64,000 bases of DNA from Botryllus schlosseri (Eukaryota), in NCBI GenBank assembly GCA_051294905.1, contig CM119382.1, positions 11,532,001 through 11,596,000 of the forward strand, written 5' to 3'. The translations under genes and the position numbers were made by a program. Below, in pieces: positions 1 through 64,000 of the stretch (position 1 is the stretch's first letter; the number at the start of each line of letters is the position of its first letter). A model generated the notes under the pieces. It worked only from the letters and a program-made list of their open reading frames with translations. It was not told where the DNA came from and did not search any database.

Positions 1-611
1 CAATCCGCATATCGAGAATCGTACAACATTAACGGCTCTCTCGTGTCGAGAGAGGTTAGATAAAAATACTATTCCATTCTTGTGTTCGGACCTCAGCTCC
101 CAAATCTTAACAAATACCATAATATTGATATTAAATTAATCAGCCAAGATGCAGGTTGGAAATAGTCAGGGATGACTTACCCGAACATTTGAATCAATTC
201 CAGCTGTTGCAAGTCTGTGTGGTTGACCTTTTCGATGAGGCTGGATATCAACTGAGTATATCGCTTCTTTAGCATGCCAGGAGATTTCAGGGGTTTTGAT
301 TTTCATATCAAAACAGGCAGTATGCTATTGTTTTGCCACTTACCGATAGTTAAGCGACACCAGTTAAGTTGCGCAAGACAGTAGGCGCGGCAATAGACGC
401 GGAGATACAAATATTTTACAAGTTTCGCCTAATATGATGGCAGATTAACCCTCTTCCATGGAAATTCCCCTCAAATTTGACCGAAACATGTCCGGATCGT
501 GCTGATAAACACAAAGTAGATTCCCGATATTTTCGCGCCGTTTCCAGACAATATTTTGGTTTTTGCGTTAGATGTCGCACGAGAACAGCGAAAACGTGTG
601 CATCAAACACA

Positions 612-714
612 ATCATCACCAATCACCATCATCATCATTGGTTTATTAGCAAATTTTATCAGTTCAATACACCACAAAATGCGATACAATGAAAAGATAG
701 GAAAGTGTCGAAGC
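612..714 (-). mobile_element. LINE copy A, 3' terminus with (ATG)n tail
   Basis: Reverse complement of 7719-7809 (AATAAACC followed by an ATG-repeat tail). Ends at GTCGAAGC (707-714), whose natural continuation is at 7810. Confidence 0.85.
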
Positions 715-1498
715 TATCTAAAAAGCCAGCGTAGTCCCTGTACACAAAGCTGGGGATAGAACTAATGTCACTAACTACCGTCCGATATCCGTTCTCCCAT
801 ACATCGGGGTTGTATTCGAAAAGTTGCTCCTCTACCGCCTACCCTCATTCCTCGCCAAAACGTCTGTCATTTCCCCTCAACAATTTGGCTTCCGAAACAA
901 ACAGCAAGCCGCACATGCCCTCCTAACAGTGGCCGAACAGTATTATGATATCGCAGAGAAGCGAAATGTGGGATGTAGCATTTTTCTCTATCTAAAAAAA
1001 GCGTTTGGCTGCGTAGATCATAAAATTCTCATCTCGAAATTGGCGCGTTACGGACTTCAGGGCCCACAATTTGAGCTCATGAAAAGGTACCTCACTCGAC
1101 GCCAACAAATGGTTGCGATCTCAAACACATTGTCCTCTCCTCACCTGGTGACCTGTTGTGTACCTCAAGGCTCAGTACTTGGGCCGGTCCTCTTCACCTT
1201 ATATGTCAACGACATTTTGGAAACCTCCTCATTGAACACCTCACTGTACGCTGATGATACTCACCTCCTCTCTTCCGCATCTTCGACGGCAGAGCTGGAT
1301 GCCCTGACTAGTGACCAAATGCCTAAAGTCCATGAGTGGACGGCCCAGAACAACCTTTGCATAAACGCCGCGAAATCCCAATTGCTGACAGTAAATTCAA
1401 AAAATAACCTAAGCGTTAATATCGCTGGTCAGCCCGTTTCCAACACAGATAATGCCAAATATCTCGGGGTTTTACTCGACTCGAACATGTCCTGGAAG
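715..1498 (+). mobile_element. LINE copy B (CR1/L2-group), reverse transcriptase segment 1, 5'-truncated and degenerate
   Basis: NYRPISVLP, PQGSVLGP, YADDT and KYLGVLLD motifs. The supplied ORF 824-1585 runs on into an inserted MITE after WK. Confidence 0.92.
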
Positions 1499-2669
1499 CA
1501 GCACCGTAACTGCCGCACCCCAAACCCCCCAATTGGGGGGGGCGAGCTCGAAGGGGGCCCAAAATTATTTCGTGAATTAGCATAAATTATAGAGTATTTT
1601 TTCAAAATTTATGCAATTTTTTCAAATTTTTGTCGCGCTGCGCACGAATTCAAGATGCCATTAATTATCTTTATTGTTGGGTATTGGACCATTACCGCGC
1701 CACGACCCACCAAGACATGCAATCAAGTTTTAAGCCATATAACATGAGACTCCAAGAAGTGTGCCAGAACGATCGGCAGCGAGAAAACCTTTGCCGAAAA
1801 GGACTATGCCGTTATGCTGACCGAAGACTTCGTTATATATACAAAATACATATAGGTATAATTGTCCATAGGCGCCTAAATGACTGGCGCCGAATGTTCC
1901 CGTCTTGGCAATCTGAACCTCACAAGACAAATACCATCCCGCTGAGAAAAATTTTACGCCAGTGAAGAAATACCAATTTGAAATCGTGTGCGTCTTTCAG
2001 TTTAGTACGTTCATGCGATTCTATATTTTTTGATTTAGCAGACTGGAAGTTACGAAATAACATCATGTAACAAAGTTATATCAACGGGTCCGCCCGCCCG
2101 AATATGTTCAAATATTATTTACGGGCCCTCCCGTCTTCAAGACACTTCACTGAGCTCTACCGGTAAATCTAATTACGTGAGTAGAGAGGACAAGAAAGTG
2201 ATAGCAATATATATGCAATTGCCGATCTGATTGACCGGTTTTATCATAAATTACCGAAAATTTTCGCGCTTCGCGCTGGCTCACTACAGCTCATTGCGTG
2301 ACAAATGCGAACAACGTGATTGGGGGAGGGCTCGTTTTATCATCCTATGGGAGCCCAAGACCCAAGTTTTTGGGTGCCCTGACGAGGTGCAGTTTCGTTC
2401 CTGCCAACGGGTATACGCCCGAAGATGTTTAATTATTATCGAGTGGTCCTACCTTTTCGAACACACGTCACTCAGCTCTACCGGCAAATCTGATTACGTG
2501 AGCAGAGAGAAGATAAAAATCGATAACAATATATATGCATTTCCCGATTATACTGACCGATTCAATCATGAATTCTAGAAAACTTTCGCGCTTCGCGCGC
2601 TTAGGCGACAAAAGCTGACTCAGTAACCCCCTAATGTAGATTCTAAGTAGGCATGAACAGGGTAGAGCG

Positions 2670-4057
2670 CAGTGTTGGGATCAAGTCACTACCTTCGAGT
2701 CACGAGTCATCTCGAGTCATTGCACATTTTGACTCGAGTCAAGTCAAGTCAATCGATTTTCAAAGGTGACTCGAGTCAAGTCAAGTCACTCGTTTTTTGG
2801 AGGTGACTCGAGTCAAGTCAAGTCAAGTCAAGTCAAGTCACGAGTCAAGTCAAAATTCAAGTCAAATTGAATTTTCGAAGTATGAGTGATGATTCAAATT
2901 CATTATGTTTTACTAGCTGTGTTAAAGAGATCAATTGGTCATTTATCTTGAATCAAATAACGAATATAAAGTTAAATATACATACAAAAATGCGTTGTAT
3001 CGCTCACGCACACGTTGAACTGCTAATAAAATATGTCAGTAACTGTATAGCTACATCAGGGGTGTCAAACATACGACCCACCAAATGATTTCATTCGTCC
3101 CGCGAAGAAATTCTGAGTATATGTTGAAAATTGTTGTTGAATCAATATGTTGAAAAAACATTTCTCGAATTTGTCGTAAGAAATATTACTAATAAATATT
3201 CATTCAAGATGGCAAATTACGAGTATGTTCATAGGCCACATTATAACCACCCGACAACGGAGTTGTGATTGTAGTTATCGTCAGGAGAAGGTCGCTGACA
3301 TTGATACCCAATTCCGAGAATGCGAAAAAGTGCATATATTGAGTTAAGAGTTAGTAATATTTTGGAATCATTTGACTGGTGCGGCCCGCAAGTTATCTGA
3401 ATATTTGAATTCGACCCGGGACGTCAGTTGAGTTTGACAACTCTGAGCTACATGTTACATTCTCTTATTATGTCAGCCAAAATAGAGGATCGAATACGAA
3501 GCCTCGACAAGATAAAAGAAATGGATATCGTAAAATACACTAGCCATCTATACACATCCGGGAGGATATAAATGCATAGAATATATTTGTTCGATTTAAA
3601 TCATACAAGAGGGTTGGTAAAGGTGAGCACCATGTAATGTAATGACAGAGTCGTCCAATAAACAGCGATACGTTGCTATCAAATTAGTCTGCTACTACGA
3701 CAACGTAAAGTGTGATCATTTCGTTTGCGGTCAGTGTATTTGTGATGTAACAATGTAGGATTAGTGAAACGTACAACCAGTGAATGACTGGTTGCTCTCA
3801 CAAGTTATACAACGGCGTATCGTGAATAATCCGAACATGCACAAAATACATTGATTTAGTCGACACCGTTTACTTGATGACTTGAAATTGACTCGTAAAT
3901 TTTGCTCCGAGTCACGAGTCAATCCACATTTTTGAAGCGCCGAGTCAAGTCAAGTCAAGTCATTTTTGCAAAGTGACTCGAGTCAAGTCAAGTCATTCAA
4001 AAAAGTTGACTCGAGTCTGACTCGAGTCAAGTCATGACTCGAGTCATCCCAACACTG
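2670..4057. mobile_element. hAT MITE with GACTCGAGTCAAGTCA subterminal arrays
   Basis: TIR CAGTGTTGGGAT / ATCCCAACACTG; perfect TSD GTAGAGCG. Related fragments near 9400-9560, 20522-20660 and 50155-50712. Confidence 0.92.
3057..3445. mobile_element. hAT MITE nested in 2670-4057
   Basis: TIR CAGGGGTGTCAAAC / GTTTGACAACTCTG; perfect TSD AGCTACAT. Confidence 0.9.
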
Positions 4058-4181
4058 GTAGAGCGTGAGGGGGGTCTGGGGGGCGAAGCCCCCAGAAGTT
4101 AGGTTTATCACCCTATGGGGGGCCCAAGACCAACGTTTTGAGGGGGGCTGACGAAGTGCTGTTACGGCCTCTGCCTGGAAG

Positions 4182-4285
4182 AGTCATATTCAGTCCCTAG
4201 AAACTAAATTGTCACCGAAGTGCGGCCTGTTCTACAGCCTTTAGGCACTTCATGCCAGCATGGGTTCTTCTGATACTCTTTATAT
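4182..4285 (+). mobile_element. LINE copy B, RT segment 2
   Basis: Continues WK-SHIQSLETKLS, then LRHFMPAWVLLILF with small indels, once the 1499-4173 insertion is removed. Confidence 0.85.
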
Positions 4286-5604
4286 CAGTGGTTCTTAACC
4301 TTGCCTCCAGCGCCCCCTAAGGGGCGCTGGCGATTTTTAAGTGGGCGGAAACGCTCAGGGGCGATATGGGGGGCGCTGGGCTCAGGGGGGCGGTATGGGG
4401 GGCGCCGGAGAAAAATGGCTTCGCAGTAGATGATGTGGTGGTAGGACATATCCTTAATGAGTATTCAGAGCAAATTACCACCGAAAACTTCGTTATATAT
4501 AGCCTTCAAAATACATATAGGTTTAATTGTCCATGGGCGGGGAAGCGAGTGGCGCAGTTGGTTAAACACTGCAGTCACGACACCAATGGTTGGTGGTTCG
4601 AGTCTCGGCTCTGCCATGTTTCTATGTGTCGGAGGTTTCTCTGGGCTCCTCATCGCCGACCTCACTGCGGTTGCAGTGCATTGAAAAGCCCAGAACGAAA
4701 GTGAGCCGTGCTAGAAGTCGGCAGCAAAGACCACGACGGGGACGCATGGATGTGAGAGAGTCTGACGTATGAATGAGAGAAAGATCGAAGAAGTCGTCCC
4801 CAAGATTACTGAAGACCTATGAACTTTACAAATATTCGTGTCGTGGTGCACAAAGCCTGAAAAAGGCGATAAGCGCCACTGTAAATGTGTCATTGATAAT
4901 AATAATAATAATAATAATAATTGTCCATGGGCGCCTAAATGACTGGCACCAAATGTTCCTGTCTTGGCAATCTGAGCCCCAGAAGACGAATTCCATCTGG
5001 CAGGGAAAAATTATATGCCAGTGAATAAATACCAATTTGAAATCGTGTGCGTCTTTTAGTTCAGTACGATTTGGCGACAGGGATATTCCTGTTGGGCGAT
5101 TCTACATTTTTTGATATAGCAGACAGGAGGTCACGAAATAACATCAGGCAACGAAGTCGTTCGCCCGCCCGAATATGTTCAATTATTAGTTACGGGCCCT
5201 ACATTTTGGAGCAATCAAATGACATAATAATTCCATAAATTCAATATCGTTCGTCGCTTTGCCAACAATTGTGACGAGGACTTGCAAAAGAATATAAGCT
5301 TACGCCTTAACAGTCTAGGCCAAACCAGGCAATGTATTCGGCGTGCGAGTGTTGCTACGTTGGTGTGGAGCAGAGTGTAAAACGGGTCTTACCCCATTAA
5401 CAAGCTATACAGCGCCAAAACTACGATCGCACGGATTTGGTTTTTATGATACAATAAACATATGAAGACGAGATGGACCCAGTAGGCTACGCTTGCTAGA
5501 TTATTTACATTAGACAACGATATCAATTTTGTCGGTTGGCTGAATAAGCATCATTGTTAATTTTTGAAAGGGGGCGCTGGGGGAAAAAAGGTTAAGAACC
5601 ACTG
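4286..5604. mobile_element. hAT (Charlie-like terminus) MITE inserted in LINE B
   Basis: TIR CAGTGGTTCTTAACCT / AGGTTAAGAACCACTG; TSD CTTTATAT / CTTTAAAT. Confidence 0.9.
4540..4918 (+). mobile_element. tRNA-derived SINE
   Basis: A box TGGCGCAGTTGG, B box GGTTCGAGTC, (TAA)n tail and 15-bp TSD AATTGTCCATGGGCG (4525-4539, 4919-4933). Confidence 0.9.
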
Positions 5605-5612
5605 CTTTAAAT

Positions 5613-5707
5613 CCTTAATCCAATCGAAGTCACATTATAGCATCCTCTGTTGAGGGGCTGCCAGTAAAACTGCACTTAAGCCACTGCAAAAACTACAGCA
5701 CAAAGTA
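5613..5707 (+). mobile_element. LINE copy B, RT segment 3
   Basis: Reads HYSILC*GAASKTALKPLQKLQHKV, the typical post-RT thumb region. Confidence 0.85.
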
Positions 5708-5991
5708 GGGGAGATGTGGTACCGATGGATCAAAAATTGGAAAATGATCGCTGGCCCCAAAATGTTCAGCCGAAAACAGCAGATCTTTTGCTGGCTCAGC
5801 ACTTTGATACAAGCTCTACCTATCGTGCACATATACATGAATATCCGTCTCAAAAATATGTATGGACGTTCAAAATTTGTTGTTCGAACGTGTCATCGGT
5901 CCCCACCCGGTGGGTCCAATGGCACGCGACCCTGGAACGTATGAGTCATACTCTCAAAAACTCAGATGTGACAAATTTTCTTGCTCAGTAT

Positions 5992-6471
5992 CAGACTTGG
6001 ACAACTAGATATATTCTAGTTGTCTAATTACACTAAATTAGAGCAAAATGGCAGTAATCTAAGTCTAATCTAATTTGGAAAAGCTGAAAATTTTCTAATT
6101 GTCCAAGTATATGCTTGGAGAGAGAGATATGATATTCTTTTTCGCCTGCACCATTGAGATGCTTCGGCGACGGAGATGCCATACGGCCCCATGAGGTCAT
6201 CCAGTCTGCGCCCCGTTTTTTTTCTCCTCCATGCTATGCGTGATTGCTGAGCGCCTAGCAGGATAGCTGCGGATACTAATTTTTGAGTCTTTGGTATGAC
6301 CCGGCCGGGGATCGAACCCACGACCTACCGCTCGAGAAGCCGGACGCATAACCATTACACTATCTCGCTCTAATTCTAGTTGTCTAATTTCACTAAATTA
6401 GAACGAAATGCCAGTAATCTAATTCTAATCTAATTTGGAAAAGCTGAAAATTTTCTAGTTGTCCAAGTCTG
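5992..6471. mobile_element. hAT MITE with CTAAT arrays
   Basis: 18-bp TIR CAGACTTGGACAACTAGA; TSD CTCAGTAT / CTCTGTAT. Confidence 0.85.
6109..6372 (-). mobile_element. tRNA-derived SINE (second family)
   Basis: Minus strand: A box TAGTGTAATGG, B box GGTTCGATCCC, then GGTCATACCAAAGACTCAAAAATTAGTATCC...GCGCTCAGCA. Confidence 0.85.
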
Positions 6472-7159
6472 CTCTGTATTATAATCTAAGCTACAGCAAG
6501 CCAAAGAAGAATGTTTGGTCACAACCGTCGAAAAACAGAATAAATAATAACTGAAATGTTGCCATAAAATCACGTTTCGATTCAGGCTCGGCCTTATATA
6601 TTTGAGGGTAAACACATATTGCCCGAAAATCGACATTGTGACTTCCAAAGGCCAAATACCTCGTTATAGCGATAAAACACCATATGCAATTATTACATAA
6701 AGAGTTTCTCCGCGTAGGCATGTTTCAGTTGCTGCATGATTAGCATGCTTGATTATTTTACTTGATTTGGCTATTGTATCATCGGTCCCCACCCTACGAA
6801 TTTTATACATGAATCGAAAAAAATTCCACTCAAGGAAGGTATTGAATAAAATAATAGGTGCCATTATATAGCCTGATGTAAGCCCCACACTTAACATTAA
6901 AAATGATTGCTGGTTTGTTCGTGTTGAAGGTTCCAAAGAAAAATGTATGCGTCGATCGAAATTTACTTCACACCCTCCAAAACAGAAAATATCTGTCAGA
7001 GACCCCAAGCTCACGGTGGTCGAATTTTTTTGTATGTGAGGAAATATTTTGCCAGCATGCAATTTTAGACAAGATCACGGAATGTAATCATGGAATTATC
7101 ATAGAGAACGTTTAAAGTATTTTTGGTCCCAGTGATCCATCAGTACCACATCTCCCCTA

Positions 7160-7809
7160 CTGCGAATCACAGCTAGGGCCCCAAAGGGGCCTGGCTGCCC
7201 ATCCAACAAGTCGCTGCTGTGAAGAGATTCGGCGCCCTAAACATAGAAGATATGCGGAAACTAGAAATCGCCAAGTTTATGTATCAGTTCCACTGCGGTC
7301 GTTGCCCCGAATATTTCAATGACGTCTTTACCTCGGAATCAAAGGCGCACAAGCAGGCTACAACACACGCGCGTCCACATCGTCCAAATATCATATGATC
7401 GACCGAAAAGATCATCGCTCTAGCAAAAATTCCGAACCTGATGTGTGGAACAGTATCCCGCCGGCCATCCGACAGTCGACGAGCATGTCTACATTCAAGT
7501 CGAAATACAAGCAATTACTACTAAATAAATACAGTCCATCCTCAAGATTACCGGTTCACGACTGACCTATCGATCTCGCTTCCCATGACATGCCGCCCTA
7601 TTGCTTGTCGCTTTCGTTTTCTATACTATCTTCTTACTTTCATTCAGTGTGCATGCCTCCTCTTTACATCGCATAGGCCAAGGTGGGTATCCATAGATTC
7701 CATAGACTACTCCAAGTCGCTTCGACATCTTCCTGTCTTTTCATTGTATCGCATCTTTTGTGGTATATTGAACTGATAAAATTGCTAATAAACCAATGAT
7801 GATGATGAT
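7160..7809 (+). mobile_element. LINE copy B, ORF C-terminus, 3' UTR and (ATG)n tail
   Basis: RFGALNIEDMRKLEIAKFMYQFH and VWNSIPPAIRQSTSMSTFKSKYKQLLL; ends AATAAACCA(ATG)n. Confidence 0.9.
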
Positions 7810-8120
7810 GACTTGGAGTAGTCTATGGAATCAGACACCCACCTTGGCCTAGGCGATGAAAAGAGGAGGCATGCACAGTAGCACACTGAATGAAAAGTAA
7901 AAAAGATAGTATAGAAAAAAGCAAGCAGCAAGAAAGGGGGTGTCATGTCGTGGTCCGGTAATCTTGAGGATGGACTATAGTATTCATTTAGTAGCATTTA
8001 GTAGTAGCTTGTATTTCGACTAGAATGTTGACATGCTCGTCGACTGTCGGATGGCCGGCGAGATACTGTTCCACACATCAGGTCCGGCCGTTCGGTCATG
8101 CTTGCGCTGTATCTTTGATC
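7810..8120 (-). mobile_element. LINE copy A, upstream part (5'-truncated)
   Basis: Reverse complement of about 7410-7718; joins 612-714 exactly. Confidence 0.88.
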
Positions 8121-8379
8121 AGCTGACTGCTATTTGCTACTTACAATACACTTTTCGTATCAAATTAACCATGGCTGACAGTCCGGACAGATCTTGGACG
8201 CATTGAAAAACCAGAAATTTAATTATGATTGCAACGGAATTTAGTAGTTAATTTGATACGAAAAGTGTATTGTAAGTCACAAACAGCAACAAACGCAGTT
8301 CAGAGAGTAGGCTATACGTTGCCAGATTGCGGTCCGGTAATCTTGAGGGCTGAATAGTAGGTTTAGCATAGGCCTATAC

Positions 8380-8700
8380 TAGGGTTGCCATACGTTCGGA
8401 ATTTCCCGGACATGTCCGGAATTTCACTATTAAAATTGTGTCCGGGAGGAATTTCTAAAACACGCCTAAATGGCCGGAATTTTGAAGGCTTGAAGTAAGC
8501 TAATATAATATGGGGACTAATGCCCTCGCAAAAACTGCGATCAAAATAAATAAATAAAAATAACTTTAATTTACAGAAATAAGTCTAATTATAATCGCAA
8601 TTATAGGAGAACGGTATATCCATTGAGTCGGTTTAGGCCGTTTAGATTAGGGTTACCATATTTTCGCGGCACAAATTCCGGACGCTCTTCAGCGCCCACT
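8380..8700. mobile_element. TAGGGTT(G/A)CCA-terminus hAT (Blackjack-like) fragments
   Basis: TAGGGTTGCCATA followed by CCGGA arrays; homologous to about 22975-23310. A related right end lies at 58330-58375. Confidence 0.65.
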
Positions 8701-10679
8701 AGAGGATTTAAAAATAAGGTATGAACACATTGTCGATCAATATGACGTCACACCAGCAAAGCCTTGTCTATCGACTAGAGGTGGTCACGATCCGGTTCAG
8801 AAGTATCTGGTTATGTGTTGTTAGTTTAAACCAGGGCCATAGCCACATTTTTCAGCCCTTCCCGTTTCAATGGACACTGATCTTGGGCTCACCGTAGGGT
8901 AATCGATGCAACTTCTTGAAACTTACTATATGAATCTGGTTTCTATAGGCATCTGGCCGTTAAATGATTTGAATGAATTCTGTCAATAATATTGGTTCTT
9001 CCATATGTTGCTATATAACTTTATGAAGGCAATCTAGCCACAGGTTTAGAACCTCCATCTTTGAACAAGCATCCAAACGGCCCAAACCGACTCTATGAAT
9101 ATACCGTTATTTTGTGATTGCGATTACAATTAGACTTATTTTGTGAAATGAATGTTATTTTTATGTGGCCCGCGAGAGCATTTTGTGCAGCCCGCGACGG
9201 CATTTTGGAATTTCAAGTATTCGACAATATATTCCAGTGCCACATAATATCTTTTTCAGATATAAGAACTTGAAGTTCACTCTAAAACACTGAAATCTCA
9301 ACAAACTACACTATCAAATCACTTTTAAAAGCTACCATGCGGTAGAAGATTAGCTATTACGTCACATTTCTAAATAATTATGATAAAACATGACCCGTTG
9401 ATGACTCGTGACTGAAAACTGTGATTTGGTTTTGTGCGATCTTTCGTAAAATTACTCGAATTCGGATTGACTGGGTGATTAAATAAAAATGACTCAAGTT
9501 GAGTCGAGTCAAACGTTAAAATCAGAGAAGGATTTGCGACTCGGAACGGTGACTTGGCAATCCTACGGACGCAACATAAAACTGTCATGGGGGAATAGTA
9601 ATATATCAAAAAGTCGTAGCTTGCGTTGCGTAGGGTATATAATAGCCTATATAGCTATCTAATCAGGTCAGTAAGGCAACCATAGGCATTATGTGACCCC
9701 CGTGGGGTACAGGCTGGGTGTTGTCTGATCTCTTTATCCATGTTATTATCGGTGGTGACTGGTGAGTGAGGTAGTAGCTCGCTCCAAAGCTGTAACACCA
9801 ATGAATTCATCGGTGATTGGACATTTCTATTCCAGGGGCTCTTAATCAGGGCCCGTAAACCCTTTCGGGTTACGGAGCACAACATCATGGCGAACGAGAT
9901 GCATTGTGGAGTTAAGCCTGCTGTGGAATATTTTTTTGACCAATTTATTCAACTGGAAAATGGTCTTCGCGCTACGTGCGATTTTACGTGTATGGGCTTT
10001 CTAATTTTATTATATATTGTGTTGAAAATGAACAGGATCTACAAGAAAATTTCGTGGAAGCACGAGGGGTGCGATCACTGAGGTTAAGAAACAATGCTAT
10101 TACTATGGCTCCATCATGATTATATTCAAGTTGTTATTGATATATTCCAATAAATAATCGAAGGCAAAATCTGACGCTGATTTAATTTGACTTTGGCAAT
10201 GACATAGTAACAATAGCCTACCTATCACGACTATATCATAACCCGGATTAGGCTACCGCTCAAATGCTCTGCTATCAGATCAACCTTCAGCAGATTTTAA
10301 AATATTCTACATAAAATTGTGGTACGTCAAAGGTCCACTAGCTGCAATATTATAACTCGACAGTTTGACGATGTCATAACTCATGACGCAATCCTCTCGC
10401 ATGGTGTCTATACCTCATTATTTGAACAAATAATGTCCATACAAACAATTTTATTTAAATATTTCAAAATATGAATTTTTTTCTGAGTCAAGCGTGAATA
10501 GTACAACAGTAAATTACATTTTCATGATGTTTGTGGAATGCCTGTCCTCAAGCTCCCGTCAAATAAGGCATACTTGGAAATTCTTCGTTGAATATCCTTA
10601 TTATTGGCGGCGCGGCCCGCGGCGTCATCAAAACTAAAAAATTGGCCCGCGAGCACATTTGAGTTTGAGACCTCTGGTC

Positions 10680-10989
10680 TAGGGTTACCATACGTCCTCT
10701 TTTTTGAGAACTTTTGTCAAATTTACAGCCAAATTCGACCGATAAACCGTAAACCAGCACCGAAGTAACGCCCCGGGTATTTCGGGAGCTGAGCCAAAAA
10801 GTTGACGTTTTTTTCCGTCAACCACCTGCTAATGTCAAAGAAAAACTGCATTTTTGGCACTGAGTGAGAAAGCTGACCCCGACCACGAAGTGGGAAAATT
10901 TACCATTTCAGGATTTTCCTCTGGTTTTGCAAGTTTTAAAATTTTGAAAAAGTGTCCTCTTTTCAGATTTCTAAAATATGGTAACCCTA
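10680..10989. mobile_element. MITE with TAGGGTTACCATA TIRs
   Basis: TAGGGTTACCATA at 10680 and TATGGTAACCCTA ending at 10989; TSD not clean. Confidence 0.75.
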
Positions 10990-11099
10990 TTATAGTCGTG
11001 CTCCCACGGCTGCACAGAGCGCACCCTGAGACCAAAGCATCCCAACAGCCACATACGATATGAGCATAACGTCTAGAACTATCTAGATATCCCTGATTG

Positions 11100-11420
11100 C
11101 ATCCAATATAGTCGACGTCGTACAGGATATGGAGTGACTGGGACCCTCGAAATAGTCGTCGGTTCAACAGTTACAGCAAGTATAGATATATATCATGAGT
11201 ACGGAATGGGTGTTCTGATGATCATGACGGCCGACCGTAAAAATGATGCATAACCATGTAGTCCTTTTTGAAGATATTTGTGGTGTGTTTATGACAGCAG
11301 TCGAAAGCCCTTTTCGTCGTCGAAGAGCCATATTTACCTGCATTGTCAATCAACTGTGACATCAAAAACAAGAATTCGTGACGTCATGGCCAAAAAATAC
11401 AATATAAAACCTGTTTTTAA
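11100..11420. repeat. Unclassified dispersed repeat containing TGACGTCA
   Basis: Colinear reverse-complement homolog at about 35620-35930 (ATGTAGTCCTT, AGCCCTTTTCGTC and ATTCGTGACGTCA blocks). Confidence 0.7.
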
Positions 11421-11489
11421 CAAGGGCCATGCTTGTTTTAAATAAATTTTTATTTTATATGCAACCGTAATTATAATATGTCGTGTGAG

Positions 11490-11916
11490 CAGTGGTGGCC
11501 TTACGAATGGGAAGGCCCTGGGCGAGACTTACCGGGGGGGCCTCCTATAAGTATCTAACCGTAACTTATGGGGGGCTCCGATCCCCCGACCCCCCTTTCC
11601 CGCGGTAAGGTTTAGCTGTTGGATTCGGCTATGTCTATTATTGTATGTGTCTAAGGATAGACTACATCAAGACAAAGCAATTCTACCGCGTGCAGAGACG
11701 TGATGATCATCGGGATACGGGACTTTTCTAACAAATGCAGAGATTTGATGATGATTAAAACATCCGTACGGAATCATATTCTTACTTGGTACACGGATTT
11801 CCATGTTTATTCGTTATTATCCTTAAAAAAAGGCGCATAATCCGAATAGGGGGGCCCCTTCGACCAGGGGGGACCCGGGCGACCGCCCACCTCGCCCAAC
11901 CCAAAGGCCACCACTG
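11490..11916. mobile_element. hAT MITE
   Basis: TIR CAGTGGTGGCCT / AGGCCACCACTG; TSD CGTGTGAG / TGTGTGAG. Confidence 0.88.
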
Positions 11917-13543
11917 TGTGTGAGTCAAATCATTTGGCGTGTCATGAAAAATCATCTCGCGTGCCACAATCCAAAAGTAGCACGCGTGCCAGGGGGTGCC
12001 GACCCCTGGTCTAGATCGCTGAAATGAATGATCGGTCTCAAGCTCGACTATAACTTTATAGTCTGGTCATGTAGTAACACGATGGATATGGCGATTGTCC
12101 TGCGGCCGTTGGCGTAGCCAGGGGAGGAAATGTAAGAAACTTTTCTCATAGCAAACGTATTTTAGTAGATATATTATTCAACCCGCAATTCTTCCTATGA
12201 AATTGAACTTCTCCAGTGAGTGGATAGAAATTACGCCCTTAATTGAAATTAAGCCACCTGTGTCAGAATCATTTACCTTTTATCACCCTAATTTAATCAC
12301 TGTCATTTTGGTTTGCTTATTTACGCGCTGCTGTGATTTATTCTCGCGCCGCACTAACAAAGTGACGCAATCGCAAATGTGTATCCAGTATAAGTCAGGG
12401 TTTACTAAATGAAAGGACGGTTCCCAGGCTATTATTCCAAATTTGTTAGAAATGAAAGTGACCAGATGCGTAATCAATTCGTGAGCGATTTGAATCAAAT
12501 TTCGGTAAATGAAACAAAGTATTGTGAAGAAATGAAGTCGTGTTTTAATTATTCGTCGGAAAGTCGATTTAAAAGAATTTTGTCTGATGAAATTTTTTCC
12601 CTTAAATTAGCCAGAATCGCCTCAAATTGTATTGTACAGCTGTTATTAGATCGCGATTAATCTGAAACACGTAACGGGATCTTCATATCCGCTCCGCTAT
12701 GTTATAGTTCGATATTATACATCGCATGCTTCGACATAAGAACCATCTACTTACATGTGATTATACATTTGTTTTTCAATCAATTAAGTTTAACCAGCCA
12801 AAGCGTGAGAATGTAAGTCGATGGCTAATAATACTCGTCGAATTTCCCCTGTAGATGCGTGGCATGCTGAAGTACTTAATTAATGTTCGGCGTTATGAGG
12901 TTTGATCTATTGTCACAGTGAAATGAAACGACTTGAGGGGTGATTCCGACACCGCAGCAATCGAATCCGCAGTATTTTGTACAGGCGTTATTTATCTGTA
13001 ATTTACTGATTTTACTGCCTATTGATCATTATAGAATCTAGGGCCCAATTGCGAATGCAAGCCTTCGAAATTTGGACTTCTCTTTTGCAAAAGAACCTCG
13101 CGTCTTACTATTTCGTCTCTTGAATAGTATATTCCTATGCATATGAGCCCGAATGTTTTCGGATGAAACTCATCAGAGGTAATCGTGAACGACTATCAGA
13201 GAATTTGAAAGTATATTGTATATCAGCAATCGTGTCACCAAGTATGACGCCACGGCACGAAATTTCGAACAATCGGAGCGAATAGATCGCATATGTTCAA
13301 TGCGTAGTAGACTTCTTCTGTTGGCACAGACTTGACTATTTCGTCACTGTTAAGACATTTTTTTTGAGAAATTTTGTACCATCTACGATCATAGATTTCT
13401 TCGCGCTTCAACTTCCAATTAGCTGCTATGCGCCCTGTATGCAAACGAATAACCGCGTGATCAAAACCAATCCTACGGTGTCGACCTATCCCATCGATCG
13501 TGGAAGTTGTTTTTAATGTAATTTATGTAGCGTATAATATAAT

Positions 13544-14842
13544 CAGAGGTGGTCAAAGTAGTCAAGACAGCTACTCAAGTAGAAGTAGAAGTAGCAACGG
13601 AAAAATCTACTCAAGTACGAGTAGAAGTACTTCTTCCATAAGCAACCTAAAACTGCTTGAAGTAGAAGTAGAATTGACTGACTCTAAATCTACTCAAGTA
13701 AGTAAGTAGTTGTGAAAACGATCGTAATTCGTTCACATGGACTGTCAAAAGCTGCAAATGGGGCTTTGCGGAAGTTGTATAGAGAGCTTCATTCATATTG
13801 ATGCATTCCAGGAGGTGTAAATTTTTGACAGAATAAGCTGTCGTCCACATCATGGCATTTAAATGATAGTGTTGATATGGAAATGCGATACTAATCCTTT
13901 GCACACTCGGTCACCCCATTTTAGAGAATATCATGGCATGGCGGATGGCGCCCTCCATCATATCATATGGCCCCTATAGTTCAGTCGAAGAGCAATACAG
14001 AGAAGTTGTGTCGGATACGGCTTTAACACTTTACGCGGTTAGTATACGGTAATTGAAAATATAGCAGATCGTAAAAATGCCATATAGTGTATTGCTTTTT
14101 ATTTCTGAAAATATAAGGCATTACTAAATTTGATTTTATACTTCAACATGTATGTTCTCCAAACAACAGAACGGAAACTATAATTGGAACTCAACGTCGA
14201 ATACTGGTAATTGAGAGAAAAATACAAATACTACTTCTAAAAAGTGGAAAATATATTTCATGTCTTTTGTCCAGAAAGTTTCAACGCCTGTTTGCTAAAG
14301 CAGGTCTAGCGTTAAAAAAAGTCAAATTCTACTTTTCCAGATTAGGACACGTCATGGGCTGCTAGGTATAATGGGTAATTGCTAGATTGCGAAACGGTAC
14401 TTTCAAACGTTATGGGGGGCCATACTTATGTGTTGAAATATTTGATATCTAGGCGACAATGCAGAACAACGAAATCACGCAACCCGATCTTCAAATTATA
14501 TTCAGCGATACTTTCGTTAAAACATATTTTTAACTAAACATATCTACTGTGACTAAAGCGCAACGAAAATTCTGGGTATTACATGACTTTTATGAAAATT
14601 AAATGTTGGTAGTACGTGAAAACAGCCCCGAAATTCCTCAGGCTATTTTTCTTATTGGGGGATTAAACTACTTCTACTTGACAAACTGAAAATAGCGAAA
14701 AGTAAGTAAGTGGTTCACAAAATATTACAAAGTAGAAGTAGAAGTAGCGGGGAAAAGATCTACTTGAGTAAGTACCAGAAGTAGAGGAAAACTACTTGAG
14801 TACTTCGAAAAAGTAGAAGCACTTCGTTACTGACCACCTCTG
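13544..14842. mobile_element. hAT MITE with AAGTAG arrays
   Basis: TIR CAGAGGTGGTCA / TGACCACCTCTG; perfect TSD AATATAAT. Relatives near 39190, 51100, 60353 and 61536. Confidence 0.92.
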
Positions 14843-15512
14843 AATATAATTCAGCGTACTGATTGAATTGCCGAGGCTGATTACTGATTATAGCTTGGTT
14901 ATGTAATATGCATCACAGTATCCGGCGTTAAAACATAACTTTGATTCTCTGTGCTTCAGATCCTTTCTGAATAAGCGAGATCGTATGGTGTAGCCAAGGC
15001 CCTATTTCTACATTGACATAGTAGCGTAAGTCACAATCCGTGACAAATTATTGTGAAAACATTTTGCAGCGACAAGATCTTCAGCCCATGACTAATCCCA
15101 TCATGATATGCTTTTCATTATCTGCAATATAACTATTGCTTTATTCGAGAAGGCAGTTAGAGAACTTATTCTAGTGTATATATTACGTTTACGTATAGTC
15201 TTTTTCAAACTCTTACAGGACCACGATCTGACATACAGACCTCGCCTATACCGACACACGCCACACTTATTTTCATCGCTTGTCCTTTTATGCTGTCCTT
15301 TATTTCGTTCCATCCAGTGTACACTTAGGCAATTAGTCATAGCTAGAGTGGGGCCAAGATGACCACGTTGTAAATTATGATGAAATATTTTAGGACAGAT
15401 ATCTTCAACTAGAAAATTCGCTTCGCGATATAGCCACTAATCATAGTCACTAGTTTTTTCTTGGTTTTAATGTCGGTACATCCTTCCGAAAGTCAATACG
15501 CATAATTTACAT

Positions 15513-16200
15513 CAGGGGTGGCCAACCTTTTCGGTCAAAGGGCTACATTACATTGTCGAGCTATCGCGTGGACCATTAGCCGCGCGAAGCGCGAAAATTC
15601 TACAAAGATTATAGGTCAATATTATGGCTACTTAAGTATATTCCAGGTCTGCTGTATGTTGCTGGGCTCAGTTTGCAAGTACTGGACTATTCGGCAAGTG
15701 GACATATCGATATCGAAAGCTTCGGCCAACATGCGTCGATCATTTTATGCCTATGTTTCATCGTCGACCGTCTTCCTGCGAGCGCAAACGCAAGGTCGCA
15801 TGTTGGACGACACTTTCTCTCGTAATTGCGATTTTAATTAGACTTAATCTGGCACTCTTTTCAGGACGGGTAACAATATAAAAAACAAGAAATCGAGTGA
15901 CAACATATTGCGGGAACGGAAAGAAAATTTTTACTTTAGATAAATCCACCGCAGAATATTCTGCTTTATTGTAATGTACGAAGATGTACCAAATTTTGAC
16001 TGAACCATGGATTCGGCAATGCGTCGGGATTGATATTTTAGTCGTCCCACCCCAAGTGTTGCGGCCAGACTAATCAATTTTTTGGTTGGCCAAGCAAGTT
16101 CACAATCTGAGCAATCCATTTTCGGTAATATTACTAATTTTTAAAATTACCGCGCGGGCCACTCAAAACCTTCTCGCGGGCCACGGGTTGGCCGGCCCTG
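15513..16200. mobile_element. hAT MITE
   Basis: TIR CAGGGGTGGCCAACC / GGTTGGCCGGCCCTG; perfect TSD ATTTACAT. Inverted sister copy at 51472-52170. Confidence 0.92.
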
Positions 16201-18005
16201 ATTTACATAATTGAGTCTGACTGTATTCGAAATTATGAGAGAACGGTATAGTCGTATAGAAACGCATGCGACTTTTGGGATGCTTTAGTCTAGGATTTTG
16301 CAGGGCCCTGCAGGGCCGTATAATATTTGGCACAGGGACTTCGGCGACAGTCATCTCCACGTCAGAACACATATTCACATATAGTTTCGGCGAACATGCG
16401 ACATCGCGAAATGCGCTCCCAGAAGGATTGACGGTGATAAAACGACAGAAAATAAGCGATGCATATGTTCGTTGGCCGAAGCCTTGGATATGTCCCCTCC
16501 ATACTCAGAAATTGCCGGCGCTGAATATAGTCCTGTCCTTGCAATCTGAACCTCGCGCTACAAATGCAATCCGTAGAGAAAAATATTGCACCCATGAAAT
16601 AGTGTGAATTTGGAATCGTATGCGTCTCACCAAAAGAGTTTTTCGTTTTGTTTGGTCTGGTATATGTGTTCGCGATTCCTATTTTAGGAGCAGTGCAAGG
16701 GTGTGTGTGTCTGTGGAATGTAGCCTACGCGACAATGAAATTTCCTTTGAAACTAGATGTAAAATGCGCACTGATTTTAGTACATTGATATCAGCAATTT
16801 ATGCTCGTTCGTGAATCGATCATAGAATGCAGGGGTGGGCAACCCGAGGCCGTAGAAGGAAATTTGTGAGGCCGTGGACACGTCACTCAATTAGTATATG
16901 CTGGCTGCCGTCGACATGAAAATTGAATTTACGAATTGACACCCGAATATTTGAGAGATTTAATTGATATTGAAATTTTCTTCGCGCTGGGCGCGATTCA
17001 ATGCGACTTTATTTTTTGATTAGCGCACTTTGCAATATGAGTACAGATACGAACTGCGGAGGAAAATGATGCACCCCATATAGAAATGCCAACTTGGAAT
17101 CGTGTGCTCCTCACGAAAGAAATTTGTTTCCGGTACGTTTGGAAGATTCTAATATCTTACCACTATACCGAAAATCCTGATGGGATGTCAAGAAATAACA
17201 GCATGCAACAAGTGACTATGAACAATTGGCCCGCCGGAATATGCATCATCATTTATAACTTGCCCTAAATTTTCGAGAACACTCCCTTCATCAACTGTGC
17301 CGGTGAATCTGATCACATGGGCTGAGAAGTGATAAATATTTGATAGCACGGTAGCATCTGAAACTACTAATAATAATGACAGAATTTATTCGTGAATCCT
17401 AAAAAATTTTCGCGTTTTGGTGCGGCCATAACCACTCCCGGTAATTCTTCATTGCACGACCACTAGCGATTTAGATGTGTATAGTAATAGACGACATGAA
17501 AACGTAGATCAGTCCGGTGTTCACCGGTAATGAACATGGACGGTTTAACATGAATATTTGGTGTTCAGTTATAGTTCATTGCGACTAATTCCTGGAATGC
17601 GGCCGTAGGCTACACAAGTAATCGAAATGCGGCGGTGAATAGCAAAATGGTTGTCCACCCCTGATCTACTTTCTTTGTTTGCTACGGATGGGGTATGTGT
17701 GTGCGACTGTGCGTCTATGAAACTTTAGGGTAGTGATAAAAATGCCCTAAGAGGGAAGGACGGATCTGGAGGACGTTTCCGTGCGAGAGGGGAGTTCCCT
17801 AAACTTATGAAGAATTGACGCTCATGAATGCACAGTCGGGCTCTTCAAAAATGACTTTTTTTCTCAAATCGTATCCTTTCATTGTATCTCGCTGTTGTGG
17901 TGTATTGATCTTAGACTGAAACTATCATTCTGGCCACGTCCCTGCTCAGAAACTGTAAATATTGTGTTGTAACTTGGCGAGTACGATGCATGGCGTTGCA
18001 ACTTA

Positions 18006-18011
18006 TTTATT
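18006..18011 (-). terminator. Candidate polyadenylation signal of Ripply
   Basis: AATAAA on the minus strand about 55 nt after the stop codon. Confidence 0.5.
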
Positions 18012-18064
18012 AACACATATAAAAATAGCTTGAAATATGGAATGTGAGAAGAAAAGAATGGATT

Positions 18065-18251
18065 TCAGTTCATAACCGATGTACATTGTTGCGAAATCAA
18101 GAATTGTCGGTAATGCGATTGAATTAGTTTGTCTTCCAGTCCGTCTTGATCGTCGTAGAAATCGATCGCTGCTTGAACAGGAAACGAATGAAGAAGTTGC
18201 TGAGCGTCCCTGTACTTGAAGTCGAAAGCTTGACTTCTGGGCCACATTAAC
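18065..18251 (-). CDS. Ripply: Ripply, exon 2 (Ripply/BDLC domain)
   Basis: Acceptor TTGTCAG|G. Encodes (R)LMWPRSQAFDFKYRDAQQLLHSFPVQAAIDFYDD..., matching Ripply consensus PVRLFWPKS..YDYLY..AE.LL.NFP.QATI.FYED. Confidence 0.93.
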
Positions 18252-18934
18252 CTGACAATTCAAAAAGTTATCAGTTAATATACAATGTCACATACACAGA
18301 TTACTTCACAATCTGTGCGATATTTTAAAATAAGCTTAGTTTTGAATCTGTAATCTTGTAATGAATTTGTTATAAAGTATCCAGCGATAGAGAGAATTGT
18401 GGTAAGATGAATTCTTCTATATACCGTTGTAATGGCGATTGCTAATTCGTAATTCTGGCTATTCGTGTGGCAGTTTTAGAGACATGTAGGCTAACCACTG
18501 GCGTCTTATCAACAAAACTCGAATATACGTACTCGTTTGCGGACAGAGTGGACTTATAGGGGCTTTGACCCTGACGTTAACATGATTACTTCAGGTTTTA
18601 TCCCGCAGTGATTAAGACTATATAGGTATATATAACAATTTTGCTTGCTTATGCTTACTAGAGTTCAGGCTCTATTATGGGTGCTACAGCATCTGTGGAA
18701 ATGGCTATATTGCATCTATAGGCCCAACATCGCCATGGCTACCTTGCCAGTTTTGCGTCAACGTTACTGATACATACTGAGTTTCCGAGAGGTATGGGAT
18801 ACCCGATATTCCGATAACACCATTTCACAGCGACAATTGACTTATCAGCGTACATCTATAATTTTCCGTAGTTTGCGAACAAAATTCCAGAACTCAGCAA
18901 ACTCCAGCAACAAACTCCAGCAAGCGGTGTATAC

Positions 18935-19560
18935 CTGACTGGCTGCTTGAACGATTTCAAAAATTCCGGTGACCTAGTGTCCCAAGTTGTAACTGTCGGC
19001 GAAGACGGTGCTATTTTCCCCGATGACGTCACCTCCGTCATCAATTCCCCTGGCTCTGTAGTTCCTTTCGATATCTCTTGCCCGGAAGGAATACTGGGCG
19101 CCATCGAAACGAATTCAGATGCCACTGGGTGTTTGTTACCCTTCGAGTGTTTATGGAGGCGGATGTGTGAGATTCCAACTGCTTCTGTCCTGGCGGAATC
19201 GCGGATGCCTGTCTTGGTTTCGGTATCATGTGCTGTATCCACCCACGGTCGCCAGAACAGTCTTGTGTTACCGGTCGGGCATGACTCGATATCAGGAACC
19301 CTTTGATCATCTGAAAGTCTTTTTGTAGTTCGGACAACTGGCCGATGCGCCGGATTTTTATTTATCTCATATTTCGTCGATGGAGGTAAAATTCCGTACT
19401 TAACAAAGTTTTCCAACATAATCCTATCCCGTTCGCGGTTGCTTTTGGATTTTCGCCCGTCTTTTCTGCTTCGCTTGGGCCGGCCTAAATCTGCGATTAC
19501 TGTACCCGATTTTCTTTTCTTTGTTGGGGCCGGCGGCGTGTGAGCGTAGTTTTCTGGCAT
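18935..19560 (-). CDS. Ripply: Ripply, exon 1 (basic NLS-like clusters, internal WRPW)
   Basis: First in-frame ATG at 19560; LFWRPWVD with WRPW at 19243-19254; ends SFKQPV-AG|GTATAC, a phase-2 donor. The start codon is less certain than the rest. Confidence 0.88.
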
Positions 19561-22500
19561 AATGTATTTCACTATCGGTAGCAATAATTCCAAATCCTCG
19601 TATACTATGAATTCTGAAATTAGACGGAATTGGTAAACAGGATCGTCCAAAGGATGATGGTTATTGTCATCAAATTACTCCTATCAACTGCTATTTGTAG
19701 CAGCTTGTATCTCATATTTTGTTAGTGATTTTGTCATTCAGCGTCTTAGAACAGATAACGAGATTCAGAAACAATATATGCTTGAGTTTGTACCCAATTT
19801 ATCGATTTTTAACTGCATCTCTTATCGATATCGCCAATTCTGCGACATCAGTCCCCATTAGCACACATCTTAGCTTACATACATGCATACATGCATGGCT
19901 CCTCAGCGTTTGCTTTTTTCTGATTGCTAGCGACATGCGAAAAGTATACTGTATCGTGTTCGAAGGCCCAAACAACATTACACCGTGAACATCTGAATAA
20001 CTACAAGCTTTTCACGGAGATATTTGCCTCGACAATTGTAGATATATTACAACATCCGCCGAACATAAAGATCTTTCTTATCGTTCTACAGTTGCCTTGA
20101 CGGGATTTTATATACCGCCGCCATACCTTTTCCTTTTTTTTCTACTACGGTCACAAAACCGGCGGTCTAATAATAATAGCCGCGGAACCGAGGTATAAGG
20201 AGTACGCACAGCGGTATCAGAATTAAGTATCACGGGCGGCGAAGAAGAATCGGCGGTATTGATAATGGCTAGATTATCGCCTACTATTATTTCTAATCCT
20301 CACTCATAGACCTAAAATTGATGACTTCGACCATGTCGAAAATGGGCTGCGAGCACAAGGAGCAGCGGTTACAATTATACTCTGAACGACTAACTTACAC
20401 GAATTTCGTGATGGTGTGGTCTACCGGGAGCAATTGTGGTAAGAATTTGGACAACTTATCAGTGAAGGGAGCGATTCCTTCGAAATTTGCCCGCTCAATT
20501 TTGAAGTAGCCTTGCAAATGTCAGTGTTGGGAACAATTCACAACTCATATCGAGTCGTTGTACGGAGTCAATTCAAGCCTCTCGATATTTGAAGGTGATT
20601 TGAGTCAAGCAAGTCAGGTCAAGTCTAATTTTCGTAGTACGAGACACACGACTCAAGTCATTGTATTGTCCAAGATATACAGATTTGCTTTTCATTTATT
20701 ATGAATCGAGTAACGATTAATTATCACGCATAGGTAGAACTGCAAAAGTGCACAGGTAACTATATATTCTCTGTCTATAATTATAAATAATTGATAATAT
20801 TATCAGCTAAAATAAGAGGTTAGAATACGAAACCTTAGAAAGTTGAAGAACGAATTGATACTATGCAATACACAAAACCACCTGTCTATAAGACACAATT
20901 GAAGTCTGAACCCATTAGTGACAAATGAGAGAAGTTAACTAATAACTTATAAACTAGATCTGATTGATTTGAATTAATACGTTTGAGTCAATACGTTGGT
21001 TAGCACGTAGCAGTCTCTAGAATAGAAATAGAATAGAAATGCATTGCTACAGAAAGATTACTATACTTGTAAAAGATAACATATAAGAGGTGCTCAAACC
21101 GGGGTTTACGTACCCGCAGGGATACACAAGGAATTTTCTGCAACAGCGATTCTAACGTTCATGTGACAAGCGACAAAATGTATAAGCTTGCCAAATGTAG
21201 CGTTTTAAGGCTTAAACCAACATACGTTTAGATTGCCAGGTACCGTTATTTACCAATAGGCCGATTACAAAATACACACCATCTCAGTACTTGTTTTCCA
21301 ATATTCGTCCTAATGATGGTGTAACGTCAATTCCTCCTTCCTACACCCTCTATATTCCTACACATGTGGTGGAAATATGGTGTAAAAATGAGGAACCGCG
21401 TGCAATTGCTCCATTTTACCTCATTTACCCGCCTTTGAAGGCTAATATCGATGTTTTCTATATACATTAGTGTTGGTGACGGCACTATAATAACATCTCT
21501 AACTCCATGCACTTTCGAACATGAATTCGGCGGAAATAATTTTTGATGAGCAGTCTTTTACTATAGATTATAGAATAATGATTTTTGAGGCCATATACGA
21601 ACAATTTTATTCTAGCGATCATCCATGACGTATATGCACCTGTTCTGTTCTGTGTACAGTGTACACTGTAGCACAACATGTGCCATAATTGCTTCAATAA
21701 TTCCCAGTATAGAGCCTGCCAATTACTGTATGGTCTCACCGCCGTGTGTAACAGAAGAGAAATTCCTGGGATGCTGGACGTAATTATATGATTCGATTCC
21801 GATCGGAGATAAGCTGGAAAATAGATTTTAGACCCAAGAAAAGACCGAATCCGTGGTGCTCGGCTCTACGTCCGGTAGATGCAACAGGTGTCTGATTCTA
21901 TTCAGGGTGAACGAATTGCTCCTTAAAATTAATATATACCCAAGGCTATCTATTTTAACCTAATGATTGTAAAAATATCTTTTAGGAATCCCTGACAGAA
22001 CTACTTAATTTTAGGATAATTGATTAAATAGTAAATAGTCTTTGTGAGGCAATTAATATAGACCGGGAGGGCGGTCGATGGACGTATTGCCAGTTAATCG
22101 CTTTTCGGAATTTCTAACCCGCTGTTTTCCGTTCCTCAAACGGATACGTAATCTCGAAAAGCATATAGCATTGGCTACTTATCATATGAAATATCCAAAA
22201 TAACACTTTTGTACCATTTTGGTCGGTCAATGACGTCGGGCAAGGAAATGATTAGAATCTAACTAATTAATTATAAAAACTCTTTGCTTTGTCATTATAC
22301 TGATAATTACACCTCTTTTGACAAGGCGTAAAGAGGCATGATTGTCGGAAACTACCCGTCTATAGATCATATTTCTCAAGTGCTCCTATTGTTGAGGTAA
22401 GCGTGACAGCACCTAAACGACGAAGCCGGCCGTCCGATTCTTTGACTCGCCGGCAGCTTTGTTCTATGAAATTAAAAGTCAATGACAAGTCTTTTCTCGC

Positions 22501-23452
22501 GCATGGTCGATTGGGCTATGATGTTATTATAATGACTTTGCACAACACCTTGACTAATATTTAACATCGTAATTAGATTTATTTAGAAAGGCAAACCAAT
22601 ATTACTGAAATCGATCAAAGTTGCCGTTATCTTTCATGTGGTAAAACTTCAAGTATAATGTAGCAGTCTAATGTAACACCCTGAACGAAAATTGGGCCCT
22701 TATACGATATCACCATGCGTGCATTGCACAATTCATCAACATGTACGCGCGGTTAAATGCAGTTGGCGACAAAAGTACATGTAGATATAGCCTGCGAATA
22801 AATATTATTATTCGTCATAGTAATAATTTTCAAATGTTTCTTCCCGTATTCCCCCATATGATGCTCACCTAATAGTATTAGTATTGCTCTAACGCAATCA
22901 TTTTATGCCTTTAAATGGTGCTACCTCTGGTATTTACGGATTTGTTTATAATTGACAAAATCTAGGTCCGAAATTTACCGTACATGTCCGGAATTTCACT
23001 GTAAAAAGTGCGTCCGGGAGGAAATTAAAAATAAGCCCAAATGCCCGGAATTTGAAAGGCTTGAAGTAGACTCAAAAGTTTTTTCGTAAATCAACATGGC
23101 CAATATTATTTTCGAGCAGATTTATGCTATTCGAAATTTTTCCGCGCGCGAGTTAATGCAACGTATGTTGATATTAATATAGGACCAGGCAACGCCCTCG
23201 CAAAAAATGCAATCAAAAATAAGTATAAATAATCATCATTTGCTGAAATAAGTCTGAATGTGATCGCAATTATAAGCTTACGGTATATTCCTAGAGCTGG
23301 TTAAGGCTGATTGGATGTTTCAGTCACAGACAGTGGTTCCAAATCTTGGGGTCGTTTGCCTTCATCTGGGGATCAAGAAGAGGTTGGACGAAATCAGCTT
23401 GCAAAATAGGCCGTGAGTAAGTCTGGGCAATCAGAATTCTTATAGTAATCAG

Positions 23453-24337
23453 TAGGGCAATTTTTTGAGAAATGTCAAAAACAGTCAAAATTAGGTCAAA
23501 ATTGTAGCGTTAGGTCAAAAAATGTCAAAATTGTAAACAAAGTAAAAAAAGTGTTACAACCAGCATTTCGTTTGTATCGAAGATTTCGCGCTGTCGGCGA
23601 ACTCATCATTTGACATTTTGCAGCGTGTAGCCTACTTTAGAGGCCTACAGTTGTAGACGGCCCATAGCCTGCTCATTGTGAATCATAAACATTCAAATAA
23701 ACAAATAGGTTAACATGGTGTTATGCTCAACGTACCGCAATTTCCTATTTGAAGCAAAACTGCGTGGCCATCGCCTAGTTTTTATATCAAGAAGCGCATG
23801 ATGAAAAATTGTGATGCAGACGCCATTGTCAGAATGAAGAAACACGGTGTGTCACCAGCGGTGTACGCACGCACAACTTTAGTGTTGTCAGCCAACAACT
23901 GCTACTCTTGAACGTTCTTTCTCCATTCTTGGCTATAGCATACTTAGTAAGGACAGACACTTTCTACCCGAGAATATAGGAGAGTATCTTTCGTTGTACT
24001 GAACAGATTTTAACTATTTCTACCGTAATACGTGATGTAACTATACTGGAATTCTTCAGAGCCAGGCTTCGTTAAAATCAATTTTTTTCATGAAAATATT
24101 TGTCAGTTTTTTGGTCAAAAAAGTTTTTTCAGGCCAAACTACTTCGTAAGGACAGATATAGTTCGAACCAGGAATGATGATACGTAGTAAAATTCTAACA
24201 TTATGTGGGAATACACCTAATTTGCATACATTATGTCGAAAATTGGTCGAAATTAAGATTTTTAAGATCAACAAATGTCTAAATTTTGATTTTATAGGTC
24301 AAAATCATCCGTTTTTAGGTAAAAAAAAATTGCCCTA
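23453..24337 (+). mobile_element. hAT deletion derivative retaining a transposase C-terminal remnant
   Basis: TIR TAGGGCAATTTTT; TSD GTAATCAG / GTGATCAG; internal sequence shared with 31647, 59005 and 60853 copies. Confidence 0.88.
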
Positions 24338-24641
24338 GTGATCAGTTGATCAAATTTTGAGCTGAGCGGGCCACGGAATATTTTCAAATTTTAAATGAGG
24401 TCGCGACCATGGTTGGAAATCACCGGATGTGCAGGCTGCTGGTGCATTTCATAGTATATATGGAAGAATCAATATTATTGATAGAATTCATTCATGAAAT
24501 TCAACAACCAGATGCATTTAGCAAGTGCCCAATAAGTTACACCGATTACCGTATGGTGAGGCTAAAGATCAGTGCTTTTTCGGGCGGAACGGGGCTGAAA
24601 ATATGATGTTTCGGATCTGGTTACAGCACACAACCGGATAG

Positions 24642-25055
24642 CAGAGATGAGCATGGATTAGGATTAGGTTTTGAAAAAACAGGATTTGTGAAATTTTGTC
24701 GGATTTGGATTGGATCTGGATTAGATATTTTTTTCAGAACGGATTAGGATTTGGATTGGATTGACCTATTTTCTGGGAGATTGAAATGTCGTGTGGCGAA
24801 TGGCGACAAACTTTATTCAGATCAGTTAACCCTTTTAAAATCTGCACTTTTCACCGAATTTGAATCGGTTTGCTAAAATTGCGATTAATAATGTACTTAA
24901 GGTCACTAAGTTATCTTGAATCAAGTGAATCGTTGGTTCTGAAAGAAAATTTTCGAATCCCTCCATTGCATAAATTAATATTTTTTCTGAATTTCCAGTT
25001 GGAATCGGATTAGGATTGGATATGGACATAGCAATTTCAAATCCGCTCATCTCTG
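24642..25055. mobile_element. hAT MITE with GGATT(A/T)GGA arrays
   Basis: TIR CAGAGATGAGC / GCTCATCTCTG; perfect TSD CCGGATAG. Confidence 0.92.
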
Positions 25056-26189
25056 CCGGATAGCGGCACCGACTTAACAGTATAGCAGGGCTGTCAAACA
25101 CAATCCCGACAGGCCAGACACGGCCCGCAAGACGATTTCATCCGCCCCGTGAATGAATCTATTGCAGACCCTAGCAAGAAGCAATCACCAGAGCTCACAT
25201 TACAGATTGTCCAATTCATGACCATACTTTCCACTCCATTCCGTATGAAGACGATGGGCAAAGCTTTATTGCCAGTGTGACGTCATATTGACCGACTATG
25301 TGTTTTACCTCATTTTAAACTCCGCTAGTTGGCGCTAACGAATCACCCGAATTTTCTTCACAAAAATGTGGTAACCCTCATATAATCGTAAAAGTAGTAA
25401 GTTCGCATAGAGTATATTTGAATGTGGGCGAACTGCATATCTCGAACAAAGGAATGCAACATGCAAAGAGCATACTATTATGGCCATGAGCAAGTTGTGG
25501 TTTGATTTTCTAAACAACAAAGTGGAAACATCCGCAAGCCGCAAAGAGATTGAAACTGACATTTGATGACATGTATTTGAATTGACTCTCTTGAAGCAAC
25601 GTAAACCGTGGCCGCCTTTTACACCATACAGTACTCGTGCACTCTTCACATCATGGTTAGCAAAGCGGTAATTACGATGCCATCATTTCCGCAGATAGGC
25701 TATTTTATCATTTGCTTTAATCCCCACTAACTGCATGGACGACAAGTATAATCTATGCTAAAATATGGCTTCCATGGATCTGCTACGGAAGTAGCCCAGT
25801 TTCGAATAGCTAATCTGACCTGAGATATTCATTGGCCGAACCAAAAGTCTGGACTAGGAGCCTGGTTCCAAACAATCATCGCTTCAAATTCATATTCACC
25901 GAACACAATCGAGTAGAAAAACATCTGTACAGCATATCTTATCGTTTTTCCGCTAAAAAGTGTGGATGTATATCATCTCGCTTTATAATTGTCCTGATTT
26001 GGAACCCTATCATTATCGAGACAGCGAGTACTCGAATTAGTTGAAACGCCACTGAATCATGCTTCTCCTCCATTACGGTACAAATTCACACTGCAAAAAT
26101 TCTTGCCATTCACGAGATAGCTGGCATGCCGAGTTTTACCACCAATGTTTATCTAACCAAAACCAAGTCAAGTGCATGACTGTGTAGTG

Positions 26190-27370
26190 CAGGGGTCGCC
26201 AACTCAAAATGGGTCGCGGGCCACTTTTCCGAATTCCTAGAGGCCGCGGGCCGCAGGACATCAATATCGATATAATAGTAGCCAACGCAGTTCAACAACC
26301 AGATCTGATAACTCTACGTTATTACACTGCTGTGCCCTCTTACATGGGCGACGGTTATAGTCACCACAAAGAAATAATATTTTATTGAACAAACACAAAT
26401 ATAATAAAAAGTATCATGATCATCAATTTCGTTATATTTTGAACTATGAGCTGTACACGATACCTGACAACACTCTGTTGCCGCTAAAACAGGGGTGGCC
26501 AACATTTTTGCTATTCATGGCCGCATTTCGATTACTCATTTAGCCTGCGGCCGCATACCGGTGGTTAGTCGTAATAAACTAGCTGGGGCCAAATGCCCAG
26601 GTTAAATTGTCTATGTCCATAGCTGGTACACTCCGAACTAATCAATTTATACATATCGGCTTACTAAGCGCACCGAAATCGTTAGTAGTTATGTTGTAAA
26701 GAGCCATCGGAAACCGCGGTCTGTAGTCGCGCGAAGCGCGAAAAATTTTTCATGTTCATTAGTGAATTTCGTCAATATTCGTATAGTTTCACATATTACT
26801 ATAAAATATTTATCCTTTCTCGGCCAATGTGATCAGATTCACCGATAGAGCTGATGCAGGGCGTATCTTAGAAAACGTAGGGTTGTTATCAAAAGTGTCG
26901 ACAGCCGCATAATTTCCCTTCTACTACCGCAGAGGGCCACCCCTGGATTAAAAAATCAATATTTGGGTTAGCTAGACACGGTAGGCCTGCTTGCTAGACA
27001 ACTATCTCCTCGTAAAGCATAGTTTTTTGGAGAGTCCGAAGTTGTTTTTCCCGCGTCTCGCTCTTGGCAGTCGTGGGCCATTGCACGTCAAGGCAATATA
27101 TTATGCCCATTCGTACCAGCAAATTCTTCATCCAGGGAATGATGTTACCATGCCGTAACCGTATCAACTAGTAAGGAATAGTGATATTGGGCACAGTATA
27201 ATGGCTTACTTTGAACAACAACAACATTATGTTTCAATTGAAATAAATTTCAGCGTTTCAAAATGATTTACTAAGCGTTTTTCTGAAATTTTTTCAAATC
27301 AGGTCGCGGGCCGCAAAATAGGACCTCGCGGGCCGCATGCGGCCCGCGGGCCGCGTGTTGGAGACCCCTG
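26190..27370. mobile_element. hAT MITE with GCGGGCC arrays
   Basis: TIR CAGGGGTCGCCAAC / GTTGGAGACCCCTG; perfect TSD GTGTAGTG. Confidence 0.9.
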
Positions 27371-29224
27371 GTGTAGTGTGTATGTGTCTATAGGCTACAT
27401 CTCAAGTTGAACGTAAACTTGTAAACAAGCAAGGTTTGAAAGCGACGAATGCTTGTCGCCTGCGTGATTTCGTGCCTGGTGTTCGTTTGCAAATGTCAGT
27501 TGCGGTCGTCAATTCTTACAGTGGTTTTACACTATGTCATTATTAGCCACAACAGGGTGCCTTGCAAATAGTAATCTTCATTTACATGGACCCTAAAGCT
27601 GATGCAATTACAAAAAAATGCACACGCACAAGTACTTGTCCACCGCATCGGTTGGTTACCGTTAAAGGGAGCGTAAATTATATAATATCTAATATATTAG
27701 CTAATTTTAGGTATTTTTTCATTTAGTGATTCACAAATCACGTATTAATCTTGGAATTCAAGGTGAAGGCCGTATTTTTCTAGAAACACGGTATAGCTTG
27801 TCATAGTTATTCCGACCGGTGCGTAAAATGTAATTTGGAAATTAGGGATGTTGCGAACTCCCGTCGCTCGTATGCGGTATGCGAAACTCGAACCTTAAAG
27901 CTGTACTTCATGTTTTTTTTTTGAAATAGCAGAATTTTACAGCAATTTTAGCATTATGTGTTCCTTATTTCTCGAATTACAACTTACTATCACACACTCT
28001 GCGGAAACAGTAAGAAAGGAACATGATCAGTTGATCACCAAACTAACAAAAAACTAAGACAATCGAAAATTATATTGATTCTCGACAATTTTGTAGAAAA
28101 ATAACATTATTCTGGGTGCGAAAAATTTAAATATACTCGCATGCGTCACCGCTACATGCTTGAGTCGGAAACAGACTAGACGAAATTGAGAACGTGTATT
28201 CCCACGCACGCGTTCGCGGCGTCTTAAAAAAGCCTAGAAGTGGCCCCTGCTACAAGTCGGTAAATACGGAATCATAATAAATAATATCGGCCTGGTGTTA
28301 AATGACCAATGTAGTCGAAACATCATGTATATAATAAACAAATAAACAAACGAGCAAAGTTGGTTAATTATTGCTGTTGAAGCCACAAATGATAATTGGA
28401 TCCCGCGATGCCAAATTACTCCGTAGCGTTGAAGATTCTCTGGACAGCCCGACAATACTGATACTGAGTGCGAATAAGGGGTATTTGTGTACCGAATATA
28501 AATAACATTTTTTTATAAGATAATGATCGGACATTTCCGCTCTGGTCATATTGTCAAAAGTGACTATGACTATATTACAGGACGGCCGAAAAGCAAGCAT
28601 GATTTGTTTGTAATTTAATTTTTAATTCAATTTTGGTTAAATAATAAAATTTGTGACGCCACATATTGTCATATGTTTGTGTCCACGTTCGTGCTCATAG
28701 CGAATCTTATATAAAAGTTCGTGAACCTTTTTGGGTCCCCGACATCCCTAATATTTACTCTATTGGTTATCATACAGCAGAGGCCTACTAACTACTCCCG
28801 TCACGAGGTTATCAAAAATACCTCTCAACATTTCAAACCGTCTCCAAAGCGATTGATGCGTGTGAGACATTCATTGCTTTGTCTACACATAAGGGATGAA
28901 TAGTCCATATCATATCACGGCGCAGTTTCGTCTGCAGAAATCTGCGCTGTCGGACAGAAGGGAGGTGAACAATCGTGACGCGTCCGTTCAATTTCCAGTT
29001 GAAAGAACTCTGCGTGCCGTGATAAGAACCTTTATGACGAATCCTGGACATAAATATGGTACTACAGGTTATGTCACATAACTTGGAACTATATTTATCG
29101 ACACTCACATACTGTTTCGCCCGATTACCATGCCACAGAGTTATTTGAACTTTGCCGTCTTATATGTGGCTCTATAGAATCAGTATCTCCAGTGAGTAGG
29201 CTACATAAGGGAATACCGGAAGAA

Positions 29225-29291
29225 ATGAACTTCGGCATAAGTAATAGCGACGTTTCCAGAACAGGATTGCTATTATTGGCCATAATATCAG
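29225..29291 (+). CDS. Type-I membrane protein, putative exon 1 (signal peptide)
   Basis: ATG-NFGISNSDVSRTGLLLLAIIS-G|GTATTC, phase 1; joins 31353 to give ...LLLLAIISVGNA-SG. Confidence 0.5.
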
Positions 29292-29396
29292 GTATTCTAA
29301 ATTCTGATGCATGACGCGACTTCCCATGTGAAGACTATTCTAACATCGTTGATGTAGACAGCGAAGGAAATTTTGGCGACTGCCGAAAACACAAGG

Positions 29397-30052
29397 GGTG
29401 TTCAAAAATGACTTTTTTCAAATTGTATTGGCTAGTTGATAAAATTGTTAGGTTACCTAATTTAAGCTTACATACAAAATTTGGTTCTATTCCAGCCAGT
29501 CACCGCTTTGCTACAGGAGAAGAAAGTTTGTATTTATTATATGAAAATAAATAATATAAAATTTGAAAATTTTCTGTTCACCCCATGAAAGTGTTAGGCT
29601 GCCTATAGAAACGATCGTCACCAAATTTGGTTCAATTCCAACCAGTGGAAGCGGAGTTATTGCCGTCGAAAAATTTTGATTTCAATAAAATAGTATTTAC
29701 GGTGAGCACAACTATAATAAATAAACTAAGAATCGGTCACCGTAAATACTATTTTATTCAAATCCAAATTTTTCGACGGCAATAACTCCGCTTCCACTGG
29801 TTGGAATTGAACCAAATTTGGTGAGCATCGTTTCTATAGACAGCCTAACACTTTCATGGGGTGAACAGAAAATTTTCAAATTTTTATATTATTTATTTTT
29901 ATATAATAAATAGAAACTTTCTTATCCTGTAGCAAAGCGGTTACTGGCTGGAATTAAACCAAATTTTGTGTGTAGGCTTAAATTAGGTAACCTAACAATT
30001 TTATCAAGTAGCCAGTACGATTTGAGAAAAAAAAATCATTTTTGAAGAGCCC
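29397..30052. repeat. Foldback element: about 310-bp inverted arms around a 31-nt spacer
   Basis: 29397-29705 is nearly the reverse complement of 29737-30052. Single-arm relatives near 17839 and 53640-53950. Confidence 0.92.
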
Positions 30053-30968
30053 TGCACACCTATTTTAGTGCAATTCCAACCTATAGAAGCATTGCTATAA
30101 GAGAAAAAAGTTTCAAATTTATTTAACCCTATAGCAATGCCGCTATAGGTTGGAATTGAGCCAAAACTGGTGTGCAGCGCTTTTATGGGTAGCCTAACAA
30201 TTTTATCAAGTAGCGAGTATAATCTAAAGAAAAAAGTCAATTTTGAACAGCCGCAACAGTTTCATATTGCCTATCTATATAACCTTATCATACGATTCAT
30301 TTCACCTTTCCCCCTAAAATTAAGTTTAAAGATGTCCTACTCAAATACGATATTTTAGCAGTAATATTCCAGCACATAAATAAATATCCAAATTATCATC
30401 CATCAGCTATTTCTAGATCTTCTAGCCCCTGTCATCCATATATGAGTATCCGACGGAGACAAATATCTCAGGGATGATATATAGGTGTATAACATTGTGC
30501 CTTTTAGATTCGCTATAGGGCGGTAAGTAGGTTACTGACTTACATAACAAATTTAATATTATTTTTTGTATTATATATAGGCTGTTCAGTGTTCAGTTTT
30601 CCTGCAATAACTTGTTCGTAGATACAAATTGATTCTTAATGAACATAGACATACACATACACATTTTCTTTGATATGATTGTGCTATGGCTCGATAACGT
30701 TGGGCTTCCTTCGCATCTCTAACGTCCAAGTACTTCTTATGTTCTCTTCCACCTTCATTTCTTTCTCTATACCACGCGTTTCGCGGAGTCTTGTACATTT
30801 AAAATAATGTTATCATTGTCTTATGCCTAGCTACCGCTAAATTGTATTTGCATCGTATTTCGAATTGTTCCATAATACTGTGTGTTGTTTTTCTTTTCGT
30901 TCCTTATTTATTTATTTATTAGTTATCAACTGTGATAATTCTGTTGTCCTGGGTGGTTTGGCTCTGAA

Positions 30969-30970
<2 letters not shown>

Positions 30971-31006
<36 letters not shown>
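30971..31006. repeat. (CT)18 microsatellite
   Basis: Read directly from the sequence. Confidence 0.97.
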
Positions 31007-31010
<4 letters not shown>

Positions 31011-31352
31011 TGCCATTCTGCTACATAGAATGTATACGCGAAAATTTAAATTCTGTAAGTGGGGTGGGGTGAAGATAGGTGAGTAATGGTGATGATGACA
31101 GCAAAATTTCGAGATTAATGTAATCTTTCTTAATACACGGAAATAAATATATGCATTTGCGAAAAAATAACAGAATCATATTTTGCAAAAGCTTATTCAA
31201 GTCGATCCACTCGTATCGGCTCTTCCCATTTACGTAATACGCGTTCTGAGTGTACGCAATATTATCAACATACATTGGAATATCAAAACTGGATAACGAA
31301 TTTAATGACAGCACTTCAGCGTTTGTCTTCAGGATAAATCGTTCTCTTTCAG

Positions 31353-31541
31353 TCGGCAATGCTTCAGGAAGAAAGAAAAAGATCTTGGACCGATCGGGAG
31401 GGGACATCCAGATCCGCGGTAAATTGTCCAAACATGAACACCGATACCGCTACCCTGGTAAATATTGGGATTACGAGAAGATGGTCCACGTAGTCATCGA
31501 CGTATATAATGTATCACGAGGAGACAGAATCGAACTGACCG
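31353..31541 (+). CDS. Type-I membrane protein, exon 2 (first half of CUB-like domain)
   Basis: Acceptor TTCTCTTTCAG, donor G|GTGAGC, 189 nt, phase 1-1 and open: ...YRYPGKYWDYEKMVHVVIDVYNVSRGDRIELT. Confidence 0.65.
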
Positions 31542-31646
31542 GTGAGCTTCGTTCGATTTTGCCGTTATAAACTTTTGCGGAATCAGAGCGACTGTCGCTT
31601 CAAATACTGACGTTTTGAATTTTAAGTTGTGGTCGTCGGTAATAAG

Positions 31647-32505
31647 TAGGGCGATTTTTTTAACCTAAAAAACGGAAGATTTTGACCTAAAAAATCAAAC
31701 TTTTGACATTTTTTGCTCTTAAAAAACATAATTTTGACCTAACATATGCAAATTAGGTGTTTTTCCACATCATGTTACAAGTGTACTACTTATCTTCATT
31801 TCCGGTTCGAACTATCTGTCCTTACGAAGTAGTTTGGCCAGAAAAAACTTTTTTGACTCAAAAACTGACAAATTTGGTACATGCAAAAACTTTATTTTAA
31901 CCGAATCTGGCCCCATGAAGAATTCCAGTAGTTACATCACGTATTGCGGTAGAGATAATTAAAATTTGTTGTAGTACAACGAAAGATAATTTCCTGCATT
32001 CTCGGGTAGAAAGTGTCTGTCCTTACTAAGTAGCTTGCCCAGAATGGAGAAAGAACGGTTAATAGCAGCAGTTGTTGGCTGACAACACTGAATTTGTGCG
32101 TGCGTACAGCCGTACAGTAGTACACTGCTAGTGACACACCGTGTTGCTTCATTCTGATAATGGTGTCTGCATCACGATTTTTCGTCATGCGCTTCATGAT
32201 ATAAGAACCACGCAATGCCCACGCAGTCTTGCTTCAGTTAGGATATTGCGGTACGTTGAGCATAATACCAGGTCTACCTATTTGTTTCATTTCAATGTTT
32301 ATGATTCACAATGAGCAGACAATGGGCCGTCTACAACGGTAGGCGTAAGGCTAAAAGCTGTAAAATGTCAAACGATAACTTCACCGACAGTGCAAAATCT
32401 ACAATACAAACGAAATGCAGGTTGCAAAAAACTTTTGATTTTTTGACCTACCACTGCAATTTTGTCCTAATTTTGACTTTTTTGACATGTAAAAAAATCG
32501 CTCTA
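31647..32505 (-). mobile_element. hAT deletion derivative (same family as 23453)
   Basis: TIR TAGGGCGATTTTT / AAAAATCGCTCTA; TSD GTAATAAG / TTAATAAG. Confidence 0.88.
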
Positions 32506-33002
32506 TTAATAAGATATTGCCCCAATGGTTGGCAGCCTGTATTCTGAAATTGGAATGAAAAAATTTCACACCTCGTCACGTCTCACCTAATTTTATGGAA
32601 TCAGCGAACAGGATATCATAAATATCATTTCTGTCAATGATTTTTCGTAACAGCGCCGGCTGACAAAATATCACTGATTATAATTATAATCGGGTGTCCT
32701 GTAATTTACTCCAGTCAAGACACACAAATGTACAAATGCGATGAACGTAACATGGTTTAATAGTCTAATTTCCACCGCGGCCTTCTGGTATTAGGCTTAA
32801 TGCCCAACTTGACAATGTTCGATCATTCGGCTAATTTGTGTATAGGCCCGCAGGTTCCCAGCTCCTGGACTGCATTAGACAATGCCCGGTTGCGCGATAT
32901 GATTTTCCGTTTTTGTTTATAAGGATTCCCCCATTCGACAAAAAAGAAGAATGTTGGTGAAATTTAGAGAATATTCCAGATGATAAAGTTGTTCATTCAC
33001 AG

Positions 33003-33239
33003 GCGCCGGCGTCGTCAACTCCAGTTCGTGTTTCTATCTCACCCAATACGTCGACGCGGTTCAAAGACTTTACACCACCGCCTGTTCGATGGATAAAGAA
33101 ACGGTCGGGCGTACGGGATGTCGTGCGATCCGGAACGTAGCTAAACTTTGGATCAACGTGAGCACTGCAGCCTCGTCCGTTAGGAAGAAGCTATTTCGCA
33201 TACGTTACTCCTTGCGTGAATGCAACGCGTATAACGCAG
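33003..33239 (+). CDS. Type-I membrane protein, exon 3 (second half of CUB-like domain)
   Basis: Acceptor TTCATTCACAG, 237 nt, phase 1-1, open, 4 Cys: SSCFYLTQYVD...LWINVSTAASSVRKKLFRIRYSLREC. The donor GTGATG is weak. Confidence 0.6.
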
Positions 33240-33885
33240 GTGATGTCGCCTACTAGTAAATGAAGACACCTTTAAGACTTCAAAGCTCAGTCAAACCGTA
33301 TGATCAAGTTCGACGCGAAGGCATCGTATCGACAATTCTAATACGATATTGTCCTGAAATAAGCCTACAGGCATATTGGAGTAGCCAGGATGTATGAAAT
33401 TATTAGGGGAGTTGCTCAGTTTTATCAAAGCCATGACGTCGCGAATGTATTGTGGAAAATACATGTAGGATATTTAGAGGTGGCAAAGGCACGTTTCACC
33501 GCCCTGGATACTCCACTAGGTATAGGAGAACGTTGTTTACACCTGAAAGTGAGAATATAATTAACATAAGGTAAGTCTGTCAACTTGTGGAGTTTCTGTT
33601 GAAATTGTTCGTAAGATATACTTGATGGTATTGTTGTAAGAAATGTGAAAAAGATATTAATCCTTATATTTGTTGACTACTCATTTGCCTTTTTCGAGAC
33701 AATATAGTCAGCCATTTCGGGAGTATTTAGCAACATTTACCAAAGCTGACTTTTACGCACCCACAAACGTCTCCTGTCCTTCACCTAGCCTACATCAATG
33801 TTTAGCTTATGCTATGATGGAGAACTCATTCAAAGCCGCAATATTGCTATGCAAGATTATTAACATAAGATGTATCTGAATACAG

Positions 33886-33978
33886 GCAACGCTGCCACTT
33901 CATCAATATCTTCCACGACCAAGTCCGAATCCAAGACAGGCTCGACGCCGGTGACACCTCGGGAATCTTCAACGTACA
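33886..33978 (+). CDS. Type-I membrane protein, exon 4 (S/T-rich stalk)
   Basis: AG|...|GTAAG, 93 nt, phase 1-1: NAATSSISSTTKSESKTGSTPVTPRESSTY. Confidence 0.72.
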
Positions 33979-36153
33979 GTAAGGCAATCAATTTATTTAT
34001 ACAGATTCTTTATTCGCGTGAGCAATTGAGCATGTGCGTTGTAACCGAGATTGGGCGAGCAAAGCGATAGTTCGTGTGGGCTACACCCGCCTTTCTTTGT
34101 CAATACATCCGCAGCATATTTCGAATTTACATGGCATGATTCTCCGTTAATGACATCAAATGGCTAATTACGTAATGATGATGATTCAGGGCGCGGTTGT
34201 CAGGATTTCACTTGACAAAAATTTACACTGAAAAGGATTTCGTCTCCAAACCTGCGGAAGTAGAAGTGGAACGGGGATATATGATCGATATATACAGTGA
34301 TGTAGAAACCTAAAACAAAACTAGTTGGGCTAGTTATGCAAAGAGAAAACCGACGTTTGAATAGTCGAATATAACGTAGGCTATAGCCTGCGTCGTTATG
34401 TACCGCCTTTGTACAAGTACATGTATCTGATTAATGATATATATACGTATATATAGCCTACATATACGTAGAGCTCTACACGTAATGTAGAATGTAGTTT
34501 ATATAAATGCAATAACCCCGAAATTTCCCTGGTAGCACAAAACTGATTTGTGACAAGGCATGACGGTGACGGTGTGTGTTGTGAGTATTTTGCACTATTC
34601 TTGCAGCGACATCTTACGGTGAGAAGAAGACAGATCTCATCGTGAACCATCGGTTTTTGCTTCCGCCAGCAGAAATGGGTATGAAACCTACCTTGTAATA
34701 ACCGTAATAAATCCACAAAGGTTTTAAATTGAAGATATTACAGCAATTCGTCTGGAGCTGGACGGTCTCTATCCTGGCACCATTTGAATCTCATCTTGAG
34801 TTGAAATAGGCCAGTGATTCATCTTTTCCTTTACTAACATGCGGAACACAGTCGCGTGATACCAAGTTCTTAATTGAAGACGAGCTCATAAATATTGGAG
34901 ATAGAATTGACATTTCAGTGGACGGGGTTTCAATTTAGAGCCCTGATCTCCCCTGCGTACGCCACAGCACACCACGTACCACCACAGCCGTCACAATTCG
35001 ACTACTGACCGGGCCTAACTACCCGCGACCACCATGACTGGCATATAACAAATCATATGAGTTGATTGTGTGTCTTGATCTCCACGGAACCCTCCGAGAC
35101 TAGCTCGCGGAACACTACGGGTTCCATGGAACACCGGTCAAAAACTTCTGAAATAGGAGTTCACGTTCACATTTCCAGCGATGCATTGTCCGGGTTTCTC
35201 GATCACGGGTAGGCTATAAACTATAAAGGAATATCGGCTGGCTATCAAGCGTCCAGTCCGTCTTTGTGTTCTAATATATTATGATGCAGTTCTGCGCCGA
35301 CATGACCAGATCTGCTTATCAAAATTCACTGAATCGTTTAAATTTCTCCATGCAGTCTTATTTCCACATTGTAGCGTATCCTTTGGTATTGCAAAATGAT
35401 GAAACACATAAGTGGATGAGTAACTCGGACCTCGTGACCAAGAGTCGTGTATGCTAACGTAGCCTGACGTAGCAGAGCTGAAACGTTAAAAGTATGGAGA
35501 TGGCAACACACTTTCATTATCGAGATGACATGACACGTTCGTGTCAACATAGTGTTCTATAGGACACTACGGTGTCAACGTCGCAACTTATGCAATGTAA
35601 TGGCGCTGAGTCGGTCTGCTTACGCCTTGCCCATGTTTTTTTAAGCAATGACGTCACGAATATTCGAGGGTGACGTCATAGGGGGTTAACATTGACAATT
35701 GGAAATATGGGGTAAACATAGCCCCTTTGACGAAAAGGGCTTCCAATCCCCGTCATGTACGGACTAAAAACATCTTTTACAAGGACTACATCGACATGCA
35801 GCAATTTGTGCGGTCATCATCATCCAACATTCATTCTGTACCAACGATCTATAATCTATAACTACGTACTATAGCTGCTGAACCGACTATTTCGCGGGTT
35901 CCAATCTTCCCACATCGTGTACGTCTGCTATAGGGTGGTATTCGTCCGTAGGCACATACATCATGTTTTTTGGAAAGTATATTTTCACAATTATGGCATC
36001 ATTATATATAACTTGAAAAAAAACATTTTTTCAAATGCCCTCTGTTTGAAACAATGATTAAAACATGTTTTAAACACAGTGTTTTAAACAACCATTTGCT
36101 TTAATTGCAACTCTAGTGGTTGTGTTCTCAGACGCTGGCGTGTATTTTTGCAG

Positions 36154-36295
36154 AGCGGACGACGGTCGACAACGTGACGCCGGTCGTGCATTGTCCAGAC
36201 TGTGATTTGAAGTCTCTTCTGCTAGCTGCCGGCCTCTCTGTGGCTGGTGTAATACTCATCATAATTATGATCGTGCTAAAACGTTGCTGCAAGAG
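36154..36295 (+). CDS. Type-I membrane protein, transmembrane exon
   Basis: TTTTTGCAG|...|GTAAG, phase 1-2: ...VHCPDCDLK-SLLLAAGLSVAGVILIIIMIVL-KRCCKR. Confidence 0.85.
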
Positions 36296-36406
36296 GTAAG
36301 TTTTGTATGCTTTGAAGTAGTTTCGTAATTGCTTTTCGTATATATGTACTATTGTGCGGAAATTTTTGGCGCTACTTCTCACCGGTTATTTCCTAGCGAT
36401 ATAGAT

Positions 36407-37106
36407 CGGGGGTCGCCAACACGCGGCCGGCGAGGTCATATTTTGCGGCCCGCGCTCTGATTTGAGATTTCGGAAGAGTGATAAGTTAAGCATTTAGAAA
36501 TGCTGAAAATTATTTCAGTTTCACAATATTGTTGTTGCTGTTGTTTAAAAATAAGCTATTCGCCTGAGCCCAACATCACTATTCCTCACTATCTAAAACG
36601 GCTTCGACGCTGCCAACAGCATGCTATCGAGGGAGAATCAGCCGATATGAATGGAGATATTGGCTTGACGTTCAGTGAACCAGACACTGCCAAGACCAAG
36701 ACGCTTAGAAAACGGCTTAGGGCTTTCCCGAAAGATCAAGCTTTCGGAAGAGACAGCCTTTCAGCTAAAGCGTGTCTCGCCAGCCCCAATATTGATTCCT
36801 TATAGTGCTTGGTCGATGAAAAGCGTTGCCTGGTGTCGCGCGAAGCTTATAGTACAAAATAAAATGAAATTGATTATCATGATATTTCTTGTTGTATATG
36901 TAATACTTTTATCAAGTATTGCTTCTTCTGTGGTAACTATGACAGTCGCCAATGTCAGGGAGCACAGCGGTGTACTGGCGTAAAGTTTTAAAAACGTGGT
37001 TGCTAAACTGTATGGCACTTTTGTCTCAATATTGCATTCTTGCGGCCCGCGGCCACTATGAAATTTAAAAAGTGGCCCGCGGCTCGTTTCGAGTTGGCGA
37101 CCCCTG
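36407..37106. mobile_element. hAT MITE in intron
   Basis: TIR CGGGGGTCGCCAAC / GTTGGCGACCCCTG; TSD ATATAGAT / ATATAGAC. Confidence 0.88.
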
Positions 37107-37162
37107 ATATAGACCAAACAGGCTCCGTTTAATAATCGCCAAAATTTCACGTTCGATTTCAG

Positions 37163-38006
37163 AAAACGCGTAGGGAAACAAAGTGTCTCGTGGTCTCAAC
37201 GGGAAATAAGCGTCATGTCTATCGGAAGCCGAACTTCAGAGACATATTTCGCAGAGTCAGGAGGTCCAGACTCCAGCCAGTTGCCGGGAAGATATATATT
37301 CAGCCCGCCTTTGCAGCGACACGCATGCGAAACAACGCCGAAATTCACCACATTCAGCAGCGACGAAGACCTTTCGAACACTGCCGCTGTATCCTCACGA
37401 AGATACGAAAATTGGCCCGATCGCGTCCCACAGAAGTTCTCAGAGTCAAATATTTATGTTGATAGCAAGCAAGGCCTTGGTGAAGACCAGGCTTTGGCCT
37501 ATGCCGTGGCGCCAGTACCTTCTGTCTCATCTGATCACAAAGCCGCCGGTTTCTCGGGATCGCTGGCTCTGCTATTAAACAGTCGGCCGTTAGGTGATTA
37601 CATGCCACCAATGACTCCCGTATCAATCGAAGACGAGGATGACGATTCTCGTTATAATATGGAGCGTGGGGAATTACATCCCGACCTTCACCAAATGAGC
37701 GACAATGACTATTTCGTTGTGAATGACACGCAAAACCGCCACGCAGATGAAGAATTTTGTTCTCTTGCGATGTCTAGCGACAAGGTAGTTTCTATGACTA
37801 AGGAAAATAGTGGTCGACAAAAAGATCACACTTACGTGAACGTACTGCAGCGAATAGACGAAAATAGTGAAACGCAACCGTGGGACGCGTACGAGGAAAT
37901 GGGAGGGTGTGGAAATCTATCTGCGCGAAAAGATAAAAGAAGCAGCTACGTTTCCATGGCAGAGATCAGAAATCAAATGAACATGGCCGGAATTACGCGG
38001 AAATAA
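37163..38006 (+). CDS. Type-I membrane protein, last exon (about 280-aa Tyr-rich cytoplasmic tail)
   Basis: Acceptor GATTTCAG|A, phase 2, in frame with the supplied ORF 37215-38006; AATAAA at 38023-38028. Confidence 0.88.
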
Positions 38007-41000
38007 TGGTTTTTATCCTCAGAATAAACAATTCCAATGTGACAATACGTCTCGCTTCGGATGCAAAGTTACTGAAGCTACATTTCCTCAGTTTTTGTTT
38101 CTATCGCATCGACGTTACACAAGTCAAGTATGACTGTCTCAGATAATAACCAGAAAGCGCGTCTTTTAATATAGGCATTTGAAAAAGGCGTAGGACACTG
38201 AGCTCCATATTTCATAGCGGAAGAACATTGCATTTAACTTCGACAACTTATTGACACCAATATTTTAGATCATGTAATCGATTTTGTCGATCGTATATAC
38301 GCCTACTTATTATCGACAACCACCTTGATATTGTGAATATATCATAGTCCCTGGGGGTCTGCAGACTAGTTTTAAAGGGTCCGCGAAAGGCAATTGTTGA
38401 AACTACAACTATAAATTATAAAACTAACTTCATTGTCCTAATGTGCCCACATTTTTCTCATTTCCAATGCTTCCCACTAGCCGCAATGACCACACGGACG
38501 ATGCGAAGACATCCAACTCATCAACTCCTCAAATCCCAATGTTATAGTCTACTCAGAATTGAACCCTGGTTGTGCGCAATGTGCAGTTCAAAATATACCC
38601 CAGTCCCCAATGCATGCATTCAAAAGAATGTAGGGGTCTGGGCTAAAATAAAGTTAAGGACCCCTGGACTACATAGTAGATATTCACGGTAGTTACGCCT
38701 ATGCACCAAAAACTCTGTTAGAACTACAGCTGATTTGGTCTGTTTTCAAGTAGTATTGCAAATTTTCTTTGAACGAATATAATCTGCCTGTCTGTCTGTG
38801 TGTATGTCGTGTGTAGGTCTACATCGCATAGAATGGGATAGGACAGAGGGATGCGTGATAATTTGTCATATATGTAACAATAAAAGCAATATCCTCCGGA
38901 AATAAACCCTCTATGCAACACGAGAGGATGGTGCTGTAGAGTCACGCATTCGGGGCAGCAAATTACGACTCAGTACCAAAGCGTCTAATTTAAAATCACA
39001 GTCGCAACTATGGGTCAATTTCGTGGTATCCAGTCTCGACGTCTTCGGAAGTGGAACCTACCTCGAATTTCTACTCTGGTTCCATCGTGACCACCATTAC
39101 ACAAAATCAGCGAATCGTTGGAAATAGTAGAGTGGTAACTTGCTGCGACTCATATCTATGCAGCTCGCCATTTACTTACAGACGTGGTCCAAGTAGTCAG
39201 CACTACTTCTCAAGTAGAATTACAAGTAATAGGCTACCGTGCCACTTAATACTACTCAATTACAAGTAGAATGGTTTGTTTATTGCAGTATAATGTTTGG
39301 GATAGTGATGGTATATCCTTGAGTTTGCCAAGTAGAAACGACATCTTCGCAATATGATTCTCATTGCAAAAAGTCTTTTGAGTATTGGATGGAACCCTCA
39401 GTTCGGTTTTATCAGTTCAACATAACACAAAAATTGCGATACAATGCAAAGAGTTGTCGAAACTAGTCTTTGAAATATTTTGTATTCGGCGCTGTTTATC
39501 ATATTAACCGTGACGAGTCTCGGAAAACCTTTGGAAACCAAAAGGAATCACAAGCAAAATGTTCGTCGGGGAGCCCTGATGTAGGGAACTCCGGGCATGA
39601 CCGAGATATTTTATAATGATACGAAGTATCTCGAGGTCACGTTGTCTTGTGATGCGACTATAATTATTCCCACGCGTTACTGGCGTTTACTATATCGTAT
39701 GTCGAACACAAAATATCAGATAGCTCCAATACAAAGGCCATGTCGACCATAATTCAGTGAAATATGGTGTAAATATGGCGATAAGAAGGCGGACAGTTGG
39801 CCTACCATTAAGACAATTGTTTACACAAATCGTTCGATATGGGAGTAAAATCATATCAGACTGATGGTAAATTTCACTCAATTGCATTAGTAATAACAAC
39901 ATACTCGATGCCGACTACCGGTAATCTTCATTCACTAACGCTTGCGACTAATAAAAGCCACGCTAACCTAACTTGCATAGCTAGCCTACTTCGCTGAATA
40001 TTTTATTTGATAAAATCATATCTTTTCTGTTGGTACAGCGCCACTATTTGCCGGTCTTTGAAGTCCGTTTTTCCGTACGCACTTATCACTGCAGTGATGT
40101 TTTAGAGCTGGACGCGAATGTGGGAAGGGTCAACAGCATGTCTAAACCGCGGCCTTAAAATAGAGTATGCTTAGCTAAAAGCCCGACAAACACATTTCTT
40201 ACACAAACCATGACAAATCTTGGGTGTCCATGATTGCATGATTTTAAAGTAAACCCAATAACCTGATTAACGGTTCGGACACTTTGCCATATTCGAAATT
40301 TCTGATTTCTGAAATTTCTGAAAGTTCAACATGCCGTGTCGTTCTCCACATATTGTATTTTCTTTATCTCCACTACGAAACATCGCCTCCGTGTTATTTT
40401 AGGGATGTATGACGCTCTCGATGTTGGTGGCAATATACCTACGACTTCGTAAAAGGGAAGCCAATCTTATATTGACCGGTCCGTCCTTTTTAAGGCCAAA
40501 CTCTTCATGTGGTTCTGGAGTAGAACTGCATCTAACTATATTCTTCGCAGAAGGGTCGTGTTAGGACATAGACTACGGTGGCAGCGTAGCATGTGAGATA
40601 CGATGCAGAGTACAATTAGATGATAGGAATTGGTATTTTGTTATCAAGCCCGAGGTGGCCACGGCCCGTTTCATATGAACTGAACTTGATGCTTGTTGTT
40701 TGTTGTATTTCTTTCTGATTCGGAATATATTTCAATTTCCAAGTTTTGGCGAATTCAGTGATTCCAATTCTAATCTAATTTATATTTAATAAAAAATACT
40801 GCGTAGCTATAATTCTAATTCTAATCATATTTGAAAAAAATGGAAATTTTCTAATTGCCAACTTCGTTGTCAATGCTGTTCGTGTTTTGACGCGAAACAC
40901 ACAGCCTCGCGAAACGCAGTCGCCGATAGTATCAATTTCATAAGTTTTCCATAAGTTTCTCACCAGTCAATTTCAATTTCATAAGTTGCACTCACTTCAT

Positions 41001-42635
41001 CGTATTACCCGACTATTTGAATAACGAGGAAGTCAATTTCTTACAGCTATCGTCAACACTAATGGGCTTCAAGGGATAATACCTTGTTTTCTCCCGATTT
41101 CCCCGTTATCTTAGTTTTAGTCCGAGCCTGGCATCGAAATTGCAACTTTAGACTTAGCTTTTTAACGAATGCGGGCAATAATACCAATCGAAAATAGGGC
41201 GTCGAAGATCATAACCGATTCAGGGTAGCATACGGGTAGGTGCAGCCAGAATGTAATTAGGATTCGCAAGGAAACCGCTAATAGTTTGCTTTACAATGAT
41301 GCGTTACCGAATAATTATGAGGATACTTCAGGTATAGCCTCCTCTGTTTGTCATGCAAATGGAAAACTTCACCAACGTTAATTCTAAAGACTTACAGAAA
41401 AATAAGAAGTAGGCTACACTCTCGGTCGGCGGCGTATGAGGCGTATACATAAACCACAATTTTGATGTAGATGTAGTGATATTACTGATATGTATACTGA
41501 CAGCTTCGATATAAGGCGCTGGGTCTGACTAATGCCCACGAATAGCGCGCTTGACATACCGCCAGACTTCTGCTGCGCTTATGCGTTGTGCTAGATGCAG
41601 TAAGTGACCAATTGAAAACATCACATCAACTCTTGATTTATTCACGGAAGATGAGACACTGTCGGATCGATCATATCTAATTACACTCTCGTTTGATGAT
41701 TATTTCACAACGCTTTATCTGGGGCTACATTATTAAGTCGCTTGCTCCATCATCAGGATAAAACAATGCATGTAACTTATTGGTCAGAGCAGCCGAGTGT
41801 GACTGAGTGAGAATCATGCAGGCAACTATGTATGTATTCAACGAATAATGGGATATCATAAGGAAAATAGTCGTGCATATATTGTTCACGCTTCATACTT
41901 TGAATAATGCAAAGAATATTATACTTATTTCACCAAAGGATTAAGTGACCGTGCTCGATACGAATTGGAAAAGGGCATTAACCATATCCGACGACCATGA
42001 TAATTTCATTATAGTATGATTTGATCTAGAAGCAGAACATTTAGTTGGTACTTGGTTCGTCAGGAGTAGAAATTGCGGTTAGGCCCGCTCCAAGCCGTTA
42101 GGGGGTGAAATACATTTGATCGGCAGAGTAGGCTACCAATATTATACTGTGTAGACAACAGGCAGCGACCGGCGACCGTGGAGAATCATGCTTTCGAAGC
42201 TAGGTATTGACGTATATCTACAAATCGCTACCTAGTTTCAACCTAAACTTCAAAACAGCATGCTAGCAGATAGTATCGAAACCGCCTTATTATAGGGCCT
42301 TGATGTAAACCCAGTTGAGCGCACCATTTCCATTTCTCGCCAGCCACCCATGAAAAAACGTTGTTTGCTTCGGTATACCGTCGAGTTAGCGGCCATGCGA
42401 ATCGTATGTTTCAACTTCTCGGGCATATCTAGCAATGGTGCTTCACCGCATACGGTCAAGCTATGGCCCTGCCTTATGATCTGTCCAACTGGCCTATTAT
42501 TATCTGGTAAGATAGCATTTTGGCGATTTGCCGTAGGTGGCGCTCAGTAAAAGACTGAGTGTTCATGCGAACAATTTTATTAGCGCTATCCAAGTCAGGG
42601 GATCGACACCGTATAAGACGCCGCTAGCGGGATTT

Positions 42636-43226
42636 CTATGGTGCTGAACTTAAGCTGCTTCTCCGATACGCGTCCAATTTCGGAAAATTCAATTTACCCG
42701 TCGAGTCGGTGTTGCTTTGGGGCTGCGAGGAGCACCTTCGCAACGACGATTTCGTGGAGCGCCAGTGGTGCGGGTATTTCGACATGTGACGCATGTGCCG
42801 TTGCTGCCGTTGCCAATCGTCTTCCCACTCCGCGTGCCTGTAGTGAGGCTCTTTCGTCGAGAGACGCTTCAAAATGGCTTGGTTTTCATGGGTAACACGC
42901 AGCAGCTCTCTCTGCCGCCTGGTTGTGTTCAAGCTTTTCGGCTGGTACTCGTTCTCCATGTCTACGCGGCCTTGCGTTCTCATCGTGTAGCTGATTTTCT
43001 CCATCAGTATACGGTTGTCTCTTTCTATGCTAGCTAGTCTTTCTTCCTCTACTTTAAGCTTCTTCAACTTTAGGTACAAGTGCATAAAAGTAGACGGCGG
43101 CCTGTTGTCAATCACTGGCTTCGCGAACATCACGTTCTGCCTGTGTTTGTCAAACAGCTTCTGGTCCCATTTTCGTTTTAACCATTTGTTATTCGCCGGG
43201 GTAACGGGCTGATAATACCTATGCAT
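42636..43226 (-). CDS. CFAP97D: CFAP97-domain (KIAA1430/Hemingway family) ciliary protein, CFAP97D-like, 196 aa, intronless
   Basis: MHRYYQPVTPANNKWL..KW, LKLKKLKVEEERLASIERDNRILMEKI, KSLN..RRQRELLRVTHENQAILKRL, W..DW. ATG at 43226 (the supplied ORF starts at an upstream TTG); AATAAA at 42576-42581. Confidence 0.92.
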   Translation of the reverse strand: MHRYYQPVTPANNKWLKRKWDQKLFDKHRQNVMFAKPVIDNRPPSTFMHLYLKLKKLKVEEERLASIERDNRILMEKISYTMRTQGRVDMENEYQPKSLNTTRRQRELLRVTHENQAILKRLSTKEPHYRHAEWEDDWQRQQRHMRHMSKYPHHWRSTKSSLRRCSSQPQSNTDSTGKLNFPKLDAYRRSSLSSAP

Positions 43227-43783
43227 CTTCCTGAACTTTATCGCAATACGGGGATTGTTTTTCAAATTTCCACAATACTTACAAAATAAGATGATACTGG
43301 CATTATTACGTCACACCAGATTGATTTAACAATGATTCAATGAAGACGTTAGTAATGGCAAATTCTCGATTTCTCTTTCGCTGGTCACATTGTTAGTGGT
43401 TGTTGTGTGCGAATTTTCAATTTATACCACGCTTGAAGTTTTTGTCGGGAAGAAGCAAAAAATACATCACCATTAAACGTGCTACACTTTCAGGATGTTT
43501 TATTGTTTACTTATACACTGATTCAATTACCTCTTTGTTGAATGAATCTGCGGGTGAAAAATGCATATCTATACGTATGGAGTAACTCTACTGCGGGATT
43601 TCCCAAAGCATAGCCCATTTAATCCCCTTCCGTTCCAGTTAATGATTTAGGATTACTAGCAGCGTTACAATAGACTCACGTTGGAATTTTCAACGGTATA
43701 CTGTCACGAATCATAGCGATAGGTAAAAGTACAACATTGATATCACCAATTGTGCTAAATCCGCTCATCGCGTAACTGAACAC

Positions 43784-44298
43784 TAGGGCTGGGCACAATG
43801 ATTCGAGTACTCGAATCTGAATCGAGTATTAATTTCCATGATTCGAGTCGAGTAGGAAAATATGATTTTTTCGAGTACTGAAATTATGCGCTTCTCGCAG
43901 CTGAAAGTTAAAGTACCAACGAGAATTATAGTTTTCATACTATTCTTCACCGAGGAAGCCTTGAAACCTTGATTGGCCGTGTCGCAGCATACGAGACATA
44001 GTACAAAGCTACGAACGTTACTGGAAAAGCATATTTTCGAAGTCGTGATCATCCCTCAACATTGTCAAGAAGTGCAATAAAATCGGTATGGTCGAAAAAA
44101 ATACCAAAGTATCTTTATTGTGACGGATAACAGGCATTTTATCCTTTGTGGTGGCATAAAAGGTACATATTTTAGCTTTAATATACTACATTCTGTTATG
44201 ACGTCATAATGAGTGATACTCGAATACTCGACTCGACTCGAAGCAGAATGCGTGATTCAGAATCGAATCACTCAGGTACTCGATTTTGCCCAGCCCTA
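43784..44298. mobile_element. hAT MITE with ACTCGA / TCGAGT arrays
   Basis: TIR TAGGGCTGGGCA / TGCCCAGCCCTA; perfect TSD CTGAACAC. Decayed relative at about 45573-45920. Confidence 0.92.
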
Positions 44299-46660
44299 CT
44301 GAACACAGGCTTGCATCGTACGCATCTCAGCAACTTACTTTGAATATATATTATTTGAATTTCTTATGGATGACGTTTGACCACCCTCACGATTCTAGAA
44401 TTAATTATTGCTCAAAAATAGAATTAGCCCGTGTTTGAGACTTGGGAGCGATATGATGAGCGATGAACATTGTATCGAGGCAAGGAAGACGATGTATTCG
44501 ATGATGTTACGAGACGAGCATAAAATATTCATAAAACAATTCAACGCCGAGTGTCAAACCGCCTTGAAAGCCGTGATTTCATTTCCAATACTTACGACTT
44601 CATTCTATTGCGAGATAAGTTGGCCGTTGGGAGCAATGCTTGCTGTTTGTAGTAGACTACACGTCTTTGAAATGAAATAAAATGTCAGATTTAAGGGGAG
44701 AAAAGCACCGCGATGTTGTTTATGTTGCACTTCGTCACAACGACGAAGGCAGAGAATGTACTCACAGCAACTCCAGCGGTACGCAGAATATACGTCATGT
44801 TGTTAACGATGTCATGATTTGTGAAAAAGAACATGCCCATGTCTACTTCTACTATGTCTACTCGTTCATGTCTGCATGTCATGCACAAATTGCAAAATCC
44901 ACATGTAAAGCAACATTCAAAGTCGGTTAATGCAGTGTAAAACATGTCACATGCTTGTAGTTGTATCAGTTCATGACCCGTACACACAATATTACCGAAT
45001 TGGAGAAATTAAGTAGGACGCCCGAACGATACATGCCGTGCTCAACAATGCTGGCCATGACCATTTAATAAAATTGGAGTTGTACGTACAAGGTACAACC
45101 TCTTCCTTATTGGATTGAAAGTACCTGCTCCGTTTATAGCGTAGCCTACACCAGCAGCGATGGAGATATGTTATTCGTATTTGCTTGATTAAATATTCAA
45201 ATAACTGACACGCACATATACACCTGTCCTATTGTCGCTGCTATATAATGTGGCAACAAAGTTATGTACGCAGATTCGTGTTGCTCATTTACGCCTCGTT
45301 CATCTGTATAGGTATGGTATGTTTGAAGGGGGGAAACACTAATATACTATTTAAAAATCGAAAACATCACAGTTGATAGCCCGGATTCCAGGTCAGCAAT
45401 TGTTTACAAATAACTGTGTGATTATGCAATGTGCTCGCGAGAATATTTCCGTATCTTCTTCATCGCGTCACGTGAACCCATTATAGAACTTCGGCTACTT
45501 CGAAAATTTGATAAGCATTTCGCGAGTTACAGATGTGGTTAGACCCATAGCACACACTTATCAGTCACCACTAGGGTTGGGAAAATCAATTTGAGTACAA
45601 TACGATGATTTCAGTCGAGTACAGTGAGAAGCGATTTTTTCGAGCACTGAAATGCTACGCTTGTCTCTATGTGTAATATACTGTCAACGAATATTACAGT
45701 TTTGACACTTTCTTGCCACTTTGAAGTGTTGTATACCTGGCATTATTTTTATTATGGTTGCCTACCTAAAAGATACATATTTCAACTGTCCAAATCATCC
45801 AATGTTATGGCGTCATAAGGACCAATGAGTGATACACGAATACACGAATCGACTCGGAGACCAATACTGTACTCCATTTAAAATGGTATCACCCAGCTGA
45901 CCCAGGTAATCGATTCTGCCCATTCCGAGTCATCACAAATGAAAACCTGTAAATTGGTAAATTCAGTAAATTTCATATTCCTGTTTTGTAATGCGTAAAA
46001 CAACGTTAGGTATATGAACCCGGTAACCTGCGAAGTTCATGTTGTTTACAGCGCTAGTTTGCGACACTTCGAAGCTGCCTGACAGACATGTCATAGATGT
46101 AAATATTATCATTTTCATACACATATCGACCTCAAACGAATTCACGCTATACAGTAGCACATGTTTTAGCGGTATTTCCGGCACGCGCGCTTGACACTCC
46201 TCTATACATTTGCTTTAAATCCATAGTGCCTTTGTCTCACCCCATTCTCTTTATATAGCGCTCAACGTGACTTGATAAGTTAAAATTCGGCTGTTGTATG
46301 AATTTCAAGACTGCATGATCGGTGCGAACAATTGCGATGTAACTTGGTGAAATTTCAATACATGACAGAGATATCTGAAGTGTGCCGTAAATCCTACGTT
46401 AATATACAGAGCTGGTTCTTTTCTATTATACTCATAAAGATACAGATTCAGGAGTAGTAGGCATCTGCATACTCTGCAGTATAAATGGCAGCCATACGAC
46501 AGGCTAGGCTTCATTCGAATATCATTTTAGAGTCTGGTATAACATTTTCAATGTTCTGTATAGCACTCTCTATAAACCGCTACTTACACTCCATAGATCA
46601 TATACACAGGTATCAAGTGCGACCAGTAATCATCTGAATATATAATCTACATATGAGAGG

Positions 46661-46733
46661 ATGAGACGGAACATCCCGCACGTTACCGCGATATTTGTGT
46701 GTATATGTGTGAGCATAGCGCTGAAAGATGTCG
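46661..46733 (+). CDS. TPO: Thyroid peroxidase-like, exon 1 (signal peptide)
   Basis: MRRNIPHVTAIFVCICVSIALKDV-G|GTAAGC, phase 1. Confidence 0.8.
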
Positions 46734-46793
46734 GTAAGCAACAACTGTACGATTTGCATGCCACATTTTTCTGCTAACAGACTTCTTTATTAG

Positions 46794-46897
46794 ACGCAGA
46801 CGGACGAGAAGATACTCTTGCCAGAGAATGCATGCAGCAGGCGAAGGAAAACGTTAATAGAGCGATTCGTAGAACGGAGATTCGATACACGAAAGAT
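46794..46897 (+). CDS. TPO: TPO-like, exon 2 (propeptide)
   Basis: After a 60-nt intron: DADGREDTLARECMQQAKENVNRAIRRTEIRYTKD|GTAAGA. Confidence 0.8.
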
Positions 46898-47832
46898 GTA
46901 AGATTGTGGTGAAATCATGATTCGTGTTAGATTTATCAATATATTTATGCAATCTGTCAGCATGTACTGCTAATGGAATATATGACGTTTTAAGGTACAG
47001 TGTTCCCCGCTTCTCTTTTCATTTCATACTATTGACAAACCTACCTTCGATAATATCTTGAGCTAACTTGTGATATTGCTGTATAAGTACTTTTGACTCT
47101 GTATAATATATGCTACTTAAACACATGAAGTTGAACAATACCTCAGCTGATACATTAAGTCCTATACATAAATTTTGGATCTCGGTGATATTTCGAAGCA
47201 GTGTGTTAGTCCTATAACATCATTCGGATGGATGACATTTGGATTAGAACAAGGTTTTGAAATCTGTATTACATCAGGGTCATATAAATAACTTGATGCA
47301 AACTCTGCGTGGCTGCACAACGAACGGAATTAACATCGTCTTGGCAGGTAGAGCACATCAGCACCTCCTTGACGCTGATTAGATTTCTACATCGAATATA
47401 TTTAGATCAGTTCCGGGGTGTTGAAATGCGCAGTGAACATTCACAAAATCACAGTAATGTCGAGAACTAAATAGCAGCTTTGATTTCGTTTTCCGCCGAA
47501 AGCAGCACGTCGCAAGAGACCTCGCGATTCAGAGCCTGCAAGCACAGGATGTCAATGTCATCACCTGTGAAAATCAATCAAGATTCATTGTTTCACAATT
47601 TAGTCAAGACATATTTTCCGCTATTTGTCGGCTTATGGAACTTATTGTTGACACATACATACCGAATTTCACATTCTAGCCTAAATGTTAAGGTATCAAT
47701 ATATATCCACATTAGACGCATGTACTTTAAGCCTTCATTTAAATTTATTGGGGGGTCCGAGACCAGCAGTACGGTTATTTAGGGAGCGAGAGCGAACATA
47801 TTACAAGCGATTGTTCCATGTTTGTATTTCAG

Positions 47833-47969
47833 GATATATGGTCGAGTCCGATGGACCTTTTGCAATATTTTAAGCGGCCACCGACGGAAGAAACTATGAT
47901 CATGGCCAGAGCCGGAGACATATTTGAAACAGCCGTGAGCACTTTTCACAAAAAGTTAAATCACAAACG
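47833..47969 (+). CDS. TPO: TPO-like, exon 3
   Basis: SPMDLLQYFKRPPTEETMIMARAGDIFETA resembles the MPO-family propeptide SPMELLSYFKQP; phase-2 donor. Confidence 0.88.
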
Positions 47970-48403
47970 GTATGGGAATTTTATGAAATAATCGTACGCC
48001 TTGGACTATTCCCATACCTATCGAATGTTGTATATGTTCTTTTTTTTTTACTTATTGCAATATCGCATACGGGTATCGTGCCAGAGCTAGGTGATTATGA
48101 CGTGTTTACTGTTTATCTTGTTCGGTCACAATGTATTGCGATGTAAATGCGGGGGTAAGTGTACTTGACCGTTGGGATAATTTTATTTTTCTCGGCAATT
48201 TTAACAGGCCGATTTCTCATTTTTTTCTCATTTATTGATGACACAAATGTAAACTTGATTAGATCCCGCACTGACTGCTTGTGTTACAGCGGTGGCATTT
48301 GGTGGATTTGATACAATTACGTGGGCTCGATTTTCGCCATTTCTATGCCTAATATAATCTATATTACGAATTTAGCGTGGAACATACACTGTTAGAAAAA
48401 TCC

Positions 48404-48655
48404 GTAAATTTACACCTTTTTGAGCAGTAAACGAGTTTACATACGTGGTCGTAACGAAATTTACTGTTATTTAAGCCGTAGTCAATTACGGACACGAGAT
48501 CGTAATTCGATTCACCGAATCAATCTGTAAATTTACACCTTTTGAGCAGTAACGAGTTTACATGCATGGTCGTAATGAAATTTACTGTTATTTCCGCCGT
48601 ATTCATTTACGGACATGAGATCGTAATTCGATTCACCGAATCAATCCGTAAATTA
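48404..48655. repeat. About 122-bp tandem repeat x2 (left subterminal)
   Basis: GTAAATT unit starts at 48404, 48527 and 48648. Confidence 0.9.
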
Positions 48656-49189
48656 TTTCATTTGTTACACGTATGGGTGGGCATTTCCTGTGGCCAAGAA
48701 AGAAAGATTTTGATAAAATTGTAATTCCATATACAATATGGTTACATAAACGCGTAGAGTATTACGATTTTGCTAGTACGATTTTAGCACGTCGTTGCTG
48801 ACAATCAGCATTTTGAAAATATGCATTTATAGGTATAGGAATTCAATATCGCAACAATCAATAGGTTCATGTTGACATAATTTCAGTAGGCCAGCCGTTC
48901 TAACACCAAGTAGGCTTAAGAATAGATTGTATGGTGATACATCGACTTTAAGGGTTATAGTCATCTTTATATTTAATAACAGGAGCTAATCAGGCGCAAA
49001 GTCACTCAACTCGCAATTGTCATAGTTGAGTGACTTTCATCAGGCGGGAAGCCAGCGATAGTTCTTTTGTTCGATTTTCGATATCCCAGGGGATTAGCGA
49101 GGAAGATTGAGGTTAAGAATTACCAGACGGGATACAGCGGTTGTTCTCGGCAAACAGTTGCGGGTGTGACAGAAGGGTTTCTTTCATAG

Positions 49190-52100
49190 AATAAGGAAGA
49201 TCAGTATATGCTTGCACATTATTCCAAGCATACTGGTAGGGTTGATGGAAAGGAACACATCATTCGCATGATGGACAGTAGCTATGGTGCCTCATCCAAA
49301 CGTAAGTATAGCTATCCTTATATTTTGATATAGATAATGCTATGTCACTACATGACTCCCCAGACTCGGTCGTTATTATATTGCCTGTCGCAGACAAAAG
49401 CTCAAAATTCGTTTTATTTCAATATTGAGTTGTGAATGTTTGCAGACAGCTATCTTACTGTTATCTTTTATAAAAGGAACCCGTTCTCTCTTCAGGGCGT
49501 TGAAAAAGGTGAAGTCAGTGAGGGTTGTCACCACAATGGAAAGAATTTCGACAATATGCAAAATGCTTCAATCGCAATCATACACGGCTTCTATTGGCAT
49601 GCTCTAGTTACTATGTTCATACTTTGATGAGCCAATCTCGCAAATATTCAGGCGAATGGTAAGCAAAAAGCCTTCTTTTATTCATAGTTGTTAGTTTATA
49701 ATTCTCGTTAATAAATTACCTTTCACTTTTCAGTGGAGAGACGCGTATAGTTTCAGTACACGAAAAAATGTCTCTTACTCAACTCAAATAATTACAATAA
49801 TAATTGATTCAGATTCGAGTAGTCGAATCATTGCAGTCATTTGTTGCCATTTACCATTATTTGATAGATGACTCCAACAATCAAACAAGTCCAAATGATG
49901 TCAATGAAGGTGTGTCTTAATAATCCAATCCATATCTGTTTTCAGGAAAGTGTTAAAGGAGACTTTGTGGAGGAGGCTCCAAATCATCCGTTCTTGGTCG
50001 CAATCGGTAAGTTATTGTTTAGATTGCAATGCAATAGTTTTGGAAGTGACATTTTATGCTTATGATTACACCAATTCATGTCAGCATGCGCTATATAATT
50101 TTAGGAATTAGCGTGGAAAGTTAGCGGGAATGTATCTAATAAAAATCACAATTTGGAGGTGATTCGAGTCGATTCAAGTCAAGTCGCGAGTCAAGTCACA
50201 TTACCAATTAATACTAACTAATATGACACAATTCAAGTCGGCGCCAATAGTTGAGGAGTATATAAACGATAGTCGAATTCATTTTCAATAAAACAATATG
50301 TTTGGTTAATGGCCAAGGTACGAACAGAGACAGATATTTTGCTAATAAATTAATTTACTACTTGTTTACCACAAAGTAAACTGTAAACTTCGAACACTTC
50401 GTTTGTGGTCAATTTATTTGCGAGAGAACAATGGCGGCTCTGTAAAACACACCATAATGAAATGATTGGTAGCTGTCACTGGTTACACCAGCGTTGCGCG
50501 AACAATCCGGACATATGCAAGATTCATTTATTTTCATCGACACCGATAACTTTATCACTTGGAATTGACTCCTGAATTTTGATCCGAGTCACGAGTCAAT
50601 CCACATTCCTGATACGTCAAGTCAAGTCGTTTTAACAAATTGACTCGAGTCAAGTCAAGTTTTACAAAAAGATGACTCGAATCAAGTCTTGACTGGAGTC
50701 ATCCCAACACTGGTTTACCACAACCACCTCTAAATTGATATGATTTATTAAGATGCTAATCTGACTACAATACCCGTGCATTTTTTGGCTCGACCGTCCA
50801 CTGTACAGACAAGTTTCTGATAACCGCCGAAAAATCGACGGAATCCTTCTACTCTGCAGTTGCTTATTTCTTCGCCTGCTTCTATGTCTTCAATATGGAG
50901 TACCCAGAAGAAGCAACAGCTGCATTGGAGTTCGTGCAAAGGTGAGCTATGAGTGAGAGTGAGACCACAATTGAAACAGATTATACTAAATTTAATTGAT
51001 ACTAATTATGCACCTGGACTCCCCGAAACACGTTCTGATCTCGACTATGCCTACCTTTATATGCTTCTATCTTTAATTCTTGTCCCAAGCAGTCTCTGAT
51101 GCTACTTGAGTAGAAGTAATCAATTACATAATTGATGCATCCCATAACCACTAGAGTACTTGTGTAGAAGTGCTTCACAGTTTCCAAATCACGGGCCCGT
51201 GAGAGTGACCCACGGTGTAATTTTCTAAATTAGCCAACCCTGGTCTACGTAAATCAGGGATGACCAAACCGTGGCCCGCGAGAAGGTTTAGAGGGGCCCG
51301 CTAAGTAATTCTTGAAGTTAGTTATAATTTCAAAAAATTAATTACCCAGGTGATGTATTGTGAACTTGCGAGGCCAAACAAAAAATTGATCAGCCTGGTT
51401 GCGAAATGCAGGATCTTGATGACTAAAATATGAATATAACCCAGTCCTTGCCAAGCCAAATGAGCCTAGCTCAGGGCCGGCCAACCCGTGGCCCGCGAGA
51501 AGGTTTTGAGTGGCCCGCGAGGTAATTTCCGAAATTTCTAATATCATCAAAAATGGATTGCACAGATTTTGAGCTTGCAAGGCCAACCAAAAATTTGATT
51601 AGTCTGGCCGCAATACTTGAGATGTGATGACTAAAATATCAGTTCCAACGCATTGACAGATCCATCAGCCATTCACATATTGATACATCTTCTTACACTA
51701 CAATAAAGCAGAATAATTTGCGATAGACTTATCAAAGGGAAAAATTTTCTACAAGCTTAGCGCAAAATGTTGTCACTCGATTTCTTGTTTTTAATATTGT
51801 TGCCCTTTTGTGAAAATGGAAGAACACCTAATGTATCAGATTGAGTCTAACTATATTCGCGATTACAAGACAAAGTGTCGTTCAACATATGCGACCTTGT
51901 GTTTGCGCTCGCAGTAAGACCGTCCACCGTGAAACCTAGGCACGAAATGATTGACGCATGTTGGTCACAGCTTTCGTTATCGATATGTCCATGCGCCGAA
52001 TAGCCCAGTCCTCGCAAACTTAGCCCAGCGAAATACAGCAGGCCCGCAATATAGTTAGGTGACAATATTATTGACCTATGAACTTCAGAAATTCTTCGCG

Positions 52101-52665
52101 CGGATTGTGGCCCGCGTATAATTTCGTCAATCGAATGTGGCCCTTTGGCCGAAAAGGTTGGCCAGCCCTGGCTAGCTCTATACAGAGGCGACCCACAATA
52201 TTTCAAGTGCCATCATTATTGACCGAATTCATTCATTAACTTTGAATAATTTTTGCGCTTGGCGCGGCTATGTATTCTGGATTTTAATAACATAATTGTT
52301 ATCGATTTTGATGAGCTGTAATATAAGTCTCGTTTTTGCCGTTACCCAATCCGGTTCGCTCTTAATTGGACGACTACTAAAAGGTTATCAATATTGAAGT
52401 GGCCTGCGCAATGGTTTGAAAATCTTATGCGGCCCTTCGGCTGAAAAGGTTGGCCACCCCTGACATTAATTGTACTAGAATACACTATTACTATCAGCTG
52501 GCAATCGTTTTGATTCTTTGTGCCTGTTAGTAATATCTAGCCTATTTCATTTATAGGTACTTTGCTGGGATCGCAGAGCAGGGCTCAAAGACATCTAAAA
52601 GAAGAAAAACTGACGTTCACCCTAAAGTGATAAAGTTTGCAAAGTTGCTGAAAAAAGCTCCATGA
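49190..52665 (+). pseudogene. Spliced accessory-ORF remnant of the CACTG element (SAMD3-C-terminal-like)
   Basis: Exon-like blocks 49190-49301, 49496-49658 (one in-frame TAG), 49946-50006, about 50770-50941 (FFACFYVFNMEYPEEATAALEFVQR|) and 52557-52665 (YFAGIAEQGSKTSKRRKTDVHPKVIKFAKLL*), with canonical splice sites. The family label is recalled, not searched. Confidence 0.7.
51255..52462. mobile_element. hAT MITE containing a sister copy (51472-52170)
   Basis: Outer TIR CAGGGATGACCAAACC / GGTTGGCCACCCCTG; inner TIR CAGGGCCGGCCAACC / GGTTGGCCAGCCCTG. Confidence 0.82.
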
Positions 52666-52834
52666 ATACATCAATAAATGCTTCGACGCTACATCATTAA
52701 TTGATGATTAGTGTGTTGGTTTATGACCCGGTCTAGGAGTCGAGGAAATTGTATGTGGATTTACCAGCAAATCGGGCATACTATTACTGTGATTGTGTCG
52801 TGATTCCGAAGTGCGCCAAAGAGTCGTATTTAGC

Positions 52835-53140
52835 TTTACAAATTAGCAGTAAATTTACTAGCAAACAGTATTAATCCTACTGTTATTAGCCGTAATTTCA
52901 TTGACTGTCTAGAAGCAGTTTTTAGTTTTACAATAGGGAGTAAATTTACTGACAAACCAGTAATAAATCTTACTGGAATCAGTATTTAGTTTTACATTTA
53001 GTCAGTAAATTTACTAGCAAACCAGTAATAAATCTTACTGCTATAACACCGTAATTTAATTGACTTTCTGGAAGCAGTAATTACATTTACAAATGGCAGT
53101 AAAACTGCTGCCTGCTATTTGAGCAGTAAATTTACTGGTA
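52835..53140. repeat. Right subterminal degenerate tandem repeats with palindromic AGTAAATTTACT core
   Basis: Core occurs four times, near 52848, 52939, 53004 and 53125. Confidence 0.85.
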
Positions 53141-53342
53141 TTTTTTTAACAGTGTATTTCTGAATTTTATGGTCTGAAAAATGGCATTCATCAACAACTT
53201 TCACGAGTAAGATCAGACTGTTATGTTTATATCGGGGATATAACCCCACGATTATTACGGATATTATTACACTCAAGTTTTATTATGCTATAGCTATATC
53301 GATGGTGATTTTTTTTTTTCAAAATGGCGTCTTCATTCCCAG

Positions 53343-53474
53343 GTTCAAGCGCAGGGTGAACGTAACAGACGTTCTTTCGTCAGACACCTTGCAAGAACTG
53401 TCGAAGTTTGCTGGCTGCAGAGGTAGTCGTAAACCGAAAACATGTTCAAATTTTTGTCATGACAGAAAGTACAG
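53343..53474 (+). CDS. TPO: TPO-like, exon 4
   Basis: (R)FKRRVNVTDVLSSDTLQELSKFAGC...CSNFCHDRKYR, phase 2-2. Confidence 0.92.
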
Positions 53475-54074
53475 GTATGTGCAGAATTAGCAGGAACCCG
53501 AATTCGTACCAGATCGCTCACAATTCGAATTTATTCGAAATTCGATCACCGAAATCTAATCCAGTGTCGCAAATGTCAATGGCAAATCAGGGAGAACTTT
53601 TCAAATTCATCCTAATCCTAACTCATGATGATACCCGATTATCAATCGGTGACATTATAATGACGGAAGGAAGCAGAATTGTATCCAGGCCAGTAAAGTA
53701 ACACTATTGGCTCCCTACAGTCCCTAGTCACTACACGTGTTATTACATATTGTGGTGAGGTGAATAGAAAATTTTCAAATTTTTTATTAATTATTTTTAA
53801 ATAATAAATAGAAACTTTCTTCTGCTGTAGCAAAGCGGTTACTGGCTGGAATTGAACCAAATTTTGTGTGTAGGCTTAGATTAGGTAACCTAACAATTTT
53901 ATCAAGTAGCCAGTACGATTTGAGAAAAAAATAGTCATTTTTGAAGAGCCATAATGAGCATTGAGCATTACGAGCAATCTATACGGCAAATATCACACTT
54001 TGGGCAACGGAGTCTTCATCGTACTATGAGAAATACACTTTAAGCGTTTTACGAAGCCGTATACCCTTTTACAG

Positions 54075-54283
54075 AACTATATCAGGCGAATGCAACAACC
54101 TACAAAATCAGTACTGGGGCTCCGCGAACAACAAGCTGAGGCGTTGGCTTCCGTCACAATACGAAAACGATTTCACGGAGCCGATGGGGTGGAATTCAGA
54201 ACAACTTCGCAACGGTTTCAGGCTTCCGATGGTCCGGAAACTATCGAATGAAATCATCCATACCAGCAACGACAATATCACAG
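54075..54283 (+). CDS. TPO: TPO-like, exon 5
   Basis: TISGECNNLQNQYWGSANNKLRRWLPSQYEN...GW...GFRLPMVRKLSNEII. Confidence 0.95.
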
Positions 54284-54900
54284 GTGGGCATGGGCATGTG
54301 TCATACCCAACGAGATGGATTTGGATAATATTGCGAAAGTAGCTATAGCAAATTCCCCATTCATCTAAAGGCGTAGTTGCTTTCGTTTTGTTAGGGTGAT
54401 ATTTTACAATCAAGTTCGTCATGAATGAGACCTTTCAATCCGAATATTTACTTACGAGCCTAGCCTTAAAAGGCATTCCCTCCAAATTCTGAGTAATACG
54501 GTTTCCAACACAGGCTATACGATACGCTGATATCATACACAGACTAGTCTTCTAGCTTGAGTGATCACCAAAGCTGCGTAATAAACATGTACTCAGTTTT
54601 AAGAAAAAAACATATTTGTGAAACAATTTTCGGGTCGGATTGAGAAGGTATACTCACGAAACCTGATCCTGCAAACACTGGTAAAAATGATTCAAGGGAA
54701 ATTGAAGAAGTTTCGATTTTGCTGTGATTTGGAATGAGTATTTTAACAACCGCGAGTAATTCTCGCGGGCCTGTAAAAAGTGGACTAACGCAACACACGC
54801 GGCCCCCATACCAGGTTTTGGACCAACCTTTCATGAGCAATATTCGATTGCACCCTTTCGTACCGCCTGGAAGATATGGAGACATAATGTTTCATTTCAG

Positions 54901-55055
54901 ATGATGATCTGTACTCTCACATGATCGTCGTATGGGGCCAATACATCGACCACGACTTTGATTTCACGCCGCAGAGTCTCAGCACTTCGACATTTCAAGG
55001 CCTGACCAACTGCAAAGAAACTTGCGCGAACTCTCCGCCCTGCTTTCCTATAATG
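54901..55055 (+). CDS. TPO: TPO-like, exon 6 (distal His)
   Basis: DDDLYSHMIVVWGQYIDHDFDFTPQS...CKETCANSPPCFPI. Confidence 0.96.
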
Positions 55056-55793
55056 GTAATCGACAGCATGATAACATCTGTGACTGATGAATTTTTACCT
55101 GGAGGCTCGAAATATAAAAATATCAACTGCGAAATAATATTAATAAGTAAAATTGATTTAACTTTAGAATAGGCAAGGCTATGTTCTGTACGTCAGGGGG
55201 GCCTGATCTTGTCCATTGTCCGTATTATACGCAACTTGTAGAATAGGATGTCTATCTAATACTATAGCCTACTTACAACAGTCGCTATAGGTTGATATTG
55301 GCATGATTCGTCGACCGAACTTGGCTTTACATAGCGGCAGTTTGTGTTGTTTGCAGTATACTTCGATTGAATTTGAAAGGCAATATCATCTTGGTCGCAA
55401 GTATGTAGCGTATTCCTGTTAGCAGAGGCCTATAATTGCAAATGCTTCACTGAATTCAGAGTATATCCCGGTCTGAACACGGTTACAGGGGAAGTAAAAG
55501 ACAAAATATCAATGTTTAAAGGGGTTTCTCGCGTTATCTAGCAATATATGCTTCATTATTCGAGCAATTTGTATCATAGGCATCTAGGGACGTGGTTCTC
55601 AGCGACCTGTCCATGCTAACATTCTTGCCGGTCCGCCAAATACATCGCGATGTTAGATCTCATTGTAAAATACAAAAAGTTGTACACGTGTCAATCAACT
55701 AGGAAAACAAAACACTATATCTAATTTTGAATAAATTTTGAAATTTGGAACGTTTTTATCCGCATCGTGTCATGCATGGCCTAGGGCCTAGGC

Positions 55794-56548
55794 CAGGGGC
55801 GGGCAACTTCTCCAGTCGGCGGGCCGGATATATGTAAATTAAGCACTTGGCGGGCCGGCTTGTTGAATCGACACATTCGCCCATTTATCCACATTCCACA
55901 TATACAAGGTGTAAATCGTATTTAATGAATGTATGTTACCGACATCAATGTCACTTCAAAGCCTTTTCTCGCCCATAATGACGAATGCAATGTGGATTCG
56001 AGAACAGCATTGTCATACAGGCGCCGCCATGTCTGCTTCTCTCTGATCAATCAACACACGATGCAATCACTAATGGAGATTTCAAGGCGTTCGATAAGCC
56101 CGGTACCCCAAATTTACCAAGATATCAATTCATTAGGGCTGAGTAGATGACGAGATAGCGTCGTTGTTCAACTGTGTGGCCTATTTTATCTTGATATTGA
56201 ATTCATGCGGACCGCGGCTTCTACGACATTTGAAAATTGGCCCGCAACCCGTTTTGAGTTGGCGACCCCTGGCAAAAGTAGGAAATATCGGCCTGGTATA
56301 AATGATCATTGTAGTCGACAAACGCCATGATTACCACAAACGATATTTGGGTTGAGTACATCATAAATGCGGATAATGCAAGTCTTCCCGCTTCAGCAAA
56401 CTTACGCGAAAGCTCCACTCTCGCACACTGCGCAGTGCCTATGCATGTATATAATAACATACAGTCACTAAAATTTGAAGTAGTAAGCAAGTAGCGGGGA
56501 ATCTCGTCAGACTGTAGCACTTCGCGGGCCGTATATTGCCCGCCCCTG
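55794..56548. mobile_element. hAT MITE in TPO intron 6
   Basis: TIR CAGGGGCGGGCAA / TTGCCCGCCCCTG; perfect TSD GCCTAGGC. Confidence 0.92.
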
Positions 56549-57082
56549 GCCTAGGCCATAGGCCATGTGTCATGATATAAAGTTCATTATCATCTTTGGC
56601 GTTAGCGTACATCAAAATTCTGCAACTGTTGTACCATACTGTATAGTAGCCTACGACTCGTTTAAGACCAGTTATATGTTGTCGTTATTTGTGGTGACTG
56701 ATATTATTTATCGTTCTTGGGTGCCTGCCGACTTGTTGCACAGCGCACTTGTAGGCTAGTTATATATGATTGGCAGGAAGTCTTTTTTAAAGAAAATTCA
56801 TTAGATTTCGACAGTTGTGTTTTTCGGCATTCGGAAGTATAATAGAGGCTAGCAAACAACAAGGCCCCAGCTCTTTTGCATTTTGAATGTTCACCAGTTC
56901 GCGAAATTTGTTTTGAAGGTTTAAGGATCCCCAGGTTGAGAACCACTGATCTGGGTAGCTTATCATGGTATGTATGTCCGACTGTCCGAGTTTGTTGATG
57001 CAAATTCTTCTGTTTTTTTAGTCTTGTGCTTGAACTTAGTTCGAAAATTTCAAGTTCACACTGATTTCGGTCTTTCCCGCAG

Positions 57083-57238
57083 ATCCCAGGCGATGATCCA
57101 CGGATAACAACGGCGGATTGTATGCCCTTCTTCCGGTCGGCTGCGGTCTGCGGTACGGGAGAAACGGCCGCATTTTTTGACAGCGTGGCTCCCCGGGAAC
57201 AAATCAATGCGGTCACCTCTTACGTCGACGCCAGCACG
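57083..57238 (+). CDS. TPO: TPO-like, exon 7
   Basis: IPGDDPR...CMPFFRSAAVCGTG...PREQINAVTSYVDAST|GTGAGT. Confidence 0.96.
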
Positions 57239-58477
57239 GTGAGTGTAATCGGATTATGCTACACGGGCGGTACTATTACGCAGCATCTTTACGTCGGCGT
57301 GTTATCTCGGTCAAGGTTTGCTGCGGGATTCCGGGTTATACCTCATTGAATCTGAAAGAAATGCCGACCGTTTATGGCGCCAACACCTTTGTGTAAACAA
57401 ATGCTTATTCTTAAAAATGATATAACGATGGGCTTTTGTCATTGCTGAGCGCACCCCAATCGAATCGTGTTTTGACAGAATTGGTTTAGCTGATTAATGG
57501 CAGATTATGACTATTCTCCTTACATTTTGCAAACTTCTCTAATTCCACAACAGACGATACAGCAACCCGTACTACAGTGGTTTAATTTCGAACAATATGT
57601 CTATGGTTAATTTGGTTATGGGTCACTCGCCATGTTAAATCGCCCCAGTGAACGGGCTACATTGATTTTATATTGTTAGTTAGTGCACATTACCCCCCAA
57701 AAGGTGATGCAGGTAAACAGAAGCTATATGCTTCACCTCTTCGGTATATTGCTATATCAAAGGTATATCTGGCTCATGTTCACAGACTGATATTGGTGTG
57801 AAAGAAAATTTTGCACGAAAAGGTGCCCATGACCAATGATGACAATGATGATTTGTACTTACCCTTGGGAAATTGAAAATGTCGTCCGATGACGCGTAAA
57901 TGTCCTCCATTTTGGCAATTCGTCCTATTTTACAGCTTTTACAGCCAGGCTTATGGACAGGGTCAACTGAAAATCGGCATCAATGACGCGAAATAGGTAG
58001 TGCGGTCGTTCGAGCGGGCCATTGAAGAGTCGAATCAGAGTGATGGCCGTTTTTTTAGTCAACACCACTGAAGTACCGTAAATAGGGGGTAATCTGGGAG
58101 TTGGATTAAAGTAGTGACATTTTTTTTAGTCAATACGATAGCAGTATAGGTGAAAAGCGGGTGAATCGGAAGTCGAATCGGAAGGATTACTATTTTTTAG
58201 TGAACATCACAGAAGTATCGTAAAAAAGTGGGTAATGCGGGAGTCGAGTTAAAGTGATGATAATGTTTTGGTCAACACAACAAGATTTGCAGTAATATTT
58301 CAAAATCAGCTCTTTTCAATTTATGATTTTTAAAAAGTGTCCACCTTACCGGATTCCAAAATATGGTAATCCTACCATATGGTGGCGGAAATCGTTGGAA
58401 TACACGATTCGCGTTTATATAGTGTGTATCAAAACTATTGTGGTGTTAAATTCAACAGCCGGTTATCATCCTTGCAG

Positions 58478-58565
58478 GTTTATGGTAGCACCGACTCTCT
58501 CGCCATGGCAATTCGAAACACCGAGACGGACGAAGGACTAATGAAAGTCAACGACAGATTCGACG
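58478..58565 (+). CDS. TPO: TPO-like, exon 8
   Basis: VYGSTDSLAMAIRNTETDEGLMKVNDRFD, phase 0-1. Confidence 0.93.
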
Positions 58566-59004
58566 GTATATATATATATATGAAATTGATATTGACAAAT
58601 ATGACATTGACGCCACGTTAAAACATTGGGGATAATTGATTTGTAAAATCAATATCGCTATGTACATAGGCTATTTGTGTCAATTATAGATTATATTCTC
58701 GATATGCAGCGCTATATCACCCAAATATTGCGTGGCGCAATATAACTAGGTATAAATCACAATTGTGCGTCGCTTTCTGTCTTTGTTTTGTATGAGAGGT
58801 ATTCGCTTGAACTATATGTTGGCCTACTTCATAACGTACGCACAACCGCACCCATGCTACCGTGGGTTGTGGGTGAAATAGCGAGGTTAAAGCAAATGTT
58901 TTAGTAACAAAATTAAAATCAACAATATCAATAAAGTAAACGTCATTAAGCTGCTAGAACTAAATTTTGCCACCTATAGCAAGCAGGCATACTAACAAAT
59001 GATG

Positions 59005-59792
59005 ACTATTGCTTTTTTTGTACCTAAAAAAGGAAGATTTTGACATAAAAATCAAAATTTCGACATATTTTTACCTTAAAAAACTTAATTTCGACCTAAC
59101 CTATGCAAATTAGGTGTTTTCCCACATTCTATACTAGAATTGTACTACTTATTTCATTTCTGGTTGGAACTGTCCGTTCTTACGAAGTAGTTTGGCCTGA
59201 AAAAACTTTTTTGACTCAAAAACTGACAAATTGTTACATGAAAAACTCTATTTTAACGAAATCTGACCCTATGAAGAATTCCAGTATTTTCTTCACGTAT
59301 TATGGTAGAAATAATTAAAGTTTGTTGTAGTACAACGAAAGATACTTACATTCTCGGGTAGAAAGTGTCTGTCTTTACTAAGTAGTTTGTCAAGAATGGA
59401 AACTGCTGCTGACAATGGTGTCTACATCATAATTTTTCATCATGCGCTTCTTGATATAAGAACCATGCTATGCCCACGCAGTCTTGCTTCAATTAGGATA
59501 TTGCAGTACGTGGAGCATAACACCATGTCAACCTATTTGTTTTATTTGAATGTTTATGCTTCACAATGAGCAGACGACGGCCCGTCTACAACGGTAGGCC
59601 TATAAAGTAGGCTACAAGCTGTAAAATGTCAAATGATAAGTTCACCGACAGTGCAAAATCTACGATATACAACCGAAATGCGGGTTGCAAAAAAAAATTT
59701 GACTTTGTGAAAGATTTTGACATTTTTTGTCCTAACGCAACAATTTTGACTAAATTTTAACTTTTTTTTGACATAACAAAATAATCGCCCTA
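59005..59792 (-). mobile_element. hAT deletion derivative (23453 family), one end decayed
   Basis: Colinear with 31647-32505; terminal AATCGCCCTA at 59792. Confidence 0.82.
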
Positions 59793-60177
59793 AATTAATG
59801 ACCAACACTACACCGTAAACGACAATCGTGTATTTCGCCGATTTCTGCTGTATAGGTCAGAGTGCGCAAATCCGGTAAACGGCATTTTCAGGTTCAAGAT
59901 TTTGTTTTCACATGCCTTCCAGTGGGTAGAAACAAGTCAAATATACCAAGTCTTATCGAGACATAGACATATCCCTGGGGCGGAGTGCACCACCCCTAGA
60001 AGGCACACAAAAGTGACACATGCACGTAAATGTAAACCCAATGCACCCCAGGGATATATCTCCGTAAGGTTTGGGTGCGAAAGCAAAAGTTTGTTCCAGA
60101 ACGTGCTGATATCCTGATATACACCAACCATGCATTCAAAGTGTACGAAATTGTGCGATGTGTTCCACTTAATTTAG

Positions 60178-60283
60178 ACGAAGGCCGGGAATATCTACCA
60201 TTCAATCCGGCGAACCCGTGCGTGCAAGATCCGTCCGATGCAAGCGGCGAACAAATTCCGTGCTTCCACGCTGGCGATGGCAG
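60178..60283 (+). CDS. TPO: TPO-like, exon 9 (distal Arg); gene continues beyond window
   Basis: DEGREYLPF...CVQDP...IPCFHAGDG-R|GTATGA. No following exon (expected ASE/VNE..L..LH) found before 64000. Confidence 0.95.
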
Positions 60284-60852
60284 GTATGAGAGCGACTGCT
60301 AACGGGATCGTGGAATCCATAGACGTGATACTTCCATACCGAGCTGCGAACAGAGGTGATCAAAGTAGTCCTCAAGTAGAAGTAACGCTGAAAATTGCTA
60401 CTTAACTACAAGTAGAAGTAGCAAACAATATCAAAACTACTTCAAGTGGAAGTCGTAAATGAAACGTTTGAAACGTACTCAAGAAGATAGCATCAAAACG
60501 TATAGGTTTGGTTGAGGGCTGCATAAGTTTAGAAGGTAATCTTAGGACGGGTGGCACAGATGCCGGTCAATCCGTGATGGCCGATTAAAGTTCAGTGATC
60601 GACCTGCTTCCGTTGCACAGATGAAGATTATCCACTAATCGGAGAATTTTAATCGGCCAAATTTGAACCGCCGAATGAGGTATCTTAGAAGCTTAATCGA
60701 CTATTTGATGCCCTAACATGTCTCGCAGATCAGCCCGAACTTATCGCCAGGTGACCTTGCTGGCGGATTAGATTATCCCCGATTAAGGCGATTGGAGATT
60801 ACTTTTCGATCGGCATCTGTGCAATCCACCCTAACGCAAAATAACTAATGAC

Positions 60853-61324
60853 TGGGGCGATTTTATTGACATGTTGAATTAAGTCACGGTGTGTCATCAG
60901 CAGTGTACGCACAACCAACAACTGCTGCTGTTGAGCGTTATTTCTCCATTCTTGGCAAGCTACTTAGTAAGGACAGACAGAAAGGTATCCTTTCGTTGTA
61001 GGTTGTACTACAACAAATTTTAACGATTTCTACCATAATACGTGATGTAACTACTGGAATTCTTCATAGGGCCAGATTTCGTTAAAATCAAAGTTTTTTC
61101 AGGTTATAATTTGTCAGTTTTCTATTAGTCAAAAACGTTTCTTCAGGCCAAACTATTTCGTATAGACAGACGGTTCCAACCAGAAATGAAGATAAGTAGT
61201 AGAAATTTACCATTATGTGCGAAAACACCTAATTTACATACGTGAGGTCAAAATTGGGTTGAAATTATTTTTTTAGGTCAAAAATTTTAAAAATCTTGAA
61301 TTTTTAGGTAAAAAAATCGACCTA
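60853..61324 (+). mobile_element. hAT deletion derivative (23453 family), shorter internal deletion
   Basis: TGGGGCGATTTT / AAAATCGACCTA ends; QPTTAAVERYFSILGKLLSKDR at 60912-60977. Confidence 0.82.
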
Positions 61325-61660
61325 CTAATACCCAAACGAATCTGTAGATGGAATATTCGTAAATACATTCAGTTATCCTGATATTTTACTATTTCACGAG
61401 GCTCTTACGACGATTGCACTCATAAAAGTGATGCGAACACACCCGAGAACTAATTTCTACTTTTCAAAATCCAAATTGTAAAAAGTAAACTGTATAAGCT
61501 GTACTGGAATTAGTCTAACAATATAACGACTTGAGCAGAGATGGTCAAAGTAGTAATCGCCGGTACTCAAGTAGAAGTCGAAGTAACGCAGTCAATTTCT
61601 AATGCAGCTTAAAAAACTGAAAACTCCCAGTAGAAGTTGAACTACTTGGTTACTGACCAG

Positions 61661-64000
61661 TAGGGTTGTTCAGAATTGATCGACTTTCAAAATGTCGTGG
61701 TTTTCAGTCCGATTCCCATGCCTTATACCATAAAAACATATTCTAGGTACTTTTTTTCGTAATTCATCCCTTGCATCCGTGTGCACATTGAGCTGGAATA
61801 ATATCGGCTAAAAATAGTGGATTCCCCTAAAATTTGAGTGTCGCTATTCGGACTAGGCTAGTAAAACGTCATATATAAGCTGGTTTTATGTAGCTATTGC
61901 GGTTGGAGTGCTACATAACCTCACTATAGAAAGTATTGTCAGTTCAGGACACCATTTTCATGTCCCACACTGCCTTAGAACTCCTCAAAACTGCCTAAGA
62001 CTGATAGTCATTTTGTTGGATCACCTATCCTACACTCCTCAACCCTACCCGAGATTGTTCATCAATTGCCGGGATCACCACGTGCAAGAATACAACTGTA
62101 AATGTATCATTCACTCACAGCCACATTATAAACATCACATTGTTCAAAGGAAACGAAACAAAAAGGCAAAGAAACAGATCAACTTGGCAAATACTACTTA
62201 AATCAGGTCCGGATGAAATGGTTGCTTTAGAGAAATCGGCATATCTGTTCCCGTTATCTTCCACGGCTTGTAAGAGGCTCGCTCGCTGTTCTTTGTCATC
62301 TGTTTTGAAAGCATCAAAGTCGGTATTCAATTTCACCAAACGCTCTGCTGCGCCGTTAACTATTTCAACGCTACTCACAAATTCTTGAGCAGTCACGAAA
62401 TGCGAATCAGTATGCCATTCCGAAACTGGAAGACTAAACCAATCATGTTCGACATGTATAGCATTGGATAGAAACCATGATTCCGGTTCAATTAAAGCAA
62501 CCATACTCATTGACTCAGAGACAGAGTCAGAGATTAGACTCAGAGGTATAGCCTACCTCTGCGAAATTGTTCAAGGATTGGCATTTGCAGCAATTTAGCA
62601 GCCATCGCTTCCTTCACTTTGTCAGGAATCTTTGGTTTAGCCGAGAACATTGTTGATACCACCGTTTCCTCGGTGAGATGCCAATGATGTTCTCGCATCT
62701 TTTTATATGCCCCATCAGCAACTGTGAAATCGCACAATGAAAAGTCTGTCATGCCATGAAGGAATTTGAGATCAATATACTGTGCGTCACATGTATTACC
62801 AGTTTTCAACCAAGCTGGGACATAAAACAGGGCAACTTTCTAATGAACTCTTCAGAATAGCCCATTTGCTCTCTCCACATGAACATTTTTGACAGTACAG
62901 CACTTGACTCATCCACCCAGTGCTATTAGTAGCACCAGGCTTGCGAAAACGATTATCAATATATTGGGCAGCTACAATCGCCAAGGTGCCTGTTGCACAT
63001 TTTCTGTAGGCATTTATTATCAAGACTTCTTTCTGCTTTCCATTATATGGCTTCATCAGTGGAATTATTTCTTGCTTAGCTTCATCAGCTTTGATCGCCA
63101 ACCAGCTGCATTCATCAAACTGAAGTGTTTTAGAGCTTCTTAATTGATCAATATCTTTCCACTTCTTGGAAGGTATTAAAATCTGTGTTTTCAGGGCCTG
63201 TGGTCGCAGATCCAAACACACTTCACTTCCAGACCTCCCCGGATGACTAGTTCATAAATATGATGGCGACAAGCAGAAGTAGAAAGTAGAAAACTTTCCT
63301 GTTTATCAATTCTTCAAGTAACTAAAACCGCACCTTTATTTTTTCCATTGTTTGAGGGTGTTGTGTCAAACACAAGAGCTCTGGTATTATTTGTTAAATT
63401 ATAAAGTTCCAGCAGTTCAAATGACAGATCAGCCTGTGCTTTTCCTGTAACACTCTCCAGAGTTCGATTGCCAAGAAGTTTGCCTTTCTCAAATGCGTTG
63501 GAATACGCAGACTATGCCAGCACTGCCAAGGCCTCAAATTTCCCTCCGAAACGACTTCTAGTGAGCTTTGCATCCCAGTGCAATGCAATGTGCCAAGTTG
63601 ATCTGTTTCTTTGCCTTTTTGTTTCGTTTCCTTTGAACAATGTGATGTTTATAATGTGGCTGTGAGTGAATGATACATTTACAGTTGTATTCTTGCACGT
63701 GGTGATCCCGGCAATTGATGAACAATCTCGGGTAGGGTTGAGGAGTGTAGGATAGGTGATCCAACAAAATGACTATCAGTCTTAGGCAGTTTTGAGGAGT
63801 TCTAAGGCAGTGTGGGACATGAAAATGGTGTCCTGAACTGACAATACTTTCTATAGTGAGGTTATGTAGCACTCCAACCGCAATAGCTACATAAAACCAG
63901 CTTATATATGACGTTTTACTAGCCTAGTCCGAATAGCGACACTCAAATTTTAGGGGAATCCACTATTTTTAGCCGATATTATTCCAGCTCAATGTGCACA
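61661..64000 (-). mobile_element. DNA transposon with long perfect inverted arms (right end beyond window)
   Basis: Starts TAGGGTTGTTC, interrupting the end of an AAGTAG MITE (61536-61660); 61780-62189 is the exact reverse complement of 63591-64000. Confidence 0.85.
62190..63590 (-). pseudogene. Decayed hAT-like (probably hATm-type) DDE transposase
   Basis: LHWDAK (about 63572), FDTTPSNNG, ACRHHIYELVI (63260), PGA..., HWHLTEE and VNGAAERLVKL (62341-62360); at least two in-frame stops plus frameshifts. Confidence 0.85.

What the first reader, a model, noticed from the sequence alone, without database searches (positions are those of the whole stretch)
29225..38006. Unassigned single-pass receptor/adaptor: CUB-like domain, CxxC stalk and 11-tyrosine tail
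Six exons splice in phase (1-1-1-1-2) to 1572 nt, about 523 aa. The parts are a signal peptide, a domain with CUB-like spacing (YP..Y...V.I.V..GDRIEL; C.Y...Y.D; LWI...S....F.I.Y), an S/T stalk, HCPDCD just outside the membrane, one TM helix, RCCKRKR (likely palmitoylated) and a low-complexity tail. The tail carries Grb2-type YENW and YVNV, PI3K-type YEEM and YVSM, plus YMPP, YIFS and others. It has no catalytic domain, so it looks like a phosphotyrosine scaffold. It is conceptually like CDCP1/DCBLD or lymphocyte transmembrane adaptors, with a CD3-like membrane-proximal CxxC, but I cannot match it to a named family. It is a candidate lineage-specific immune or developmental receptor and the best candidate here for an undescribed system.
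Basis: partly seen in the sequence, partly recalled or inferred. Interest (0 to 1): 0.78.

Follow-up and report, generated by a model that had tools for sequence, protein, structure and literature searches.

The report
Orphan sea-squirt membrane protein, tyrosine-rich tail
This is very probably a real sea-squirt gene for a single-pass membrane protein with a small unclassified outer domain and a long floppy inner tail of conserved tyrosine docking motifs, but it has only one detectable relative and its function is inferred.

Summary
The six-exon model is in the sequence as described. All introns are GT-AG, the phases are 1-1-1-1-2, and the 1572 nt give 523 aa with no stop. The parts are a signal peptide, a ~140-aa ectodomain, an S/T stalk, HCPDCD, one TM helix, KRCCKRKR and a 281-aa tail with 11 Tyr.

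Codon statistics support exons 2, 3 and 6, and exon 4 less cleanly. No further cassette exon was found. The gene is single-copy in a 495-Mb ascidian-type genome.

A search of 1.84 billion proteins found one relative, a 265-aa ORF 79% identical to the tail. It keeps all 11 Tyr, and the Tyr motifs are better conserved than the rest (91% vs 75%, p=0.01). AlphaFold sees no fold in the tail.

The CUB reading is not supported. Pfam is blank for each exon, and a CUB profile built from this genome does not match the spliced protein.

Splice junctions could not be confirmed. The four runs laid gave no reads on the exons.

Best reading: a lineage-restricted, non-catalytic docking receptor that is tyrosine-phosphorylated. 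That is a known kind, built here from unrelated sequence.

The scan earlier noted a similar orphan tyrosine-tail receptor elsewhere in this genome (s1-237967). I found no sequence similarity between the two.

The parts
29225..29291 (+). Exon 1. It holds the start codon (A at -3) and most of the signal peptide (residues 1-22), and ends in phase 1.
   Evidence: One search gives the translation and the GT donor. One search finds no upstream in-frame ATG, and one search places an in-frame stop 174 nt upstream.
31353..31541 (+). Exon 2. It encodes the end of the signal peptide and the first half of the ectodomain (residues 23-85), including the YP..Y and GDRIEL motifs and two N-glycosylation sequons.
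   Evidence: AG/GT bounds, phase 1-1. (codon score best in the model frame; 0 of 2000 intron windows as high). (single copy in the genome).
33003..33239 (+). Exon 3. It encodes the second half of the ectodomain (residues 86-164), with four Cys (95, 113, 125, 159) and the motifs LWINVS and FRIRY.
   Evidence: (single copy); all of its sampled words are held by X12 (67 M letters, kind not recorded), and 0.73 by runs of two further studies.
33886..33978 (+). Exon 4. It encodes the Ser/Thr-rich stalk (residues 165-195), probably O-glycosylated.
   Evidence: 49% S/T; no intron window scored as high, but a reverse frame outscores the model frame (16.1 vs 11.1).
36154..36295 (+). Exon 5. It encodes the end of the stalk, the CxxC motif, the transmembrane helix and the juxtamembrane CC, and ends in phase 2.
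   Evidence: highest hydropathy at residues 217-237.
36189..36206 (+). HCPDCD, the membrane-proximal extracellular CxxC (C209, C212).
   Evidence: Read directly. A role in dimerisation is inference only.
36216..36278 (+). Transmembrane helix, residues 217-237.
   Evidence: Kyte-Doolittle 19-residue maximum of 2.95. The basic stretch KRCCKRKR on the C-terminal side fits the positive-inside rule.
36285..36290 (+). Juxtamembrane Cys-Cys (C240, C241), candidate palmitoylation sites.
   Evidence: Read. Function is inferred by analogy with the raft-targeted adaptors described in PMC2803307.
37163..38006 (+). Exon 6. It encodes the cytoplasmic tail (residues 243-523) and the stop codon. The tail has 11 Tyr: two YxN, two YxxM and one YxxP motif, plus the acidic cluster EDEDDD.
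   Evidence: the relative P0001 is 79% identical, keeps all 11 Tyr and has a single 1-aa indel. AlphaFold pLDDT 30 with no fold; no Pfam domain.
38023..38028 (+). AATAAA, the likely polyadenylation signal, 17 nt after the stop codon.
   Evidence: the only AATAAA/ATTAAA within 400 nt downstream. Use as a poly(A) signal is inferred.

Best explanation
This is a real, single-copy, lineage-restricted gene of an ascidian-type genome. It encodes a 523-aa type I membrane glycoprotein that works as a non-catalytic docking (scaffolding) receptor.

Proposed mechanism:
1. A small, N-glycosylated, probably beta-rich ectodomain of about 140 aa sits on an O-glycosylated stalk and binds an unknown ligand or co-receptor.
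2. The membrane-proximal CxxC and the juxtamembrane CC may give disulfide pairing and palmitoyl-dependent membrane partitioning.
3. On clustering, cytoplasmic tyrosine kinases phosphorylate the disordered tail.
4. The conserved motifs then recruit SH2 proteins: Grb2-type at YENW and YVNV, PI3K p85-type at YEEM and YVSM, and Crk/Abl-type at YMPP.

Shown here: the gene model is self-consistent, the coding signal is present, the topology features are there, there is no recognisable domain, the tail is disordered, and the Tyr motifs are preferentially conserved in one relative.

Inferred: splicing as modelled, expression, phosphorylation, the binding partners, palmitoylation and dimerisation.
For: -: six GT-AG exons in phase give 523 aa with no stop.
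- codon-usage scores favour the model frame in exons 2, 3 and 6, and no intron window scored as high as exons 2-4.
- no alternative cassette exons were found.
- exon 6 is the longest open frame in the window.
- the signal-peptide h-region, TM helix, five N-glycosylation sequons outside against two inside, and an AATAAA 17 nt after the stop all fit the topology.
- there is one relative (79% identity over 265 aa, the same C-terminus, a single in-frame 1-aa gap), so the frame is under selection.
- 11 of 11 Tyr are conserved, and positions -1..+3 around Tyr are 91% identical against 75% elsewhere (Fisher p=0.01).
- the tail has 2 YxN, 2 YxxM and 1 YxxP motifs.
- the tail has no Pfam domain and AlphaFold pLDDT is 30, so it is a disordered tail without an enzyme.
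- words of exon 3 and of the 3' end of the gene are held by small contig sets of three studies (P5, P6, P13). One search shows that two runs of study P5 lack the unique intron DNA, so these runs look like transcriptomes.
Against: - No splice junction was seen. The four runs laid (two contig sets, two raw RNA-seq runs read at 6-13%) gave zero depth on exons 2-5 and on the start of exon 6.
- The runs that hold the exon words are of unrecorded kind.
- Only one relative exists, and only for the last exon. The conservation test therefore rests on a single pairwise comparison at 79% identity.
- Motif counts are not significant on their own. About 0.5 YxN and 0.4 YxxM would be expected by chance from the tail's composition (my estimate, not computed with a tool).
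- Four of the motifs also fit the YxxPhi endocytic sorting signal, and an acidic cluster is present.
- No phosphorylation or binding data exist.
- The ectodomain fold is unknown.
Confidence: 0.5

Rival explanations
1. It is an adhesion, trafficking or cargo receptor. The tail tyrosines serve mainly as YxxPhi endocytic or sorting signals that bind clathrin adaptors. The EDEDDD cluster acts as a TGN-retrieval signal. SH2 docking is not the main role.
For:: four motifs (YFVV, YVNV, YEEM, YVSM) fit YxxPhi, and an acidic cluster with flanking Ser lies at residues 399-404. These features are conserved in P0001. The glycosylated stalk and small ectodomain also fit an adhesion or sorting receptor.
Against: Eleven conserved Tyr in a disordered 281-aa tail is far more than sorting needs. 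Several motifs (YENW, YMPP, YIFS, YVDS) do not fit YxxPhi. Sorting signals usually lie near the membrane or the C-terminus, not spread over the whole tail (established knowledge, not tested here).
Confidence: 0.2
2. It is a highly diverged member of a known CUB-domain co-receptor family (of the neuropilin, DCBLD, NETO or CDCP1 kind). Its CUB domain has lost the first disulfide and has drifted beyond what sequence profiles can detect.
For: By eye, three spacings fit a CUB domain: YP..Y to the C.Y..YVD cysteine is 38 residues, C95 to C113 is 18 residues, and C113 to F.I.Y is about 40 residues. The domain is bounded by phase-1 introns. Many CUB domains of this genome also lack cysteines and are split by an intron near the middle. 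hhalign's only aligned stretch is the terminal F.I.Y strand.
Against: Pfam CUB is not found in either half even at E<=10. The CUB HMM built from this genome scores -0.1 bits with a wrong alignment. hhalign gives probability 0.4%. The PDB sequence search is blank. The language-model feature search gives no CUB cluster. The tail has one YxxP motif, not the seven or eight of DCBLD (PMC6029619).
Confidence: 0.15
3. The model is wrong or the gene is dead. Exon 6 would belong to another transcript, or the upstream exons would be chance open frames, so the 523-aa protein is never made.
For: One search shows no reads on any exon in four runs. The relative is known only for exon 6. Exons 1 and 5 have neutral codon scores.
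Against: All ten splice sites are canonical and in phase, and the product has a coherent architecture of signal peptide, ectodomain, stalk, TM helix and tail. Exons 2-4 outscore every sampled intron window. Exon 6 has no signal or TM segment of its own, and it starts at a strong acceptor in the phase left by the TM exon. Exon 3 words occur in small contig sets of three studies and in two other organisms.
Confidence: 0.12

Closest known systems
DCBLD1/DCBLD2 (ESDN) scaffolding receptors of vertebrates (PMC6029619)
   Same: Both are type I single-pass receptors without an enzymatic domain. Both have a long intracellular region whose conserved tyrosine motifs recruit SH2 adaptors after phosphorylation by cytoplasmic kinases.
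   Different: DCBLD has a CUB + LCCL + FV/FVIII ectodomain and seven or eight YxxP motifs for CRK/CRKL. Here there is one unclassified domain of about 140 aa, no profile match to CUB and one YxxP motif among mixed motif types. No sequence similarity was detected.
Lymphocyte transmembrane adaptor proteins (LAT, PAG/Cbp, NTAL, LIME; PMC2803307, PMC2194117)
   Same: Both have a single TM helix, juxtamembrane cysteines suited to palmitoylation, and a long tail with several tyrosine motifs, including Grb2- and p85-type sites. Neither has a catalytic domain.
   Different: These adaptors have a short extracellular part and a CxxC dicysteine. This protein has a glycosylated ectodomain plus stalk of about 190 aa and a CC pair. 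There is no sequence similarity.
CDCP1 (from my own knowledge, not tested here)
   Same: Both are single-pass glycoproteins with a tyrosine-phosphorylated docking tail, and CDCP1's ectodomain is also only weakly CUB-like.
   Different: CDCP1 has a large multi-domain ectodomain and a short tail with a few Src and PKC-delta sites. No similarity was found here.
Second orphan 'docking receptor' of this same genome (earlier scan note s1-237967)
   Different: It lies on another piece of the genome. A six-frame search of the whole genome with this tail and with both ectodomain exons found only this locus itself, so no paralogy is detectable.

Membership tests
CUB domain (Pfam PF00431) | Significant match to a CUB sequence profile | tested here: not met
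   Pfam searched per exon at E<=10 finds no CUB. A CUB HMM from 30 domains of this genome scores -0.1 bits on the spliced protein. hhalign gives probability 0.4%.
CUB domain (Pfam PF00431) | Two conserved disulfides (C1-C2, C3-C4) in the canonical spacing | tested here: inconclusive
   The C1-C2 pair is absent. C95-C113, 18 residues apart, could be C3-C4. An extra pair, C125 and C159, is also present. Many CUB domains of this genome also lack cysteines.
CUB domain (Pfam PF00431) | Ten-strand beta-sandwich (jelly-roll) fold | not testable with these tools
   The spliced ectodomain has no reference, so it could not be handed to the folding tool. The two exon halves folded together gave pLDDT 29-40, which the tool reports as no verdict.
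DCBLD1/2 scaffolding receptors | Ectodomain of CUB + LCCL + FV/FVIII (discoidin) domains | tested here: not met
   No Pfam domain is found in any exon. Only about 140 aa of globular ectodomain is present. The definition comes from PMC6029619.
DCBLD1/2 scaffolding receptors | Seven or eight intracellular YxxP motifs | tested here: not met
   There is one YxxP motif, YMPP at residue 389.
Transmembrane adaptor proteins (LAT/PAG/NTAL/LIME) | Short extracellular domain | tested here: not met
   About 190 residues lie between the predicted signal-peptide cleavage site and the TM helix. The definition comes from PMC2803307.
Transmembrane adaptor proteins (LAT/PAG/NTAL/LIME) | Juxtamembrane dicysteine palmitoylation motif (CxxC) | tested here: inconclusive
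   Adjacent Cys residues (C240, C241) lie three residues after the TM helix. They are CC, not CxxC, and palmitoylation cannot be tested here.
Transmembrane adaptor proteins (LAT/PAG/NTAL/LIME) | Long cytoplasmic tail with several tyrosine phosphorylation motifs | tested here: met
   The tail is 281 aa with 11 Tyr, including YxN, YxxM and YxxP motifs. All 11 Tyr are conserved in P0001.
CD3-type signalling chains | ITAM (YxxL/I x6-12 YxxL/I) in the tail | tested here: not met
   No ITAM and no ITIM-like motif is present. Only the stalk CxxC resembles CD3, and that resemblance is recalled from my own knowledge.
Non-catalytic tyrosine-phosphorylated receptors (a functional class, not a homology family) | Type I membrane protein with no enzymatic domain and conserved cytoplasmic Tyr motifs | tested here: met
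   topology; no domain, disordered tail; motifs and their conservation.
Non-catalytic tyrosine-phosphorylated receptors (a functional class, not a homology family) | Actual tyrosine phosphorylation and SH2 recruitment | not testable with these tools
   This needs phosphoproteomics or pull-down experiments.

The most novel reading that the evidence does not exclude
This gene and the other orphan tyrosine-tail receptor noted in this genome (s1-237967) could belong to a fast-evolving, tunicate-specific class of non-catalytic docking receptors. They would have new ectodomain folds and be used in haemocyte immunity or allorecognition. That would be an independent invention of the logic of vertebrate immunoreceptor and adaptor signalling.
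Probability: 0.12. Interest if true: 0.6.

Novelty: new member of a known kind. Interest (0 to 1): 0.3.

Why it matters
Tunicates are the closest living relatives of vertebrates but lack the vertebrate antigen receptors and their adaptors. Knowing which membrane proteins feed the conserved SH2 machinery (Grb2, PI3K, Crk) in them bears on how immunoreceptor-style signalling arose.

This gene is a concrete, testable candidate. It is small, single-copy and has clear motifs. But lineage-restricted orphan membrane proteins are common in fast-evolving tunicate genomes, and nothing here yet ties it to a particular process. It is of modest interest until expression and phosphorylation data exist.

Tried and rejected
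1. RNA support for the junctions. Read laying on 31330-37329 with X9, X10 (contigs) and X17, X21 (raw RNA-seq) gave zero depth on every exon covered. Only intronic repeats drew reads.

2. Relatives.
   - HMMER of the tail against 1.84 billion representatives found only P0001.
   - Word-indexed searches with the tail, exon 3 and exon 2 open frames found P0001 or nothing. The length window of those searches excludes full-length proteins.
   - The DNA of the P0001 contig was not available.

3. Family assignment.
   - Pfam per exon found nothing meaningful.
   - PDB sequence searches of both ectodomain halves found nothing.
   - Atlas feature searches gave nothing for exon 3 and the tail.
   - Exon 2 gave bacterial RHS/YD-repeat clusters at 0.93 but with only 107-123 shared features. 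I treat that as a chance or compositional hit.

4. The CUB hypothesis was tested offline and not supported.

5. Folding the two ectodomain halves as two chains gave no verdict, with score 0.00 and pLDDT 29-40 (after six calls in which the tool could not be reached). This is not evidence either way.

6. Steps left out. The spliced 523-aa protein and its 140-aa ectodomain have no reference. I did not type them into the structure, Pfam, PDB, atlas or contig look-up tools. All work on the spliced product was done in scripts from window coordinates.

7. Literature. No paper describes such a protein in ascidians, and the accession of the P0001 sample appears in no held paper.

Full report
**What is there**

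The exons are 29225-29291, 31353-31541, 33003-33239, 33886-33978, 36154-36295 and 37163-38006 on the + strand. Every intron is GT-AG with a pyrimidine-rich acceptor. The exon-end phases are 1-1-1-1-2. The 1572 nt translate to 523 residues without a stop.

The start codon has A at -3. There is no upstream in-frame ATG before an in-frame stop 174 nt upstream. The only AATAAA within 400 nt downstream lies 17 nt after the stop.

The product reads, in order:
- a signal peptide with an 11-residue hydrophobic core and a small-residue cleavage site;
- about 140 residues carrying four of the five extracellular N-glycosylation sequons and four Cys, all in the exon 3 half;
- a stalk that is 49% Ser/Thr;
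- HCPDCD, four residues before a 21-residue hydrophobic helix (217-237; 19-residue Kyte-Doolittle maximum 2.95);
- KRCCKRKR;
- a 281-residue tail with exactly 11 Tyr.

**Is it a real gene?**

Several independent lines say yes.
- The exon 6 frame (297 open codons) is the longest open frame in the 64-kb window.
- I trained a codon-usage log-odds score on long open frames of unrelated CUB-array genes of the same genome, scored against this gene's introns. It puts exons 2, 3 and 6 best in the model frame among all six frames.
- None of 2000 random intron windows scored as high as exons 2, 3 or 4. For exon 4, however, one reverse frame scores higher than the model frame (16.1 vs 11.1). The hydrophobic TM exon and the short first exon are neutral. 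Part of this signal is simply the absence of stops.
- A scan of introns 1-4 for further in-phase cassette exons with a polypyrimidine tract and a positive codon score found none.
- The gene is single-copy. Six-frame searches of the 495-Mb assembly with exon 2, exon 3 and the tail found only this locus.

**Transcription**

This is the weak point. I used two contig sets (X9, X10) and two raw RNA-seq runs (X17, X21, read at 6-13%). Depth was zero on every exon, and only intronic repeats drew reads. No junction is therefore confirmed.

There is indirect support.
- X9 and X10 hold about half of the sampled words of 37163-38300. Yet they have nothing on 37163-37329 or on the unique intron DNA. That pattern fits 3'-biased transcriptome data rather than genomic DNA.
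- Exon 3 words are held fully by X12 (67 M letters, same study). Runs of two further studies hold 0.73. Runs labelled as two other organisms hold a smaller share.
- The kind of these runs is not on record, so this remains an inference.

**Relatives**

HMMER of the tail against 1.84 billion cluster representatives gave a single hit, P0001. It is 265 aa and 79% identical, and comes from a 3.1-kb Logan contig whose DNA could not be fetched. The word-indexed search gave the same single protein. Searches with the exon 2 and exon 3 open frames gave nothing. Those last two searches cannot see full-length proteins because of their length window.

P0001 begins at an internal Met of exon 6, and 502 nt of uncalled sequence lie upstream of it. 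It is therefore probably an ORF call on genomic DNA of a related species.

Its value is this. The frame stays open to the same C-terminus, with one 1-residue gap in 266 columns. All 11 tyrosines are kept. Positions -1 to +3 around them are 91% identical against 75% for the rest (Fisher p=0.01). This is modest, single-comparison evidence that the Tyr motifs are the constrained part of the tail.

**The tail**

Pfam finds nothing credible in it. AlphaFold2 on the two-sequence alignment gives mean pLDDT 30 with no folded segment. That fits intrinsic disorder, although the alignment is shallow.

Motif counts:
- YxN twice (YENW, YVNV);
- YxxM twice (YEEM, YVSM);
- YxxP once (YMPP);
- YxxPhi four times;
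- no ITAM, ITIM or dileucine motif;
- one acidic cluster (EDEDDD).

At 3.9%, Tyr is high for a disordered region, going by established knowledge of disordered-region composition. The individual motif counts are not significant by themselves.

**The ectodomain**

YP..Y lies 38 residues before a C.Y..YVD cysteine. A second Cys follows 18 residues on, and F.I.Y lies about 40 residues later. Phase-1 introns bound the domain.

It fails every test I could run.
- Pfam searched per exon at E<=10 shows no CUB.
- I took 30 complete CUB domains found in this same genome with PF00431, extracted them and built an HMM. With all filters off it scores -0.1 bits on the spliced protein, with a nonsensical alignment.
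- hhalign gives probability 0.4% and aligns only the last strand.
- PDB sequence searches and language-model feature searches give nothing usable.

Folding the two exon halves as two chains returned no verdict. The ectodomain is therefore unclassified. A very diverged CUB remains possible, at about 15%.

**How it most likely works**

The architecture is that of a non-catalytic, tyrosine-phosphorylated docking receptor. An unknown ligand or co-receptor engages the glycosylated ectodomain. The extracellular CxxC may pair chains. The juxtamembrane CC may be palmitoylated and bias the protein to ordered membrane, as described for the raft-targeted adaptors LAT, PAG, NTAL and LIME (PMC2803307). Cytoplasmic kinases phosphorylate the disordered tail, and SH2 proteins of the Grb2, p85 and Crk types dock there.

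Only the sequence features and their conservation are shown. Every biochemical step is inferred. I put this reading at about 0.5.

The rivals are:
- a sorting or adhesion receptor that uses the same motifs as YxxPhi signals (0.2);
- a diverged CUB co-receptor of a known family (0.15);
- a wrong or dead gene model (0.12).

**Comparison with what is known**

It works like DCBLD1/2, which are described as scaffolding receptors whose conserved intracellular YxxP motifs bind CRKL after Fyn or Abl phosphorylation (PMC6029619). It also works like the lymphocyte transmembrane adaptors (PMC2803307; LIME in PMC2194117). It is a member of neither.

The DCBLD ectodomain architecture and its YxxP count are not met. 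The short ectodomain of the adaptors is not met. The CD3 comparison fails on the ITAM.

I found no sequence similarity between the two. If they form a class, it is a class by design rather than by detectable descent.

**Verdict**

In terms of novelty it is a new, sequence-orphan member of a known kind of receptor.

Interest is modest (0.3). Orphan membrane proteins are common in tunicates, and neither expression nor function is yet shown. The gene is nonetheless a clean candidate for simple experiments.

Noticed in passing
window:29413-30030: Intron 1 holds a near-perfect palindrome of about 620 bp. It has nested inverted arms of 161 nt (90% complementary) and 148 nt (97% complementary, 31 nt apart), and smaller related hairpins follow up to 30232. 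It looks like a foldback-type repeat.
   Followed up: partly
window:31600-32500: Intron 2 holds a high-copy repeat. RNA-seq reads and contigs of all four runs pile up here at 90-95% identity (word depth up to several thousand), with many internal joints. It is a dispersed repeat family that is transcribed somewhere in the genome.
   Followed up: no
window:36402-37111: Intron 5 holds a 710-bp MITE-like element with 22-nt terminal inverted repeats (GGGGTCGCCAAC core, 86% complementary). Moderate read depth suggests many copies.
   Followed up: partly
window:30972-31008: A (CT)n microsatellite of about 37 nt lies in intron 1.
   Followed up: no
window:42639-43310 (-): An open frame of 224 aa matches the Hemingway/CFAP97 domain (PF13879, E=2e-25). 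It is the neighbouring gene downstream, on the opposite strand.
   Followed up: partly
window:53965-54339 (+): This exon matches the start of the animal haem peroxidase domain (PF03098, E=8e-17).
   Followed up: partly
window:722-1582 (+): A 287-aa open frame carries a reverse transcriptase domain (PF00078, E=2e-30). It is a non-LTR retroelement fragment.
   Followed up: no
window:18859-19674 (-): A 272-aa open frame gives only a weak, sub-threshold Ripply hit (E=0.0064, 17.5 bits against a cut-off of 27). It remains unexplained.
   Followed up: no
G000:C10:15993335-16023000, G000:C6:7189950-7191782 and G000:C6:22470878-22514455: Large intron-poor arrays of tandem CUB domains lie in open frames of 750-1080 aa in this genome. 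Many of these CUB domains have no cysteines.
   Followed up: no
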